A stretch of 64,000 bases of DNA from an uncultured Gammaproteobacteria bacterium (GTDB lineage Bacteria; Pseudomonadota; Gammaproteobacteria; JAURND01): assembly GCA_963714975.1 (NCBI GenBank), contig CAVQQD010000003.1, positions 512,001-576,000 on the forward strand, given 5' to 3'. Numbering within the stretch: the first letter of the stretch is position 1; the number at the start of each line of letters is the position of its first letter. Of the stretch, positions 1-64,000 are shown one piece after another. The notes under the pieces are model-generated. The model had not been told where the DNA came from and searched no databases. It was given only the letters and a program-made list of their open reading frames with translations. The position numbers and the translations under genes were made by a program.

Positions 1-154
1 ACTAGGGCTTTTGTATGCTCTGGGTTCTTTGGCAATCGTTATTTTATTTATGTTTACCACAGGGCTCCCCTTAATAAAAATTATTGGTGTCAATATAATT
101 TTTGCAATCATTGTAGGGATGAACAAATATTTCTTAAAAAGAGAGTGCGGCTAG
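1..154 (+). CDS. 3' end of a membrane protein (partial, window edge)
   Basis: Frame 2 reads LGLLYALGSLAIVILFMF...NKYFLKRECG*; hydrophobic, stop at 152-154. Confidence 0.55.
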   Translation, partial: LGLLYALGSLAIVILFMFTTGLPLIKIIGVNIIFAIIVGMNKYFLKRECG

Positions 155-159
155 TGGCT

Positions 160-504
160 TTATCCTGGCGGCCAAGTCATTAGGCGGCCGCCTAAAAGGT
201 GTAGATGAATATGAAACACCACCTGCCCGGCATTGGCATTGCAATTCATGATTACCCGATAGCCCGAGTCCGCTATGTCAAATTGCTTCGCCAATTGCTG
301 AGCAGTGAATAATAATTGACCAGAAATTTCGACATCTTCTGGATTTAGGTCATTTAAGGTAGCAATATGTTTACGTGGAATAATAAGTTTATGGATGGGA
401 GCTCGAGGATGGATGTCGTCAAAGGCTACGACCTTGTCATCCTCGTAAATAATCTTAGCTGGTATTTCATGGTTGATGATTTGACAAAACAAACAGTTGG
501 TCAT
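160..504 (-). CDS. hinT: Histidine triad (HIT) nucleotide-binding protein
   Basis: CLFCQI N-terminus, HIHLHLLGG triad, WPPG C-terminus. Confidence 0.93.
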   Translation of the reverse strand: MTNCLFCQIINHEIPAKIIYEDDKVVAFDDIHPRAPIHKLIIPRKHIATLNDLNPEDVEISGQLLFTAQQLAKQFDIADSGYRVIMNCNANAGQVVFHIHLHLLGGRLMTWPPG

Positions 505-677
505 ATGTAAATTCCTCTTACATGATTATTCATTTCTAAAATAGATATGCCTCTATGGCAATTGGTCCACAGCCTGTGGACTTAAGTTGCATAGTATGTC
601 TCCACTGTAGTTGGGAACAGCTTGTTTCGCAAGAGGGGTGAAAACCAAGGACGGTTTCATAACCCGGAGGCGGGGAC

Positions 678-712
678 ACGTCGGGGAGCAAGGCTTCAGC
701 GGGAATTGCTGA
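678..712. repeat. Partial copy of the subterminal motif of the ctatcc-MITE
   Basis: cgtcggggagcaaggcttcagcgggaattgctga is near-identical to the MITE arms at 9822-9847 and 46015-46048. Confidence 0.75.
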
Positions 713-781
713 GGCCGCTGGTGGCGGCACAGTGAAGTCTGTATACTAACCGATCTTGGGGTTAAGTTCAGCAGGTATTCC

Positions 782-2025
782 ATGGCGAAAAAAAATATTT
801 TTTATGCACAATCGGGTGGGGCGACTGCGGTTATTAATGCCACAGCCTGCGGATTAATTCAGACGGCACGACGTAATGCTGACCGCATTGGTAAGGTTTA
901 TGCAGGGCAAAATGGGATTGTAGGTGCTTTGACCGGGAATTTCATTGATACTAGCCAAGAAACAGATGAGGCAATCGCCGCTTTATACCATACGCCGGCC
1001 AGTGCTTTTGGTTCTTGCCGCTATAAATTAAAGCATATAGAAGAAGATACCAGTGAATATCGAACGCTTGATTCCTGTATTTAAGGACTCACAATATAGG
1101 CTATTTTTTTTATAATGGTGGCAATGATTCACAAGATACTACTCATAAAATTTCGCAAATGAGACAACAATTAGGGTATCCTTTAATCTGCATTGGTTTA
1201 CCAAAAACCATCGATAATGATTTACCTTTTACCGATAATTGCCCGGGTTTTGGTTCAGTAGCTAAATATGTCGCTATATCCATTCGTGAGGCGAGTCTTG
1301 ATGTGGCCTCTATGGCAGCCACGTCAACGAAGGTATTTATTCTAGAAGTAATGGGGCGACATGCAGGCTGGATTGCCGCTGCTAGCGGTTTGGCGGCAGA
1401 ACAACCCGGGCGACCCACCACATATTATTCTTATTCCCCGAAAACCCGTTTGAAGTGGGTCGGTTTATTGGCCAAGTGCAGAAATCGTCAAGAAATATGG
1501 TTTTTGTTCCATTGTGGTGTCTGAAGGATTACAGACTCGGGATGGCAAATTTTTAAGCCAGTTCCGATCTTAAATGATCCTTTTGGACATACCCAACTAG
1601 GTGGGGTTGCGCCAGTAATTGCTCATTTAGTACAAAGTGAATTAGGCCATAAATGCCATTGGGCGGTGGCGGATTATTTACAACGCGTTGCGCGCCATGT
1701 TGCTTCGCAAACTGATGTTGAGCAAGCCTATGCCTTAGGTAAGTCGGTCGTGGATTTTGCTTTAACTGGAAAAAATAATATCATGCTGACGATTGATCGT
1801 TATCAAGATTCCCCTTATCAATGGGGAATTGGTGAAGTCTCTCTGGAAAAAGTAGCCAATGCGGAGACGAAAAATGCCTTTGAATTTTTTAATGCAGATG
1901 GCTTTCATATTACTGAGGAATGTCGACGCTATTTATTACCCCTGATTCAAGGAGAATCGTATCCTCCTTATGTACGGGTTGCCTCATTATCCTCGATTAC
2001 AGAAAAATTATGTTTGCAAAAATAA
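782..2025 (+). CDS. pfkA: 6-phosphofructokinase (PfkA family), split by several frameshifts (probably sequence errors)
   Basis: YAQSGG, GSCR, PKTIDND and EVMGRHAGW motifs spread over ORFs 782-1084, 1159-1524 and 1666-2025. Confidence 0.85.
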
Positions 2026-2043
2026 CGAGATAACCAGTATATA

Positions 2044-2137
2044 ATCCCCTCTCCCCTCGTGGGAGAGGGTTAGGGTGAGGGGAGGCTTGCAGAATCCCCT
2101 CATCCGCCTTCGGCACCTTCTCCCACAGGGGGAAAGG
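2044..2137. repeat. BoxC-like hairpin repeat (family A: ccctctccc...gggagagggttaggg plus ccttctccc...gggagaagg)
   Basis: Same motif recurs in many intergenic regions of this window. Confidence 0.8.
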
Positions 2138-2139
2138 AT

Positions 2140-3446
<1,307 letters not shown>

Positions 3447-3475
3447 ATTGTTTGTTTTTATAATTTTGAGATTTT

Positions 3476-6292
<2,817 letters not shown>

Positions 6293-6300
<8 letters not shown>

Positions 6301-6760
6301 AGCTACTAATTTACGTTGGTGTTGGCTGTCAGTTCTGGTCATTTTGTTAGATCAAATGACCAAATATTTAGCATCAGCATTTTTAATGCCTTATCAAGCT
6401 CAACCGGTGTTGCCATTTTTTAATTTTACTTTGATGTTTAATCAAGGCGCTGCTTTTAGTTTTTTGAGTGAGACGCATTTGGCAACTTGGTTGTTTGGGG
6501 GAATTGCGATCGCTGTAAGTATATGGATAGTAGTTTGGTTAGCTAAACTCCCAAGCACTCAAAAATGGACTGCAGGTGCTTTAGCTTTGATTTTAGGTGG
6601 GGCATTGGGCAATTTGTTTGATCGACTTGTAAGAGGCCATGTGATTGATTTTTTAGATTTCTATTTTAAAAATTGGCATTTTCCAGCCTTTAATATTGCT
6701 GATTCAGCCATCTCAGTGGGGGCGGTCATATTGTTTTTTTGCATTCTAAAAAAGCAGTAA
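6293..6760 (+). CDS. lspA: Lipoprotein signal peptidase II
   Basis: NQGAAFS, GALGNLFDR, VIDF and FNIAD motifs; overlaps the ileS stop. Confidence 0.95.
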
Positions 6761-6770
6761 TCGTACCAAG

Positions 6771-7850
6771 ATGCCTTATAAAGAAAACGTTACTTATTGT
6801 AGTAAAACTTTAAATATTATTATTCCTGCACAGATTAAAGGGAATATAGTAGCACCTAAGCAAACTATTGCTCTTCTTACCCCGGGTACAGGTGGAAGTA
6901 CTTTTGATGCGGCCTGTAGATTGCTAGACATAAAGCAAATTACTAAAGCTAAACGATTTTCAGTTTATGAGGATGGTAGTTATCGTTCACCAATAGCGTT
7001 TATTCCGGGTTGGGGTGGAGGTTGGCAAACTTTAAAAAATGAATTGGAGACCAACCCAAGCTGTTGTGATCAGTTAGATGTAATTCTGTTACATGCACCT
7101 TTTGGCGTACATGAATTATTGCAGAGCTCAAATAATTCTCGTAAATACGTTACTATTATTGCAGACCCCGCTCTACAAATACCTTCCTGTATTAATTTGC
7201 GATACCAGCGTGGATATGACTACGATACCCGAGAAGAATTAGACAATCCTCAAACTCGAATTTGGGCAGGGAAATCAGCCATGGAGGGAAAATGCACAGC
7301 TAAAACACTTGAAATAGCTAAAAAAAATATCGAACAGCATTGCTATTTATGTGGTGTGCAAGATGATATTACAGGACTTCTAGAAGCATTTTTTGGACTG
7401 CAGAGTTGGCCAGCATTTGCCTTTCCTAATTTCCAGGTAAGAGGTGATAAAATTATTATCCCTACAGCTGACACAGCTGAAATCTATCGCAAGCAACATA
7501 AGTTTGATTGGAAACTCTATTGTTGGGCCCGAGAAAATTGGAAACAATGGAAATCCGAACATATGGAACGAGCATTGCGTAAGCCTGACGCCGAAATTAT
7601 CTGTATGCGACCTGAAAATATAAATAGCCGTCGATTTACCTCTGAAACGATACGTGAGATTGAACAATATAATCAATGGATCATGGAAAACTCGGATGAG
7701 TCTAATCCTAATCTTTACGACAGGACTGTAAGTGATGTTTTCAGGCAAGAGGGGTCTACACAAATAAAGTTTAAATTATTTTTTTGGGCAAGTCGAAAAG
7801 ATACGCAAGTTGATGATCAAGAAATAGTAGATATTTGGTTAAAAAAGTAG
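6771..7850 (+). CDS. Divergent sulfotransferase-family-like protein
   Basis: PGTGGST, YVTIIADP, DNPQTR and LEIAKKNI resemble Sulfotransfer_2 motifs, with substitutions at key positions. Confidence 0.5.
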   Translation: MPYKENVTYCSKTLNIIIPAQIKGNIVAPKQTIALLTPGTGGSTFDAACRLLDIKQITKAKRFSVYEDGSYRSPIAFIPGWGGGWQTLKNELETNPSCCDQLDVILLHAPFGVHELLQSSNNSRKYVTIIADPALQIPSCINLRYQRGYDYDTREELDNPQTRIWAGKSAMEGKCTAKTLEIAKKNIEQHCYLCGVQDDITGLLEAFFGLQSWPAFAFPNFQVRGDKIIIPTADTAEIYRKQHKFDWKLYCWARENWKQWKSEHMERALRKPDAEIICMRPENINSRRFTSETIREIEQYNQWIMENSDESNPNLYDRTVSDVFRQEGSTQIKFKLFFWASRKDTQVDDQEIVDIWLKK

Positions 7851-7924
7851 ATTTTGTATAAGAAGTAGCCATTACCCAGTTTGTTGCTGCCCCACCCGAT
7901 TCCGATGTTGGAGGCTCCTCGCTA

Positions 7925-8392
7925 CTACGGAGAGGGCATCTGATACAGAGAGTTTTCTTGGACTTCTTCTATAATTAAATCCTCGCGTACAGATTTCATT
8001 GCGCTTATAACCCATTTAAGATCATCAAGATAGATTTTTTTGAAAAGATAAGTAAATGCTGTAACGAACAGTAGTCCTAATCCTTCCCCTGTTAAGGTCA
8101 TACTTTGCTCAGCAGCTTCGTCTAAAGCAGTGTAAGTTTTGTACATGGCATACGGGCTTGCAGTAAATAAAATTAAAAAGGGTAAAACCTGTGCTGCACT
8201 CTTAGCGGCTTGTGCCATTCTCACTTTTTTATAATGATATAGATCGCTATCAGGAAGAAAATTAATTAAGTGAATTCCTTGAACTAAGCTCTGTCTTTCT
8301 GCTGAGGTCGAATTATAAAAACGGTCGATAAAGTCTTTTTTTTGCGCTGGACTGTCCCATAACTGCTTAAACTTATACCCCTCCTCCCCAGG
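7925..8392 (-). pseudogene. Two-TM coding fragment; frame stays open up to the MITE edge
   Basis: ORF 7925-8224 extends without a stop to 8392 (PGEEGYKFKQLW...); acidic C-terminus. Confidence 0.5.
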
Positions 8393-8442
8393 CTATCCGA
8401 TGCACATAAATTCGGTCAGCAATTGTAAGTCACCACTTGTGT

Positions 8443-8448
8443 TAAAGT
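8443..8448 (+). promoter_or_regulatory. -10 box of a predicted circle-junction promoter
   Basis: Circularisation gives TTGATT-N18-TAAAGT with an extended TG, upstream of the bridge RNA. Confidence 0.55.
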
Positions 8449-8454
8449 AGTTCC

Positions 8455-8625
8455 TAAGAGAGAAAAGGCTCCCTCGCAAGAAGGAGCCTGCGGGCGTGAG
8501 CGACCGGTCAGCAATAGGTTATACAGCCGTGGGAATCAAGGTACTCTAGCCCTAACTCTCGATACGTTTGAATAGTTCATTTGGGACTAAAGCTCCCGCT
8601 TACAATCGTAAATATCGAGGTTACC
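8455..8625 (+). ncRNA. IS110 bridge RNA (5' hairpin, target-binding loop, donor-binding loop); ends approximate
   Basis: Guides at 8505-8515, 8529-8536, 8572-8580 and 8598-8606 match target and donor flanks; closing stems visible. Confidence 0.85.
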
Positions 8626-9579
8626 ATGAAATTGTATAGTTCTTTTATCGGTATGGATATAGGGAAATTTAATTTTGTTGTTGCCTTACATGGAGAAAAG
8701 ATCACGAAAGAGTATCCAAATAGCGCTGAGGGCATTAAGGATTTTTTAAAAGATTATGAAGAAATTTTACCCACAGCATTTTGTGTGGTTGAAACGACAG
8801 GGGGTCATGAAAAAATTTTGTTACTGGCCCTGCGTTCTAATAGATATGCAGTCCATCGTGCAGATACTAGGAAAGTAAAAAACTTTATCCATTCCTATGG
8901 TAAAAAGGCAAAAACAGATGCATTAGACGCTAAAGGACTAGCCCATTATAGTTATGAAAGGTATCAGGAATTAGATATTTATGAACCTCCTGATGAAACG
9001 GATATAGCACTTTTTACATTGGTAATGCGTAAAAATGATTTAACAGAGATGCTGGTTGCTGAAAAAAATCGCCTTAAATCGCCTAATAATCATGAAATAG
9101 TAGAAATAAGTTGTAAAAAAATGATTACCATGCTCTCGGAAGAAATCAAATTGCTCAATGAGAAAATAAATGAGCTGATTGAAGGTGTACCTTATTTAAG
9201 GGAAAAAAGGAAAGTTTTAAAGAGCATTCCAGGGATTGGTGATGTGCTGAGCTGTGAATTGATTACTTTATTGCCTGAACTAGGAACACTGGATAGGAGA
9301 AAAATAGCTGCTTTAGCTGGGTTAGCTCCTCAAGCAAATGAGAGTGGCAAATACAAAGGATACAGGCGCTGTGGTTATGGTCGTCAAGGAGTGAAGCCAA
9401 AATTATTTCTCGCTGCCATGGCGGCAAGGAATTCAAATTCGCATCTAAAAGTCTTTTATGAAAAATTGGTTGGGTCAGGTAAAAAGAAAATGGTGGCTTT
9501 AACCGCTTTAATGAGAAAAATTTTAGTCATCGCCAATGCAAAGGTAAGAGATTTCAATAAAGAATATAATTTGGCTTGA
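8626..9579 (+). CDS. IS110-family DEDD recombinase/transposase
   Basis: IGMDIGK, VVETTG, KTDALDA, SIPGIG, AGLAP...ESG and KMVALTALMRK motifs; frame intact. Confidence 0.95.
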   Translation: MKLYSSFIGMDIGKFNFVVALHGEKITKEYPNSAEGIKDFLKDYEEILPTAFCVVETTGGHEKILLLALRSNRYAVHRADTRKVKNFIHSYGKKAKTDALDAKGLAHYSYERYQELDIYEPPDETDIALFTLVMRKNDLTEMLVAEKNRLKSPNNHEIVEISCKKMITMLSEEIKLLNEKINELIEGVPYLREKRKVLKSIPGIGDVLSCELITLLPELGTLDRRKIAALAGLAPQANESGKYKGYRRCGYGRQGVKPKLFLAAMAARNSNSHLKVFYEKLVGSGKKKMVALTALMRKILVIANAKVRDFNKEYNLA

Positions 9580-9870
9580 AAGAGCACCAAGGAGGGTGCG
9601 GTCAAGCCAAATCGACAAGCCCGCTCAGCGGGCGCGTCAGTAGGGAGAAACCCTAGTTTAGGCTGGGGTTTATAGACTTGTATGCTTAAAAATTTTATTT
9701 TTTTAAAATTTTTAAGACATAGTTGATTCCCGCTGAAACCTTGCTCCCCCGACGGGTCCTGCCGCGCTGCGGCCACCCCATCGTGCTCGTTCCTGCGCGC
9801 GTTGGGGTCCCCGCCAGCGGCAGCAAGGCTTCAGCGGGAATTGCTGACCGAATTTGTGTGCATCGGATAG

Positions 9871-10438
9871 CTTCATAGAGAGCACCTGTGTGATTGGGAT
9901 TCGTTATGAGTACATTACAGTAGTGGTTTATTGCGCTGGCAGGAGACGATAGCTTTCCTAGATGATATTCATTCTCAACATGATTCGAGTTTTGCTGCCA
10001 AATATTCCAAACTACCGAAGGTGGGTGATTAAAAATATTGGAATCTTCAGGAATTTTAGAGGCTTCGCCTATACCAATCAAAAAAGCTAATCGACTTGTG
10101 GCATCAATATCGCCGGGATTTTTTCTCAAAACAGCTCGGCAAAGATCCGCTCCTTTTCTTCCTTTTATAGTCAAATAATCGGCTTTACGCCGTTCTGGGT
10201 AATCTTCAGCAATATTTTTTGGCGAGGGTGTTTCCTCTTCTTGAGAGTTGGGTAGAATTTCCTTAGTTTCTTTGATGCGATTTTTCCATAGGGGATGCTC
10301 CTGCTGCTCACTAAAAATTTTCGTATTTTTTGAAATACGAGCCATTACAGCTAAGTCTCGGTCAGCAAGAAAATCATAGACATAAAGCTGCGGATCAACC
10401 GCCAGCTCACTCAAGTGTTTTGGTTTATCTTCAGCCAT
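9871..10438 (-). pseudogene. F-box-like protein (candidate effector) truncated by the MITE/IS110
   Basis: LSELAVDPQLYVYDFLADRDLAVMARISK...LW fits the F-box pattern; ORF runs into the MITE. Confidence 0.6.
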
Positions 10439-10456
10439 TTACACACCACATAGATA

Positions 10457-10931
10457 TTGTTGCCAAAAAAAGAATGCGCAAAGCGTACAGGATATCCTGC
10501 ATCAAAAAGGACTGACCTGTAAGGTTATTGAACTTTCTGCTAGCACTCGTACTGCAGATGAAGCTGCTGAAACAATTAGGTGTGAAATCGCACAAATTGT
10601 CAAATCTCTTGTCTTTCGCACAAAAGAAAGCAATAAGCCAATTCTTATTCTTGTTAGCGGAATAAATCGAGTAAATGAAAAGGTAGTTGAATCACAAATA
10701 GGAGAAAAAATATTAAAAGCAGATGCCGATTTTGTGAGAGCAGAAACAGGATTTGCTATTGGTGGTATTCCACCTATTGGACATAAAAAAATAATTGATA
10801 CTTTCATCGATGAGGATTTGTTTAAATTTGAAGAAATATGGGCTGCCGCTGGAACTCCTAATGCTGTTTTTAATCTAAATTCTAAAGATTTAAAAAGCCT
10901 CACAAATGGTAGAATTATTTCAGTAAAATGA
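10457..10931 (+). CDS. YbaK/EbsC (ProX-like) aminoacyl-tRNA editing protein; start unclear (A-run)
   Basis: Frame open from about 10473: STRTADEAA, QIVKSLVF, TGFAIGGIPP, WAAAG. Confidence 0.8.
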
Positions 10932-11081
10932 TACCGGTCTGAATGCAATAGTGGTAGTGGTTGACGGCGGATTTTCTACTATGTAGATTTTTTGAGGAAT
11001 AATGATGAATTTACTTTGCAATTGTACACTGCTGTAGAATTAAAAGAAATACAGAACCATCATGTGATATTTTTTTCATCA

Positions 11082-11470
11082 TCACATGTAAAATGCCAGG
11101 TCGTCATAAGGTTGACCTGTCGTGTTAAATCCGTACTTACCATAAAAATTTTGCAGGTGTATTTGTGCATCGAGCTCAATGGTATTGATATCCAAAGTAT
11201 CAATATGAGACAGAAGTTGGTTCATCAATAATGTGCCGAATCGGTTCTCACGAAAAACTTTACGAACGCAAACGCGGCGAATATAAGCAGTTGCATTTTC
11301 TGTAGTCACTCGACCATAGCAAACCGGTTCTGTGTAATGTTCCAGAACTCCAAAAATATGGATAGCGTGTTGGTTTTGATTATCTAAATCCAAATAGAAG
11401 CTGCGTTACTCTAATATAAAAATATCCATGCGTAATTTAAGTATCGCATAAAGTTCTTCTTTTCTGAGAT
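11082..11470 (-). pseudogene. ElaA-like GNAT acetyltransferase remnant
   Basis: ELYAILKLR...E*...DLD, RVCV, AQIHLQNFYGKYGF; internal stop and missing ends. Confidence 0.7.
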
Positions 11471-11472
11471 CA

Positions 11473-11760
11473 TCAAATGGTGTTTTTATAAAACGAATCA
11501 CAGTTAATTTTCCTCGATAATGGCGATGGAGCTGTCATCAAAATGCCAGTCAGTACCATGTGTGGTAATGCGGGTATTCCTGATTTTCTATCTACTTCCT
11601 CAAAAAAATAACGTAATGTTTCTATGTCATGAATAAAAGCATCTATTTTCCAGCCATCATAGGAAAAGGCTTCGCGATAAGCATTCTGAACCAGATCAAA
11701 AACAACGATAATATCCAAGTCAGAGTGATTGGTGTAATTGTTACCAATTGCAACGGATTC
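11473..11760 (-). pseudogene. Nucleotidyltransferase-domain fragment
   Basis: SDLDIIVVF and AYREAF...WKIDAFIH motifs; truncated. Confidence 0.5.
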
Positions 11761-12078
11761 CGGCCCAAATTATGACAGGTGCGTCGCTATACTTATGTTC
11801 ACAAAGTTGTGTGACTGTTTTTTTGGGATTAATCATCTATTTGTCCTTTATGCAGATCAGATAAAAATCGTAACATAGCTTTTCTAAGGCTTGAGAAGAC
11901 TCATGATGCATAAAATACCCTGATACTGTCTTGCAAGCATTTTTTAGGCTTATTGTATGTTCATTTAATCATTTTAGCTAATTTTGATGCAATAAGTATG
12001 ATAAAATGCGCTTCTTGTGACGGAGAGCATTATAAGCCAAGGACGAGGAAATAATCATTTGATGAAACACTAAAGACC

Positions 12079-13653
12079 ATGAATGCCTTATTTTTAGAGA
12101 CTAAACGCTTATTATTGAAGTCTCCGACTTCTGGTGATTTGACATCATTGCTGCAGTTACGTGCTAATCCAGAGGTTATGCGTTACATTGGCGATGGTAC
12201 TACCCACCAAGCCGAACAAGTGGAGCGTTTTTTAGCCTATGCAATTCCTTATCAAGAGCGGCATGGTATCGGATTTTGCTCTGTTTTTGAAAAAAATAGC
12301 GGCGAATTCGTAGGGCAAGCAGGATTGTTTCACTTGGGGTTCGACGATACTCAACCTGAAATTGAAGTTGCTTATCGCTTACTGCCTAAATTTTGGGGGA
12401 AAGGCTATGCGACGGAACTTGCTAAAGCGCTGGTGCAATGGGGGTTCACTCATCTTGAGGTTAAAAAATTAATAGCGGTGACTCATCCAGAGAATATTGC
12501 CTCCCAGCAAGTATTAAAGAAAACGGGATTTATATCCGTAGGTGATATGGTATGGCATACAGAGCAAACCGTCGTACGATTTGAAATATATAAAGAAGAT
12601 GCGATTAAGTTGGAGCCCTATAATCCTGCTTGGCCTCTACTCGCAGCGCGAGAAATTCGAAAACTGCAAGAAATATTACCAACACGTCATGTATTGGATA
12701 TACAGCATGTGGGTAGTACCGCCATTCCTGGTTTATTGGCCAAACCTATTATTGATATTCAAATTGCAGTGGATTCATTGAGCGCGATTAAACCGCGGAT
12801 CATCACTCAGGTAAAAGCGTTTGGCTATGTCTTTTGGGATGAAAATCCTGATCCAACGCGTCTATTTTTTGTGAGGGGTATGCCGCCTTATGGCAACAAA
12901 CGAGAAGCCCATATCCACATTGTCGAACCTGCCTCTAAACATTGGCAGGATAAACTGCAATTTCGTGATTACTTAGTAGCGCATCCAAATACCGCTCATG
13001 ATTATGCTCAGTTAAAACAAGTACTAGCTGAAGCGTACCGTTATGATCGCGAACAATATACCCAAAGCAAAACGTCATTTATTGAAGCTGTTTTGCGTCA
13101 TGCAAATCAGGATAAACTCAATTGTTTAAAGCCAAAAGTCATTTTTATTACCGGTAGTTCTGGCGCGGGTAAAACGACATTGCTTGAGGCACTGGAACGT
13201 GAATTAGTTGGTACGACAATCGCCTATCACCATTTTGATAGTATAGGCGTTCCCGCCGTTGAAGAAATGAATAGGGTCTATGGTTCCGGTAGTGAATGGC
13301 AAAAAGCGATGACTTATCACTGGGTTCAGCGCATACAACAGCAGGATGCTGATAAAGAAGTGGTTATTTTGGAAGGGCAGATTAATTTGGATTTTATTGT
13401 GGCAGCGTGCAAAGGTTGGAATATCCGCGATTATCGCATCGTATTAGTGCATTGTGCTGATGCTGTTCGACATCAAAGACTGGCTGAATTCCGTCAACAA
13501 CCCGAATTAATTCATCAGGAAATGGATCATTGGGCGCAGTATTTGCGACAACAAGCTTTTGCACATCGAGCACTGATGTTGGATAGCGGTGTACTCAGTA
13601 TTCAAGCCATGGTTACAGAAGTTAAACAAGTGTTAACACGAAGGCGTGATTGA
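12079..13653 (+). CDS. GNAT (RimJ-like) + GrpB-like + P-loop kinase three-domain fusion
   Basis: FWGKGYATE; HVGSTAIPGLLAKPIIDI; ITGSSGAGKTT. Confidence 0.85.
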   Translation: MNALFLETKRLLLKSPTSGDLTSLLQLRANPEVMRYIGDGTTHQAEQVERFLAYAIPYQERHGIGFCSVFEKNSGEFVGQAGLFHLGFDDTQPEIEVAYRLLPKFWGKGYATELAKALVQWGFTHLEVKKLIAVTHPENIASQQVLKKTGFISVGDMVWHTEQTVVRFEIYKEDAIKLEPYNPAWPLLAAREIRKLQEILPTRHVLDIQHVGSTAIPGLLAKPIIDIQIAVDSLSAIKPRIITQVKAFGYVFWDENPDPTRLFFVRGMPPYGNKREAHIHIVEPASKHWQDKLQFRDYLVAHPNTAHDYAQLKQVLAEAYRYDREQYTQSKTSFIEAVLRHANQDKLNCLKPKVIFITGSSGAGKTTLLEALERELVGTTIAYHHFDSIGVPAVEEMNRVYGSGSEWQKAMTYHWVQRIQQQDADKEVVILEGQINLDFIVAACKGWNIRDYRIVLVHCADAVRHQRLAEFRQQPELIHQEMDHWAQYLRQQAFAHRALMLDSGVLSIQAMVTEVKQVLTRRRD

Positions 13654-14020
13654 TGTGGCGTTCCTATTTTAAAAATGATGTGCTGCCTTTATGGCAGCTG
13701 GCGATCCCTTTAGTGCTGATAGGACTATCACAAGCATTAGTGCCGTTCTTTGAGACGTTATTTCTAGCACGATTAGGGGCGGATAGTTTGGCAGCTGGCG
13801 CTATTGTTAGTTGGTTATTTGGCATGGCGCTAACATTAATGGTGGAGCAGTCGGTAGCAGTGAATGGATGGCAGCCAGTCAGGTGGCTTTGCAGTATATG
13901 GGATTTTGGATGTCGATGATTTTTGCAGTCGCCCAAGCCATTACCGTTAGAATGGGACATCTGTTGGGGGCGGGGGAGTTACATTCCGCGAAGCGTGCAG
14001 CAATTTGTGGACTACATGAG
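13650..14020 (+). pseudogene. MATE efflux transporter remnant with an internal deletion
   Basis: LAIPL...LARLGADSLAAG followed by AVAQAITVRMGHLLGAG in another frame. Confidence 0.7.
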
Positions 14021-14069
14021 GAAATTTGCCAAACTCTGCCCTGTAATTGTGCAACAGCCTGTTGCACAA

Positions 14070-14791
14070 TTACCTTACGCATTTTAACTGCTTTTGCACA
14101 CGGGACATTTTTTGGCGTCGGCTCAATTGTCGCCACTAGCTTAGTTGCTCCGCAAAAACGCGCTTCGGCAATTGCCATCATGTTCACCGGCCTGACTGTG
14201 GCGACTATCGTCGGTGTGCCATTTGGGACGTGGTTGGGACAGGCTTTTGGCTGGCGCACCACTTTCTGGGCGGTAACGTTGATCGGTATGATTGCCATCA
14301 TCATATTATCCCGCTTTGTGCCACGCGACAAAGCTGCTGCTCCCGAAGCCACGGATTGGAGAATCGACCTCAAAGCCATGGCTCGCCGTCCCGTTTTACT
14401 CGGACTACTGAGCACAGTGCTGGGTTATGCTGGTTTGTTTGCGGTTTTTACCTATATTGCGCCCATTTTAACGCAGCTCAGTGGCTTTGCAGAAAAAACT
14501 ATTTCGCCCATTCTGTTATTATTCGGCCTTGGTTTAGTCGGCGGTAATTTATTGGGTGGCAAACTGGCTGACAAAAAATTATTACCCGCAGTGATAGGCA
14601 CGTTGTTAGCGCTGGCACTCACGCTTGGCTTAATGAGCTTTGCGATACATAACAAAGTGCTGGCAATTTTATTTGTTGTCTTTCTAGGTGCAGCAGCTTT
14701 TGCGACTGTCGCCCCCTTACAGCTATGGGTATTGGAAAAAGCTGCAGGTGCCGGACAAAGTTTGGCATCCAGCTTGAATATTGCCGCTTAA
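14070..14791 (+). pseudogene. DHA1/YdhP-like MFS transporter fragment, truncated at both ends
   Basis: RILTAFAHGTFFG, GVPFGTWLGQAFGWR and GNLLGGKLAD motifs. Confidence 0.72.
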
Positions 14792-14901
14792 TGCGACAGC
14801 CCTAGGCCGCGCGCCCCACCCGCCCACAACTTGCTTTGCGCAGCTGAATTCATTAGAATACCCGCTGCCTACCAACAAACACACTAAGGGAGAAAAATAT
14901 A

Positions 14902-15582
14902 ATGTTAAAAAAGCCTGCAGTATGTATTGCTCTAGGCCTGGTCGGTCTAAGCTGTGCGCCATCTACTTTAGCAGGTGGTAATTACTATGGTTATTCTTAT
15001 AGCAATCAATATTCGGAGGCTCCGGTTCCAATTGCCATAGCCCCTCCTTATGTTTATTCAGATTCAGGTTTTGTCCTTGGTCTACAGGGCGGCTATGGAA
15101 ACACGCATTGGTCTAATATCAATTTCGATGATGTCATAGATTTTTCTGATGGAGGTTTTGCTGGTCGTGCCTATCTGGGCTATGACATCAATAAATTTTT
15201 TGGTTTTGAAGGAGGGTTTACTTATTTGCCTAAAGCTACCAGTGACTTTGGGCACATTACTAACTATGCGTTTGATATATTAGCAAAGCTTTCTTTGCCA
15301 GTAACCGGTGGTTTTAGCATTCATGCCAAGGCAGGTGGTGGTTTCTTCCACTCTAGCGTGGATGATGATATCGTTGAAGTGGTTGGTGGAAGTACGAGTC
15401 GTAGCCATTTTGGCCCTGTCTTTGGCGTGGGCGCGGCCTATGAGATTATTCCTAATTTAGCCATTGGTTTGGATTGGGAAAGGTACAGTGGTAATGGAAA
15501 AATCTCTTCTTCCAGTTACCAACCTAGCCCCGATGTGGTGTTTTTAGGTCTCTCGTATAAATTTCCGACCCATGTTGGCTAA
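14902..15582 (+). CDS. OmpA-like outer-membrane beta-barrel protein
   Basis: Signal peptide, amphipathic strands (GRAYLGY, FGVGAAYE), LGLSYKF near the C-terminus. Confidence 0.8.
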   Translation: MLKKPAVCIALGLVGLSCAPSTLAGGNYYGYSYSNQYSEAPVPIAIAPPYVYSDSGFVLGLQGGYGNTHWSNINFDDVIDFSDGGFAGRAYLGYDINKFFGFEGGFTYLPKATSDFGHITNYAFDILAKLSLPVTGGFSIHAKAGGGFFHSSVDDDIVEVVGGSTSRSHFGPVFGVGAAYEIIPNLAIGLDWERYSGNGKISSSSYQPSPDVVFLGLSYKFPTHVG

Positions 15583-15590
15583 ATGGTACT

Positions 15591-15779
15591 ATGTCTGAAG
15601 ACCATCAAGCATGTACTCAATTACTCTATGAGGTGACTCAAGCTGACTTGCCACTTTCCTGCCCCCTGTCGGATGATCGTTTATGGGACGCTCATCCCAG
15701 GGTTTATTTGCCAATAGCAGCAACTGGCGAAATAGTGTGCCCTTATTGTTCTGCTAAATATGTGTTGATTGAATCGTAA
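15591..15779 (+). CDS. zf-CHCC zinc-finger protein
   Basis: LSCP...HPRVYL...CPYC. Confidence 0.85.
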   Translation: MSEDHQACTQLLYEVTQADLPLSCPLSDDRLWDAHPRVYLPIAATGEIVCPYCSAKYVLIES

Positions 15780-15799
15780 CTATTCACCACGATAAATCC

Positions 15800-17221
15800 C
15801 TATATCAGCTGCGAAAAGGGTTGCTTCCTTTGTTCCTCAGGATAATCTGGATACGCAGTCGACAATTGTTGCGTTAGCTCTTTCTTTGCTTGATAGGCCA
15901 TGAATAGCTTGATCATAACCCAAGCTACGCAAAGACCAGCAACAGAAAAGGTGCCAATTTCTAGGTTGTTAGGTAAATCTGAATTTTGGGGTAGTAGGTT
16001 GAAAAAATCCCCCTCTGTATGATGTAAGTAGCTGGCAAAACCTACACCTAATACTCCTAAGCCAAGTTGGATTTTGGTCCAATCGGATAATAGGCCACCT
16101 CTTATCCTATTACTCAGAGTGCAAAAACGTTGTTCTTGCTGCAGATTGATATCGGCATTTGTTATTGCCAATTTTACATCATTAATGCCTAGAGTTTGTA
16201 AGCACGCAACCATGTCGGGGTGAAGTAATAAACTGACTGCACTAATATGCTGATGTTCCTCGAGTAATTCATCAAAAACTGCAACCAATCTTTGTTGGAT
16301 CTGATTTAACTGGAAGTCTGCTGGGATGGCTTTTTGATAAGCATCATATATCACGGTCCAAAAATGCTGGATAGGGTAATAATATTGGCTACAAAAATTT
16401 GCGGTATCCGCTCCACTGTGCCCGTCGTCCACCCCATAGCTGGCGCAAAATTCTTTTTCTTCTGGCAAATCTGCTGGAATATCGATAACAATAGCGGAAA
16501 TGTCGTCGGTTGATCCTTGATCACAGGCATCGTCCACTAGGTATTCTGCATCAAGCTCCTCAAACGTAATTCGTGGTGGTGAAACATACGGATCATCGGC
16601 TTTATAAGTATCTTGATTAGCAAGGTGAAATATTCCATCACTGGCTAATATAATTTTACAAGGTCCTTGGAGCTCTTGTACAACAGTCTCGGGTTTTGAT
16701 GTAAAATCAGGGTCCTTTTTATGCGCGCGGTCATTCATTGAACGACCCATAGCTATGTGGGAGGCGATCAGCAACCCATAGCGGTCTTTCTGTGCTACGT
16801 GGCGCCAATCATTCACTTCCGGGTTGAGGCGGTTTACAATATTGCGGTTTACAATATTAGCCTTAAACTCAGTTTGCATTTCAGCACGATTAAGGTTATG
16901 AGAGCTGGTTAAAAAAGTCGATTTTTTTTCATCAGCGAGGATGATGGGGCTATCTCCAACGGTACATCCGGCGATTTGAACAACTTTTTCCCCATTGCTA
17001 TTTTTAGTAAAAATGTTGACCCGACTTAAAGTGGAGCCATCTTGAAATCCTGTTGCTTGTAGCAAGATTTTATCGAGGCTGGCTACTGCCTGTATCATGA
17101 CATTTTTTTGAGATTCAGGTGTTAAGCGGAAAAAAGCTGGAAGCCCGGGGGCGCTAGATATGCGATCTTCTCCCTTGGCTTCCTTGGGACGTATTTGAGC
17201 TTGTGATGTTGGAAGAGCCAT
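15800..17221 (-). CDS. PP2C/PPM-family phosphatase, circularly permuted, with two C-terminal TM helices (candidate effector)
   Basis: Motif order GST, VGDS, GRSMND, ASDG, GSTDD, then GVDDGHSG. Confidence 0.75.
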   Translation of the reverse strand: MALPTSQAQIRPKEAKGEDRISSAPGLPAFFRLTPESQKNVMIQAVASLDKILLQATGFQDGSTLSRVNIFTKNSNGEKVVQIAGCTVGDSPIILADEKKSTFLTSSHNLNRAEMQTEFKANIVNRNIVNRLNPEVNDWRHVAQKDRYGLLIASHIAMGRSMNDRAHKKDPDFTSKPETVVQELQGPCKIILASDGIFHLANQDTYKADDPYVSPPRITFEELDAEYLVDDACDQGSTDDISAIVIDIPADLPEEKEFCASYGVDDGHSGADTANFCSQYYYPIQHFWTVIYDAYQKAIPADFQLNQIQQRLVAVFDELLEEHQHISAVSLLLHPDMVACLQTLGINDVKLAITNADINLQQEQRFCTLSNRIRGGLLSDWTKIQLGLGVLGVGFASYLHHTEGDFFNLLPQNSDLPNNLEIGTFSVAGLCVAWVMIKLFMAYQAKKELTQQLSTAYPDYPEEQRKQPFSQLI

Positions 17222-17272
17222 TATAGTTTCGTAACCTCGTAGTTAATTAGTTGTAGTGCAGCTTAGCATTGA

Positions 17273-17292
17273 AAGCTTATATGAATATTAAC
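17273..17292 (-). promoter_or_regulatory. PmrA-type box upstream of the PP2C gene
   Basis: gTTAATATT-ca-tATAAGCTT, 11-nt spacing, followed by a TAAGCT -10-like hexamer. Confidence 0.55.
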
Positions 17293-17316
17293 AGATATAG
17301 GACAGCCCATTAAAGT

Positions 17317-17425
17317 CTCTGTAGGGGACAAAAATAATTTCCCCCTTTGAAAAAGGGGGATTAAGGGGGATTTAAAAAGATGAGGGCCCCCCTACCCCCC
17401 TTTAGCAAAGGGAGGGATTATTTGT
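17317..17425. repeat. Family D repeat (ctctgtagg...ccccctttgaaaaagggg hairpins)
   Basis: First ~68 bp closely match 59872-59941; related pieces at 32714-32857. Confidence 0.8.
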
Positions 17426-17441
17426 CTAGTGCCGAGCCCTT

Positions 17442-18215
17442 TTAAAGGGGGTCTAGAGTCTTCATCGCTAATTTTAGGTGACGATAATAGCTGCCTTGGG
17501 CATTAAGCATTGCGATAATAAATCCCATTTTGCCATCGAGAAATCCGAGACGGAAAAAATAAGGATAGATAAAGGCCCACAGTCCATGGATAAGCGCTTT
17601 AAGAAAGCTGCTTTCGTGGCCTCTTTCATGTCTTAATTGGGCTGATAAGCTGGAATAAGCATTCATTCGTTCAATTAATTGTTCCAAATTGCGGTGCGAA
17701 TCGTGCCATAGTGGCTGAGATAATCGCACTAGTTTACTATTTTCCGCTAGAACCACGGCTTCGTGCACAATATTATTTTTAAATTTGCCTAGGCTACGTT
17801 TAAATAAGCGAATTAACCGATCATGGCCATCCTCGCCAAAACGGAGCCATTGCCCACAGTAGATATTCCTGCGTGGTACGCTATAGGCATCGGCAGCAGG
17901 TGGCGCAGTAATAATTTTTTGTATTGCTACTTGTAAAGATTCACTGAGCCATTCATCAGCATCGATAGTCAATACCCATTCTTGCGTCGCTTTTTGCAAA
18001 GCCCGATTTTTCTGTTGGCCAAAACCAGGCCAATCGGTATTATAAACATACGGGGTATATTCCTGACAAATTTGAAGTGTGTGGTCAGTGCTTCCTGAAT
18101 CTAAAACAATAATTTCTCCTGCCCAGCGAACTGAGTCTAAACAACGCCGAACATAGTGCTCGACGTTTTTGGTAATGATAATCACACTAAGCGGATATAA
18201 AGTTTCAGTGACCAT
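17442..18215 (-). CDS. Family 2 glycosyltransferase (WaaE/KdtX-like LPS core enzyme)
   Basis: LDSGSTD, WPGFGQQKN, IDADE and LGFLDG motifs. Confidence 0.88.
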   Translation of the reverse strand: MVTETLYPLSVIIITKNVEHYVRRCLDSVRWAGEIIVLDSGSTDHTLQICQEYTPYVYNTDWPGFGQQKNRALQKATQEWVLTIDADEWLSESLQVAIQKIITAPPAADAYSVPRRNIYCGQWLRFGEDGHDRLIRLFKRSLGKFKNNIVHEAVVLAENSKLVRLSQPLWHDSHRNLEQLIERMNAYSSLSAQLRHERGHESSFLKALIHGLWAFIYPYFFRLGFLDGKMGFIIAMLNAQGSYYRHLKLAMKTLDPL

Positions 18216-18217
18216 AA

Positions 18218-19477
18218 TTATTTTAAATCTCGTGCCTGCAAAAACCATCCGCACAACAATGAAAAAACCCCGGCGGCCATAATGTACCAAGCAGGAGCAA
18301 AATCGTTGTGGGCATAATGACTTAAACTGATCGCAACCAGTGGTGCTGTTCCCCCAAAAATAGCCAAACTTAAATTATAACTCAAGGCAGCAGCTGTATT
18401 GCGGATGCTGGTAGGAAATAGTTCGGTTAGTGCCGTAAGAATTAAACCATCAATACCCGCTAGAACAATCGCAAATAGTATCTCGGCAATTAATGCCGCA
18501 GCAAAAGTTTTTTGCAGCAGTAGCTGAAATACGATTGGAGCACAGGCAATCATCAATAAGGTGTTTAAAATATAAATGCGTCTTCTACCAAATACATCAG
18601 ATAGTAAACCGAATAAAGGTGTAAACACCACAAAAAACGCCATAGCGATAACGTTAATTAGCATGGCATCACTTAAAGGGAGTTTGGCGGACTGCACGAG
18701 ATAAGTATTGAAATAGGTTATAAAAAAGTAATTACCAACCGCAATAATCACGGTTAATCCAGCCCCGTGCAATACTTTTAGAGGGTGCGTGCGTAGTAGT
18801 GTTTTGAAAGGGGTCTTGGTTGTTGCTTCGATGGCGACAAATTTAGGTGATTCTACCGCGCGTAAGCGCAGCCACAGGCCGAACAAACCTAATAGGCTGG
18901 CTAATAAAAAGGGAATTCGCCAGCCCCAACTTTGCAGTATTTCCGTGGGCATGAGTTCTGTTTGCAAGGTGGCAATGCCTGCCCCGAGCAGGATGCCACT
19001 GAAGGCGCTGGACATAACCAGGCTACCCGCATAACCGCGGCGATTTTTGTTGGCGTGTTCCACCAAATAGCAGGCAGCGCTGGTAATTTCGCCACTGACT
19101 GCGAAACCTTGAACGCAGCGAATAATCGTCAATAAAATAGGCGCCATTATGCCGATGCTGGCATGGGTGGGCAACAGGCCCATGGCGACCGTAGGGATCG
19201 TCATCAAAGAAATAGAGAATATTAATGCCTTGCGTCGTCCATAGCGATCACCCCATTGTCCGATGACAATGGCTCCCAAGGGTCTCACCAAAAACCCAAG
19301 TGCAAAGACGCTAAAGGTCATCAATAATGATAAAAAAGCTGTTTTGGCAGGAAAAAATAGCGGGGCTAAAATGGGCGCGAAATAGGAATACAGCAAAAAA
19401 TCGTACCATTCGAGGGCGTTGCCAATGATACCTGCAAATAAAGTTGTTTTTGAGCGATGTTGTTGTATATTCTCCAT
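18218..19477 (-). CDS. MFS transporter, ProP/metabolite:H+ symporter family
   Basis: GNALEWYDF, RPLGA, GDRYGRR, WGWRIPF and ELFPT motifs. Confidence 0.9.
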   Translation of the reverse strand: MENIQQHRSKTTLFAGIIGNALEWYDFLLYSYFAPILAPLFFPAKTAFLSLLMTFSVFALGFLVRPLGAIVIGQWGDRYGRRKALIFSISLMTIPTVAMGLLPTHASIGIMAPILLTIIRCVQGFAVSGEITSAACYLVEHANKNRRGYAGSLVMSSAFSGILLGAGIATLQTELMPTEILQSWGWRIPFLLASLLGLFGLWLRLRAVESPKFVAIEATTKTPFKTLLRTHPLKVLHGAGLTVIIAVGNYFFITYFNTYLVQSAKLPLSDAMLINVIAMAFFVVFTPLFGLLSDVFGRRRIYILNTLLMIACAPIVFQLLLQKTFAAALIAEILFAIVLAGIDGLILTALTELFPTSIRNTAAALSYNLSLAIFGGTAPLVAISLSHYAHNDFAPAWYIMAAGVFSLLCGWFLQARDLK

Positions 19478-19511
19478 ACGGTAACTTTAATATACTTTTA
19501 TATAAAAACCA

Positions 19512-19584
19512 AATCCCCTCTCCCCCAATAAACTTGTGGCATTATTCCTTCTCCCACAAGGGGAGAATGAATAGTTAGAGGGGG
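19512..19584. repeat. Family A hairpin repeat (degenerate)
   Basis: cccctctcccc...ccttctcccacaaggggagaa...gagggg. Confidence 0.65.
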
Positions 19585-19586
19585 TA

Positions 19587-19755
19587 CGCATTTTAATTGA
19601 GACCGATGCTCCCTATTTAGCTCCAGTGCCGTATCGAGGTCGACCCCAACGAGCCCGCTTATGTGCGTTATGTAGGTGAGGCTGTGGCGCAGTTGAAAGG
19701 CCTAAGTGTGGAGGCGGTGGCAGAACAAACCACCGCTAATTTTCAGAAGTGCTTT
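19587..19755 (+). pseudogene. TatD/YcfH DNase C-terminal remnant
   Basis: Reads RILIETDAPYLAPVPYRGRP/NEPAYV...AEQTTANF with a +1 frameshift; absent from the ORF track. Confidence 0.8.
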
Positions 19756-19785
19756 CTCGCTATGGTTTCTACTGCCGAATCTAGG
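19755..19785. repeat. Solo terminal repeat of the cctag-MITE
   Basis: tctcgctatggtttctactgccgaatctagg matches 31825-31855. Confidence 0.8.
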
Positions 19786-20209
19786 TTTGTTGAATAGATC
19801 CAATCTGGTATACGGGAGTGGGTTGAATTGTTTCAAGTGCTGTTGAGGGTTTTGAAGGTTCTCGAGTGAGATAGGCTGTTATCGGAGTAGCGATCAAAAG
19901 GGCCGGTATAGCCATAGCCAGTACAAATGAAACAAGATCCCCCATCTCAGTGCCGCTCAAACCTAAATTCATTGGGTTTGATACGTCACCGATGCTGATG
20001 TCAAGCCAGTTGAAAGAATGAAGACCAGTAGAAAATATGCTTGGACCATGTGTTTCTTGTGACGATAACCATACCAAAGTCATTAGGGGAATGATGGTAG
20101 ACAAGGCGTAGGAACATGTGTAGCAGATTGAAAATGTTTCCATGGGAGAATAGGAAGAAGTTGTACCAATCTTTTTTTGCTGCTTTGTTTCTGGAGTATT
20201 TTCGGCCAT
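19781..20209 (-). CDS. Hypothetical two-TM protein
   Basis: 142-aa ORF with two hydrophobic segments; stop codon lies in the MITE end. Confidence 0.5.
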   Translation of the reverse strand: MAENTPETKQQKKIGTTSSYSPMETFSICYTCSYALSTIIPLMTLVWLSSQETHGPSIFSTGLHSFNWLDISIGDVSNPMNLGLSGTEMGDLVSFVLAMAIPALLIATPITAYLTREPSKPSTALETIQPTPVYQIGSIQQT

Positions 20210-20308
20210 AGATCCGCTCTTATGTTTATGGTTCGTATGGGGGGCAATGCCGCTAGTCTAAACCAAGTTTCGTTTAGCCACAATGAATTTAGGAACGCAG
20301 CGCCTAGT

Positions 20309-21601
20309 TTAATGCGGATGTACCGAGACTAACAAAATTCGTGGGCCTTTCATTTTTAGAACGGTAATGTCGAATTTATCAAAAGGGACATTTTCATTGA
20401 GTTTTGGGAGACGTTCTAGGGTAGTGTGGAGAAGACCTGAAATTGTATTGGCTTCCGTAGGAGGAAGCGTAATAGCTAAAGATTTTTCCAGTAAATAGAG
20501 CGGAGCATTTCCCTTCATGAGCAAATTGCCTTCCTTGGTGCGGACACTGTTTGGTTTCGGTCGAATAAATTCATCACCAATTTGACCCACTAAGGCATTT
20601 ATAATATTGTCGAGAGTGATAAAACCCACCAGAGCGCCGCCGTGATGTTTTACTAAAGTGAAATGGGTTAAGCCAGCACGAAATTTGCGAAATAATTCAA
20701 TGGCAGGTAAGTCAGTATGCACAGTCAGAATGGGCCGGATGAATTTAGTTAAAGCAGGGTTTTTAGCGGATTGGGTGGCAAAGAAAATATCTTTGATGTG
20801 CAGGATCCCCACAATATTCTCCGGTTTTTTCTCATAAGCTGGATAGCGGCTAAAACGATAGCGGGTGGTAATCTGTAGATTTTCTGCTAACGGACGCGCT
20901 AAGGATAAGGAAACCATCTCCTCTAAAGGCTGCATAATATCCGCTACTTTTAACTCAGCAAAATCCAATACGTTATCTAAAATTTCTGCTTCTTCTTTTT
21001 CAATTCCCCCATATAAGTGGCGGCTGTGTAAGATGACTTTTAATTCCTCGGTAGAATAATGAGTACTTTCAGTTTCATGTTTGGCAGCGTCTCCTAATGA
21101 GCGCAGAGTTAAGTTGGCGCACTTATGGAGAAGCCAGATAAATGGGTACATCACCCAATAAAAATAATAAAGGGGTAATGCTGTCCACAAAGAGATCCGC
21201 TGTGGTTTGCGAATAGCTAAAGATTTGGGCGCCAATTCTCCCAGCACAATATGTAACACGGAAATGGTGAAAAAGGCCGTAAAGAAAGCGATGGCACTGA
21301 TGGTGGTAGCTGAAAAAATGCCTAAGCTATGTAGGGCAGGTTCTAATAATTTAGCAAATGCGGGCTCACCAATCCAACCCAGTCCTAAAGAAGCTAAAGT
21401 GATGCCAAGTTGGCAAGCCGACAGGTAAGTATCGAGATGACCATGCACGGTGGCTAGCACTTTTCCACGTAAACCATAAATTTCTTGGATCGCTTTTAAT
21501 TGTGTGTGTCTTAATTTAACTAGGGAAAATTCTGCAGCGACAAAAAAACCGTTGAGAACCACTAATAACAGCGAGGCGAAGATCAGAAAAATTTCAGTCA
21601 T
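20309..21601 (-). CDS. Hemolysin-family CNNM-CBS-CorC protein
   Basis: NGFFVAAEF, QLGIT, GELAPK and FSRYP motifs, CBS pair. Confidence 0.9.
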   Translation of the reverse strand: MTEIFLIFASLLLVVLNGFFVAAEFSLVKLRHTQLKAIQEIYGLRGKVLATVHGHLDTYLSACQLGITLASLGLGWIGEPAFAKLLEPALHSLGIFSATTISAIAFFTAFFTISVLHIVLGELAPKSLAIRKPQRISLWTALPLYYFYWVMYPFIWLLHKCANLTLRSLGDAAKHETESTHYSTEELKVILHSRHLYGGIEKEEAEILDNVLDFAELKVADIMQPLEEMVSLSLARPLAENLQITTRYRFSRYPAYEKKPENIVGILHIKDIFFATQSAKNPALTKFIRPILTVHTDLPAIELFRKFRAGLTHFTLVKHHGGALVGFITLDNIINALVGQIGDEFIRPKPNSVRTKEGNLLMKGNAPLYLLEKSLAITLPPTEANTISGLLHTTLERLPKLNENVPFDKFDITVLKMKGPRILLVSVHPH

Positions 21602-21604
21602 AAG

Positions 21605-21859
21605 TTAGCGTTTTTTGGGCCCTGGACGACCTTCTTCTGGGGTTGTTGGAGCGGCCAATTTTCGTGGCAATAGTTCCCCCAAATTGTCACAAATTTGCTT
21701 GAATTCCTTTTCAGCACCTTTTAGGAAAGTGATTGCGGTTTCTAAATCATCTCTAAAGTCTTTGGCTTGTTCGTCAGCTATGTGTTGTAATGCAGCGACT
21801 TGCTGTTCAAATAAATTTCGTCCTTCTTGATTTACTGTTTTGTCTACATAGTAAGGCAT
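21605..21859 (-). CDS. Small hypothetical protein
   Basis: ORF from MPYYV, co-oriented with and abutting the hemolysin gene. Confidence 0.5.
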   Translation of the reverse strand: MPYYVDKTVNQEGRNLFEQQVAALQHIADEQAKDFRDDLETAITFLKGAEKEFKQICDNLGELLPRKLAAPTTPEEGRPGPKKR

Positions 21860-21864
21860 AATGA

Positions 21865-21910
21865 ATCCCCCTCTCCCTACGCCCTCTCCCACCTGAGTGG
21901 GAGAGGGGAT
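21865..21910. repeat. Family A hairpin repeat
   Basis: cccctctccctacgccctctcccacctgagtgggagagggg. Confidence 0.75.
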
Positions 21911-21919
21911 TAGTACGGT

Positions 21920-22708
21920 TTAAATGTGCAAGATTTTTTTCAAAATTTTGACAATATCGTCTGGTTTATGTGGCAACATGCGACGGCTTAAAGAAGCATG
22001 AGTAGTCAAATAAGCCTTCAATTTAAAATAGGTAGTAAAATTGGGTTTATCTAATTTTAAGTAAGCTGGGATTGGCAATCCTAGAGTTTGGAACCTACGA
22101 ATTATTTCTGGCCAAGTTTCTTGGTCCAAAAGTTCCTTTTTTTCAATTTCAGATAATTCCACGCCAGAAGCTGCTAGGTCATCAGCAATTTCAGATAAAT
22201 GGTGGCGACGATAATCTTCCCAGGCTTGATCATGCACTTGCGTGAGTTCGACTACTTGTTTCTTAAATCCTCGGATTTGTGGTTCCAATGCCACGAGGTG
22301 AGCATGAGTTTGTGAAATCAGTTTATGAGATTCTTCTAGGGCGGTTAATGATTCCAACAATTCTTCTTTTTCTGCATCAGCGACTTCAGTAAATTGATCA
22401 CGTAATGCTTGGATAGTATCTTGAGTCGCTTTGCGTTGTTTTTGGCTTTGTTCGATGGCTTCCAGCACTTCTAAATGTAACTTTAGGAGGTTTGCGAAGG
22501 CGACCATGGTAGGTTTAATGGTGCTCTGGGGGTTAAGTAAGGCTTCTTCTATTTGTTGTAAGGTGAGCAAGCTGGAGAATTGGAATGCGGACTTAGTTTT
22601 TTCTTTGGAGGGCAAGGAATATTTCCGGATTAGATCAGCTAAGCTTTTTAGATCGCTTAGGATCGCTCTGGCATAAGTAGAATAGTGAAATTCCTGGCGT
22701 TTTCTCAT
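21920..22708 (-). CDS. Hypothetical coiled-coil protein
   Basis: 262-aa helical ORF rich in E/K/L/Q. Confidence 0.65.
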   Translation of the reverse strand: MRKRQEFHYSTYARAILSDLKSLADLIRKYSLPSKEKTKSAFQFSSLLTLQQIEEALLNPQSTIKPTMVAFANLLKLHLEVLEAIEQSQKQRKATQDTIQALRDQFTEVADAEKEELLESLTALEESHKLISQTHAHLVALEPQIRGFKKQVVELTQVHDQAWEDYRRHHLSEIADDLAASGVELSEIEKKELLDQETWPEIIRRFQTLGLPIPAYLKLDKPNFTTYFKLKAYLTTHASLSRRMLPHKPDDIVKILKKILHI

Positions 22709-22813
22709 AAAAGCTTATTTAAAGACCCGATTGAATGGGGTGGATTATAACACAGAAGCAAACTTCTGTACAAAACCTTGAATTCTAGAAACTATTCAGC
22801 CAAACTTTAGCTA

Positions 22814-22946
22814 CCTTCTCCCCTTGTGGAAGAAGGCGCCCCTTCGACAGGCTCAGGGCAGGCTGGCGGATGAGGGGTGAGTGGAGTAAGACCCCCTCTC
22901 CCTCTAACCCGCTCCCACCAACAAAAACGGTTGGGGGAGCGGGGAT
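22814..22946. repeat. Composite hairpin repeat (ccttctccc / cccttcgacaggctcaggg / family A)
   Basis: 22814-22878 is an inverted near-copy of 26679-26742. Confidence 0.8.
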
Positions 22947-22973
22947 TAAGGTAACCATACAAGGAAAAGTCCC

Positions 22974-24359
22974 ATGCTGAATTGCTTCGCTAAACCTTCA
23001 GAGCAACCCTCCATTCCCATTATTCCCATTGTTGAGAAACAGCTTGATGAGTGGGTACAAGCTCAACAGACACGGGTACAAAATTGGGTACAATCTACAT
23101 ATTTTCGGGCGAAATCAGGGAATGTAGGTTTGCTTTGTGATGTACAAGGCAAACTTGAGAAAGTTTTGGTTGGGATGAGCAACCCCCAGGATTTAGCCGT
23201 GTTTGGGTTATTAGCCACGCAACTGCCCAAAGGGAATTATCATATTGGTGTAGAATATGCTGCCCCGCAAAATTATCATGCCTATTTAGCTTGGGGATTG
23301 GCAAGCTATCAGTTTACTCCCTATAAAAAATTCCCCGCTTTAGAGGCTAAATTAATTTTAGCCGAACAAGGTTTGGATACTAGCTATTTAGAGGCGGTAT
23401 TAAGAGCCACTTATTTGGTTCGCGATTTAATTAATACTCCTGCAGAAGATATGACGCCAGCCGATATCGCTGAGGCTGCCATGGAACTCGCGGATGAATT
23501 TGGCGCTCGAGTCAACAAAGTAATCGGTGATGATTTATTAAAAGAAGGCTATCCCACTATCTATGCCGTAGGCAAGGGAAGCCCACATGCTCCGCATTTC
23601 ATTGATCTGCGCTGGGGAGAGGCTCATCATCCCAAGGTAACTTTGGTAGGTAAGGGTATTAGTTTTGACACGGGTGGCTTGGATATTAAAAATGCCGCGG
23701 GTATGAGCTTGATGAAAAAAGATATGGCAGGTGCTGCTCATGTTTTGGGGTTAGCACGAGTCGTCATGGCGTTAAAATTGCCGATCAACTTACGAGTGTT
23801 GATTGCGGCTGCTGAAAATGCGGTTTCAGGGGAAGCCTATCATCCTGGCGATGTGATTGTCACGCGTAAGGGTTTGAGTGTCGAAGTCACGAATACCGAT
23901 GCCGAAGGGCGTTTGGTGTTGTGCGATGCCCTAGCAGAAGCGGTGACGGAAAAGCCTGAGTTATTGCTGGATTTTGCCAGTCTCACTGGCGCTGCTCGAG
24001 TGGCCCTCGGTACTGAGGTTTCCGCAATGTTTACTGCCGATGATCACTTGGCGCAAGGCCTGATGGAGTGTGCGCAAAAAGAAAATGATCCGCTTTGGCG
24101 CTTGCCTCTGCATACCCCCTATCGAAAGTTGTTAGACAGTAAAATTGCTGATATTACCAATGCTTCTTCTTCTGCTTATGGGGGTGCAATTACGGCGGCG
24201 CTATTTCTGAAAGAATTTGTACCGGATGAAATTGTCTGGGCGCATTTCGATATTATGGCTTGGAATGTTGCGGGTAAAATGGGCCTATCCGAAGGAGGAG
24301 AAGCCACGGCGTTACGGGCTACGGCCGCTTATTTGTGTCAGCGTTTTGGTCGGCTTTAA
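22974..24359 (+). CDS. M17 leucyl aminopeptidase
   Basis: VGKGISFDTGG, MKKDMAG, NTDAEGRL and LTGA motifs. Confidence 0.92.
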   Translation: MLNCFAKPSEQPSIPIIPIVEKQLDEWVQAQQTRVQNWVQSTYFRAKSGNVGLLCDVQGKLEKVLVGMSNPQDLAVFGLLATQLPKGNYHIGVEYAAPQNYHAYLAWGLASYQFTPYKKFPALEAKLILAEQGLDTSYLEAVLRATYLVRDLINTPAEDMTPADIAEAAMELADEFGARVNKVIGDDLLKEGYPTIYAVGKGSPHAPHFIDLRWGEAHHPKVTLVGKGISFDTGGLDIKNAAGMSLMKKDMAGAAHVLGLARVVMALKLPINLRVLIAAAENAVSGEAYHPGDVIVTRKGLSVEVTNTDAEGRLVLCDALAEAVTEKPELLLDFASLTGAARVALGTEVSAMFTADDHLAQGLMECAQKENDPLWRLPLHTPYRKLLDSKIADITNASSSAYGGAITAALFLKEFVPDEIVWAHFDIMAWNVAGKMGLSEGGEATALRATAAYLCQRFGRL

Positions 24360-24383
24360 TACGGTTTTAATAGGGATATTAAT

Positions 24384-26663
24384 TTGTCAGTTTTGCTTTG
24401 GATTTTATTGCTGATTGTTATCAGTGCGGTAATTATTTCGACTGTCCCTAAGTTTCGAATCAGGCTCGTGACCCTGAGAATACTGAAATATTTTCGTTAT
24501 GTGTTACCTCCTATTCATGATACTGAGCGTGATGCTATCGAAGCAGGTCATGTGTGGTGGGAAGGTGAATTGTTTCGAGGTAATCCTGATTGGCAAAAGC
24601 TTGCTGCTATTCCAAAAGCTCAGTTGACCCAGGAAGAGCAGGATTTTTTAAATAACCAAGTAGAATCCCTGTGCACATTGCTGGATGATTGGGAGATCGT
24701 GACCCAGGGGCAATTTCCTCCTGCCGTTTGGGATTTTTTAAAACAAGAACGATTTTTTGGGTTAACGATCAGCAAACAATATGGTGGCTTAGGGTTTTCA
24801 GCCTTGGCGCAATCACATATTATCAGCAAAATTTCTAGCCGTAGTTCCAGTGTCGGAGTAACCGTCATGGTCCCCAATGCATTGGGTCCGGCTGAATTCT
24901 TACAACACTATGGAACCGACGAACAACGAAACTACTATTTACCTCGTTTAGCACAGGGTTTAGAAATTCCTGCTTTTGCTTTAACTTCGCCAGAATCAGG
25001 GAGTGATGCCAGTCATCTTCGGGATACAGGAATTGTTTGTGAAGGTGATTACGAAGGCAAGCAAGTTTTAGGTATCCGATTGTGTTGGAGCAAACGTTAT
25101 ATCACCCTAGCCCCATTGGCCAGCTTAATTGTTTTGGCAGTGAAGCTTTATGACCCGCAACTTTTATTAGGTCAGCAGGAAGACATAGGAATTACTTTAT
25201 GTTTGGTGCCTACGCATCTTCCCGGTGTTACTACTGGAGCGAGGCATTCTCCATTAGGTTTGGCTTTTCTTAATGGTCCCACTGCTGGAAAGGATGTGTT
25301 TATTCCTTTAGAGTTTGTGATTGGCGGAGTGGAATATTGTGGTCAAGGATGGCGGATGCTGATGGAGGGTTTGGCTGCTGGACGTGGCATTTCCTTGCCA
25401 GCTCTTAGTACGGCAGCGGCGAAACTTTGTTATCGGATGACGGGTGTCTATGCCAGCATCCGCGAGCAATTTGGGGTTCCTATTGGGCAATTTGAAGGGA
25501 TTGAAGAAGCTTTGGCAACCATAGGGGGCTTCACTTATCAGTGCGAAGCGGCACGACTTTTTACCTTGGATGGCATCAATCTAGGTATTAAGCCGGCTTT
25601 AGTGGCTGCTATAGCAAAATACCATATTACTGAAATGGCCCGTGTAGTCGTTGACCTCGCTATGGATATTCATGCCGGTCGAGGTATTCAATTAGGTCCG
25701 CGCAATTATTTAGGCCTGTTATATCAATTCTCTCCGATTGGGATTACGGTTGAGGGTGCTAATATTTTGACCCGCAATCTCATTATCTTTGGTCAGGGAG
25801 CGATGCGCTGCCATCCTTTTCTTCAAGAAGAAGTGGCTGCAGCCAATCAGCCTGATGTTGAGGCGGTGCCCTTATTTGACGCTTTACTTTGTCGGCATTT
25901 GCGCTATGTGGTGATCAACTTATTTCGGGTGGTGGCTTATGGTCTCACTGGGGGTTTGCTCATTCATTCGCCTCTGCCAGAGCCGGTGGCTCAATATACT
26001 CGGCAATTAACCCGAATGAGCGCTGCACTGGCTTTAAGCACGGATGTTATTTTGGCAGTATTAGGTGGGCAATTAAAAAGAAAGGAACGCATTTCGGCAC
26101 GTTTGGGAGACGTTTTAAGCCAGCTGTTCCTGGCCTCAGCTGCGATTAAATATTATTTGGATTGTGGGCAACCCCAGGAAGATCAGCCTTTTCTGCATTG
26201 GACCCTGCGCAATTGTTTGTACAAAATGCAGGTGGCATTGGATAATTTGTTACATAATTTTCGGCCGCGTTGGTTAGGTTGCCTAATGCATTTTCTGATT
26301 TTTCCCTGGGGGAGAGCTTATAAGCCGCCCGAGGATAAAATGGATCACGCTTTAGCAACAGCGGTGATGACTTTTTCGGCACAGCGTGATCGTCTGACTG
26401 AGCATTGTCATATCAGCCAAAACGTGCAAGATGCCACGGGACGGATGGAGAGAATTAGCAAGATTTTAACCCAAACCGAGCAGACCCGAGAAAAATTACG
26501 ACAAGCTATTGCTAAACAACAAATCCCTAAGTCAGCAACCGAGCTAGAACAAATTACCCTAGCGGAACAACTGGGCATCTGTTCAGAGAATGAGATACAA
26601 TGCTGGAAAGAATTGGCAGAATTGCGATGGGAGGCCATCCAAGTCGATGAATTTAGGACTTGA
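24384..26663 (+). CDS. fadE: Acyl-CoA dehydrogenase FadE
   Basis: FALTSPESGSDA, KRYITLAP, GRGISLP, ITVEGANILTR; long FadE-type C-terminus. Confidence 0.9.
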   Translation: MSVLLWILLLIVISAVIISTVPKFRIRLVTLRILKYFRYVLPPIHDTERDAIEAGHVWWEGELFRGNPDWQKLAAIPKAQLTQEEQDFLNNQVESLCTLLDDWEIVTQGQFPPAVWDFLKQERFFGLTISKQYGGLGFSALAQSHIISKISSRSSSVGVTVMVPNALGPAEFLQHYGTDEQRNYYLPRLAQGLEIPAFALTSPESGSDASHLRDTGIVCEGDYEGKQVLGIRLCWSKRYITLAPLASLIVLAVKLYDPQLLLGQQEDIGITLCLVPTHLPGVTTGARHSPLGLAFLNGPTAGKDVFIPLEFVIGGVEYCGQGWRMLMEGLAAGRGISLPALSTAAAKLCYRMTGVYASIREQFGVPIGQFEGIEEALATIGGFTYQCEAARLFTLDGINLGIKPALVAAIAKYHITEMARVVVDLAMDIHAGRGIQLGPRNYLGLLYQFSPIGITVEGANILTRNLIIFGQGAMRCHPFLQEEVAAANQPDVEAVPLFDALLCRHLRYVVINLFRVVAYGLTGGLLIHSPLPEPVAQYTRQLTRMSAALALSTDVILAVLGGQLKRKERISARLGDVLSQLFLASAAIKYYLDCGQPQEDQPFLHWTLRNCLYKMQVALDNLLHNFRPRWLGCLMHFLIFPWGRAYKPPEDKMDHALATAVMTFSAQRDRLTEHCHISQNVQDATGRMERISKILTQTEQTREKLRQAIAKQQIPKSATELEQITLAEQLGICSENEIQCWKELAELRWEAIQVDEFRT

Positions 26664-26678
26664 GGGGGAATGAGACTT

Positions 26679-26841
26679 ACCCCTCATCCGCCAGCCTGCC
26701 CTAGCCTGTCGAAGGGGCACCTTCTCCCACAAGGGGAGAAGGAATCACGGCGAAGGTGCGGGTTAAAGGGGTTTCATTAAATCCCCTCTCCCCCACCCGA
26801 GCGTCAGCGAGGGAAGGTGGGAGAGGGCTAGGGAGAGGGGG
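26679..26841. repeat. Composite hairpin repeat plus a family A copy abutting the thiolase start
   Basis: Inverted copy of 22814-22878, then cccctctcccccacccgagcgtcagcgagggaaggtgggagagggctagggagagggg. Confidence 0.82.
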
Positions 26842-26846
26842 AATCA

Positions 26847-28151
26847 ATGCAACAAAATCAGCCAAAATATGCCCGTGATGTTTTTATCGTCGATGGGGTT
26901 CGCACTCCGTTTTTAAAAGCTCGCAGTCATCCAGGTCCATTTTCTGCTAGTGCTCTTGCGATGGATGCCGCCAGAGCACTGTTATTACGTCAACCATTTC
27001 AACCCAGCGACCTCGATGAAGTCGTGATGGGCTGTATTATGCCAAGCCCTGATGAGGCCAATATTGCTCGGATTATTTCCCTACGCCTAGGTTGTGGAAA
27101 GTCGGTACCCGCTTGGACAGTCCAGCGCAATTGTGGGTCGGGGATGCAAGCCGTGGATTCTGCAGCTCAGGACATTGCGACGGGCCAGTATGATTTAGTG
27201 CTAGCCGGTGGCACTGAAGCGATGAGTCATGCTCCCTTGTTGTGGAATGAAGAGATGGTGAATTGGTTGGCAAATTGGCGAGCTAAACGCCGTTCAGAAG
27301 AACGGCTGCGCCTATTATTTGCGCTACGACCCCGGTTTTTTCGGCCCATAATTGCCCTCTTACATGGTTTATCCGACCCAGTAGTCGGGCTGAATATGGG
27401 GCAAACGGCAGAAGTGTTGGCTTATCGCTTTGGAATTACTCGGGAACAAATGGATGCATTTTCAGTGCGAAGCCATCGACGTTTAGCTGAAGCACAAAAT
27501 CGCGGTTACTTAACCAATGAAGTTACCCCTGCTTATACTGCTCAGGGAAATTACTATGAGCTTGATGATGGTCTGCGCTTGGATAGTACGCTTGAGAGTT
27601 TAGCGAAACTTAAGCCCTTTTTTGATAAGAGATTTGGGATGGTAACTGCAGGCAATAGTTCGCAAGTCAGTGACGGAGCAGCCATGCTCATTCTTGCGAG
27701 TGAAACCGCCGTGGCGCGCTATAATTTGCCGGTTTTAGGCAAGATTGTCGATAGTCATTGGGCGGGGGTTGAGCCTGAAACTATGGGTTTAGGGCCAGTC
27801 TATGCAGCGACACCCTTGTTACAACGGCAGCAGTTAAACTTAGAAGATATCGATTATTGGGAGATCAATGAGGCCTTTGCAGCGCAAGTATTAGCCTGTT
27901 TAGCGGCCTGGGAAAGTGAAGAATATTGTCGTAGCAATTTAGGCTTATCTCAGGCCTTAGGTGTATTGAATCAAGAGCGTCTTAATGTCGATGGTGGAGC
28001 AATTGCTTTAGGTCACCCGGTGGGAAGCAGCGGCGCACGCATCGTATTACATGCATTGAATGTGTTACAGCGTAATCAGTGGAATCGAGCTGTGGCTACC
28101 CTCTGCATTGGCGGAGGTCAAGGCGGTGCGATGTTATTGGAGAGAGCTTAA
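26847..28151 (+). CDS. Acetyl-CoA C-acyltransferase (thiolase, FadI/FadA-like)
   Basis: RNCGSG, NEAFA, GHPVG and CIGGGQG motifs. Confidence 0.92.
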   Translation: MQQNQPKYARDVFIVDGVRTPFLKARSHPGPFSASALAMDAARALLLRQPFQPSDLDEVVMGCIMPSPDEANIARIISLRLGCGKSVPAWTVQRNCGSGMQAVDSAAQDIATGQYDLVLAGGTEAMSHAPLLWNEEMVNWLANWRAKRRSEERLRLLFALRPRFFRPIIALLHGLSDPVVGLNMGQTAEVLAYRFGITREQMDAFSVRSHRRLAEAQNRGYLTNEVTPAYTAQGNYYELDDGLRLDSTLESLAKLKPFFDKRFGMVTAGNSSQVSDGAAMLILASETAVARYNLPVLGKIVDSHWAGVEPETMGLGPVYAATPLLQRQQLNLEDIDYWEINEAFAAQVLACLAAWESEEYCRSNLGLSQALGVLNQERLNVDGGAIALGHPVGSSGARIVLHALNVLQRNQWNRAVATLCIGGGQGGAMLLERA

Positions 28152-28153
28152 TT

Positions 28154-30193
28154 ATGGATACCTATACACACTGGAAAGTAACGGTTGATGCCGATCGCTT
28201 ATTATGGCTTAGCTTGGATCGAGCAGGCTCTGCGGTTAATTCATTGCATCGAGAGGTCATCAATGAATTAAGTAATTTGCTTGAAGTAATTGAGGCCACT
28301 GCTGACTTGGCAGGGGTCATTATTTTATCCGGCAAAAAATCGGGCTTCATTGCCGGGGCAGCCATTGAGCAATTTGTCGAATTACAGGATGAAGAGCAGG
28401 CTTTTACCCTCGTGCGGCAGGCGCAAGAAGTATTTTCTCGCTTGGAATCATTAAAAGTTCCGTCTGTGGCAATGATTCGGGGATTTTGTTTAGGGGGAGG
28501 TTTGGAGTTAGCGCTTGCTTGTACTTATCGGGTGGCTGAGGAGGACAAATCCCAATTAGGCGCCCCTGAAGTGAAATTAGGTTTGATTCCAGGATTTGGT
28601 GGAACCGTGCGTCTGCCGCGTTTAGTCGGGGTCATGTCGGCCATGGATATTAATTTAACCGGGCGCGTGATCAATGCCAAAGCAGCGGCTAAGATTGGCT
28701 TGGTGGATGCTGCAGTGCCGCTGCGTCATTTAGAACGTGCGGCACGGTATTTTGCGCTCAATAAACCCCCGGTCCACCGACCGCCTCCTTGGCAAACTCC
28801 GCTGGGTTATCCTTGGCTCAGGCCGATCGTGGCGAAACTGTTCTATAAAAAATTGGCCGCCAAAGTCAATAAGTCGCACTATCCTGCGCCCTATGTGATT
28901 GTTGACAATTGGGTCCATAATGGAGCAGTGGGTGAGAAGGCCATGAATCAGGAGGCCAAATCCATTGCTAAGTTGTTAGTCTCTGACACCAGTCGGAATT
29001 TGGTGCACGTATTTTTCTTGCAGTCACGGCTAAAATCCCAGGGTAAAGACATCTCCTTCCCGGTGCAACATGTGCATGTGGTAGGGGCTGGGACCATGGG
29101 GGGAGACATAGCGGCTTGGTGCGCGCTGCGTGGTTTTAAGGTGACTTTGCAGGATCGAGGACCGGAATTGATTGCCCCGGCCATTAAACGTGCGCATCAG
29201 TTATTTGTTAGAAAGCTGAAGCAGCCGCGTTTAGTGCAAGCGGCTATGGACCGTCTTATCCCCGATACAGAAGGTGACGGTGTTAGTGAGGCAGAATTGG
29301 TGATAGAAGCAATCTCGGAAAATTTGCATACTAAACAAGCCTTGTATCGCTATCTCGAACCCTCGTTGCGACCGGATGCGCTTTTGGCCACTAATACTTC
29401 AAGCTTGCCCTTGCATGAGCTTGGTCAGGCCTTGGAGAATCCTGAGCGTTTAGTGGGGATACACTTTTTTAACCCCGTGGCCATGATGCAGTTGGTAGAA
29501 GTTGTGCATGGGGAGAAGACCGCCCTGGAGGTGGCTGCCAAGGCAATGAGTTTTGTCCGCCGCTTGGATAAATTGCCCGTACTGGTCAAGAGTAGTCCCG
29601 GATTTTTAGTCAATCGAATTTTAATGCCGTATTTAATGGAAGCGTTTTTATTATTAGAAGAAGGTAATCCCCCGGCGGTAATTGATAAGGCGGCAGTAAA
29701 ATTTGGGATGCCGATGGGGCCAATTGAATTAGCGGATGTGGTTGGTTTGGATATTGTGCTGGCTATTGCTGAAATTCTCATCCCTTATTATGGTGGAGAA
29801 CTTTCCATTCGGCTCAGGCAAATGGTGGAGAGGGGAGAGCTGGGGCAAAAGACCGGTCGTGGCTTTTATCAATATGAAAAAGGGAAAAAGATCGCAGAGC
29901 TTAATACCAGTAAATATTTCCATTTGTCCGATATTAGTGATCGCTTGATTTTCCGGATGCTCAATGAATCAGTCACTTGTTGGCGAGAAGAAATTGTCGC
30001 TGATTATGATTTAATCGATGCGGCGATGATTTTTGGTACGGGTTTTGCGCCATTTCGGGGTGGTCCGATGCATTACGCGAAAAACTTAGGGATTACTTCT
30101 GTGCTCGCCAAGCTAAAGACTTTGCAGGACCAGCAGGGTGAACGGTTTAAGCCGGATGAGGGTTGGGAGCAACTTTTGGAGCAAAAGCTATGA
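28154..30193 (+). CDS. Fatty-acid oxidation complex alpha subunit (enoyl-CoA hydratase / 3-hydroxyacyl-CoA dehydrogenase, FadJ/FadB-like)
   Basis: CLGGGLE, PEVKLG, GAGTMG, TNTSS and HFFNP motifs. Confidence 0.92.
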   Translation: MDTYTHWKVTVDADRLLWLSLDRAGSAVNSLHREVINELSNLLEVIEATADLAGVIILSGKKSGFIAGAAIEQFVELQDEEQAFTLVRQAQEVFSRLESLKVPSVAMIRGFCLGGGLELALACTYRVAEEDKSQLGAPEVKLGLIPGFGGTVRLPRLVGVMSAMDINLTGRVINAKAAAKIGLVDAAVPLRHLERAARYFALNKPPVHRPPPWQTPLGYPWLRPIVAKLFYKKLAAKVNKSHYPAPYVIVDNWVHNGAVGEKAMNQEAKSIAKLLVSDTSRNLVHVFFLQSRLKSQGKDISFPVQHVHVVGAGTMGGDIAAWCALRGFKVTLQDRGPELIAPAIKRAHQLFVRKLKQPRLVQAAMDRLIPDTEGDGVSEAELVIEAISENLHTKQALYRYLEPSLRPDALLATNTSSLPLHELGQALENPERLVGIHFFNPVAMMQLVEVVHGEKTALEVAAKAMSFVRRLDKLPVLVKSSPGFLVNRILMPYLMEAFLLLEEGNPPAVIDKAAVKFGMPMGPIELADVVGLDIVLAIAEILIPYYGGELSIRLRQMVERGELGQKTGRGFYQYEKGKKIAELNTSKYFHLSDISDRLIFRMLNESVTCWREEIVADYDLIDAAMIFGTGFAPFRGGPMHYAKNLGITSVLAKLKTLQDQQGERFKPDEGWEQLLEQKL

Positions 30194-30669
30194 TTAGATT
30201 TATTAGACCCCCTCTCCCCCGCCCGAGCGTCAGCGAGGGAAGGTGGGAGAGGGTTAGGGAGAGGGGGTTCCAAATAATATTAACTATCCTCTGTTTCGCC
30301 TGTCTTTCAGCCTACCCCTTAGCCAAGCCCCCTGTCCCCGCGGAGGTCAAGCCGTATGCTCATGCCCAAGATTTTAGTTGGATTAGTGGCCAGCTGAAAT
30401 TTGATCCATCCACGGGATGGAACGTGGTTTACGCTGCCCAGGTTAACCCAGAACTAGCGGAATTTGGTACTGATGATGCCTTAGAAAGAGTGCGCCTCTA
30501 TGATCCGGGCATGAAATTCGACAGCCTACACTTCAAAGTGCCTAATGGTATAAAAGCAGGGGATCTGGTAATAGTGCAGGGCACATTGGCGCATGTGACC
30601 GAAATAATCCAGGGGGAAAGAGCGGGCCGCACGATGTATGAGGTAAAGTCGATTAAAAAGCAGGAATAG
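30190..30669 (+). CDS. Hypothetical exported protein with a family A repeat in frame near its N-terminus
   Basis: ATGA overlap with the upstream stop; repeat-derived PPLPRPSVSEGRWERVRERG precedes a hydrophobic signal core. Confidence 0.55.
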   Translation: MIRFIRPPLPRPSVSEGRWERVRERGFQIILTILCFACLSAYPLAKPPVPAEVKPYAHAQDFSWISGQLKFDPSTGWNVVYAAQVNPELAEFGTDDALERVRLYDPGMKFDSLHFKVPNGIKAGDLVIVQGTLAHVTEIIQGERAGRTMYEVKSIKKQE

Positions 30670-30728
30670 GTCTCTTCCCCTATAGAGGGCCTCTTCTTTA
30701 ACTGTGCGAAAATTAAGGTGATTTTAAT

Positions 30729-31658
30729 TCACTGAGAATTGCTACTGCTCATGTGTGTTGCTGTAGGTGTTATAGGAAGAACCGGGGCTTTACGGCGACA
30801 ATACCATAAAGTGAAGAGAAGGAGCGCTGGTACTCCTACTGATACCGCTACCACACCAAGAATTTGTGCATTAGCCGAAAACCAATCCCTAACTGCTTTC
30901 GTATATTCCCAACCATTTTTTCCATCCAAGTAAAGAACCGTTCCAACGCTGACCACAGCAGCACCTACACCTACCCGCCAAAAAGAACAACATGGGGTTG
31001 AAGTACGCTTTTGCCTTTGACTAAAAAATTCTATCAACTCGCCCCACTCATCCTCTGGGTCAAGTAAACCATTCGCAACTGTTGGTAAATCCTCGGTTGT
31101 AGAATCCTCATTTTGCGGTAGCTTGAAAACTTGACGGAATGCCTTTGCCAACACCCCCTTCACACCCTGTGAGGCAAGTAAATCATTCGCCGCTGTTAGT
31201 AAATGCTCGGGTGTAAAATTCTCAACCTCATCTTCATCCTTTCTCTGTCCACTCCGATTAAAAAAATTAGGTAGCTCTTTTAATCCAGGGCGTTCCAGAA
31301 TCGCGCGTAGCTGCGACCCAATGAAATGTTTATTCCTGCCCCGTTTTTGGAATTTTTCAAGAAAAAGCAGAGCTATCACTTGAGTATTACTACCTGAAAG
31401 GAAATACGGACCTTTTCCATCATCTTCCCGCTCACGCTGAATATCACCAACCCAGCTCTCCACAGAATCAATCTCATACCTAGATTGGAACTGAAGGGCC
31501 TGCAATACATACACTGTATCAATAATCTCTTGGCGAATTTGCCCTGCTTTCTCAGCATCCACTACATAAACCATATCAGCAACTAGAGCATTTTTTTCTT
31601 TGATGCTGAGTTTAGTATCTCGTGGTTGTGGTGGACTAGAGTCTTTGAGTTCTTCCAT
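30729..31658 (-). CDS. Hypothetical protein with two C-terminal TM helices (candidate effector)
   Basis: 309-aa orphan ORF with a short internal repeat (TPEHLLTAANDLL / TTEDLPTVANGLL). Confidence 0.65.
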   Translation of the reverse strand: MEELKDSSPPQPRDTKLSIKEKNALVADMVYVVDAEKAGQIRQEIIDTVYVLQALQFQSRYEIDSVESWVGDIQREREDDGKGPYFLSGSNTQVIALLFLEKFQKRGRNKHFIGSQLRAILERPGLKELPNFFNRSGQRKDEDEVENFTPEHLLTAANDLLASQGVKGVLAKAFRQVFKLPQNEDSTTEDLPTVANGLLDPEDEWGELIEFFSQRQKRTSTPCCSFWRVGVGAAVVSVGTVLYLDGKNGWEYTKAVRDWFSANAQILGVVAVSVGVPALLLFTLWYCRRKAPVLPITPTATHMSSSNSQ

Positions 31659-31677
31659 ATTAACCTATTAGCTTTAA

Positions 31678-31855
31678 CCTAGATTCGGCAGTAGAAACCT
31701 ACTGCGAGGGCTTAATACATTGAATCTCTCGCTTATTTTTATATTTTTTTCTTTCACCGTACGGGTGAGTACGCCTTCAAGAAAAAAATTTAAAAATAAT
31801 CAAGATCTTCAACGTCTTAATCCCTCTCGCTACGGTTTCTACTGCCGAATCTAGG
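31678..31855. mobile_element. cctag-MITE, 178 bp, with tttaa direct repeats
   Basis: TIR cctagattcggcagtagaaacc...ggtttctactgccgaatctagg; tttaa on both sides; non-coding. Confidence 0.85.
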
Positions 31856-31965
31856 TTTAAATATTAAAAACTTTAACTATTTTACCAGTTAAGTAGACTA
31901 AAGCAACTTGAATCTCCTCTGTGCCGCTCGAGTGCGGCTGGAAACAGGAGGGAGAGGGGATTTAT

Positions 31966-32649
31966 TCAACAACGCCCTTTTAAGCGGGAGAGGGAATTTC
32001 GAAACTCCCCTATCGTCCTTCCATAGTCTTCTGTATTGAATATTGCGGATCCAATCACAAAAGTATCAGCCCCAGCTTCGGCAATTTGGGCAATGTTATC
32101 GATTTTGATTCCTCCATCGACCTCCAGCCTAGGATTGTATCCACCTTGTATCAACATTTGTCGTACCGTTTTAATTTTATTGAGTGCACTAGGAATAAAT
32201 GGTTGGTTGGAAAACCCTGGATTTACCGACATAATCATAATCAAATCGAGTTTATCTAATAAATGATCAAGATAATTCAATGGCGTACCGGGATTAAACA
32301 CTAGCCCGGCTTTACAACCTAAATCACGAATAAGCTGGATACTGCGATCAAGATGGTCTGAGGCTTCGGGATGGATGGTAATATAATCAGCCCCTGCCTT
32401 AGCAAAGTCTTGAATAAGGCGATCCACTGGCCTGGTCATCAAATGCACGTCTAACGGAGCGGTAATTCCATAGCTGCGTAAGGCCGAGCAGACAATAGGA
32501 CCAATCGTTAAGTTTGGAACATAATGATTATCCATCACGTCGATATGGATCCAATCTGCTCCTGCAGCAAGGACATCCTTGGTCTCTTTCCCTAATTGAG
32601 CAAAATCAGCCGATAATAGTGAAGCAGATATTTTATAGGAGTTCATCAT
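31966..32649 (-). CDS. rpe: Ribulose-phosphate 3-epimerase
   Basis: SLLSADF, HIDVMD, DVHLM, MSVNPGF and EVDGG motifs. Confidence 0.95.
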
Positions 32650-32751
32650 AGTGGATAGAATATTCCTCACGCGATGGGGAATTGTCAAGGAGAAAAGCAC
32701 GCATCGTCCTTTGAAAAATAATTTCCCCCTTTGAAAAAGGGGGATTATTTT

Positions 32752-32837
32752 GGCTCTATGAAGATTTGAGTGGGTACATATATCCTTCTCCCCTTGTGGG
32801 AGAAGGAAAATCTACCCACTCGATTCTACATAGAACC
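32752..32837. mobile_element. 86-bp MITE with an 8-bp TSD (IS1595-like ends), nested in a family D repeat
   Basis: ggctctatg...catagaacc flanked by attatttt on both sides; second copy at 49183. Confidence 0.85.
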
Positions 32838-32882
32838 ATTATTTTGTCCTCTACAGAGGGTGATATCCGCTGAGTAAGCCAC

Positions 32883-32902
32883 CTTAATTTTAAGTTAATG
32901 TA
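32883..32902 (+). promoter_or_regulatory. PmrA-type box
   Basis: cTTAATttt-aa-gTTAATgta, 11-nt spacing, upstream of 32951. Confidence 0.55.
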
Positions 32903-32950
32903 AGTATGGTTTAATACCCACTTTAGCAACATTTAAACGAGGAATGATCC

Positions 32951-35098
32951 GTGGAAGACAAATTACTACAATCTCCTGGCGAATCAGCATTTCCAAAGCT
33001 TGGATCAACACCTAATCGTATTTATTTACGGCACGATCAAAAACAAACTCAGATTGCTGCATACAAGGAAAGAAAAGAGCCATCAGAAGTAACTATTTGG
33101 GCTCCAAAGTGGGTGGAGCAGGAGCTGCAAAAGCTAGCAACCGTACTAAAAGGACAGACATTTAAGGTTTACGAATACAATAGTGAAAATGAAGTTCCCA
33201 TTCACACATTTACGGTGGGAGATTCTCTAACATTGGAACAGTTGGTAATGATCGCTCGCAATGAGCCCAAAAACGTGGGCGGAAATATTGGCGAAGATTT
33301 TATGTTAAGTACGGCAAGTGAGGATCCGGTACACGATGCCGTTCGGTATCTGTACCCAGGGTTATTCACGGCACAAGAACCTAAAAGTCCAATGGGAAAG
33401 TCGCAATTAGGGCTCATTCATGCAATACATGATTTGGTAAAGCATCTTGTGATTATCAGTCCCAATGAAAAGGCAACACAGTATGGTGGTTACAGATCCA
33501 AAGAAACAAAATATGTGAGTCCCCAACCAGTCTATCTTATTGATTTAATGGGCTTGCAACTCCTAAAAGATTTCCATTCCTTAAGACAGTTATTCATTCC
33601 TGAAAATCCGCAGAGAAGACCTAAGGGTTATCTTGATGCAGCTATTTACCAACACACAGTTGGGAAGAAACAACCTACCTATACTGAAATCCATGAAGCC
33701 AAAAATCAAGAAAATAATAGTGATTATGCCTTAGTTAACAGTTTTCACTATGGTAATGGTTATTTTGATGTGCAGGGATATCGCAATTTTGTTGCCCAAG
33801 ATTTTATTTTAAGTGCTATGGCTGTTGGCGATGCGGCTCAGAAAAAGGGAGATCAATTGGATTTTCGTTTTCTTAGCTATGGCACGGGAGCTTTCATTAA
33901 TGACACAAAGATTCAGCCTATTTTACAAGAGAATATACTTGAGGGCGTATATGTTGGTTTAAGCAGCATGGTTGGATCAGGTCGTTGGCCTGCTCAAATA
34001 AAACGCTTAACTTTTTGTCACTACGAATTAAAGAGTGAATCTGCAAAACAGCAAAAACAAAAGCTTGAAAAATTCTGTAATCAACATGGCATACAATGTG
34101 TTTTTGGCCAAATAGATGCATTACAACAAATCTCCGATGAAGATTCATTAAAAATAGCAACTACCATGGCTACTGATCCCTTTGTGGTTGCGGCGAATGA
34201 AAAAAATTGGGCCAGTCTAGATGCGGCAATAGGAGAAAATGTGGTGAGTGAAGCTAATACCTTATCACCCCATTTTTCTGAAATGCGAGAGATCTACCTG
34301 GATCTGAATTCCAAAGAAAAATTGGAGGAGGAGACGGAGAAAAAACAGAGCACTAAAAATCCTGCTGCAGAAAAAGCACAGGAGACTGTGTCTATCGATG
34401 AACTAAAATTACTCCGTACCGAGGCTACTGGGGAGAAAATAGGGCAAGCTGCAGTAAATCATCTTGATTTGATTAATGCAGGAGAAGGTAACCAGAGCGT
34501 ACGGGTTGATGAGCTAAAACATAGCATTGCATTAGCAATTGATGCTTTCGGGTTAGAAAATCCACCTCGACCTAAAGACAATTTAAGTGCAGTGATACAC
34601 GCATTACCTACTGATTCTCTAAAGACATTCGGTGCAGATTATCTCAAAGCTAAGGAAGCTCTAACAGAACCTTTAACCAGGCCTAAGCCCCAAGGCGCAT
34701 ACAAACCACCAATACCCACTCCTATCAGGGAAATCCCCGCCCCCAGTAAGTGTGTTAAATTTCGACACTTTTTGTTTAAAACTCCAATTGGGCAAGCTGT
34801 GATGCTGACAGGTCTAGAGGGGATCTCGGTGCCAATCACATACGGAGTAGGGGCGGGATTGGATGCGTGTTTTAGAGATATCAATGCTTGGGATACCATC
34901 CATGCCTTTATGTCTTCTAAGCCATGGGGAACTAACTCTGGGGCCGACATTTTTGCAACTCCTTATACCCCTTATGTGGGGGCATTTTTAATAGGCCTTG
35001 CTGTCATTTATTGTTTACATCGTTCCAAAGCAGCACCAAAGGATGTTGCTGCTGTGGCCGCTGTGCAAGAGGAGAAGCAGAAGACCCCTCTCGCTTAA
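32951..35098 (+). CDS. Large hypothetical candidate effector; possible macrodomain-like ADP-ribosylhydrolase with C-terminal TM helices
   Basis: FLSYGTGAF and TDPFVVAANEKNWASLDAAI motifs; PmrA-like box; EE near the C-terminus. Confidence 0.6.
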   Translation: MEDKLLQSPGESAFPKLGSTPNRIYLRHDQKQTQIAAYKERKEPSEVTIWAPKWVEQELQKLATVLKGQTFKVYEYNSENEVPIHTFTVGDSLTLEQLVMIARNEPKNVGGNIGEDFMLSTASEDPVHDAVRYLYPGLFTAQEPKSPMGKSQLGLIHAIHDLVKHLVIISPNEKATQYGGYRSKETKYVSPQPVYLIDLMGLQLLKDFHSLRQLFIPENPQRRPKGYLDAAIYQHTVGKKQPTYTEIHEAKNQENNSDYALVNSFHYGNGYFDVQGYRNFVAQDFILSAMAVGDAAQKKGDQLDFRFLSYGTGAFINDTKIQPILQENILEGVYVGLSSMVGSGRWPAQIKRLTFCHYELKSESAKQQKQKLEKFCNQHGIQCVFGQIDALQQISDEDSLKIATTMATDPFVVAANEKNWASLDAAIGENVVSEANTLSPHFSEMREIYLDLNSKEKLEEETEKKQSTKNPAAEKAQETVSIDELKLLRTEATGEKIGQAAVNHLDLINAGEGNQSVRVDELKHSIALAIDAFGLENPPRPKDNLSAVIHALPTDSLKTFGADYLKAKEALTEPLTRPKPQGAYKPPIPTPIREIPAPSKCVKFRHFLFKTPIGQAVMLTGLEGISVPITYGVGAGLDACFRDINAWDTIHAFMSSKPWGTNSGADIFATPYTPYVGAFLIGLAVIYCLHRSKAAPKDVAAVAAVQEEKQKTPLA

Positions 35099-35130
35099 TC
35101 CCCTCTCCCGCAAGCGGTAGAAGGGAATTC

Positions 35131-36180
35131 CTAACTGCGCCAATGTAACGTCGTTTCTGGGATGGGATTATTAAATGGTTTATTTTCGCGCTGTGCCGTC
35201 ATATAGGCTTTTTTTAGCTGTTGATACCATTTTGCTTGCGTGTCGGCATCATTGATTAAAATCAATGCGGGATTCTCTTTGAGTCCTTCTTGCTGCTTTA
35301 CGATTACTTGATAATCTTGATTTAGAAAAGCCCGGGCAAAGAGCCGAAATAGTGGCTTCAGCAAATTAAATCCCTTGGGTAAGGTCCAATAAAAAAATTG
35401 ATGAATTTCAGTGCGTGATTCGTCGATGGGGGTGAGGGTAGTGAGTGCACAGAGCGTATAGCGACCTGCTTGGATATGTTCGATTCGAACCCCGGGTAAT
35501 TGAAAGCTAATCTCAGTACTAATGTCGCCACCTAGCAGCGCATAGGCCCGAGAATTTTTCGAAGGACGGTGCTTGAGCATTTTAAAACCAAGAGGAATAG
35601 GGGCAAATTGCTTGCTTTTAGCATGAATTGATTTTCTCGAGCGCCAAAACCAAGAACGATGCACAAAAGGCCCATGTGCCGGGTCCATTAAACCAATCAC
35701 AGCATGATCTATGTCACAGGGGAAGCTTTTAGTTTCAATCATGTCAGGCATTTTATTACCCATTGCTGGGACCTGCGGGATTGGAGGTAATTGGTCAGGA
35801 ATTTTCTGTTGAGGTTTGGGCAGATAAACCCAAATATTTCCTTGGACCTCTTGGCAGGGGAATTTAAAAGTCCGAATTCGAGCAATGTTGAACTTTTGTT
35901 CGGGTAATAGTGAGGGAATATCCGTGCAAATACCTTCGGCATTAAACCGCCAGCCATGATAGCAACATTCGATTTCACAACCATCGAATTGGCCATAGCT
36001 CAGTGGAATGCCGCGATGTGGGCAGATATTGCGCAGTGCAAACACTTCTCCCGCTTGGGTGCGTCCCAAGAGAATTGATTGTCCCAACATTTTTTTAGCG
36101 CGCATTGCCTTCTTACCCAAGGCTTGGCTTGGACAAGCAAGGTACCAAAGGCCAGTAATAAATAATTCAGAATCATGCAT
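35131..36180 (-). CDS. Rieske non-heme iron oxygenase alpha subunit
   Basis: CPHRG...CCYHGW Rieske motif; DPAHGPFVH iron site. Confidence 0.9.
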   Translation of the reverse strand: MHDSELFITGLWYLACPSQALGKKAMRAKKMLGQSILLGRTQAGEVFALRNICPHRGIPLSYGQFDGCEIECCYHGWRFNAEGICTDIPSLLPEQKFNIARIRTFKFPCQEVQGNIWVYLPKPQQKIPDQLPPIPQVPAMGNKMPDMIETKSFPCDIDHAVIGLMDPAHGPFVHRSWFWRSRKSIHAKSKQFAPIPLGFKMLKHRPSKNSRAYALLGGDISTEISFQLPGVRIEHIQAGRYTLCALTTLTPIDESRTEIHQFFYWTLPKGFNLLKPLFRLFARAFLNQDYQVIVKQQEGLKENPALILINDADTQAKWYQQLKKAYMTAQRENKPFNNPIPETTLHWRS

Positions 36181-36237
36181 AAATAGAATGGTAGCCGTCG
36201 TCTCCTAGGATTGCTATGCTAACGGCTTTTCAGGATT

Positions 36238-37545
36238 ATGGCTATGACCAAAACTTTTTTGAGCGATGTTCCTCATCTAACCACGGCTTTTAAAGGGCCG
36301 CTGCATAAATTAGAACAACATCTGCTTGACCATCAAGTGGAAATTGAATGTTGGCTGAGAAAGTACTGGCAAACACTGCCCTTGCTCTTCTATTCTTCGG
36401 TGGATTTGCGCAATGCCGGGTTTAAATTAGCGCCAGTCGATACCAATCTGTTCCCTGCTGGATTTAATAACTTAAATCCTGATTTCCTCCCTTTGTGTAT
36501 TCAAGCAGTCCAGGTAACCTTGGAACAATTGAATCCTATTGCAACTGAAATCCTATTAATTCCAGAAAGCCACACGCGCTTAAGTTATTATTTTGAGCAT
36601 TTGGCCGCTTTGCATGAGATCTTGGTGAAAGCGGGTTATACCGTGCGAGTGGGGTCTTTGTTAGAAGAGTTACGAAAACCACATCAGATTGATTTACCCT
36701 CGGGCCAGAGCATTTGCATTGAGCCGCTACAACGCCAGGGAAATCGCTTGGGCCTTGAGCATTATTCACCGGATTTAATTGTGTTAAATAATGATTTATC
36801 TAGCGGTGTTCCTGATATTTTAAAAAATTTAGAACAACCCATTATTCCATCCTCAACTTTGGGGTGGACCACTCGATCTAAAACCCAGCATTTTTTCCAT
36901 TATCAACATATTGCCCAAAACTTTGCTCAAGCTATTGGCATTGATCCTTGGCTGATTACGCCTGAATTTCGTTTTTGTGATCAGGTTGATTTCGCGCACG
37001 GTGAGGGTATCGAATGCCTGGTAGCGAATGCGAAAGACTTATTGCAAAATATTCAGCAAAAATACCAGCAATATGGGATTGAACATACGCCTTTTCTGAT
37101 GATGAAGGCGGATGCTGGGACCTATGGAATGGCGGTAATGACGGTTAAGGATCCTGAGGAAATAACGCATCTTAATCGTAAGCAACGCTTAAATATGTCT
37201 CATACCAAAGGGGGAATGCCTGTCACCAAGGTAGTGCTGCAGGAGGGGGTCTATACGTTTGAAACCTGGGGACAGGAACATGCGGTGGCGGAACCTGTGG
37301 TTTATATGATCGGTCGACATGTCGTGGGTGGTTTTTATCGGGTACATTCTCAGAAGGGAATTGACGAGAATCTGAATGCACCAGGAATGAATTTTCAGCC
37401 CTTGGCTTTTGTGGATGCTTGTAATAATCCTTGCCAACCAGTGGATTCTTGCAGTAATCGATTTTATGCTTATGGCGTTATTGCACGTTTGGCAATGTTA
37501 GCTGCCGCCATGGAAGGCTACGGTATTGAACAAAAACATCCTTAA
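36238..37545 (+). CDS. gshA: Glutamate--cysteine ligase
   Basis: SVDLRNAGFKLAPVDTNLFPAGFNNL, KADAGTYGM and ENLNAPGM motifs. Confidence 0.9.
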   Translation: MAMTKTFLSDVPHLTTAFKGPLHKLEQHLLDHQVEIECWLRKYWQTLPLLFYSSVDLRNAGFKLAPVDTNLFPAGFNNLNPDFLPLCIQAVQVTLEQLNPIATEILLIPESHTRLSYYFEHLAALHEILVKAGYTVRVGSLLEELRKPHQIDLPSGQSICIEPLQRQGNRLGLEHYSPDLIVLNNDLSSGVPDILKNLEQPIIPSSTLGWTTRSKTQHFFHYQHIAQNFAQAIGIDPWLITPEFRFCDQVDFAHGEGIECLVANAKDLLQNIQQKYQQYGIEHTPFLMMKADAGTYGMAVMTVKDPEEITHLNRKQRLNMSHTKGGMPVTKVVLQEGVYTFETWGQEHAVAEPVVYMIGRHVVGGFYRVHSQKGIDENLNAPGMNFQPLAFVDACNNPCQPVDSCSNRFYAYGVIARLAMLAAAMEGYGIEQKHP

Positions 37546-37585
37546 TATATTCTTTCCTTGACTCTTACTAATAACGAGGTTTGTT

Positions 37586-38731
37586 ATGAAATTACCCATT
37601 GGGATCAGCGATTTTAAAAAAATTATCGAGGGGAATTATTATTTCTTTGATAAGAGCTTATTTATCAAAGAAATTCTTGATGACACCGAAATCTTATTAA
37701 TCACTCGCCCACGACGTTTTGGTAAGACTTTGAATATGTCAATGCTACGCCATTTTTTTGCCAAAGAAATATGGGGTGAAGCCACTGACCCTAGCTTGTT
37801 CGATGGCTTAAACATTACTCGTTGCTCAGCAGAATATCTTCAGCATCAAGGCCACTATCCGGTGATTTTCTTAACCCTTAAAGATGTAAAGGATAATAAT
37901 TTCGACAATTTCTACACCAGCTTTTGCCAGGTAATTAGCGAGCTTTATTCAGAGCACCGCTATTTATTAGAGAGCGATAGCTTATATTCTGAGGATAAAG
38001 ATGTTTATCGGTCTATTCTGGATCAGCAGGCCAGTTTTGCAAATATGCAAGTTGCCTTAAAAAATTTAACTCGATATTTGTATCTACATCATAATGTCCA
38101 TCCATTAGTATTAATCGATGAATACGACACTCCAATTCAATCCGGTTATGCACATAATTATTATGATAAAGTGATTGGCTTATTTCGTCATTTTTTAGGT
38201 GCTGCCTTAAAAGATAATCCCTTTTTATTTAAGGCAGTATTGACGGGAATTTTACGCGTTTCTAAAGAGAGTTTATTTTCGGGATTAAATAATATCAAAG
38301 TCTATTCAGTATTAAATCCGCGCTATGGTGCTTATTTTGGTTTTACCGAACCAGAGGTCGCGCAATTATTAGCAGATACAAAACTAGAATCTTATAAGGA
38401 GCGTATTAAAGATTGGTATAATGGCTATCAAATTGGCGAATGTGTTCTTTATAATCCCTGGTCGGTTCTGTCTTGTCTTGATGAAAAAGTGTTCAAACCT
38501 TACTGGGTGAATACCAGCGACAATCTATTAATTAAACAGTTATTCTTACAGTCAAACCTAGGTTTTAAAGAGCGTTTTGAAGATATCTTGCAAGACAAAC
38601 CCATTAGCCAACTCATCGATGAAAATTTTGTGTTCCCTGATTTGACAGGTAATAATGCTGCGCAACGAACAAGTTCGTTGCTTGCAATCAGGGGGGAGAA
38701 TACGTGGGAGAAGGATAATCTGCCCATTTGA
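37586..38731 (+). CDS. AAA-ATPase-like protein (normally fused to a PD-(D/E)XK nuclease), probably 3'-truncated
   Basis: LPIGISDF, RPRRFGKT, LIDEYD, WYNGY and YNPWS; ends before the nuclease domain. Confidence 0.8.
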   Translation: MKLPIGISDFKKIIEGNYYFFDKSLFIKEILDDTEILLITRPRRFGKTLNMSMLRHFFAKEIWGEATDPSLFDGLNITRCSAEYLQHQGHYPVIFLTLKDVKDNNFDNFYTSFCQVISELYSEHRYLLESDSLYSEDKDVYRSILDQQASFANMQVALKNLTRYLYLHHNVHPLVLIDEYDTPIQSGYAHNYYDKVIGLFRHFLGAALKDNPFLFKAVLTGILRVSKESLFSGLNNIKVYSVLNPRYGAYFGFTEPEVAQLLADTKLESYKERIKDWYNGYQIGECVLYNPWSVLSCLDEKVFKPYWVNTSDNLLIKQLFLQSNLGFKERFEDILQDKPISQLIDENFVFPDLTGNNAAQRTSSLLAIRGENTWEKDNLPI

Positions 38732-38737
38732 ATCGGG

Positions 38738-39154
38738 CTAGTCCACTGAAAAAGAAGACCCACACCCACATGTAGTTTTGGCTTTGGCATTATTCCGCAC
38801 CACAAAATATTCGCCTTTGATGTCTTGGGTGTAATCAACTTCCACGCCTTCTTCTAAATAGGGGAGGCTGAAAGCATCGACAATCACTTCTACGCCAGGG
38901 ATTAACTGACTGCTACCCTCTCCGTTGCCTCCTGCTTCGTCAGCTGTTTTAATTTCTTCCTTAATTTCTTGCTTAATTACAACATCGTCGGGATTGGTTT
39001 TTTCTTCAAAGCTAAATCCATATTGAAATCCTGAACAACCGCCTCCGGTAATAAAAATCCGAAACTTCAAATTAGGGTTGCCTTCTTCCTCAATAAGTTT
39101 ATAAACTTTGCGGATGGCGTTGTTAGTCAGTTTAATAGGATGAGTCGTATGCAT
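38738..39154 (-). CDS. erpA: Fe-S cluster insertion protein ErpA (HesB/IscA family)
   Basis: GGGCSGFQYGF and TTCGCGSSF motifs. Confidence 0.85.
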   Translation of the reverse strand: MHTTHPIKLTNNAIRKVYKLIEEEGNPNLKFRIFITGGGCSGFQYGFSFEEKTNPDDVVIKQEIKEEIKTADEAGGNGEGSSQLIPGVEVIVDAFSLPYLEEGVEVDYTQDIKGEYFVVRNNAKAKTTCGCGSSFSVD

Positions 39155-39191
39155 GAGGGAATAATGACGAAATTATCATGAGGCGTCAAGT

Positions 39192-39617
39192 ATGCTATGG
39201 GTGAAAGCCTTACACTTAATATTTGTGATAACCTGGTTTAGCTGTTTATTTTATTTGCCACGGTTATTCGTTTATCACGCAATGAGCCAAGATGAAGTTA
39301 GTCTTAAGCGCTTCGTGGTGATGGAGCGCAAGCTCTATTATAACATTGCCTGGCCGAGTGCCTTATTAGCAACATTTTTTGGGTTATGGTTGCTGGTTGA
39401 TCATTGGACTTTCTACCTTCATGCCACCTGGATGCAGCTCAAATTGGCCTTGGTAGTGGTGCTTTGGGCCTACCATGGCGTATGCGGTCACTATCGTCGG
39501 CAATTTCAGCAGACTCGAAATCAACACTCTGCGACTTTTTATCGTTGGTTTAACGAAGTGCCAGCGGTTATTCTGGTCATCGTGGTTATTTTGGTTATTG
39601 TTAAACCCCTTCTTTAA
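39192..39617 (+). CDS. hemJ: Protoporphyrinogen oxidase HemJ
   Basis: WVKALH, YLPRLFVYH, MERKL and RWFNEVP motifs. Confidence 0.92.
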   Translation: MLWVKALHLIFVITWFSCLFYLPRLFVYHAMSQDEVSLKRFVVMERKLYYNIAWPSALLATFFGLWLLVDHWTFYLHATWMQLKLALVVVLWAYHGVCGHYRRQFQQTRNQHSATFYRWFNEVPAVILVIVVILVIVKPLL

Positions 39618-39645
39618 TATTCCTTTAATCTTAGTGAGGTACAAT
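39613..39645 (+). promoter_or_regulatory. PmrA-type box with -10 element upstream of icmV
   Basis: tTTAATATT-cc-tTTAATCTT, then TACAAT at 39640. Confidence 0.7.
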
Positions 39646-39677
39646 AGGCGCTTATTTAGTAATCCAAAGAGGTTGGT

Positions 39678-40136
39678 ATGGTGAAGAAAATATTCCGTGG
39701 TATAGGTCGCATATTTTTTCCTATTCGCAACGTGAAACGTGCGCTTGGGCTAGCAGAATTGAAAACTAGTTTTCAAAATTCTCGAGAGACTTTACAAAGT
39801 ATCTTCACTCCTGCTAAAACCAAGGTGGTAAAAGAAACTTTTGAAGAGGCGATGGTGCGTTGTCAATTGACTGAAGATTCTTTGCGAGAACGTCTAAAAA
39901 GTCTGATAATTACCATGAGTGTTTATGCGGTATTAGCAGTTATTTGTTTTGCGTATGCAATTTATATGTTGTCTATAGGACTTGTGTTAGGAGCGTTTAT
40001 TTCATTTGTGCTCACAATTACAGCTGTAGGGTTTGCCTATCGAGACCATTTTTGGTACGTGCAAATCAAATGCCGGCGTTTAGGCATGAGCTTTAAAGAC
40101 TGGGCCCATTATACTTTCGGGAGTATTAAAAAATGA
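39678..40136 (+). CDS. icmV: Dot/Icm protein IcmV
   Basis: ETFEEAM...LTE, two TMs, HFWYVQIK.RRLG; directly upstream of dotA. Confidence 0.88.
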   Translation: MVKKIFRGIGRIFFPIRNVKRALGLAELKTSFQNSRETLQSIFTPAKTKVVKETFEEAMVRCQLTEDSLRERLKSLIITMSVYAVLAVICFAYAIYMLSIGLVLGAFISFVLTITAVGFAYRDHFWYVQIKCRRLGMSFKDWAHYTFGSIKK

Positions 40137-43031
40137 TAAACCGGCTCAGACCAGTCTTTCTATGCCTTCTGCTTTTTTTACCGATTGCTGCTTTTGCAGA
40201 TATCGCTAGTGTCCTTGGGTTCCTTACGCCTTCACAGGGCGAATTTTCTATCAACTTGCTCTCCAGATTCTTAGGTAGTTTGGGGGGTGTTCTTTATGGG
40301 GGCGGTAATCAAATTATTGGTTCCTTGATGGGGATTATCAATAGTTGCGCCGTGATTCTCATCGGCGTTGCCGTTTGTTTTACCGTATGGGATGGCGTAG
40401 TGACTTCAGCTGCCAGCGGCGAAATGATGTCCAATAAAGGTCGCAAAACCGTATTTACTATTTTAAGGATTGTAGTGGGTTTTTGTTTAGTGGCTCCTGG
40501 CCCTACGGGTTATTCATTAGCACAATCCGGTGTCGCTTGGGTAGTCGTCCAAGGGGTTGGTTTAGCGGACCGGGTTTCTGACAAACTGTATACCTATATT
40601 AACGATGGCGGTAAGGTCTTTACCGTCCAACCCTCAGGTCTTGAAGATATCAAACCTTATTCGCGGATTAGTAGTGCTATTCTGAAATCAGCCATTTGTA
40701 TGTATAAATTACAGGACATTCAATTGGCTGAGCAACAAGCAACCGAAGAAGCTCATAAAGCCGCTATGGAATCGGAGGTGAGTACGGGTATCCTGTTGCC
40801 GGAACTCAAAACAGCTGATGAAATTGGCTACAGTGTGAATAACAATAATACGATTACCTTTGGCAGTAAAAATCCTGACTATAATCCAGGTGATCCCGAA
40901 TCCACGATGTATAAAAGCCAGTGTGGCCAAGTGGCTTTTACTGTGAGTGATGCTACCTTAGGTTTGCGCTTAGGTGGTACAGGGACTCCAGAGCAAATTG
41001 GGCAAGAAAGAAAAGTGGTGCTGGGCTATGTCAAACAGGCAGCAAGTGAGACAGTGCAAAATCTATTACCAGTCGCCAAAGAAATTTCCACTTTAAACAA
41101 GAAAGATCCTGATTTTGATAAGACTCTGAACAATGTCAATGCTCGGGCGGTCGGGGCGATGGTCGGGGCTGGGATGAGCTTTGCTACTATGATGGATCCG
41201 GCACGGCGCCGCTCTGCCGCTTACATGCAGGATGAGGTTAAAAAATTAATTGAAGATATCCACCAAAATGGTTGGATGTATACCCCCTTATTGGTGATGA
41301 CGCCCGTATTAACGGAAGCGCAAGTAATCAGTGTTCGTGCCTATAATCCCGATGCAAAGGCCCCTGATTTGACGATCAGTTATTTCGATGATATCGACAA
41401 GAAGGCTAGGGAGGATTTGGCTTACTTGGTTGGGTTAGTCGATAACGAAGGCTATGTCAGTGATGCCAATCAATTACTTTACGAGGTCATGAGAAGTAAT
41501 CCAACCTGGAGCAGCATCGATTTTGGCGCCATTGATCCTTATAAAGATAAGGAATATCTCGACACCATCGTCGATTATGTAGATATGATTGTTGGGATAC
41601 CTAAGTCAGTTTTGGGCTGGATTAAAGGAACCCTAAATGTGGGCTTTGACTTAATCACGGGTCTATTTGGCATGCTGGGTAATTTGACTGATATTCTTAA
41701 TCCTGGTAAGTGGCTGGATTTATTGGTACCAGGCATCAGCTTGCCGAGCATGCCAGGCATCGGTGGTGGGGATGAGGTTTCCGATGCAGGTTTGGGGGAC
41801 TGGATTAAGCGGGGTGCATGTTATATAAGTCCTATAACCTGTCTTATACCCGGTGGGGGGCGGCGGCGGCGGCGGTGACGGTGGCGATGGCGGCGGCGGT
41901 GGTGGCAATCCGATTCATGGTATCGTCGATTTCTTGAATCAGCTGCGCGATGGGGCTAACTCCTTGCTGGATGGTCTAACCAGTGGGTTAACCAGTATCG
42001 TCGATTTTGCGAAAGAAAATGCTTATTATTCTAGCAAAGGTGGTATGAATTCGGTATTAGCACAAAAAACGATGGAGAGCATGGGCCCTCTGGGACCCTA
42101 TCTGGCCATGACTATGTCAGCCATGGTGGGAAGGGGGATTGAACAGATGGAGCAGGCCATGTTTATGAGGGGTAAGAGCCCCGAAGTGAACAATGCAATG
42201 GCAGGCGCTATCCGTATGGGTGGCGGCATGATGAAAGCCTCTATGGAAGCTACCTTCCAAATGGCGCATGTATCGTTTTATACCACGATGATTTCTAAGC
42301 TTGCTGGGGCAGGTACCTCTTTCTTCTTAGGAGAGGATGCGGCAAAAACGATCACCGGTATAGGCCAACTTGTGAATGGCGTAGTAGACATGGTGACAAT
42401 TTTCTATGTCAGCTTTGCCCTAATCTTTTTCATGGGTGGCTTATTATTATATGTCGCTTTGCCCTTAACCTTTGTGCTCAATTTTGCTGCGGCGGGATTG
42501 CGTTGGTTAGGTTTAGTGTTTGTCAGTATCTTAGCCGCGCCGATATTTTGCTTCAATCTCATTCGCTCAGATGGCGAAGGCATGATAGGCCGGGGTGAGC
42601 GGTTTTTAATCGACCTGGGGCGTACGGCTTTAATTCCAGTCATATTGACCATGGGCGCCGTGGTGTTCATGATTTTATTTAATATCGGATTTATGTTGCT
42701 GATTTCCATATTGAATATCTTCATGCAGGTGATCATTAAGGTTTACAGCCATGAATGGTTGTTACCCATCTTCTTTGGGGTGATGCTATTAGTGATTGCC
42801 ATGTGTTTACTCTATATGGCGAACGTGTTGGCGAACTTGTGTACGCATGAATTGATCGATGGAGTGGGTAATGCCTTAGGTGAAGCCTTAACCCGCGGTG
42901 GCCATGAAAACCCAATGCACGAGATCAAGCAAGGGGTGCATGGCGCTGGACAGAATGTGGCTGGGGTCCTGAAGGGTCGGGTTGGTAGTGGAAACCAAGG
43001 CAAGGGCGACGCGGGGGGGCAGCAGCATTAA
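40133..43031 (+). CDS. dotA: Dot/Icm protein DotA (TraY family), +1 frameshift in a G-rich tract near 41855
   Basis: LRIVVG..L..P..TGYS..Q...WVVVQGVGLAD, SQCG, ILAAP TM cluster; position after icmV. Confidence 0.85.
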
Positions 43032-43162
43032 AATCCCCCTCTCCCTAACCCTCTCCCACCTTCCCTCGCTTGCGCTCGGGTGGGGGAGAGGGAATCCAAG
43101 TCCCCCTCTCCCCCACCCGAGCGTAAGCGAGGGAAGGTGGGAGAGGGTTGGGGAGAGGGGGT
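43032..43162. repeat. Two family A copies in inverted orientation between convergent dotA and dotB (possible bidirectional terminator)
   Basis: 43035-43092 is approximately the reverse complement of 43104-43161. Confidence 0.8.
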
Positions 43163-44278
43163 CTAATGTATCCCCTTCGCTAAGAGGGCGAATTCCCGCT
43201 CGGAAATGATGCCCTCTTTAAACTTGGCTTCGGCATCGGTAATCATTGGCTGCCCTTTTTCGCGGACTAGTTTGCGGGTGAGGGCAGTAATTTTTTCAGG
43301 GTCAATAGTCAGCATTTCATCGCGGATTTCTTCATTAAATATCAAATATTCTCGCAGAGCTACGCGCTTGCCATCCACGGTAGGCACGAGCTTTTGCCAA
43401 ATCACTAAACGAATCGTTTCCACAATATCAATGGCGCGGCCTTGGCGCTCTTCACTGGGGAAGGTTCCCACTAAACGGCGCACGGTTTCGGCCACTCCGG
43501 TGCTGTGCAGCGTGGTGTATACCGGATGACCCGTGAGTGCGGCTTCAATAACGGCACTGATGGTTTCGATATCTCTGGATTCACCGACTAAAATTAGCCG
43601 GGGTTTGCGTCGTAAGGCATTGCGGACCCCAGCCGCAAACGAGGGGAGATGGCGGGGGATTTCCGATTGGCTGACGATGGAGCTGGGTTTTTCGATGCTG
43701 TCAAAGACAAATTCAATCGGGGCTTCGTAAGTTAAAATCTTGCGATTGCTGTTCGGGTCTTCGGCTATTTCTTTAATGATGGCGGCTAAGAGGGTGCTTT
43801 TACCGGAACCGGTGGCGCCGGTGATATAAACCACGCCTTGCTCTGGAGCGATAGCTGCTAAAATGGTAGGCGGTAGATTGAGACTGGCTAAGTCAGGGGG
43901 GTAAGTAGGAATGACGCGTAAAGTAACTTGAATGCCAATATGACCCTCAACTTGGCAACCGGTGCCATTGACCCGAAATCGGTAGCGGTTGCCGCGTGAG
44001 GGTCTAAATTCGTAATGGGTATCCACATCTTGGCCGCTGAGGATTTGTGTGGTGCCATTGGGGCCGTAGAGCGAATTTAACAAATCAGTTATTTCGGCAT
44101 GGGTCATGCGGCGTTTAGTTAATTTATAAAGCCGGCCGTAAACTTCCGCAAAAATCGGCTCTCCGGTTTGGAAGGTGATGTCCGAAGCATTTAACTCAGT
44201 GCAATAGGTGAGGAACTCATCCAGATAATGAGGGGTAAATCGTTGCGGTTCATTCGGGTAGTAGTGATTTTCTTGCAT
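43163..44278 (-). CDS. dotB: Dot/Icm ATPase DotB
   Basis: ASDITFQT, GATGSGKST, YEAPIEF, NALRRKP and TGHPVYTTLH motifs. Confidence 0.95.
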   Translation of the reverse strand: MQENHYYPNEPQRFTPHYLDEFLTYCTELNASDITFQTGEPIFAEVYGRLYKLTKRRMTHAEITDLLNSLYGPNGTTQILSGQDVDTHYEFRPSRGNRYRFRVNGTGCQVEGHIGIQVTLRVIPTYPPDLASLNLPPTILAAIAPEQGVVYITGATGSGKSTLLAAIIKEIAEDPNSNRKILTYEAPIEFVFDSIEKPSSIVSQSEIPRHLPSFAAGVRNALRRKPRLILVGESRDIETISAVIEAALTGHPVYTTLHSTGVAETVRRLVGTFPSEERQGRAIDIVETIRLVIWQKLVPTVDGKRVALREYLIFNEEIRDEMLTIDPEKITALTRKLVREKGQPMITDAEAKFKEGIISEREFALLAKGIH

Positions 44279-44292
44279 TATGTCACCTGAAA

Positions 44293-44381
44293 AATTCCCT
44301 CTCCCCCGCCAAATCCCCTATCCCCCTTTACAAAAGGGGGATAGGGGATTTGGAAGGTGGGAGAGGGTTAGGGAGAGGGGG
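44293..44381. repeat. Family A repeat with a family D-type hairpin in its loop
   Basis: ccctctcccc[ccaaatcccctatcccc...ggggataggggatttgg]aaggtgggagagggttagggagagggg. Confidence 0.78.
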
Positions 44382-44389
44382 TATTATAA

Positions 44390-45241
44390 TCACTCCACAC
44401 TTTCTGTGCCCTCAGTTCCGTCAGGGCCTTGGCGGCGAATAGCACCTTCAGTTCCCGGAACTATGACTGACCTCCATTTTTTGCTGTTTGGAACTAGCTT
44501 AGAAGTAGCGGTAATCCGTAATATTTGGTCGTTAATACGCAGTTCATTTTCATCACCAGTGATGCCCATATTAGTTTGTGCCACAAAGGGAGCTGTAACC
44601 ATTTTTTGTTGTAGTAATTTTTTGTACAAGATCATGCCATTAAAATCTCGTCTGAGGCGGCCCATATTGGCGGCGAGAATTTGATTGGCTTGTTGAATGC
44701 CATCATTCCAACCCTCTAAAGCCGCTTCATTCCATACTGCGCGTTCTTCTGTGGTTTTAGGCAGCAAACCACCCATTGGTTTTTCTGGGGGGTGATAATA
44801 CATCCAAAGATAGTCGCGCCAAATGGGCGGAGCGGTGACAAAGCGCGCTGGGCTTTCAATTTTGTAAATTCGGTCTGCCAAGCGCAGGGTATTCGGATCA
44901 TCTAATACTAAGGCATTATCTCCATCGGTCAGCACCGGAGGAAGGACATTTTGATCAACCAGCAGGGCTCGAAAATTAAAGATTCGATTGAGATTGCGAT
45001 CATCTTTCTCCAACATTTCGTTGATGCGACCTGCTTCCCAAGCTAAACCACTTTGGGCGCCCAGAGCCGTTGCCGTATCTCGTAGCATTACGGCGCGCAT
45101 CGGATTTACATCAGTCACATGAGAAAGGGGGAAGCCATTAATTTCAGCCGGAGGTGGTGGTTTTTTTTTGGCACATCCAGCTAACGACACGATCACACAG
45201 GCAATGAGCAAAATAACGAATCGAAAACGCGCTTTAGCCAT
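44390..45241 (-). CDS. dotC: Dot/Icm lipoprotein DotC
   Basis: LAGC lipobox, GAQSGL, VLPPVL, ARFVTAPPIWRDYL. Confidence 0.93.
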   Translation of the reverse strand: MAKARFRFVILLIACVIVSLAGCAKKKPPPPAEINGFPLSHVTDVNPMRAVMLRDTATALGAQSGLAWEAGRINEMLEKDDRNLNRIFNFRALLVDQNVLPPVLTDGDNALVLDDPNTLRLADRIYKIESPARFVTAPPIWRDYLWMYYHPPEKPMGGLLPKTTEERAVWNEAALEGWNDGIQQANQILAANMGRLRRDFNGMILYKKLLQQKMVTAPFVAQTNMGITGDENELRINDQILRITATSKLVPNSKKWRSVIVPGTEGAIRRQGPDGTEGTESVE

Positions 45242-45255
45242 AGTCCTCTCAATTT

Positions 45256-45771
45256 TTAGGGGTAATGTTTTTGTTGAAACGCGCGATAACGCAGTTCAAT
45301 CGTGCGGCGACTGGAATAAATTACCACGTCTGCTTTTAGATCAGCTTGGAAATCGGCATCTCGGAGGATATCGGCGATTGGCATGTTGACTGCATACACA
45401 GCGACGATGACTGGAATAGCAGGTCTATTACCAATGACGCGATATTTGTAGTGCCCCGCTCGGGCTAATTGTTGAATTAAAGGTTCAATCGGACCGGTCC
45501 AATCTACAGAGGCTAACATGCCTAGGCCAATGCTATCGGGATCGGGTGGGGGTTTGAGTTTGGCTTTGGGGTGAGTTGCTTTTTCTATTTCAGCGAGTTG
45601 GATTAGAGATTCACTGGCGGAGACTGCTGCTTCAGAAATTTTGGTATGGGCATTTACCGAGCCTGGGTCAGTAGGATAAAAGATGTGGGTTTTAGTTTTA
45701 ATGGGACGGGTAATGCATCCAGATAGCAAAACCACAGCAATTAAGCCTAAAGCAAGTAGTTTTGCTTTCAT
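45256..45771 (-). CDS. dotD: Dot/Icm lipoprotein DotD
   Basis: LSGC lipobox, SVDWTGPIEP, ILRDADFQ, IELRY. Confidence 0.92.
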   Translation of the reverse strand: MKAKLLALGLIAVVLLSGCITRPIKTKTHIFYPTDPGSVNAHTKISEAAVSASESLIQLAEIEKATHPKAKLKPPPDPDSIGLGMLASVDWTGPIEPLIQQLARAGHYKYRVIGNRPAIPVIVAVYAVNMPIADILRDADFQADLKADVVIYSSRRTIELRYRAFQQKHYP

Positions 45772-45863
45772 CTTTTCCCCTTACATTATTAAAATTTCCC
45801 AGCGGTTATTGAAGCAACTTCATCTGCCAGTGTCAACCACTTTAGAATTCCCTTCTCGTCCAG

Positions 45864-46071
45864 CTATCCGATGCACACAAATAATCGGTCAGCAATTCCG
45901 CTGAAACCTTGTTCCCCGACGGGTCCTGCCGCTGCGGCACCCCACCAAAATCCTCCTACCCCTTTTACAAAGGGGTAGGAGGATTTCTGTTAGGGTCCCC
46001 GCCTGCGCGTCACCCGTCGGGGAGCAAGGCTTCAGCAGGAATTGCTGACCGAATTTGTGTGCATCGGATAG
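45864..46071. mobile_element. Complete ctatcc-MITE, 208 bp, with a 9-bp TSD
   Basis: Long imperfect TIRs; ctcgtccag at 45855-45863 and 46072-46080; internal hairpin. Confidence 0.92.
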
Positions 46072-46093
46072 CTCGTCCAGTGGGTGAGAAAGG

Positions 46094-47377
46094 TTAGGGG
46101 GAATTTTTTAGCAGCCACTTATAGACCGGTAGAATAGTAATGGTCTTCTTATCTACAAGAACTTGGCCTTCTTCATCATCGGTTAATAATAGGGCATTAT
46201 CTAGGTGCAGCTCTTCCATTGCTTGGACCAAAGCTTTTATTTCCCGATTTCGGGTTTCTTCATTTTCAAGTTTAAATGCCACTTGAATGATGCTCTCTAC
46301 TTGATTCCCTTGTCGCAGTAAAAAGTCCACTTCAAGATTCTTTTGGGTTTTATAGTAATAGATATCTTTTTTATGGCGGGCTAATTCGAGAAACACTAAA
46401 TTTTCTAGGAATTGACCTTGATTTTTAGAAAATTGAAAAGCAATCGCATTAGCCAGTCCATTATCAATGGCATAGATTTTTTTAGCCGCTATAACTTGTT
46501 CTTTTAATGAATAAGTATATTGATTAATACTGAAGAGTAGATAGCAATCTTCTAAATACTGAATATAATTTTTAATGGTATTGATACTGCCAAGTGAAAT
46601 AAATTTTAATAATTTATTGAATGAAAATGTTCTTGCCATATTCGTAATTAAGTACAAGCTTAATTCGCGTAATCCCTTAACATCTTTGATTTCATAACGG
46701 CTAATGACATCGCGAAATAAAATATCTTCATAAACTTGCACCAAGATACGAGAATCTTCGAGTAATGGTCCATAGCGTAGGTATTCCGGCATTCCGCCGT
46801 GGCGTAAATAATGATTAAACAAGCGTCGTAAATGACCCCTTTTTTTTGTCTCGTACCAAGTTTGCTCTGTTACTTCCATATGGTGATGTTGCAAAAACTC
46901 GGCAAATGAAAATGGGAATAATTCTATATCAAGATGACGACCAGTAAGCTTAGTACCCATCTCCTTGCTTAGTAAAGAAGCATTGGAACCCGTTAAAAAA
47001 AATTTAAATCCAGAATCTTGCATTCGTCGAACATAAATTTCCCATTGCTCGATATTTTGAATTTCATCGAAATAAAAAATGTTTCGTTCTCCATGAAGCT
47101 CGACAAAACTTTCATAAAGTTTATTAAAGTCATTTACCGTGAAGCGTAACAAACGCTCGTCTTCAAAATTTAAGTAATAAAATGGCTGCTCGAGTTGCTG
47201 GAGCAACTGAGATAATAAAGTAGATTTGCCACAACGTCGGACGCCTTTGACGATTACCGCATGGGGGCTGCTGCACAATGCCGCTAGCTCCGAATAATTG
47301 GCGCGAGGGACAATTTCAGTTGGAAGCTTGAGACGTTCCTGTTGGTCGATGATAATTTCTTTAAAATTAATCTGCAT
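46094..47377 (-). CDS. AAA_14 + DUF4143 ATP-binding protein
   Basis: GVRRCGKST, FDEIQN, TGSNASLL, GGMPE and ENLV...EVDF motifs. Confidence 0.88.
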   Translation of the reverse strand: MQINFKEIIIDQQERLKLPTEIVPRANYSELAALCSSPHAVIVKGVRRCGKSTLLSQLLQQLEQPFYYLNFEDERLLRFTVNDFNKLYESFVELHGERNIFYFDEIQNIEQWEIYVRRMQDSGFKFFLTGSNASLLSKEMGTKLTGRHLDIELFPFSFAEFLQHHHMEVTEQTWYETKKRGHLRRLFNHYLRHGGMPEYLRYGPLLEDSRILVQVYEDILFRDVISRYEIKDVKGLRELSLYLITNMARTFSFNKLLKFISLGSINTIKNYIQYLEDCYLLFSINQYTYSLKEQVIAAKKIYAIDNGLANAIAFQFSKNQGQFLENLVFLELARHKKDIYYYKTQKNLEVDFLLRQGNQVESIIQVAFKLENEETRNREIKALVQAMEELHLDNALLLTDDEEGQVLVDKKTITILPVYKWLLKNSP

Positions 47378-47426
47378 AGTGAATAAGAAGTATAGTGGCT
47401 TATTCATTGGAATGAAAGAGGGGATT

Positions 47427-48053
47427 CTAAAGAGTAAACAGCACAAAAGCTCCGAACCCAAAAATCATAGTTCCTGCGCAGCGATTAATTTTTTGTCTCA
47501 CTGCTAGATTGAGGCGGTGGTGTAGCCAAAAGGCGACAGAGCTGCTGAGAACAGCCCACCAGAGCGCAGAACCTAGGATAATCGCCAATACTAGAAAACT
47601 GGCTTCGAGGTAGTCGGTAGAAAGAGTCGTGCCTAGGCCGAAACCAGCAAAAATACCGATAAAAGAAAGGATGGTCATGGGATTAGCTAAGGTGAGGAAA
47701 AACGCGGTAGTAAAGGTACGCCATAAAGAGTGATTTGAATTAGGCGGAGTGTTTAGAGTGGGGCGGATGAAAAATATTCTACTTCCCATCAAGAGCAAAA
47801 ATAATCCGCCGACTAAGCGAATCCAAAATTGCTGAGCTAATAATAGTGAGGAAATGGCCGTTAAACCAAAGGCCGCGATTAAACCATAAACCCCGTCTGC
47901 TGCCACTGCTCCCAAACCGGTAAACAAGCCCATTTTAAATCCGCTATGGAAGGAACGTTGAATGCATAGCACCCCAATTGGACCGACCGGGGCCGCGATA
48001 GCAAAGCCAATTAACATTCCTTTGATAAAGAAAATAGGGAGGTAGAGGTCCAT
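47427..48053 (-). CDS. LysE-family translocator
   Basis: AAPVGPIGVLCI, GLGAVAAD and LTLANPMTI motifs. Confidence 0.88.
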   Translation of the reverse strand: MDLYLPIFFIKGMLIGFAIAAPVGPIGVLCIQRSFHSGFKMGLFTGLGAVAADGVYGLIAAFGLTAISSLLLAQQFWIRLVGGLFLLLMGSRIFFIRPTLNTPPNSNHSLWRTFTTAFFLTLANPMTILSFIGIFAGFGLGTTLSTDYLEASFLVLAIILGSALWWAVLSSSVAFWLHHRLNLAVRQKINRCAGTMIFGFGAFVLFTL

Positions 48054-48062
48054 GAGAAATAA

Positions 48063-49139
48063 TTAACTTGGCTGTGGCCAGATAGCGTTAGGCAAAATGG
48101 CCTTTGCTTCTTCTGCAAGTGCAAGTTGATGACCAATAAAACTCCACGCTATGTATAAAGCAAGCAGTATTTCAGCCGTTATAAGAACGGGTATCACTCG
48201 GCTATCTATCTGCATGAAATCGACTATCTGATCTCGATACTGATAGGTTGCTTTTGCGCCATAACATCCAGCACTGAGGGTAATTGCTGCCGCAAGTTGC
48301 CAAAAAAATTCGGTGGCAGGGGAGGTAGGGAGTGTTGGAAGGAGATTCTGAGATTGTGATACTTGCTTTGTCTCAACCCATGGTAGTTCGTAGTTGGGTG
48401 GTCGGTAGCCGAGAGGTACTTTGAAACTTCGGTGTTCCGATTCTTGTCGGGCAGGGGTAACACTCTGTTGGTTAGCTTGGTTAGCCTGAGGTTGACGAGA
48501 GAGAGCTTGTTTCAGCTCAATATCTGGATCTGGTAAGCGTTTGGTTTCTTGGCTAGGCGTAGGTGGTGCTGCACTATTGTCATGATTCTTTTGATCAGTT
48601 AAAGGTTGACGCGGGGGGCCTTGTGCCTGTCGGAAAGCTTTCAAGCTTGTGAATTTATGGCTAGTACTACTGGGAGGTACGGCTGCATTGTAACCATGTT
48701 CCTTTAGATCATCTGACTTCTGCACCTCCAAACTTAAAGCTATAGCCCTTTGAGTTTCTCCTTCATCATCACTATCTTCATTTCCGTTGTTGTTTTCCCT
48801 TTGTAAGTGTCCAGGAACAGTGGCAGGACTAGTAGGAATCGGGTTAATTTTCTTTTCTTCTTCCTCATCCTCTGAGGTGTCCCCTATGTCTCCCTGAATC
48901 TGAGGGGTGGAGTTGGGGTTTTGATTTGCTTGACAGAATGATATGGTTGCCAGGCCTATGAGGTGGTGGGTTAGGACAATTCCTGGACTCATCAGCGTCA
49001 ATAACATAAACACATTGCGGCTTGCGGCAGCAGTAGCGGTATGTGAGTTACGTTTCTTTTCTTCTTCCTCCTGCTTTGAGCCTGGATCCGATTTAGCGGT
49101 AGACTGCGTGCTTTCTTTAGTCTCCAATGTTGCTTCCAC
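48063..49139 (-). CDS. Low-complexity hypothetical protein with a UIM-like motif and TM helices (candidate effector)
   Basis: DDEGETQRAIALSLE; two hydrophobic segments near the C-terminus. Confidence 0.6.
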   Translation of the reverse strand: MEATLETKESTQSTAKSDPGSKQEEEEKKRNSHTATAAASRNVFMLLTLMSPGIVLTHHLIGLATISFCQANQNPNSTPQIQGDIGDTSEDEEEEKKINPIPTSPATVPGHLQRENNNGNEDSDDEGETQRAIALSLEVQKSDDLKEHGYNAAVPPSSTSHKFTSLKAFRQAQGPPRQPLTDQKNHDNSAAPPTPSQETKRLPDPDIELKQALSRQPQANQANQQSVTPARQESEHRSFKVPLGYRPPNYELPWVETKQVSQSQNLLPTLPTSPATEFFWQLAAAITLSAGCYGAKATYQYRDQIVDFMQIDSRVIPVLITAEILLALYIAWSFIGHQLALAEEAKAILPNAIWPQPS

Positions 49140-49182
49140 AAGGTCACCTTACAAATACGATTTTAACTATTTCCACCAAAAA

Positions 49183-49267
49183 GGCTCTATGAAGTTTTGA
49201 GTGGGTAATATATCCTTCTCCCACAAGGGGAGAAGGATATATTACCCACTCGATTCTACAAAGAACC
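49183..49267. mobile_element. 85-bp MITE with an 8-bp TSD (same family as 32752)
   Basis: ggctctatg...caaagaacc flanked by accaaaaa on both sides. Confidence 0.87.
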
Positions 49268-49358
49268 ACCAAAAATGATTGGAAGTCCTGTAATTTTTGG
49301 TGAATTATAGCCAATTTAAGGGTATGAGGCAAGGTCTCACGTTGGTGGGGGGAGATTT

Positions 49359-52300
49359 TTACAACTTCTCCGGGCAGCGAAATTCACTCATGAGTTTGGG
49401 GATAAAGGGATTGATCGGTTTGTCTGCGACCAATTCATAGGGAACCATCATGCCATTGCTAGTGAAATTAAGTGTGTAGAAACTGGTATTAGCGGTATTG
49501 GTCCAATTCGCGCGGTCGAGAAGTTTAAATACAGCCCACTCTCCGGTTTCTTGCCAGCTGGTGTTACCTGCAGAGGTATTAAATTCTAAGCTAGCCAGGC
49601 CAGACTTTGGACCTGGCCAGGTTATTTTTTTAGCGGCACGAAAATCACGCAAGTAATTAATTTCTTGTCCTTCCAAATTGAGCAGATAATTGCCCGACAT
49701 TAATTGCATTGAAGAAGGCGTTAGGGAAAATTGCACTGCGGGGGTTTTTTGATTATCCGCAAAATACATGCGGCGAATTAAAGTAGCGCGATTGAGCATT
49801 TCTAAGTGGGCTTGAGGAATATTGAGGTGTTCGCCATCTACATATTTCCATTGCCAATAAAGTTGGCTGTTGTCCACAAAAGCTAATAGGTTGCGGGTGA
49901 TAAAGCTGTCTAACGTGCCTTGAGAAGAAAAAAACTGGGTAAATTCTGCTAATGACATGTCCGTCGCAGCGTCTTTAACAATAGGGTAGCGATTTTGAAT
50001 GTGCTCGTGGTAAGCAGGCCATACTTCGGCTAGCCACAACAAATTTAAATAACTCCGTGAAGATTGCAGCATACTTCGCCAAGTATTAATACTGAGGGTA
50101 CGTAACCACCCATTAACAGGCGCGGGAGCGGATTTTGCTTCGCTTAATAATTGGGTGATGGGATCGTTCCGTCCGTGCTTTTTCATGCGCATTTGTGCTG
50201 CAGTCAGTGCCGCGCGACCTGGGTCTTCATTTTCGGTGATTGCAGCTAAATAGTGATCTAAATCGCTGAGCGATTTTTGCAAGCTGGTTTGTGCATGGCT
50301 GTTTTCGATAAATTGACTGATTGCTTGGTGAGTACTCATCACAGCAGCAGCTTCTGGAAGATTGGCAATCGGTTGTAAGTTGTTCTCGACTTGCTTGATT
50401 AAAGCCAACAGGGGTGAATTTTCCTGATAAAAACTAGCAGTAAGCTGGCGAGCCTGGTTCAAGTTTTGAAATGGTTGCAGCTGAATATGGGTGAGTTGAA
50501 ATTGCCAAAACAGCGCATAGCGCTGAACGTATAAGCGTCGCACTGCACTGATAATTTGGGCTGTTAAAGGCTCAGCAAGATTGTCGGGTAATTTTAAATT
50601 TAATACCCAATCATCACCCATAGCGAGATGTTGCGCTAATTCTGGTATTTCTCGATTGTAGATAGTATTAAAGTTATCGGCTGAATATAAACTCATCAAC
50701 GGAGCCGCAAAAGTGACACTGTTATTAGCAAGCACTTTCCTCGCAAATGGGATAGAGTCATATTTTTCTTGTAAGTTCAAATAAGTTAATTCGGATAAGG
50801 GCAAGCTATTTAATTTTTGTCGGGCAACTTGGGCAATGGCAGCGTTCACATTAAAATTAGGTGCGGATAAATTAAGCCAGTATGATAAATGCGTCAACCA
50901 TTCTTTTTGATGCTCAGGATCCTGTTGTCGCCAATAATTTCGAAACCAAGCGTGAACAAAATTTTTATCCAAATGAGCAGGGTCATTGAGCATGAGATAC
51001 ACTTTCAGCGCAGAAAATAATTGCTGTGGTTTACTAGTAGTTCCTTGCTGAATTTGCAGTTCTAATAATTTGCTGATATGAGGCGCAAAATCGTTGCGGA
51101 GGTGATAAGTATAATTGGCTGCTAGATTTTGGTGCAGTTCATCCACTTGTTGAAACCAAGCGGTCAGAGGGGCCCTTAAACGTCCATTGGTTATTTCTAG
51201 GGCTTCGTGCAGGTGATTTAAACCCGGTAAAATGATTAGACTGCGCCCGTGGAATGAATCCACGGGCTTGCCCAAGAGGGAGAGCTGCGTCTCTCCCCCT
51301 AGGTAATCCCCCATTGCTTTGCCCATGGGCTGACGCCCTTGGGTAATGGGTAAAAATGCTTGAGTAGTGCTGATATTTAATAAGTGCTGCACATGGTCTA
51401 GTTTGGCTTTGTTATAAAAATAACTTAATGCTGAAGAAAGGGCCCAGGCTAAAAACAGCCCTCCTAATGCAGCGTAAAAATGCTTTTTCTTCATCAAAAG
51501 AAAAGCAGGAATTTTCCTAGTTTGAGGCGATTTGGTTTGGGTAATTTTGCGCAGCATTTGTTGAATAAAATAAGGCTTGTGTTGTGGCATGTAATAATTA
51601 ATTTGTGACTTTAAAAAAGTGGGCAACCCAAAATTGCTTGATACTAGCGCTAAGGCATCGGTGATATTGCCGTCTTGGAAACTGCTGGTGAAATAGACTC
51701 CTCCCAAGCTAGCTTTAGTACTATGTAATTGGCTGGCCAAATTAATAATATGATTTTTTTGCGATTCTAATTGCAAGGGGAAATTTTTAATTTGGACGCG
51801 TTTTTCAATATTGTGTTCTCGGTGCAAACGACTAAGTAATTGTTGATTTAGTCGTTGCAGAAAGGCACTAAATTTTTCTTCTAGGTGAGCAGGCAGATTT
51901 TGTTGCGCCAGGCCAAGAGGTAGAGCAATGCCAAAAGCCTGTTGGCAATCTTCGGGGCTTAGTGCATTAAATGATTCCGTGAATCCTGGGATGCGATCAC
52001 ATTTAGTAAAAATAATGTAGATGGGTAAAAGCGCTTGAAATTGGGTCAAGGTCTGGATGCGATGGCGCAAGACATCAATTTGCAATTGCCGCTGACCTCG
52101 TTGCTTGTGTTGAAATTCATGTAAATCAATGCACAGAATCAGACCGTCCACAGGACGGTAGCGTCGATAACGCCGTAATAAACCAATAAAGCCATTCCAA
52201 ATCATATGGGAGTCATTTTTAGGGTCGTCGGGTAGGACCAAAGTTCCTGAGGTGTCAATAAAAACGGTTTCTTTACCGAACCACCAATGGCAATAAGCGG

Positions 52301-52559
52301 TGGGGCTAGGGTTTTGGACGGTGTGGCCGTCGATGGAAGATAGTTCCAAGCCTTTGCTGGTGAGAAGGCTAGTTTTACCGGCATTTTCTGCTCCTAAGAC
52401 CAGGTACCAGGGCAACTTAGGGCGGAAAAAAAACGTGGTGAAACGATTTTGTTTTAGGTAGTTCAGTGCATCTTCTATGCTTTGGCGTAATACATTTAAT
52501 TTAGCTTTAGCGTGCTCCACGCGCCAATGGACCTGAGAAACTGCTAGGGATTTTTTCAT
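49359..52559 (-). CDS. icmF: IcmF (TssM-like)
   Basis: LPWYLVLG...GKT, CHWWF, IDTSG, TKCD..GF and GEWAVFKL; coupled to icmH. Confidence 0.9.
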   Translation of the reverse strand: MKKSLAVSQVHWRVEHAKAKLNVLRQSIEDALNYLKQNRFTTFFFRPKLPWYLVLGAENAGKTSLLTSKGLELSSIDGHTVQNPSPTAYCHWWFGKETVFIDTSGTLVLPDDPKNDSHMIWNGFIGLLRRYRRYRPVDGLILCIDLHEFQHKQRGQRQLQIDVLRHRIQTLTQFQALLPIYIIFTKCDRIPGFTESFNALSPEDCQQAFGIALPLGLAQQNLPAHLEEKFSAFLQRLNQQLLSRLHREHNIEKRVQIKNFPLQLESQKNHIINLASQLHSTKASLGGVYFTSSFQDGNITDALALVSSNFGLPTFLKSQINYYMPQHKPYFIQQMLRKITQTKSPQTRKIPAFLLMKKKHFYAALGGLFLAWALSSALSYFYNKAKLDHVQHLLNISTTQAFLPITQGRQPMGKAMGDYLGGETQLSLLGKPVDSFHGRSLIILPGLNHLHEALEITNGRLRAPLTAWFQQVDELHQNLAANYTYHLRNDFAPHISKLLELQIQQGTTSKPQQLFSALKVYLMLNDPAHLDKNFVHAWFRNYWRQQDPEHQKEWLTHLSYWLNLSAPNFNVNAAIAQVARQKLNSLPLSELTYLNLQEKYDSIPFARKVLANNSVTFAAPLMSLYSADNFNTIYNREIPELAQHLAMGDDWVLNLKLPDNLAEPLTAQIISAVRRLYVQRYALFWQFQLTHIQLQPFQNLNQARQLTASFYQENSPLLALIKQVENNLQPIANLPEAAAVMSTHQAISQFIENSHAQTSLQKSLSDLDHYLAAITENEDPGRAALTAAQMRMKKHGRNDPITQLLSEAKSAPAPVNGWLRTLSINTWRSMLQSSRSYLNLLWLAEVWPAYHEHIQNRYPIVKDAATDMSLAEFTQFFSSQGTLDSFITRNLLAFVDNSQLYWQWKYVDGEHLNIPQAHLEMLNRATLIRRMYFADNQKTPAVQFSLTPSSMQLMSGNYLLNLEGQEINYLRDFRAAKKITWPGPKSGLASLEFNTSAGNTSWQETGEWAVFKLLDRANWTNTANTSFYTLNFTSNGMMVPYELVADKPINPFIPKLMSEFRCPEKL
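51236..51345. repeat. Family F element, copy 2, in frame within icmF
   Basis: Homologous to 3341-3446; icmF frame stays open across it. Confidence 0.85.
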
Positions 52560-53374
52560 GCATTGTTCCTCGTTGCAGTGGAGGCGGTGGTCAGGAGCGC
52601 ATTATTTGCTTGCAGATTATGTTCTAATGAAATGTGCATTGCGAAATAAATAATCGCACTGGTAATAATCGTAGAAAATAAAATCCCGAGCCGCAGCAAA
52701 AATGGGTGACGACCTTGTTCTTGAGAAAGAGTGGGTGGGATGCTGATTTCTAATTGCTTGGAAACTTCGCCGCGATGATGTTGGATATTGTGATACAAAG
52801 TATCGCGGATTTGCGTTAATAATAGATGACCACGTTCTAGATAACGGTATTCACCTTCAAATCCTAAACTCACGCAAAGATAGAGTAATTCTAGTAAATC
52901 AATATAAGTGGGAATGTCTTGTAAGCAATGATTGAGAATTAGAAAAAAAGATTTTTCTTCTTGTGAGGCCGAAGTCTCTGGGTCAATCAGCGGCTGTTTA
53001 TGCCATTCTTGTTGTTTCCCCCACGGAGTATTGAGAATCATTTCATCTATCCACAGGCAAATCACATAACGTGCTGCTAAGATGTAGTGGGGCCGGTAAC
53101 CATGAGATTGGGCCTGGTTTTCAAAAGCTTTGATTTCATGCCTTAAATCTTCGCGGAGTTTGAGTAAGTCGGGTAGGAAATCTACCCCTTGCGTTTTTTC
53201 GACTAAAAAAAATAGCGGGGAAGCTGATGCAATAAGCGGATTGATCCCTATCTTACTCACGAAAGCTTTTGAGCGGTAATAAGGCTGCTGTTCCAGTGCA
53301 TTATGGGGTGCTTCATCGATCAGATGTTGAGCGCCATTCTCAGCCCAATTAATTTGGTATTGTTTGATTTCCAT
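52556..53374 (-). CDS. icmH: IcmH/DotU (TssL-like)
   Basis: NPLIASASPL, ARYVICLWIDE, DLLELLYLCVSLGFEG; C-terminal TM. Confidence 0.9.
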   Translation of the reverse strand: MEIKQYQINWAENGAQHLIDEAPHNALEQQPYYRSKAFVSKIGINPLIASASPLFFLVEKTQGVDFLPDLLKLREDLRHEIKAFENQAQSHGYRPHYILAARYVICLWIDEMILNTPWGKQQEWHKQPLIDPETSASQEEKSFFLILNHCLQDIPTYIDLLELLYLCVSLGFEGEYRYLERGHLLLTQIRDTLYHNIQHHRGEVSKQLEISIPPTLSQEQGRHPFLLRLGILFSTIITSAIIYFAMHISLEHNLQANNALLTTASTATRNNA

Positions 53375-53460
53375 ATTGGAGTACCCCTTACAATAAACCT
53401 TAGAAACCCGGATTATAGGAGAAGGAGAGGAAAAAAGACACTAGGAGGTGCTTAGCTAAG

Positions 53461-53596
53461 GGCTCGTCGTCCCTTCTTTGTCGTCCCGAGCGAAGCGAGG
53501 GATCTCCTGCAACTGGCATGGAGATCCCTCGTCGCAAGCTCCTCGGGATGACGAGAGGCGCCGTGGATCCCGGCATCCATGCCGGGATGACGAGCC
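53461..53596. repeat. Family B REP-like composite (cgtcccgagcgaagcgagggatct / cgggatgacg)
   Basis: Nested hairpins with terminal ggctcgtcgtccc...gggatgacgagcc; related copy at 62103-62160. Confidence 0.8.
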
Positions 53597-53601
53597 GGCC
53601 T

Positions 53602-54510
53602 CTATCCTTTCGTTACCAAGTTCACAAAAACATCTTCCAAATTAGGGGAAATCTTTTGCCAATGCCGCTGATCTGATTGAAACAAGGCTAACGAGCTTGC
53701 CAGGTCTGCTTCAGCAGGGTAACTCAGATGTAAACTATTTCCAAAAGCACTTACCTGCCATTGCCTGGAGTGTTGATGCAATTGTCTGGATAATTCGTCG
53801 AGATTTGTGCCCGAGATTTGCCAGGTAATCAAATTGGCCTGCTGAATCATCTCCTCGGGAGTGCCTTGGGTTTGTAACACCCCATCTAAAATATAGGCCA
53901 AGCGATGACAGCGTTCTGCTTCATCCATGTAGTGAGTACTGACTAAAGCCGTAATGCCTTGTTCACCTAAGAGATGAATCTGATCCCAAAAATCGCGGCG
54001 TGCTTTGGGATCCACTCCCGCAGTCGGTTCATCAAGCAATAACAATTGTGGCTGATGAATTAAGGCTGCTGCTAAAGACAAGCGTTGTTTCCACCCCCCA
54101 GACAAAGTACCCGCCAACTGGTTGCTGCGATGCTGCAAACCTAAGCCGATGATGCTTTGCTCCACCCGTTGTTTGCGCTCGGGAAGTTGATACAGTTCAC
54201 AAACAAAATTTAAATTTTCATAAATGCTAAGATCTTCATACAAACTAAAATGCTGCGGCATGTAGCCTACTTGACGTTTAATTTGATAGGATTCCGTTAA
54301 AATATTATAGCCCAGGCACCGTCCCTCACCCGAATCAGGAATTAATAAACCACACAACATACGAATAGTAGTGGTCTTGCCACTGCCGTTAGGTCCAAGA
54401 AAACCAAAAATTTCACCGCGATTAATTCGCAAGGAAATACTTTGCACCGCTGGATTGCCTGCAAAGCTTTTCGATAAATTTCGGATATCAATGACGGGTG
54501 TTGTCGGCAT
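53602..54510 (-). CDS. ABC transporter ATP-binding protein (ABC-2 type)
   Basis: GPNGSGKTT, LSGG, LLLDEP and STHYMDEAE motifs. Confidence 0.92.
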   Translation of the reverse strand: MPTTPVIDIRNLSKSFAGNPAVQSISLRINRGEIFGFLGPNGSGKTTTIRMLCGLLIPDSGEGRCLGYNILTESYQIKRQVGYMPQHFSLYEDLSIYENLNFVCELYQLPERKQRVEQSIIGLGLQHRSNQLAGTLSGGWKQRLSLAAALIHQPQLLLLDEPTAGVDPKARRDFWDQIHLLGEQGITALVSTHYMDEAERCHRLAYILDGVLQTQGTPEEMIQQANLITWQISGTNLDELSRQLHQHSRQWQVSAFGNSLHLSYPAEADLASSLALFQSDQRHWQKISPNLEDVFVNLVTKG

Positions 54511-55495
54511 GTAAATAAACATCAACGGGTTGACCTGGATAAAAATGTTTCGCCGTTTCCAGGGATAATCTGGCTTCGATGCGATATACCAATTTTTGCC
54601 GGCTTTCTTCGCTAAAAATCACCGGCGGTGTATATTCCACTTGCGGGGAAATATAATAAATCCATGCTTGCTCCCTTTGGCGACAGCCATCGCACTGAAA
54701 ATACACTATTTGCCCAACCGCCAGTTGACTTCGTTGTGGTTCAGGGATGTAAAAAATAAGTTTGATATCTTTAGGTGCTAATAAAGCGGCTACGGGTTGC
54801 TGCGAATTCACAAATTCCCCTACTTTATAATAGGTATCAAAAATGCGGCCCGAAGTGGGAGCATAATTAGTTTTCTGGATTAATTGCCAAGCGTATTTGG
54901 CAACATTCGCTTTAGCAGCCGACACATTTTGCTGCTGAGCGTAAATGGCATGTTCACGTGCTCCTTGGCGGGCTTCCGCTAAATTTGCTTCATACTGGTG
55001 GACTAGGTGCAGGTCACGATCGTAATTTGCTTGTGCTTGATCTAATACCGCTTTACCAATCGCACCTTGTTTGTATAAGTCTTGATCACGCTTTAAGGTA
55101 ACAGTGGCATATTCTAAATTAGCTTGTGCTTGTTTCTGTTGATCGATAATTGCTTGTAAAACAGTAAAACGTTGTGCAGTTTTTAAGTCCGACAATATCT
55201 CTTCGGCGTGCGCCAACTGGTATTGGGCTTGATGTAGTTCAGAAAGCTCTGGCTCGCTATCCAAAACAAACAGTAATTGGTTTTGCCTAACCAAATCGCC
55301 CCGAGTGATATAGAGCTGTTTTAATATCCCTGAATAATTCGAGGCCAGATAAATATATTCGCCTTCAATGTAGCCTTGCAACGAAGTTTCACGTGAACAC
55401 CCTACCAAGGCACATAAAATTGTAATGGCAGCCATCCAATGAAGCGTTTGGCGCACAGGCTTTCTCCCTTTTGGTATTTGTACAGTATAGTACAA
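54488..55495 (-). CDS. HlyD-family membrane fusion protein
   Basis: LVGC lipobox-like, QGYIEG, coiled coil, EYTPP motif. Confidence 0.88.
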   Translation of the reverse strand: MYYTVQIPKGRKPVRQTLHWMAAITILCALVGCSRETSLQGYIEGEYIYLASNYSGILKQLYITRGDLVRQNQLLFVLDSEPELSELHQAQYQLAHAEEILSDLKTAQRFTVLQAIIDQQKQAQANLEYATVTLKRDQDLYKQGAIGKAVLDQAQANYDRDLHLVHQYEANLAEARQGAREHAIYAQQQNVSAAKANVAKYAWQLIQKTNYAPTSGRIFDTYYKVGEFVNSQQPVAALLAPKDIKLIFYIPEPQRSQLAVGQIVYFQCDGCRQREQAWIYYISPQVEYTPPVIFSEESRQKLVYRIEARLSLETAKHFYPGQPVDVYLHADNTRH

Positions 55496-55527
55496 CCCCT
55501 GAGCATTTTAGGCTATTACTCAAGCAC

Positions 55528-56349
55528 CTAAGCGCGTCTGATGGCATCGATAGGAATGATAACGTCATTATTATTAGACCTTGGGGATAATCGACAAGCA
55601 TGGCCATAGACGATCTCAAAGCTAAGGGGTAACTTTCCTTCAGTGTCACGAAATTCTTCGTAAGCATCAAGATTGGGCTTGCATTCTGGATGGAGCAAAG
55701 TCATGGCCTGGCTATCTGCCAATAAAGTATGAACATGGTCATAAGTTAAAGTCAAAAATTCCATATCCACTACTGGATCAGCAAACTCAGCTTGCTTTAG
55801 CACATCGCCCACTTCATGCAAATCAAGAAAACTGGGTAGCTGTGAAACGGCATTGATCCCCTCAAAACTGCTGCGTAATTCATAAAGTGTGTCCGGCCCA
55901 AACGAAGAAAATAAAAATAACCCGCCTGGTTTCAAAATTCGGTAGGTTTCGGCAAAAATGTCTGCCATATTCTCGCACCAAGGTAACATCTCGTTAGAAA
56001 TCACTAAATCAACCGATTGCCCTAAGAGGGGTAGTTGCTCTGCTTCCGCACCAATAAGCAAAGGAATAGTAGGCGTTGTTAATGAATTTTGTGCTGTTAT
56101 TTGTTTTAGCATTGGCAGAGAAAAGTCGATAGTAATGATCTGCGCTACGGGGTATTTTTTCTGCAATAATGCGCTAACATAGCCAGTACCTGAGCCAAGA
56201 TCAACAATGGTCTGTGGCTGCAAATGAACAAAATCCAAGCGTTCAATCAGGCGGTCGCCGATTTCACGAAATAGCATTGCTGCAGAATCATAACTTGCTG
56301 CGGCTTGGTCAAACAGCTGTTGTAACAAAGGTTTTGGCAATAAACCCAT
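55528..56349 (-). CDS. bioC: Malonyl-ACP O-methyltransferase BioC-like
   Basis: VDLGSGTG, SSFGPDTLYEL, DPVVDME; divergent from comF. Confidence 0.82.
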   Translation of the reverse strand: MGLLPKPLLQQLFDQAAASYDSAAMLFREIGDRLIERLDFVHLQPQTIVDLGSGTGYVSALLQKKYPVAQIITIDFSLPMLKQITAQNSLTTPTIPLLIGAEAEQLPLLGQSVDLVISNEMLPWCENMADIFAETYRILKPGGLFLFSSFGPDTLYELRSSFEGINAVSQLPSFLDLHEVGDVLKQAEFADPVVDMEFLTLTYDHVHTLLADSQAMTLLHPECKPNLDAYEEFRDTEGKLPLSFEIVYGHACRLSPRSNNNDVIIPIDAIRRA

Positions 56350-57073
56350 GCAAATAAACCTCTTTTCTCAATGGATCAAATTTATCTATAACTGGCTGTT
56401 GCCATCTTCATGTGTCTTGTGCAAGGAGCGTACGCGCCATGAGCTGTTATGCGCTCCCTGTTATCAAGAATTGCCGTGGTTACAAAACTCCTGCTCTCGC
56501 TGCGCCAGGGAGCTGGCAACAGATGCTAAATCACTAATCTGTGGATCCTGCCTGCAAAATCCACCACCCTATGATAACAGCTTCGCGTTATTTAGCTACC
56601 AAGCGCCGGTAAGCAACTTCATATTAGCTTTAAAATTTCATAAGAAATTAGTTTATGCCAGATTGCTCGGAGAAATCTTAGCAAAAAAAGCCCAGGCGCA
56701 TTACCAAGATCGCTCTAAGCCAGAATTAATTATTCCCGTGCCCTTGCATCGTCGTCGGTTACAAGCAAGGGGTTATAATCAAGCCCTAGAATTGGCTTTG
56801 CCGCTGGCGAGGCAACTAAACTTGCCCCTGGCGAGAACACGCTGCGCTCGGGTTATTAATACCAACTCCCAATCTTCAACACCGGCTAACCAGCGCCAGC
56901 ACAATGTGCGCAATGCTTTCGTGGCCGATCCTTCACTAAAAAATCGCCATATTTTATTGGTGGATGATGTGATCACGACCGGGAGCACTGTAGCGGAACT
57001 GTGTCAGGCATTACGTGCTGTCGGTGTTGCGAGTATCGATGTGTGGTCTTGTGCTCGCACCTTTCTTAAATAA
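56348..57073 (+). CDS. comF: ComF/GntX phosphoribosyltransferase-like protein
   Basis: CxxC pairs, PVPLH, RGYNQ and LVDDVITTGST motifs. Confidence 0.9.
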   Translation: MQINLFSQWIKFIYNWLLPSSCVLCKERTRHELLCAPCYQELPWLQNSCSRCARELATDAKSLICGSCLQNPPPYDNSFALFSYQAPVSNFILALKFHKKLVYARLLGEILAKKAQAHYQDRSKPELIIPVPLHRRRLQARGYNQALELALPLARQLNLPLARTRCARVINTNSQSSTPANQRQHNVRNAFVADPSLKNRHILLVDDVITTGSTVAELCQALRAVGVASIDVWSCARTFLK

Positions 57074-57215
57074 ATTAAACTAATATTAAGTAAAAAAATT
57101 AAAATTTTTAATGTCTCTTAATAAACTCATAAGAATTACATGTTATGATTCCGCGCTTTCGTAGGGAAAGGTCGATAGATCAGGAATTGTTAATTACTAT
57201 AGAGAGGTTAATAGC

Positions 57216-58424
57216 GTGGAAAACAAAAGTGTTACAGTGACTACAGCAGACAAACAAAGTGGTCGTAAGGTTTTAGGAGATATCACCAACCTAGCCGTCC
57301 CTTCTGAAGCCAAAAATCCAAAAGCAGAAAATAGCAATAACAAACTTCAAAAATCCTCAAGTAGCTTAGGTGAGTCTACTCGAAAGATATTGGCAGAGTT
57401 AACAGGTGATGTGGATAAAAACAATAAGCTTCTCAGCCATAAATTACAATTTTTATCTCGATTAACCTTAGCAGCGTACGAAAAAAGAGTGAGTTCTCTC
57501 ATTGAGGGAGGAGATAGCCAGCTGCAGAAGAAAAAAACTCTACAAACCCGAAATGAGATACTTGCTCTTTTAGATCAAGGTGCCAATATGAATACAGTAA
57601 TACAAAACCTGGTAGCGGATACCAATAAAAAAATCAAAACCTATGGCAAGGATCAAGAAAAAGTACGTCAAACCTTGGAATTTATCCAATGGGTCATTGA
57701 GGATGCCCAAATACTGAGCGAAGACCATGCAAAAAGTCGGGAGAATCAAGAAAGTAAGGTCGCTACTCCCACAAATCCAAAGGAAATTAGCGCTGAAAAA
57801 GTCACTAGAGAGCAAACTGAAACAAAATCAGCAATGACTACAGCTCCTGCTCTAAATAAAAATCTCTATGAGAAATTAGTATCATTTTTTAAGACAAACT
57901 CAAAAATCTATAACAAGAAGGACTTTCATAGTCTGATCGAGAAAGGAAATAGATTACATCAAAAAAAATATAATGAAATCGAACAATCTCGTGATGAAAT
58001 ATTGGACCTTTTAAACGAAGGCGCTAATATAGACAAGGTGGTACAAATGTTGTCAACGCGGGTAGAGAACAGAAAAAACACCTATAACAATAATCAACGG
58101 AAAATAAATAAAGCAGATGAATCTTTAGCAGGGATTATTGAGGTTGCCAACCTATTTAGCAAAGTATTTGTAGAAACTCAGAAGAATGAGGATATTGCTT
58201 CTTCAATTCCAGAGCATACCAGTCAAGAGTCTGCAGTTTATGACGGAAGTTTTTTCTCGCCAAAGAATGAAGGAGTTACACTGAACCCTGCAGCAGAAAA
58301 AGCAGTGGAAAAAGTTGTGCTAGAACCGACTGATGCTCAGCCAACAACGACTACGACTGCGCCTGTTCTGGAGAATTCTAAACAAATTTCTTCAAATCAT
58401 TCTGCGTTGTGTCTAGTAATGTGA
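57216..58424 (+). CDS. Repeat-containing candidate effector A (D-box-like motif, CaaX end)
   Basis: RKVLGDITN; two LL(D/N)xGAN helical repeats; ends CLVM*. Confidence 0.72.
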   Translation: MENKSVTVTTADKQSGRKVLGDITNLAVPSEAKNPKAENSNNKLQKSSSSLGESTRKILAELTGDVDKNNKLLSHKLQFLSRLTLAAYEKRVSSLIEGGDSQLQKKKTLQTRNEILALLDQGANMNTVIQNLVADTNKKIKTYGKDQEKVRQTLEFIQWVIEDAQILSEDHAKSRENQESKVATPTNPKEISAEKVTREQTETKSAMTTAPALNKNLYEKLVSFFKTNSKIYNKKDFHSLIEKGNRLHQKKYNEIEQSRDEILDLLNEGANIDKVVQMLSTRVENRKNTYNNNQRKINKADESLAGIIEVANLFSKVFVETQKNEDIASSIPEHTSQESAVYDGSFFSPKNEGVTLNPAAEKAVEKVVLEPTDAQPTTTTTAPVLENSKQISSNHSALCLVM

Positions 58425-58447
58425 CTATTCAGCGGATACCACAGGTT

Positions 58448-58555
58448 TAAACGTGCCCGATTGCGTGCCCGTGCTCGGGATGACGGCATGGGCACGCAAT
58501 CGGGCACGTTTAGATTCGGACGACGAGCCTTAAATGAGTTGTGTGCATTGGATAG
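58448..58555. repeat. Perfect 23-bp-arm palindrome plus a degenerate ctatcc-MITE end
   Basis: taaacgtgcccgattgcgtgccc and its reverse complement at 58490-58512; ttgtgtgcattggatag at 58539-58555. Confidence 0.8.
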
Positions 58556-58658
58556 TTTCAAGAGGGGATACTATGTGTTTCCTTTGAAAAATAGGGAGAT
58601 ATTTAGGGAAGTATAATAGATCAGGACTTGTTAATTACTATAAAGAGAGGTTAATAAC

Positions 58659-59879
58659 GTGGAAAACAAAAGTGTAACTACAACAGACAAGCAAAGTGCT
58701 CGTAAATTTTTAGGAGATATTGCCAATCTACCTGTCCATTCTGAAGTCAAAAATCCAAAAAGTACCTCAGGCACGAGTCAGTCTACTCAAAAGATATTGG
58801 CAGGATTAACAGCGGATGCGGATAGAAATAATGAGCTTCTCAGCGCTAAATTACAATTTGTATCTCAATTAACTATAGCAGCGAGTGAAAGAAGAGTGAG
58901 TTCTCTCATTACAGGAGGAGAAGAGAACGCGACAGCAGAAGAGTTGGCAGGAGGAGAGAGCGCGCAAAAAAAGAAAATATTACAAACCCGTGATGAAATA
59001 TTTGACCTTTTAGATCAAGGCGCCAATATGGATACGGTAATTGAAAACCTGGAAACAGATTTTGATGAAATGCCTGAAGAAATAAAGCGAAGCATAGACA
59101 GTATCGATGAAGAAGCATTGAATGAAATAGACCTATGGAGAAGCGGAAAATTGAAAGTACCAACGTTGAAAAACTGGAATTTATCCGAATCCGAAATAAT
59201 AAATCAAAGAGAGAAATTTATTAAATGGGTCAAGCAAGACGCTCAAATACTTAGCGAAGATTATGCAGAAAGTCGGAAAACCCCCGATGAAAAGCTTTAT
59301 ACACAACTAAAAAATTTTTCTAGATTAACTTTAGCAGTGAAGCAGGGAAGGGTGAGTTCTCTCATTGAGAATGAACATCGTGGCCAGCCCAAGCAAAGCC
59401 TCGTTGCCATTCAAGAAGAGCAAACAAAACAAACCGCGCAAAAAATATTTGACCTTTTAGATCAAGGCGCCAATATGAATAAGGCGGTATCAAAGTTAGT
59501 AAAAACAACCAATGAAACAATAAAGTCTTATCCAGAGCAAAGCCAAGCCACACGTGATTTTTTCGGATGGGCTATTGGGGAGGCCCAAAAAATTCAGAAA
59601 ATATGGAATGAAACTCCGAAAAGTCAGGAGAATAAGAGCAGTGCTTCCTCAAATCGAGAGCAAACCCGTACTGAGGGGGTCACTACACTGCAGACTGGAA
59701 CTTCATCAAATCCCAGTGTTTCGGACAAAAATGACAGTTTTTTCCAGCCGAAGAACAAGCAGAACCTAAGTGGGAAGGAGTCCCGGCTGAATTCTATACC
59801 GGAAGTAGAAGAACCTAAGAAAGTCATTAACAGCCAGACTGAAGCAACAACCAATACGAGTACTTCTGCTGCTCTGTAG
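58659..59879 (+). CDS. Repeat-containing candidate effector B, paralog of 57216
   Basis: Shared leader and MENKSVT start; RKFLGDIAN; two SxLTxA...RVSSLI...LLDQGANM repeats. Confidence 0.72.
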   Translation: MENKSVTTTDKQSARKFLGDIANLPVHSEVKNPKSTSGTSQSTQKILAGLTADADRNNELLSAKLQFVSQLTIAASERRVSSLITGGEENATAEELAGGESAQKKKILQTRDEIFDLLDQGANMDTVIENLETDFDEMPEEIKRSIDSIDEEALNEIDLWRSGKLKVPTLKNWNLSESEIINQREKFIKWVKQDAQILSEDYAESRKTPDEKLYTQLKNFSRLTLAVKQGRVSSLIENEHRGQPKQSLVAIQEEQTKQTAQKIFDLLDQGANMNKAVSKLVKTTNETIKSYPEQSQATRDFFGWAIGEAQKIQKIWNETPKSQENKSSASSNREQTRTEGVTTLQTGTSSNPSVSDKNDSFFQPKNKQNLSGKESRLNSIPEVEEPKKVINSQTEATTNTSTSAAL

Positions 59880-60056
59880 GGAACAACAAATAATTTCCCC
59901 CTTTGAAAAAGGGGAATTAAGGAGGATTTAAAAAGATGAGGATACTAACATTATTTTTGTTAGTACACAATGCTTCTTTAAATCCCCCCTAACCCCCCTT
60001 TTGCAAAGGGGGGGATTTCTTTTAGGCCCCCTTTTGCAAAGGGGGTAGAGGGATTT
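59872..60056. repeat. Family D composite repeat; supplies the stop codon of the upstream gene
   Basis: Matches 17317-17384; several ccccc/ggggg hairpins. Confidence 0.8.
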
Positions 60057-60133
60057 TTCCTCCAGGGAATCGACGTGGCTTCGACTCACTCTCCGTGATA
60101 GAATTTGCTTCTTTTAGATTCAAGGATGCAATT

Positions 60134-60751
60134 ATGGAACTACGTGAAGCGTTACGACAAATGCCGTTAATCGCGGTTCTTTCAAACATTTCGTCCGCGG
60201 AAATCCTACCAATTGCCCAAGCACTCGTGAATACAGGAATTACTTGCCTGGCGGTATCGATAAACTCAGGGGCTGAGGCACTTGCAAGTATTCAATTATT
60301 AACTGAATATTTTGGCAACAAAATTCTTTTGGGAATGGATGGAGCAGTGACAACTGAGCAACTACAAGGTGTCGCGCAATGTAAAGCGCAATTTATCATG
60401 ACCTACCATACTAATCCTGCGCTCATCCAAATCGCTAAAGAGTTGAATTTATATTGCATTCCTGGGTTTAGTTCGCCTACTGAAGCATTTTCTGCAATCG
60501 CAGCGGATGCAGATGCGTTGCAAATATATCCTTGTCCTCCTCCTTTCACCATCAAGGCATTAAAAGCAGTTCTGCCTGTAGAAACGTTACTGATTGCAGG
60601 CAAGGGCAGCAATTCAGAGGCAATTCCTCTTTATTTTCAAGCGGGGGTTAATGCTTTTGTGGTGGAACAAGAGCTTGAGGTCGAAGGAGATACCCTTGAG
60701 ACGATTACTTATAAAACCAGAGCATTAGCAGCGATCATTCGCAGTTTGTAA
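60134..60751 (+). CDS. KDPG/KDPGal aldolase-family (DgoA-like) protein, apparently lacking catalytic residues
   Basis: PLIAVL, PGFSSPTEAF, KALKAVLP; the canonical LKxFP reads LQIYP. Confidence 0.75.
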   Translation: MELREALRQMPLIAVLSNISSAEILPIAQALVNTGITCLAVSINSGAEALASIQLLTEYFGNKILLGMDGAVTTEQLQGVAQCKAQFIMTYHTNPALIQIAKELNLYCIPGFSSPTEAFSAIAADADALQIYPCPPPFTIKALKAVLPVETLLIAGKGSNSEAIPLYFQAGVNAFVVEQELEVEGDTLETITYKTRALAAIIRSL

Positions 60752-60840
60752 CCATTCAGCATAGGCAACCTAGACTCATAGCTGCCTGTTTTTCCCAACT
60801 TTGACAATGTGGTAAATAGTTACCGCAGTTTAAATTGAGG

Positions 60841-61482
60841 TTAAATCCAATAGGCTGTTTTAGTCATCACTTTTGAAAACACTTGCATGGCCCGCTTCAC
60901 CCATGTCGGTAATTCTGCGGCGCCAGCGGTTTGCGCCACAGTGGCATGATGCGCTTCGTCTTCACACATTTGTTCTAATATTGCGCGACTTTTCTGATCA
61001 GTTTTAGGCAGTTGGCCTAAATGTTGCTGCAAATGATTAACCACTTGCCGTTCCGTTTCTGCCACAAAACCCAGGCTCCATTTATCTCCTGCTAATCCAG
61101 CCACCGCACCAATCGTAAAAGAACCAATATACCAAAAAGGGCTAAGATAACTGCGATGAGAATCCAATTGCTGCAGTCGATTTTGACACCAAACTAAATG
61201 ATCTAATTCTTCGTTTGCCGAATGCCACATCGCTTCTTTTACTACTGTGGTTTTTGCTGTCAATGCTTGAGCTTGATACAACGCGCGCGCGCTGATTTCT
61301 CCGGCATGATTCACCCGCATCAGACCTGCGCTATGGGCATGCTCGGGTGCAGAAAGTTCGGCCTCTGCCAATGAATCTGCGGGATTTTGTCGAGTCGAGT
61401 TGATAGGGACTAAAAATGCTCGCAAAGCCCAATCCGCTTGCATTACACAATGGTCTACAAAAGAATAATGACGTTTTTTCAT
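60841..61482 (-). CDS. coq7: Demethoxyubiquinone hydroxylase (di-iron)
   Basis: MRVNHAGE, ELDH, ETERQV..HL and EDEAHH motifs. Confidence 0.93.
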   Translation of the reverse strand: MKKRHYSFVDHCVMQADWALRAFLVPINSTRQNPADSLAEAELSAPEHAHSAGLMRVNHAGEISARALYQAQALTAKTTVVKEAMWHSANEELDHLVWCQNRLQQLDSHRSYLSPFWYIGSFTIGAVAGLAGDKWSLGFVAETERQVVNHLQQHLGQLPKTDQKSRAILEQMCEDEAHHATVAQTAGAAELPTWVKRAMQVFSKVMTKTAYWI

Positions 61483-61486
61483 GAGC

Positions 61487-62092
61487 TTATTTCCCTTTCG
61501 AGGCTGCTAAATTCAAATATAAATGATGTAATTTACTGATTGATTCTGCTAAATAAGCCAGATCTCGATCATTGACAATCACATCATCTGCCATTTTAAG
61601 GCGTTGAGCACGAGTGGCTTGTGAAGCCAAAATACGATTTACTTCTTCTTCAGTCAAGTTATCGCGAGCAATGGTGCGTTTGATTTGTATTTTTTCCGGT
61701 GCGTCCACCAATAAAATTCGATCTACCAGGGTATAAGGGTCAGTAGCCTCGATTAGTAACGGAATCACAATAATAGAATAAGGCGCGGCTTCATGCGCTA
61801 ATAAATGCTGAATCTCTTGGATAATTAGCGGATGTAATAATGCTTCCAGCCAGCGCCGCTCAGCGGGATCAGCAAAAATAATCTGTCGTAAGCGACTACG
61901 ATTTAAATCACCTGCTGCATTAGCTACTTCGGCCCCAAAATGTTGCACAATTTGCGTTACTATTTTCGTATCGTTCACTACTTGGCGGGCAATTACATCC
62001 GCATCAATCACAGGTATGGCAAGATCGGCAAATAGCTTAGCCACTGACGACTTGCCACTGCCAATACCACCTGTCAATCCGATTTTGAGCAT
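61487..62092 (-). CDS. coaE: Dephospho-CoA kinase
   Basis: IGLTGGIGSGKS, IDADVIAR, LHP and IPLLIE motifs. Confidence 0.95.
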   Translation of the reverse strand: MLKIGLTGGIGSGKSSVAKLFADLAIPVIDADVIARQVVNDTKIVTQIVQHFGAEVANAAGDLNRSRLRQIIFADPAERRWLEALLHPLIIQEIQHLLAHEAAPYSIIVIPLLIEATDPYTLVDRILLVDAPEKIQIKRTIARDNLTEEEVNRILASQATRAQRLKMADDVIVNDRDLAYLAESISKLHHLYLNLAASKGK

Positions 62093-62102
62093 ATTAACCC
62101 AC

Positions 62103-62160
62103 CCCTCGGGGTTATCCTGAGCACTCCTCGGGGTCATCCCGAGCAACGGCGAGGGATCTC
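62103..62160. repeat. Family B REP-like hairpin between pilD and coaE
   Basis: gtcatcccgagcaacggcgagggatctc. Confidence 0.7.
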
Positions 62161-62176
62161 GCGCCACTTCTGACAA

Positions 62177-62719
62177 TTATCCAATTGGCTGGGGATAAAA
62201 CCAACATAACACGATTAATCCTGCAAAAGCCAAATAAGGCCCAAAGGGCATTGGTCTGTTTTTTTCTTGTTTTTTGCAGCATACCCTGATTCCACCAACC
62301 ACACTAGCTGAACAAGCAGCAATCCCCATAATCAAAATTAGCGCATCAGGCCCCAGCCACGCTCCCCACATTGCGAATAATTTTAAATCCCCATTGCCAA
62401 TGCCATCAATTCCCCGAAAAAACTTATAAAGAATAGCGACACTCCATAAACCAAAATACCCTAAACATAAACCATTAATTGCCGCAGCAGTGGGGACAAA
62501 TAAAGCAAATTCATTGACTATTAAGCCTAGCCAGATTAGAGGTAAGGTTACACTGTCTGGTAAAAGCTGATGGATTATATCAACATAGGAGAGCACCAAC
62601 AAACCCCACAGTAGTATTGTTATGGCACAGGCCCTGCAGGTCATGCCAAAGCGGGCAAAAATAACAATAGTTAAGCCAATCGTTAAAAAGCTGAGCAGAT
62701 AATTTTTCTTCAATATCAC
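62177..62719 (-). CDS. pilD: Prepilin peptidase (A24), short form
   Basis: VDIIHQLLPD, GNGDLKL and PFGPYLA motifs; GTGA overlap with pilC. Confidence 0.82.
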   Translation of the reverse strand: MILKKNYLLSFLTIGLTIVIFARFGMTCRACAITILLWGLLVLSYVDIIHQLLPDSVTLPLIWLGLIVNEFALFVPTAAAINGLCLGYFGLWSVAILYKFFRGIDGIGNGDLKLFAMWGAWLGPDALILIMGIAACSASVVGGIRVCCKKQEKNRPMPFGPYLAFAGLIVLCWFYPQPIG

Positions 62720-63924
62720 ATCACATATCCTAAATGAAATATGGGTAAATACATCGCAATGACTAATCCACCCACAATAATACATAAAACCAGCATCATT
62801 GCTGGCTCAATTAATTGCGTAATTCGCTCCACAGTATAGTTAATTGTGTGTTCGTAATAATCAGCCAGCTCCCTCAACATTTTTTCCAGATACCCAGCCT
62901 CTTCACCCAAGAGAATCATTTTTACAACTCGACTTGGAAACATATTTACCTGACTACAAGCAATCCCGAACGATTTCCCTGCTAGTATTTGCTTTTTTAT
63001 CTGTAAAATTGCGTATTCATAAGGAAAATTTCCAGACACTCTAGCAGTTGCTTCTAAAGCTTGAAACACGGGCAAGCCAGATTGCAGCATAAGCGCTAAG
63101 GTGGAAAAACAACGAGAAAAAATCGATGCTTTTATTAGTTTTCCAAGTAACGGAGTAGACAGCAATGCCTGTTGAACGTTCAGTTTAAATTTATCAGAAT
63201 AAATCCATAGGATTCTAAAACTAATAATAATTAATAGCGAAAAAATGCCGATCAAAATGCAATGATGATTTATCCAATTGGCAATGGCGATTATCATGCG
63301 AGTAAATAATGGCAAATCAGTATTCAAGCTGTGATACAAGTCAGCAAACTGTGGTAAAACAAACATTAACATTGCCATAATCACTAACCCTGTCACGATC
63401 AAAACAAATAGAGGATAATACAGCGCTTTTTTAATTTTTCTCTTGAAATCTCTCATTTTTTCCCGATACAAAAATATTTTTTCCAGCACGACGCCCAAAG
63501 TGCCCGATTGCTCTCCAGCATAAATAAGACTCAAGTCAGCCTGGTCAATCGTTCCTTGTGATTGCAATGCGTCGCTCAGTAAGCGGCCCGCTGCTATCTG
63601 CTGCTTAATGGCCAGCAAAAAATGTCGGTAATGGTTTTTATTGGCACTTTCAATAATGATAGTAAGCGCAGCTAGCAAGGGAATTCCTGCCGAAATAAGT
63701 AGAGCAGTTTCATGGTAAAAATCAGGAATATCCTGAAATGAAAATTTTTTTTTCCAATGAAAACTTCGCTGCGCAGCTAACAATATAATTTTTTGCTCGG
63801 CTAAGGATTGCCTTAGGCTCAACAAATTATTGGCAAAATTCTTTCCTTGAACTTTAAGGCCATTGGCAGCAATGCCTTCCCAGCGATAGATGAACCATTT
63901 CGCTATAATGTTTGAAAGCATCAT
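62716..63924 (-). CDS. pilC: Type IV pilus / T2SS platform protein PilC (GspF family)
   Basis: AGIPLL, GEQSG, ALYYP, GEEAG and AMYLPIF motifs. Confidence 0.88.
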   Translation of the reverse strand: MMLSNIIAKWFIYRWEGIAANGLKVQGKNFANNLLSLRQSLAEQKIILLAAQRSFHWKKKFSFQDIPDFYHETALLISAGIPLLAALTIIIESANKNHYRHFLLAIKQQIAAGRLLSDALQSQGTIDQADLSLIYAGEQSGTLGVVLEKIFLYREKMRDFKRKIKKALYYPLFVLIVTGLVIMAMLMFVLPQFADLYHSLNTDLPLFTRMIIAIANWINHHCILIGIFSLLIIISFRILWIYSDKFKLNVQQALLSTPLLGKLIKASIFSRCFSTLALMLQSGLPVFQALEATARVSGNFPYEYAILQIKKQILAGKSFGIACSQVNMFPSRVVKMILLGEEAGYLEKMLRELADYYEHTINYTVERITQLIEPAMMLVLCIIVGGLVIAMYLPIFHLGYVM

Positions 63925-64000
63925 TAGATTACTCTTGCAACTTCTTCTAAGCTGGTTATGCCAGAAAAAACTTTCTTCATTGCCGCCTCCCTTAATGTGA
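63924..64000 (-). CDS. pilB: PilB/GspE ATPase 3' end (partial, window edge)
   Basis: TLREAAMKKVFSGITSLEEVARVI*; precedes pilC. Confidence 0.8.
   Translation of the reverse strand, partial: TLREAAMKKVFSGITSLEEVARVI

Follow-up and report, generated by a model that had tools for sequence, protein, structure and literature searches.

What is the 1304-bp segment that interrupts a multicopy inverted repeat in the window (the whole stretch of DNA that was analysed, 64,000 nucleotides), and what directed it there? We put at roughly 0.88 the probability that positions 8424-9727 constitute a functional-looking IS110-group insertion sequence (IS) with a bridge RNA encoded in its left end. The anatomy of the element, its copies and their sites, the complementarity, the covariation and the homology are established directly, and from there on we infer RNA expression, a junction promoter and the chemistry. 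The element is composed of a 202-nt left end, a gene for a 317-aa recombinase and a 148-nt right end. Its ends were set by comparison with empty sites: an AT core is found at both junctions and a single AT in the empty sites (n=29). This agrees with the IS110 group, whose elements have no terminal inverted repeats and insert scarlessly at a specific short core. All the coordinates and strings given in a preliminary description of this DNA were recovered, namely the flank cggtcagcaat (8413-8423), the element at 8424-9727 and tcccgc from 9728; the 5' hairpin (8466-8489), the repetition of cggtcagcaat at 8505-8515 and gtgggaat at 8529-8536; atagttcat at 8572-8580 (8/9 to 9719-9727) and gcttacaat at 8598-8606; and the closing stems gggcgtgag/ctctagccc and taactctcgata/tatcgaggtta. 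The resulting map is as follows, LTG, RTG, LDG and RDG being the left and right guides of the target and donor loops.

8393-8423, no strand: left inverted-repeat arm of the MITE-like repeat, including the core
8416-8423: effective left target and core, TCAGCA-AT
8424-9727, + strand: 1304-bp IS110-group insertion sequence, its length including a single AT core at the right end
8424-8430, + strand: right donor half (RD), TGTAAGT, opening the left end and conserved in relatives
8440-8448, + strand: putative extended -10-like hexamer, TG-n-TAAAGT
8466-8489, + strand: 5' stem-loop of the bridge RNA, from the fold
8492-8552, + strand: target-binding loop module
8492-8507 with 8537-8552 (approximate): outer stems of the target loop
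8505-8515 in the earlier reading, effectively 8508-8515: LTG (TCAGCAAT)
8517-8528: apical hairpin of the target loop
8529-8536 in the earlier reading, effectively 8531-8536: RTG (GGGAAT)
8537-8538: handshake dinucleotide of the target loop, CA
8553-8623, + strand: donor-binding loop module
8572-8580: LDG, ATAGTTCAT
8583-8585 pairing with 8595-8597: inner hairpin of the donor loop
8598-8606: RDG, with TTACAAT at 8600-8606 paired in all relatives
8607-8608: handshake dinucleotide of the donor loop, CG
8615-8620: 3' strand of the donor-loop stem, TCGAGG, doubling as Shine-Dalgarno sequence
8626-9579, + strand: recombinase gene, 317 aa, DEDD RuvC-like and Tnp domains
9580-9727, + strand: right non-coding end, 148 nt
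9719-9727: left donor half and core, ATAGTTG-AT
9728-9870, no strand: remainder of the MITE-like repeat
9728-9733: right target, TCCC(GC)
9835-9846, - strand: unoccupied target copy in the opposite inverted-repeat arm

The recombinase provides the first clue to the identity of the element. It matches PF01548 (E = 3.9e-19, 69.4 bits) and PF02371 (E = 9.6e-14, 52.0 bits), in both cases above the gathering score, as well as NF033542, "IS110 family RNA-guided transposase" (160.7 bits against a cut-off of 140). Among solved structures the best match by sequence is the ISCro4 transposase (PDB 9t56; E = 9.4e-32, residues 6-304), a likeness drawn from protein sequence alone, while the E. coli IS621 recombinase (PDB 8wt6) is matched significantly yet distantly, with E = 4.6e-29 (phmmer). 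The profile matches and the homology to the IS621 and ISCro4 recombinases bear out the earlier proposal of an intact IS110-group element. The motifs DIG, vvETTGG, KTDalDA and nESGk align to the catalytic motifs of IS621, and the predicted catalytic residues (D11, E56, D98, D101 and S240) do not vary among 35 relatives; the IS621 residues are described as D11, E60, D102 and D105, with S241 as the nucleophile (PMC11208158). Within the family, placement in the IS110 group follows from the structured and covarying RNA upstream of the recombinase gene and from a left end (202 nt) longer than the right end (148 nt). The IS1111 group, whose RNA is described as lying in a long right end and whose subterminal inverted repeats span 7-17 bp (PMC11208160), was considered and rejected, given that the RNA here lies in the left end and that neither end of the element shows a long subterminal repeat.

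Relatives were gathered by a protein-alignment search of metagenome contigs, which provided 80 relatives, 73 of them with aligned upstream regions; the metagenome relatives used have 50-75% protein identity. All relatives with at least 50% protein identity, among those found, are metagenome sequences. The best annotated plasmid-borne relatives are at most 36% identical, and the nearest relatives in genomes of the same order and phylum at most 40%, too distant for RNA alignment; a single-protein search of genome contigs returned two distant actinobacterial loci only. Most relatives carry ATAGTTGAT in the stretch searched downstream of the recombinase gene.

From the window copy, the left end had been proposed to encode a bridge RNA of the IS621 type, and covariation in the relatives now backs both the structure and the target guides of this RNA. 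The minimum-free-energy fold of 8455-8625 (-53.3 kcal/mol) consists of a hairpin and two stem/internal-loop modules, in agreement with the predicted 5' hairpin, target loop and donor loop, although taken alone its stability is modest (z = -2.44; 5/200 shuffles fold as well). An alignment of 70 distinct relatives has 96.3% of its cells paired, against 88.0% in shuffles, and compensatory changes occur in 19/27 pairs, values that 0/500 shuffles reached; slid controls left just 31-47% of cells paired. The 5' hairpin was kept out of this alignment (A2) and rests on the fold together with hairpins of differing sequence at the same place in the relatives. RNAalifold missed the donor-loop closing stem, offering a small competing hairpin in its place; tested explicitly, the stem is 93.1% paired, with compensatory changes in 4/7 pairs, and its 3' strand covers the ribosome-binding site of the recombinase in all 70 relatives. 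An Rfam scan of 8000-10300 found no RNA family, its sole row being a chance-level IRES (17.2 bits, where the gathering score is 100), and the membership of this RNA thus rests on the alignment made here.

Do the loops specify the site? In 50,000 shuffles of 8455-8625, the left-target 8-mer arose in 165, the complement of the right-target 6-mer in 2529, the 8/9 left-donor match in 865 and the complement of the right-donor 7-mer in 480; the four matches never arose jointly (0/50,000). The preliminary description had also named guide/flank covariation among homologs as a check, and the target-loop guides do track their own flanks in the relatives: the LTG agrees with its own left flank at a mean of 5.41/7 positions, against 2.56 with other loci (56 loci; 0/2000 permutations), and the RTG with its own right flank at 4.06/6, against 1.92 (50 loci; 0/2000 permutations). 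A profile per position over 54 distinct guide/flank pairs delimits the guides further. LTG positions -8 to -1 alone track the flank and -9 to -14 are at background, with C-11 and G-10 forming an invariant scaffold, while RTG covariation ends 4 nt past the core. The effective guides are thus of ordinary length (LTG, 6 nt plus core; RTG, core plus 4 nt), for a target of about 12 bp. The "long guides" of the earlier reading do not survive, since their extra bases, including the first three (cgg), sit in non-covarying scaffold positions; the 11/11 match of the left guide to its flank is real at the window copy but particular to it, the remaining four left junctions matching at 7-8/11.

On the donor side, the LDG is complementary at 8/9 positions, with a mismatch to the donor at position 7 (C vs G), and the RDG forms seven consecutive Watson-Crick pairs (TTACAAT, 8600-8606) preceded by a C-G pair at 8599 and a terminal G-T wobble at 8598. 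Within the clade the donor hardly varies, the LDG starting with ATAGTTG in 58/72 relatives and the RDG being GCTTACAAT in 54/72, which leaves too little variation for a measure of donor-guide covariation. The core letters of the LDG are AT in just 12/72 relatives. The AT core itself, presented earlier as a trait of this element, is indeed there but belongs to the clade at large (50/56 left flanks of relatives), as does the donor ATAGTTG-AT-TGTAAGT. The bases after the right guides also fit a handshake. In 67/72 relatives the base following the RTG core is C, complementary to donor G7, and the target-loop handshake CA complements donor TG. Of 38 distinct pairs, 61% have a second base past the RDG that is complementary to target position 6, compared with 30% for cross pairs (0/5000 shuffles); the first donor-loop handshake base gives no signal (34% vs 32%).

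The copies in the genome provide independent clues. Three full copies are identical at 100% (rounded) across 1304 bp, one with a slightly lower bit score; a fourth is split by an IS3-family element and a 163-bp fragment makes up the remainder. Frames are intact in four copies. Left junctions end in CAGCAAT in 5/5 cases and right junctions start with TCCCG in 4/4. The other copies had been expected in ggtcagcaAT^tcccgc, and what stands of this is the shorter CAGCAAT/TCCCG, which is read at every junction present. Unoccupied, the motif CAGCAATTCCCG is present 29 times where 0.2 would be expected genome-wide, and 24/29 of these perfect sites are in termini of a single repeat family. The four full-length copies (4/4) each occupy one repeat terminus, the other terminus being unoccupied. 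Only 4/33 perfect sites are occupied (the fragment has lost its right half), and thus activity may be low. The notion that the flanks belong to a longer element was rejected on two grounds, the existence of empty sites and the differing outer flanks.

The repeat in the window measures 174 bp without the IS, and its left and right arms (52 nt) are 94% identical. The family comprises 52 merged blastn loci in the genome, and CAGCAATTCCCG together with its complement delimits inner units of about 133-143 bp. Like a MITE, the repeat is short, non-coding, multicopy and flanked by terminal inverted repeats. Over 30 paired repeat termini, however, no consistent target-site duplication was found; one element has GAGTAATCAT on both sides, and the flanks of several others are themselves inverted repeats. 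With no target-site duplication evident, the description of the repeat as "mobile" and "self-propagating" is not upheld, and "MITE-like or REP-like" is a safe label. The proposed MITE target is retained as the terminus of a multicopy repeat, but not as the long-inverted-repeat MITE in particular, since other subtypes hold copies. That the repeat might be a non-autonomous derivative of the IS was rejected, as its termini resemble the target and not the donor ends.

Since almost every site belongs to a single repeat family, the copies of this genome cannot separate RNA-specified bases from bases conserved in the repeat. This leaves room for a dual recognition, which we regard as unlikely though credible, in which about 12 bp of RNA pairing would combine with a palindromic or structured repeat context read by the protein, the repeat family being the real target. 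The location of 24/29 empty perfect sites and of all occupied sites at repeat-family termini would agree with it, as would a target-encoded stem-loop reported for ISPpu10, in a preprint, as an extra specificity gate. On the other hand, 5/29 perfect 12-mers fall outside the family, and that none of these is occupied carries no statistical weight with four to five insertions; moreover, the left flanks of the five copies diverge beyond 7-8 nt. A scenario that we judge far less probable is that the element is immobile, its copies having arisen by duplication or travelled with the surrounding repeat as an IS-plus-MITE composite, with the guide matches as relics. The LDG mismatch at position 7, the few occupied sites and the nesting of the window copy in a repeat with both outer arms intact could be read this way. 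Yet the four copies reside in different repeat subtypes (inner lengths 126, 161, 88 and 252 bp) and have unrelated outer flanks, so they were not duplicated along with their surroundings; three full copies at 100% identity and four intact frames argue likewise for recent and independent insertions. Finally, that the protein alone picks the site, the complementarity between loops and ends being incidental (e.g., left from subterminal repeats), is hardly believable when guide positions, unlike scaffold positions, change in step with the flanks of the relative that carries them, no shuffle reproduced the four matches together, and the recombinase is homologous to others solved with bridge RNA (as described in PMC11208158).

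Under the favored reading, that of an IS110-group element with a left-end bridge RNA, a transposition cycle can be envisaged by homology with IS621, whose mechanism is set out in PMC11208160 and PMC11208158. The element would excise as a circle with a junction reading ATAGTTG-AT-TGTAAGT, which would put TTGATT (-35) 18 nt from TG-n-TAAAGT (-10). In a computed scan of the junction, the candidate -35 is made of TTGAT (9723-9727) and T8424 in the circle form; the -10-like hexamer is present in 38/42 relatives, and in the integrated form no equivalent promoter was called at the -10-like site. Judging from sequence, a promoter would thus be reconstituted at the circle junction, and as the junction joins -35 and -10, an RNA of about 170 nt (~8455-8625) would probably be made mainly from the circle. 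Among the sequencing runs listed, no RNA run contained the element and at most 0.13 of the sampled words occurred in any run; assembly from four of the runs gave four short contig pieces, all inside the recombinase gene, with no insertion joint, circle junction or empty site among them, which bears on neither expression nor mobility. The RNA would fold into the 5' hairpin, the target-binding loop and the donor-binding loop and load onto the DEDD/Ser recombinase. The target-loop guide UCAGCAAU equals the top strand of the left target and core and so would pair with the bottom strand; AUAGUUCAU and (GC)UUACAAU of the donor loop would act likewise on the circle junction. Ser240 would then cut beside the AT core, with strand exchange aided by the handshake bases after the right guides, and the element would be inserted without duplication. 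Because the specified site, TCAGCA-AT-TCCC (about 12 bp), is the terminus of a small inverted-repeat family, dozens of near-identical and mostly intergenic landing sites are available.

Some features of the window copy invite a more elaborate joint reading, which we consider improbable. The target loop would have drifted such that its scaffold-adjacent bases pair with the long-armed repeat subfamily, uniquely among the relatives examined, and this subfamily would act as a safe harbour, a preferred site that multiplies itself. The mobiliser of the repeat could in addition act in trans on the IS between the intact outer arms (8393-9870), carrying it along as a composite. As part of the same reading, bridge RNA folding and recombinase translation might be mutually exclusive, because the donor-loop stem covers the ribosome-binding site with its 3' strand.

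How does this system compare with those already known? Multicopy palindromic repeats are the landing sites of ISPpu9 and ISPpu10 of Pseudomonas putida also, a likeness taken from their description only, and hosts, repeats and guides differ. ISPpu9 is reportedly an IS110-family element that inserts into REP or conserved intergenic repeats. An IS1111-group element of the IS110 family is likewise said to land in the inverted repeat of Tn21 (Partridge and Hall, 2003), similarly to the present case of an IS110-family element inside the inverted repeat of another mobile element; the IS1111 group differs, however, in having its RNA in the right end and long subterminal inverted repeats, whereas the RNA is in the left end here. 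For ISPpu10, a preprint reports that pairing plus target structure operate. In layout the element parallels IS621, the reference bridge recombinase of the IS110 group (as presented in PMC11208160 and PMC11208158). Both elements share two Pfam domains with aligned D/E/D/D/S motifs; a left-end RNA with 5' hairpin, target loop and donor loop; left guides equal to the top strand and right guides complementary to it, with the 2-nt core inside the guides; handshake bases after each right guide; a junction-split promoter, here a predicted one; and a multicopy repeat as target. In contrast to the CT core of IS621 the core is AT, the LTG has 6+2 nt versus 7+2, and the RTG 2+4 nt versus 2+2 (extendable to 7). 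All four guides of IS621 pair with the core, whereas pairing between LDG and core is unconserved in the present clade (AT in 12/72). Unlike in IS621, the donor-loop stem overlaps the Shine-Dalgarno sequence through its 3' strand, and the target is a MITE-like inverted-repeat terminus instead of an E. coli REP.

The mechanism is thus a known one, of which this locus is a clean further example; targeting of repeats (REP, Tn21 inverted repeats) by IS110 elements has already been published, and among the papers listed by a literature search none described an IS110 element directed to MITE termini, which is a weak negative. What the locus offers is a natural bridge-recombinase system with full annotation, in a clade that is uncharacterised and that combines an AT core and a near-constant donor with a target of some 12 bp. 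From the relatives comes a guide-to-target table of 38 left and 26 right guides, all distinct, useful for the mining or engineering of bridge recombinases with other core preferences. A search with an acyl-CoA dehydrogenase of the host gave no match outside the genome itself above 69% identity, the named matches being "Gammaproteobacteria bacterium" MAGs only, so that the host shows no close kinship to a named species. For this host, an IS110 element confined to repeats limits the damage to a small genome (2.56 Mb). The same 2.56-Mb genome also carries Dot/Icm secretion genes.

The insertion sequence in the window is a well-documented new instance of an already published type, the IS110 bridge recombinase. 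The preliminary description had its kind right; corrected here are how long the guides are, how widely the AT core is shared and what precisely the landing site is. The strings and coordinates that it read from the sequence are all present as given. The main features are:

8413-8423: left flank, ending cggtcagcaAT
8424-9727: IS110 element, starting tgtaagt (8424) and ending atagttgAT (9719-9727)
directly after the element: right flank, tcccgc
8626-9579: recombinase ORF, 317 aa, the only long ORF
8393-8415 and 9848-9870: outer arms around the repeat unit at this site

The ORF leaves non-coding ends of 202 nt on the left and 148 nt on the right. With the element taken out, 8393-8423 and 9728-9870 join into a 174-bp inverted-repeat element with arms of 52 nt each (94% identity). 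The untouched arm retains an uninterrupted target (9835-9846, minus strand), and thus AT is a single core, found at both junctions after insertion without duplication.

The identification as an IS110 element is borne out by several lines of evidence. The recombinase matches PF01548 (DEDD_Tnp_IS110) and PF02371 (Transposase_20), and scores 160.7 bits with the NCBIfam model "IS110 family RNA-guided transposase" (cut-off 140). Among solved structures, residues 6-304 match the transposases of ISCro4 (9t56, E = 9.4e-32) and IS621 (8wt6, E = 4.6e-29). Residues D11, E60, D102/D105 and S241-G242 of IS621, reported as essential in PMC11208158, align with D11, E56, D98/D101 and S240-G241 here, which are invariant across 35 aligned relatives.

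A protein search for relatives returned thousands, the top 120 of which (57-87% identity) lie nearly all on short metagenome contigs. Scanning metagenome contigs by protein alignment yielded 80 loci at 50-75% identity; eight with less than 190 nt upstream were left out, and the remaining 72 were aligned with the window. The upstream scaffold is strikingly conserved, the variable parts being the loop segments and the stretch just left of the conserved TGTAAGT. As had been proposed, the minimum free energy fold of 8455-8625 has a hairpin at the 5' end (8466-8489) followed by two modules of stem and internal loop (z = -2.44); Rfam holds no family matching the left-end RNA. Covariation in relatives supports the two-loop part of this architecture. 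The two-loop region was realigned in 70 sequences after removal of three identical rows, and RNAalifold found the stems of the target loop as well as the two apical hairpins. In the scored structure, drawn by hand with the donor-loop closing stem added, 96.3% of 1856 cells are paired vs 88.0% in shuffles, and 19 of the 27 pairs show compensatory changes. None of 500 shuffles reached any of five measures, and sliding the partners by 1-3 columns lowered pairing to 31-47%. In the stem that closes the donor loop, the 3' strand (TCGAGG, 8615-8620; columns 181-186 of the realignment) lies 4-6 nt upstream of the recombinase ATG (8626-8628). It is also a Shine-Dalgarno sequence, in essentially all 70 relatives, so folding of the bridge RNA could mask initiation of recombinase translation.

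Guide/flank covariation was assessed wherever a flank was present, by setting every guide against the flank of its own locus and against those of other loci. Both target guides follow their own flanks.

Agreement of target guides with flanks (means)
Left target guide, 7 non-core nt: own flank 5.41; other loci 2.56; 56 loci including the window; mean reached in 0/2000 permutations
Right target guide, 6 non-core nt: own flank 4.06; other loci 1.92; 50 loci; mean reached in 0/2000 permutations

Profiles by position, from 54 (left) and 47 (right) distinct pairs with the window excluded, delimit the effective guides. The left guide follows its flank at positions -8 to -1 only, at rates of 0.81-0.91. 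Its cross rates at the six non-core positions are 0.26-0.41, apart from 0.66 at -5, while at the core both own (0.83, 0.89) and cross (0.77, 0.89) rates are high. Positions -9 to -14 are background, with C-11 and G-10 belonging to the invariant scaffold. The right guide follows the core and positions 3-6 (0.94, 0.89, 0.94, 0.70), is marginal at position 7 (0.40 vs 0.32) and from position 8 onwards falls to background. This leaves TCAGCAAT (8508-8515) and GGGAAT (8531-8536) as the effective guides, and the "long guides" formerly ascribed to the element do not hold, covariation being confined to these positions. The site that they would specify is about TCAGCA-AT-TCCC; at ~12 bp it is close in length to the 11-14 bp given for IS621 in PMC11208160. 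The AT core, singled out earlier as a feature of this element, is present but is a property of the clade: AT ends the left flank at 50 of 56 loci, the right target guide in 73/73 sequences and the left target guide in 58/73.

The donor-guide complementarity read in the preliminary description is present as well. The left donor guide matches the donor at 8/9 bases (mismatch at position 7), and TTACAAT of the right donor guide pairs with the core plus TGTAA, followed by one C-G pair and a G-T wobble. All four guide matches together were obtained in 0/50,000 shuffles of the left end, a chance control within the window. Across the clade the donor is near-invariant (the left donor guide starts ATAGTTG in 58/72 relatives and the right one is GCTTACAAT in 54/72), so that donor-guide covariation is not measurable. 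Unlike in IS621, the core letters of the left donor guide equal AT in just 12/72 relatives. Counterparts of the handshake bases described for IS621 (PMC11208158) are present in the clade. The dinucleotide after the right target guide, which complements the donor TG, is CA in 39/72 relatives and has C first in 67/72. Among 38 distinct pairs, the second base after the right donor guide is complementary to target position 6 in 61%, vs 30% in cross comparisons (0/5000 shuffles); the first base gave no signal of target complementarity in the same pairs.

We searched the source genome (G000; 2.56 Mb, three contigs), in which the window is C3:512001-576000, for copies of the element. Three are full: their alignments span the whole 1304 bp with a rounded identity of 100%, the third with a slightly lower bit score (2348 vs 2352). 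A fourth is interrupted in its right end, some 95-105 bp short of the terminus (~element position 1200-1210). The interruption is an IS3-family element of ~1.4 kb in minus-strand orientation (G000:C3:403869-405270, on the window's contig; about 2715-4116 of locus L004), with a 97-aa HTH_Tnp_1 ORF and a 282-aa rve ORF, inserted inside a GC-rich hairpin. The recombinase frame of this fourth copy is nevertheless intact, and the frames are open in 4/4 copies. A left-end fragment of 163 bp (96% identity; G000:C3:400238-400400, locus L005) is present as well; it adjoins another ...CAGCAAT junction, ends abruptly within the donor loop and has A at left-donor-guide position 7, where intact copies have C. 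The expectation that other copies would sit in ggtcagcaAT^tcccgc held near the core, left junctions ending CAGCAAT in 5/5 cases and right junctions starting TCCCG in 4/4, but not farther left: flanks diverge beyond CAGCAAT, and the full 11-mer is matched by the window copy only (7-8/11 in the others). A second IS110-family element of ~1.23 kb, unrelated in DNA and ~30% identical in protein, has four copies (G000:C3:467989, C2:1203049, C2:654408 and C3:329203; loci L016-L019). Three of these have ...TTTGACA in common on the left side and a conserved GCCCTAAAGGGCGAGGATTCC... on the right side, so this element is directed to another specific site.

The empty motif with its two halves joined, CAGCAATTCCCG, is present 29 times genome-wide vs 0.2 expected from base composition. 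Nineteen of these sites fall within matches to the window's repeat that are 28 nt or longer (the repeat itself gives 89 blastn matches, merged to 52 loci). Five more are at the second arm, different in sequence, of the repeat's inner unit, and five are elsewhere. The inner unit, of ~133-143 bp, is bounded by this 12-mer motif and its complement. All four full-length copies sit in one terminus of an inner-type unit with the opposite terminus unoccupied (in one case with a single mismatch); without the insertion sequence the occupied units measure 126, 161, 88 and 252 bp. The target had been placed inside a MITE terminal inverted repeat, which applies to the window copy, where the unit is nested within an extra outer arm pair; in general it consists of the last 12 bp at an end of the inner unit. 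The outer arms are a repeat on their own, a 12-nt piece being found 39 times. Inner units of ~135 bp are often at the exact centre of a longer palindrome (e.g., G000:C3:685535-685672), as the sequences on the two sides are reverse complements of each other. Either the inner unit inserts into palindrome centres, or inverted repeats exist in several nested lengths. Since no consistent target-site duplication was found at the repeat termini, "MITE-like or REP-like inverted-repeat family" is a safe description. A 247-aa ORF (window 9695-10438, minus strand; no Pfam or NCBIfam match) runs from unique DNA through the repeat into the right end of the insertion sequence. Some 59 codons (9695-9870) lie in the repeat and insertion sequence and supply its last ~45-60 residues and stop codon; apparently the repeat came to lie on the 3' end of a gene or just beyond it.

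When the two ends are joined computationally as a circle, the five final right-end bases and the first left-end base make up TTGATT, 18 nt upstream of TG-n-TAAAGT (8440-8448). A -10-like hexamer at this spacing occurs in 38 of the 42 relatives with both ends found, and a promoter scan of the integrated sequence called none at TG-n-TAAAGT. The pair agrees with the split promoter across the circle junction reported for IS621 (PMC11208160), and from sequence we infer a junction-spanning promoter here. The mechanism is most likely the bridge-recombination cycle as published in PMC11208160 and PMC11208158. The RNA would be produced mainly from the circle form, and its two loops would allow dual-strand recognition of target and donor; the serine would cut beside the core, and strand exchange, helped by the handshake, would lead to a Holliday junction and its resolution. 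Excision is reported as less efficient than insertion (PMC13626964) and may rely on donor-arm recognition alone, according to bioRxiv 10.64898/2026.08.31.748434.

Many metagenome relatives (L046-L125; e.g., L047, L053, L056, L058, L084 and L091) have nearly the same programmed target, (G)AAGCAAT^CCAG, often set in GC-rich flanks that resemble one another. This suggests that in other genomes, too, a widespread repeat is a common target of the clade. Repeat targeting has precedents: IS4321/IS5075 reportedly use transposon inverted repeats, in work cited by PMC11208160, and the seekRNA paper (PMC11187229) is reportedly another. That IS110 elements target REP sequences is stated in PMC11208160, and also in the abstracts on ISPpu9 and ISPpu10.

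As for the host, a search of 5.8 billion proteins gave no match to its acyl-CoA dehydrogenase above 69% identity other than the protein itself, and its order comprises nine species genomes. The window also carries a DotA/TraY-family ORF (40133-41878, plus strand) and an IcmF/TssM-like ORF (49359-52559, minus strand), and thus the host has a Dot/Icm-type (type IVB) secretion system.

Follow-up and report, generated by a model that had tools for sequence, protein, structure and literature searches.

Two adjacent paralogous genes in a 64,000-nucleotide stretch of DNA from an uncultured gammaproteobacterium (the window) encode proteins with an N-terminal 9-mer resembling the destruction box (D-box) of cyclin B, and one of the two ends in a CaaX box. 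The locus raises the question of whether the pair are effectors that carry motifs addressed to the prenylation and cell-cycle machinery of a eukaryotic host. An earlier note on this DNA had proposed that they are, and the features on which it drew (the open reading frames, the 9-mers, the CLVM ending and the leader) are present base for base, as follows:

57175..57215, + strand: leader of gene A, with a Shine-Dalgarno-like AGAGAGG 7-8 nt upstream of the GTG start
57216-58424, + strand: paralog A, GTG start, 402 aa, a hydrophilic, all-helical orphan with the C-terminus CLVM
57264-57290, + strand: D-box-like RKVLGDITN, residues 17-25 of A
58248..58268, + strand: SFFSPKN island in A, common to B
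58410-58421, + strand: CaaX box CLVM of the farnesylation type, residues 399-402 of A, directly before the stop codon
58616..58658, + strand: leader of gene B, conserved with the gene A leader (alignment, BLAST)
58659-59879, + strand: paralog B, GTG start, 406 aa, without a CaaX box, with the Glu/Ser/Thr-rich C-terminal tail ...EVEEPKKVINSQTEATTNTSTSAAL
58701-58727, + strand: D-box-like RKFLGDIAN, residues 15-23 of B
59736..59756, + strand: SFFQPKN in B, the counterpart of the A island

Comparison of A with B by BLASTP gave 152/417 identities (36%, E 1e-55), rising to 69% identity over the N-terminal 136 residues. The two genes were also said to share a leader of about 40 nt, and this was borne out by a 92.7% match over 41 nt. 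The C-terminal tails are unstructured and have diverged around the SFFSPKN/SFFQPKN island (alignments); both are S/T/E-rich, with EVEEP lying 21-25 residues from the end of B. Both proteins are hydrophilic, and neither contains a signal peptide, a membrane segment or a hydrophobic segment, the maximum 19-residue hydropathy being 1.12 for A and 0.58 for B. The GC content of the genes (37.6% for A, 40.2% for B) is low relative to the window (43.2%) and to the flanking genes (43-47%).

The family consists of A and B only, among about 15 billion proteins. A homologue search yielded 2 matches among 5537 candidates, that is, no others, and a search of 1.84 billion representatives at E<=1e-3 yielded three matches, namely the pair and one spurious repeat protein. 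This third match, P0005 (882 aa, E 1.4e-6, 6 stretches), was dropped as an unrelated tandem-repeat surface protein. The profile search revealed nothing beyond A and B, no Pfam, NCBIfam or PHROGs family reached any cut-off for either protein, and none of 8 related genomes contained a match. Two soil metagenome runs from one study each held one contig (222 and 235 nt, depth about 2) identical to part of gene B; these runs, which may be the source sample, contained no gene B variant usable as an orthologue. The pair occupies a variable slot between comF and eda. These two genes adjoin in one relative (G001) and are separated by other genes in two more (G002 and G003), and the pair is therefore a lineage-specific insertion.

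The central part of each protein is built from two copies of a helical module, four in total, whose alignment has 15 columns without variation, SLI and LL..GAN among them:

57378..57749, + strand: module copy A1 (alignment)
57852..58199, + strand: module copy A2, degenerate (alignment)
58788..59288, + strand: module copy B1, with an acidic insert of 30-40 aa (alignment)
59289..59624, + strand: module copy B2 (alignment)

The earlier note had described two copies per protein of the string RVSSLI...LLDQGANM. The count stands, and the exact string does not, since A2 reads FHSLIEKG ... LLNEGANI. The full-length AF2 model was poor (pLDDT 40.9), and module B1 modelled alone reached pLDDT 63.4 and pTM 0.61. 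The repeat had been called unrecognised, and the structure searches agree: Foldseek found no match to the module model at E<=0.001 (best 0.16), VIA returned generic helical hairpins with a best Z of 7.1, below the level meaningful for helical bundles, and a PDB search with the module profile gave a Vti1 domain at a best E of 0.3. The module is a new domain without detectable relatives. Its core (...LTLAA...V.SLI.GG... and ...I.DLLDQGANM...) contains what we take to be a likeness to the helix-loop ends of ankyrin repeats, LL..GAN in particular; the B1 model, however, is a bundle of long helices and not an ankyrin stack. Ankyrin identity was rejected on the lack of a Pfam Ank match, on the position of A and B outside the 47 Ank_2 matches of the genome, and on an hhalign probability of 5% against the genome's own ankyrin repeats.

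A and B form a protein pair that is specific to the lineage and arose by recent duplication. dN/dS ranged from 0.41 to 0.85 across all five A/B segments, and dS was 0.36 in the 5' part of the genes versus 0.93-0.94 in the remainder, a difference suggesting that the 5' end was recently re-duplicated or underwent gene conversion. Because the 5' parts diverged so recently, the identity of the D-box-like motif between A and B is uninformative on selection; by our estimate, the six key residues would survive in so young a segment by chance with a probability of about 0.15.

Legionella-type intracellular bacteria copy eukaryotic features, among them the short CaaX motif and F-box, U-box and ankyrin-repeat domains. 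A search for the F-box (PF12937) matched nothing in the present genome, and the same search also matched nothing in control genomes. The genome does encode components of a Dot/Icm system: IcmQ, DotM, IcmL and IcmK form a cluster at C3:366000-386000, all above Pfam cut-offs, and DotI paralogs lie on C2. Within the family, 6/6 genomes of high quality encode DotH/IcmK, or 6/9 when all are counted. The Dot/Icm genes and the 47 ankyrin matches, taken with the orphan status of the family, the variable slot, the low GC and the lack of a signal peptide or membrane segment, therefore make the pair a good effector candidate. The designation as tandem paralogous effector candidates is thus well supported, and A and B are probably translocated.

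A CaaX box in which X is Met directs farnesylation. The genome contains 9 canonical CaaX endings against about 1.2 expected. FTase-type endings (5 against 0.72, P 9e-4) and CIIL endings (4 against 0.45, P 1e-3) are both in excess, and endings of the form C-aliphatic-aliphatic-x number 13 against 2.98 expected (P 1.5e-5), with 1-5 in shifted-position controls. Of the proteins with canonical endings, seven lack a Pfam match, one is a NACHT-TPR protein and one has a weak IAT_beta match; housekeeping enzymes account for all 4 endings with a non-canonical X. A CLVM-type ending is more than chance in this genome, and A, judged by its C-terminus, is rather likely to be farnesylated. The suggestion that one paralog is membrane-targeted and the other soluble is accordingly plausible, given a box on A only and canonical boxes that are enriched almost solely on orphans.

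Passages of PMC13081727 describe the use of host prenylation by Legionella effectors, the presence of 7-11 CaaX-motif proteins in L. pneumophila strains, and the unimpaired translocation of AnkB upon mutation of its CaaX cysteine. A resembles the Pel/CaaX-motif effectors of Legionella, including AnkB, in coming from a Dot/Icm bacterium, in placing the box on a hydrophilic protein and in being one of several per genome. It differs in that A and B have no sequence relation to known proteins and in that the box is on one paralog only. The excess of CaaX endings on orphan proteins would extend the hijacking of host prenylation to an uncultured lineage outside Legionella.

We compared the 9-mers with the rules for D-box recognition. 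The receptor anchors described in sections of PMC3690534, R at P1 and L at P4, are present in both paralogs (RKVL and RKFL). Both also contain G-D-I-x-N: P5 is G, P6 is D where D or E is called for, P7 is I at an aliphatic position and P9 is N, in agreement with the structural reasoning of He et al. 2013 as set out in those sections. The preferences given there for A, P or S at P3 and for P at P-1 do not fit: at P3 paralog A has V and paralog B a bulky F, and at P-1 the residue is G in the former and A in the latter. RKVLGDITN of A is identical at 6/9 positions to the human cyclin B1 D-box (RTALGDIGN, residues 42-50; PMC3876668) and at 7/9 to the AtCYCB1;1 D-box peptide RQVLGDIGN, which likewise has V at P3 (PMC11706682). 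The flanking region is of low complexity, with 8 Lys in the first 60 residues of A and 6 in those of B. AF2 assigned residues 1-206 a pLDDT below 50 in a poor overall model, and placed a helix of low confidence at residues 8-22. Both A and B lack a KEN box; LPVHSE following the 9-mer in B fits the ABBA-motif regular expression, and LAVPSE in A does not. For the proposed role as APC/C substrate mimics, then, P1, P4, P5, P6, P7 and P9 speak in favor and P3 and P-1 against; it is possible, if doubtful, that APC/C reads the A/B motif.

The alternative that survives best accepts A and B as effectors with a working CaaX box, and holds that the 9-mer arose by chance or is used otherwise, the activity residing in the helical modules and in tail motifs like SFFxPKN. 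All of the effector-context and CaaX evidence fits this account equally. The frequency of the motif bears on it directly. R..LGDI.N occurs only in A and B among the six-frame open frames of at least 60 aa in the genome, and the genome pattern scan gave 2 forward and 0 reverse matches. A degenerate DNA version of the motif, which lets in Ser at position 1 and Phe at position 4 as well, matched in 109/401 genomes of the class. Thirty of the loci were sampled: the true motif is encoded at 13, and at 5 of the 13 it falls inside an open frame of at least 150 codons. Extrapolated from this sample, a chance copy within a gene would be expected in about one genome out of 20. Taken by itself, the 9-mer is unremarkable, since it arises by chance in other bacterial genes. 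All 5 sampled genic copies, however, are separated from the first start codon by more than 200 residues and none is N-terminal, whereas the A/B copies fall within residues 15-25 of a Lys-rich N-terminus, the place that a working degron needs. The match also extends beyond RxxL, with 6/6 specificity-bearing positions agreeing with the cyclin-B subtype. The non-ideal P3, especially F in B, returns some weight to chance, as does the youth of the pair, which explains conservation between the paralogs. The remark that no bacterial family like this has been described is in keeping with the open-access literature searched, in which a bacterial D-box effector was not found, and this too counts in favor of the alternative. 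We consider this alternative possible but doubtful. The motif was singled out from a scan over very many windows.

An unlikely alternative is that A and B are ordinary non-secreted proteins, for example cytoplasmic structural or regulatory ones, in which both eukaryote-like motifs are coincidental. CLVM endings can arise by chance and helical bundles are generic folds; the canonical CaaX endings, however, exceed expectation 7- to 9-fold and are absent from housekeeping proteins, and chance is unlikely to have put two host-type motifs into a single small family. The absence of the pair from 8/8 relatives, its low GC, its variable slot and the occurrence of Dot/Icm in both the organism and its family likewise count against this account.

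Comparison with the cyclins themselves bears on a further explanation, in which the N-terminal segment did not arise by convergence but came by horizontal transfer from the cyclin B gene of a host, and persists as a relic or a working copy. B-type cyclins likewise carry R-x-x-L-G-D-I-x-N in an N-terminal Lys-rich region, and capture would account for the subtype LGDI.N and for the closeness to the plant sequence. In the cyclins, however, the motif lies at about residue 42, with A at P3 in cyclin B1, whereas in A and B it starts at residue 15-17 with V or F at P3; the bacterial proteins lack a cyclin fold and have no similarity outside the 9-mer. With residues 1-60 as the query, the protein itself was the sole match among 28 candidates, and a PDB search with the same stretch yielded nothing better than chance xylanase matches at E 0.2, leaving capture very improbable. 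That the frames are decaying or spurious, as orphans without any homologue in a genome with broken genes such as a split carB might be, is hardly credible for two intact frames of about 400 codons with a conserved ribosome-binding context, an identical start context, dN/dS below 1 in every segment and a module architecture kept in four copies.

We return to the reading that we prefer, in which the pair is injected, A is farnesylated and the D-box is read by APC/C; the whole chain is held tentatively, at somewhat under an even chance. A host-associated gammaproteobacterium would inject A and B into a eukaryote, probably a protist, via its Dot/Icm type IVB system. Each protein would comprise three parts: a Lys-rich N-terminus with the cyclin-B-type D-box, in a stretch with no confidently predicted structure; two modules; and an unstructured C-terminal tail, rich in Ser, Thr and Glu, in which the secretion signal would lie. 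Host farnesyltransferase would lipidate Cys399 of A in CLVM and so tether it to a membrane, while B would stay soluble. RxxLGDIxN would be offered to the D-box receptor that Cdc20/Cdh1 and APC10 make up. Each having a single D-box with many lysines close by, A and B would be expected to behave as APC/C substrates whose lifetime follows the phase of the host cell cycle; in large amounts they would be competitors of cyclin B and securin.

Proteins other than cyclins are known to present the co-activator with a D-box: sections of PMC3690534 describe Acm1, Mes1, Emi1 and plant OSD1, and A and B would resemble them in that respect. The APC/C pseudosubstrate inhibitors pair the D-box with KEN, GxEN, ABBA or an extra inhibitory domain, and in this A and B differ. 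Because they have one D-box, no KEN and an ABBA-like hexamer in B only, a role as substrate or competitor would be likelier than tight inhibition. Whether A and B are the first bacterial effectors with a working cyclin-B-type D-box, acting with a lifetime gated by the cell cycle or as joint decoys, is a doubtful proposition on present evidence. If it were true, the membrane-anchored and soluble copies could serve as decoys that delay cyclin B and securin destruction, and an intracellular bacterium would have a new way to couple to, or stall, the cell cycle of its protist host. If the motif works, RxxL would offer a simple mutable handle on the timing or protection of an effector through the host cell cycle or, alternatively, on interference with mitotic exit in protists.

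The noncoding parts of the locus were examined as well. A consensus scan of the + strand from 56900 to 60200 found no sigma-70-like promoter. BLAST revealed no further copies of the leader in the 2.56-Mb genome, and the RNA fold of leader A was no more stable than shuffles (z -0.43). The interval between the two genes contains one further feature:

58448..58512, no strand assigned: palindromic repeat between A and B, with 27-nt arms, 96% complementary, and an 11-nt loop

This palindrome belongs to a repeat family dispersed throughout the genome and is not locus-specific.

Genes A and B, the tandem paralogous effector candidates, occupy the following frames in the window.

57216-58424, plus strand: gene A, ORF of 402 aa, GTG start
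58659-59879, plus strand: gene B, ORF of 406 aa, GTG start

Both proteins open with MENKSV and are 36% identical (E 1e-55), with a much higher identity of 69% in the first 136 residues. Their 41-nt leaders, ribosome-binding site included, are 92.7% identical, confirming the two tandem paralogs with a common leader described in the earlier note; no further copy of the leader was found elsewhere in the genome. The RKVLGDITN (57264-57290) and RKFLGDIAN (58701-58727) motifs and the CLVM ending of A (58410-58421) lie precisely where it placed them. Codon comparison of A with B gave dN/dS values of 0.41-0.52 for the N-terminal third and 0.44-0.85 beyond it, which points to real, constrained genes. 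At the 5' end dS is 0.36, and it climbs to 0.93-0.94 in mid-gene, indicating that the leader and 5' third are young, having apparently diverged recently via gene conversion or partial re-duplication. K, E, S, N and T each account for 8-11% of both proteins, which are strongly hydrophilic; no hydrophobic segments were found in them, and Ser, Thr and Glu are abundant in their C-terminal tails. The sole conserved island in these otherwise diverged, unstructured tails, SFFSPKN in A (58248-58268) and SFFQPKN in B (59736-59756), may be a second short linear motif.

A and B are orphans in every collection searched. The top Pfam match was under the cut-off (E 0.0029), and NCBIfam and PHROGs gave none. 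A word-indexed search against 5.8 billion clusters found the pair alone (2/5537 candidates), as did a profile of the four modules run against longer proteins; exhaustive phmmer against 1.84 billion representatives added one spurious repeat protein, and no match came from the other 8 genomes of this family, which is the entire order as sampled. Of the repeated helical unit proposed earlier, the two copies per protein stood, each about 110 residues long, with 15 invariant columns over the four copies, including SLI and LL..GAN; the second copy of A is degenerate. The AlphaFold2 model built from the two-sequence alignment was unusable (pLDDT 40.9) beyond showing a helical core and a lack of structure in residues 324-406. 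A single module modelled from the four-copy alignment formed a helical bundle of moderate quality (pLDDT 63.4, pTM 0.61). Foldseek found nothing in the PDB at E<=0.001 for this model, and an independent structure search reached a top Z of 7.1, to generic helical hairpins and below significance for helical bundles. An ankyrin origin, prompted by LL..GAN, was rejected (no Pfam Ank match, profile-profile probability 5%, both proteins outside the genome's 47 Ank_2 matches). The module is a new domain without detectable relatives.

The source genome (2.56 Mb, three contigs, 93.75% complete), in which the window spans C3:512001-576000, encodes a Dot/Icm type IVB system, with IcmQ, DotM/IcmP, IcmL/DotI and IcmK/DotH in a single cluster and two additional DotI-family genes outside it. 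DotH/IcmK was found in 6/6 of the family's high-quality genomes, and a match is missing only from three that are just 63-67% complete. The numerous ankyrin-repeat proteins (47 Ank_2 matches) fit a host-associated life, and the closest relatives of a housekeeping gene neighbouring A and B are gammaproteobacterial MAGs and Legionella species (53-62% identity). The pair lies between comF and the KDPG-aldolase gene (eda), which adjoin in one relative (G001) and have unrelated genes between them in two others (G002 and G003); A and B are therefore a lineage-specific insertion, and the slot is a variable insertion site in the family. By reading of ORF translations rather than a family scan, a small secreted protein resembling YkuD occupies the slot in two relatives (L018:1067-1537 in G003 and L021:775-2409 in G002), and in one of these also an EamA-type transporter. 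A and B have GC contents of 37.6% and 40.2%, lower than the 43-47% of neighbouring genes. The Dot/Icm system, orphan insertion, low GC and hydrophilicity together are the profile of Dot/Icm substrates, and this context makes translocation of A and B by Dot/Icm quite likely.

To evaluate the CaaX box of A, C-terminal motifs in a crude set of 2171 ORFs were compared with their internal frequency. FTase-type endings (observed 5, expected 0.72, P 9e-4), C-aliphatic-aliphatic-L/F endings (observed 4, all CIIL, expected 0.45, P 1e-3) and C-aliphatic-aliphatic-x endings in general (observed 13, expected 2.98, P 1.5e-5) were enriched; the last pattern occurred 1-5 times when shifted 1-10 residues inward. 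A Pfam scan cleanly split the 12 C-aliphatic-aliphatic-x proteins besides A. Four have a non-canonical final residue (K, I, E, R) and are all housekeeping enzymes; the eight with a canonical box comprise six without a Pfam match, one NACHT-TPR protein (1978 aa, CLVM-ended like A) and one with a weak IAT_beta (inverse-autotransporter) match. These eight, ending in CLVM, CLMM, CIIS (two) and CIIL (four), are encoded on the three contigs (C1-C3) of the source genome.

C2:1208776-1214712, canonical CaaX protein
C1:38172-38846, canonical CaaX protein
C1:400246-400713, canonical CaaX protein
C2:454591-457539, canonical CaaX protein
C2:690103-692235, canonical CaaX protein
C2:269053-270042, canonical CaaX protein
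C2:422200-422808, canonical CaaX protein
C3:724819-725502, canonical CaaX protein

The enrichment and the clean split from housekeeping enzymes show that canonical CaaX endings are purposeful in this genome, as in Legionella, and A with these eight proteins is a probable host-prenylated set. It is reasonably probable on this basis that A is farnesylated and membrane-bound in the host; B lacks a CaaX box. Excerpts of PMC13081727 give seven to eleven known prenylated effectors in Legionella, and report that AnkB translocation was unimpaired by mutation of its CaaX cysteine.

The D-box, as quoted in excerpts of the source papers, is RTALGDIGNKVS in human cyclin B1 (residues 42-53, PMC3876668) and RQVLGDIGN in Arabidopsis CYCB1;1 (PMC11706682); the 9-mer of A is identical to these boxes at 6/9 and 7/9 positions, respectively. 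The passages drawn on from He et al. 2013 (PMC3690534) describe R at P1 (the position from which the others are counted) and L at P4 as anchors, a tight turn explaining the predominance of G at P5, contact of D/E at P6 with an arginine, and a non-polar site filled by an aliphatic P7. A and B share all these features and have N at P9; in place of the small residue preferred at P3 (A/P/S) they have V and a bulky F, and in place of the consensus P at P-1, Gly and Ala, respectively. The motif falls within residues 15-25, in Lys-rich sequence for which the model, poor as it is, predicts no confident structure; such a possibly disordered setting would suit a degron. Each protein has a single D-box, and no KEN box was found in either. 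Directly after the D-box of B lies LPVHSE (58728-58745), with LAVPSE as its counterpart in A; LPVHSE fits, and LAVPSE does not, the ABBA-motif expression for binding of the co-activators of APC/C, the eukaryotic ubiquitin ligase that reads D-boxes.

Within this genome R..LGDI.N occurs in A and B only. A degenerate DNA version matched in 109/401 genomes of the class, with G148 and G314, both flagged unpublished, included in the tally; 13 of 30 sampled loci encode a true R..LGDI.N, five of them in open frames of at least 150 codons, each over 200 residues downstream of the start. By extrapolation, a genic chance copy would occur in roughly one per twenty genomes, and an N-terminal one in far fewer. 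Given the number of windows read in the scan, the 9-mer alone is insufficient to carry the D-box claim, and the agreement between A and B adds little, because the 5' part is young and the six key residues would survive by chance with a probability of about 0.15. The odds are raised by the combination of cyclin-B subtype, N-terminal position, Dot/Icm effector-like orphan and functional-looking CaaX box, which leaves recognition of the motif by APC/C a tentative, somewhat doubtful possibility.

In the proposed mechanism, A would after injection be farnesylated at Cys399 and tethered to the host membrane, B would remain cytosolic, and the N-termini of both would engage the D-box co-receptor. In extracts, APC/C substrates face competition from N-terminal fragments of cyclin B. 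As substrates, A and B would have a lifetime gated by APC/C activity and, at high dose, could act by competition. Tight pseudosubstrate inhibition, as described in source excerpts for Acm1 and Emi1, would be the alternative, but the single D-box, many adjacent lysines, lack of a KEN box and an ABBA-like LPVHSE in B alone favour the substrate role. CaaX-bearing Dot/Icm effectors are a kind already known, to which A conforms in its CaaX box and Dot/Icm-encoding genome; a D-box on such effectors, if true, would be a new variant. No bacterial effector with a D-box was found described in the open-access full-text literature searched, weak evidence of absence that is consistent with the earlier note's view that no such bacterial family has been described.

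Two repeat families flank gene B.

58448-58512: palindrome between A and B, 27-nt arms
59879-60060: hairpins downstream of B, three copies of CCCCCTTT(T/G)(G/A)(C/A)AAAGGGG(G)

The palindrome belongs to a dispersed family, found at about a dozen loci across all three contigs. The hairpins sit within a 54-nt imperfect inverted repeat, and two of the three also score terminator-like; this stretch gave 60 BLAST segments across the genome, which makes it a member of a second repeat family. In each of two soil metagenome runs from a single study, one short contig is identical to part of gene B, and no variants of the gene were present. Just upstream of the icm genes on C3 (L022:6193-9413), the carbamoyl-phosphate synthase large subunit appears to be split among four ORFs in a row (410, 325, 159 and 149 aa), all containing parts of CPSase or MGS domains; this is probably a carB that is broken or interrupted by a repeat. 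Near-identical pairs of ankyrin-repeat genes lie at C2:381000-388000 and C3:795500-821100, with paired frames of 1124 and 1126 aa (91% identical over the sampled stretch); three more ankyrin matches on C2 have exactly the spacing of three on C3, a pattern suggestive of segmental duplication.
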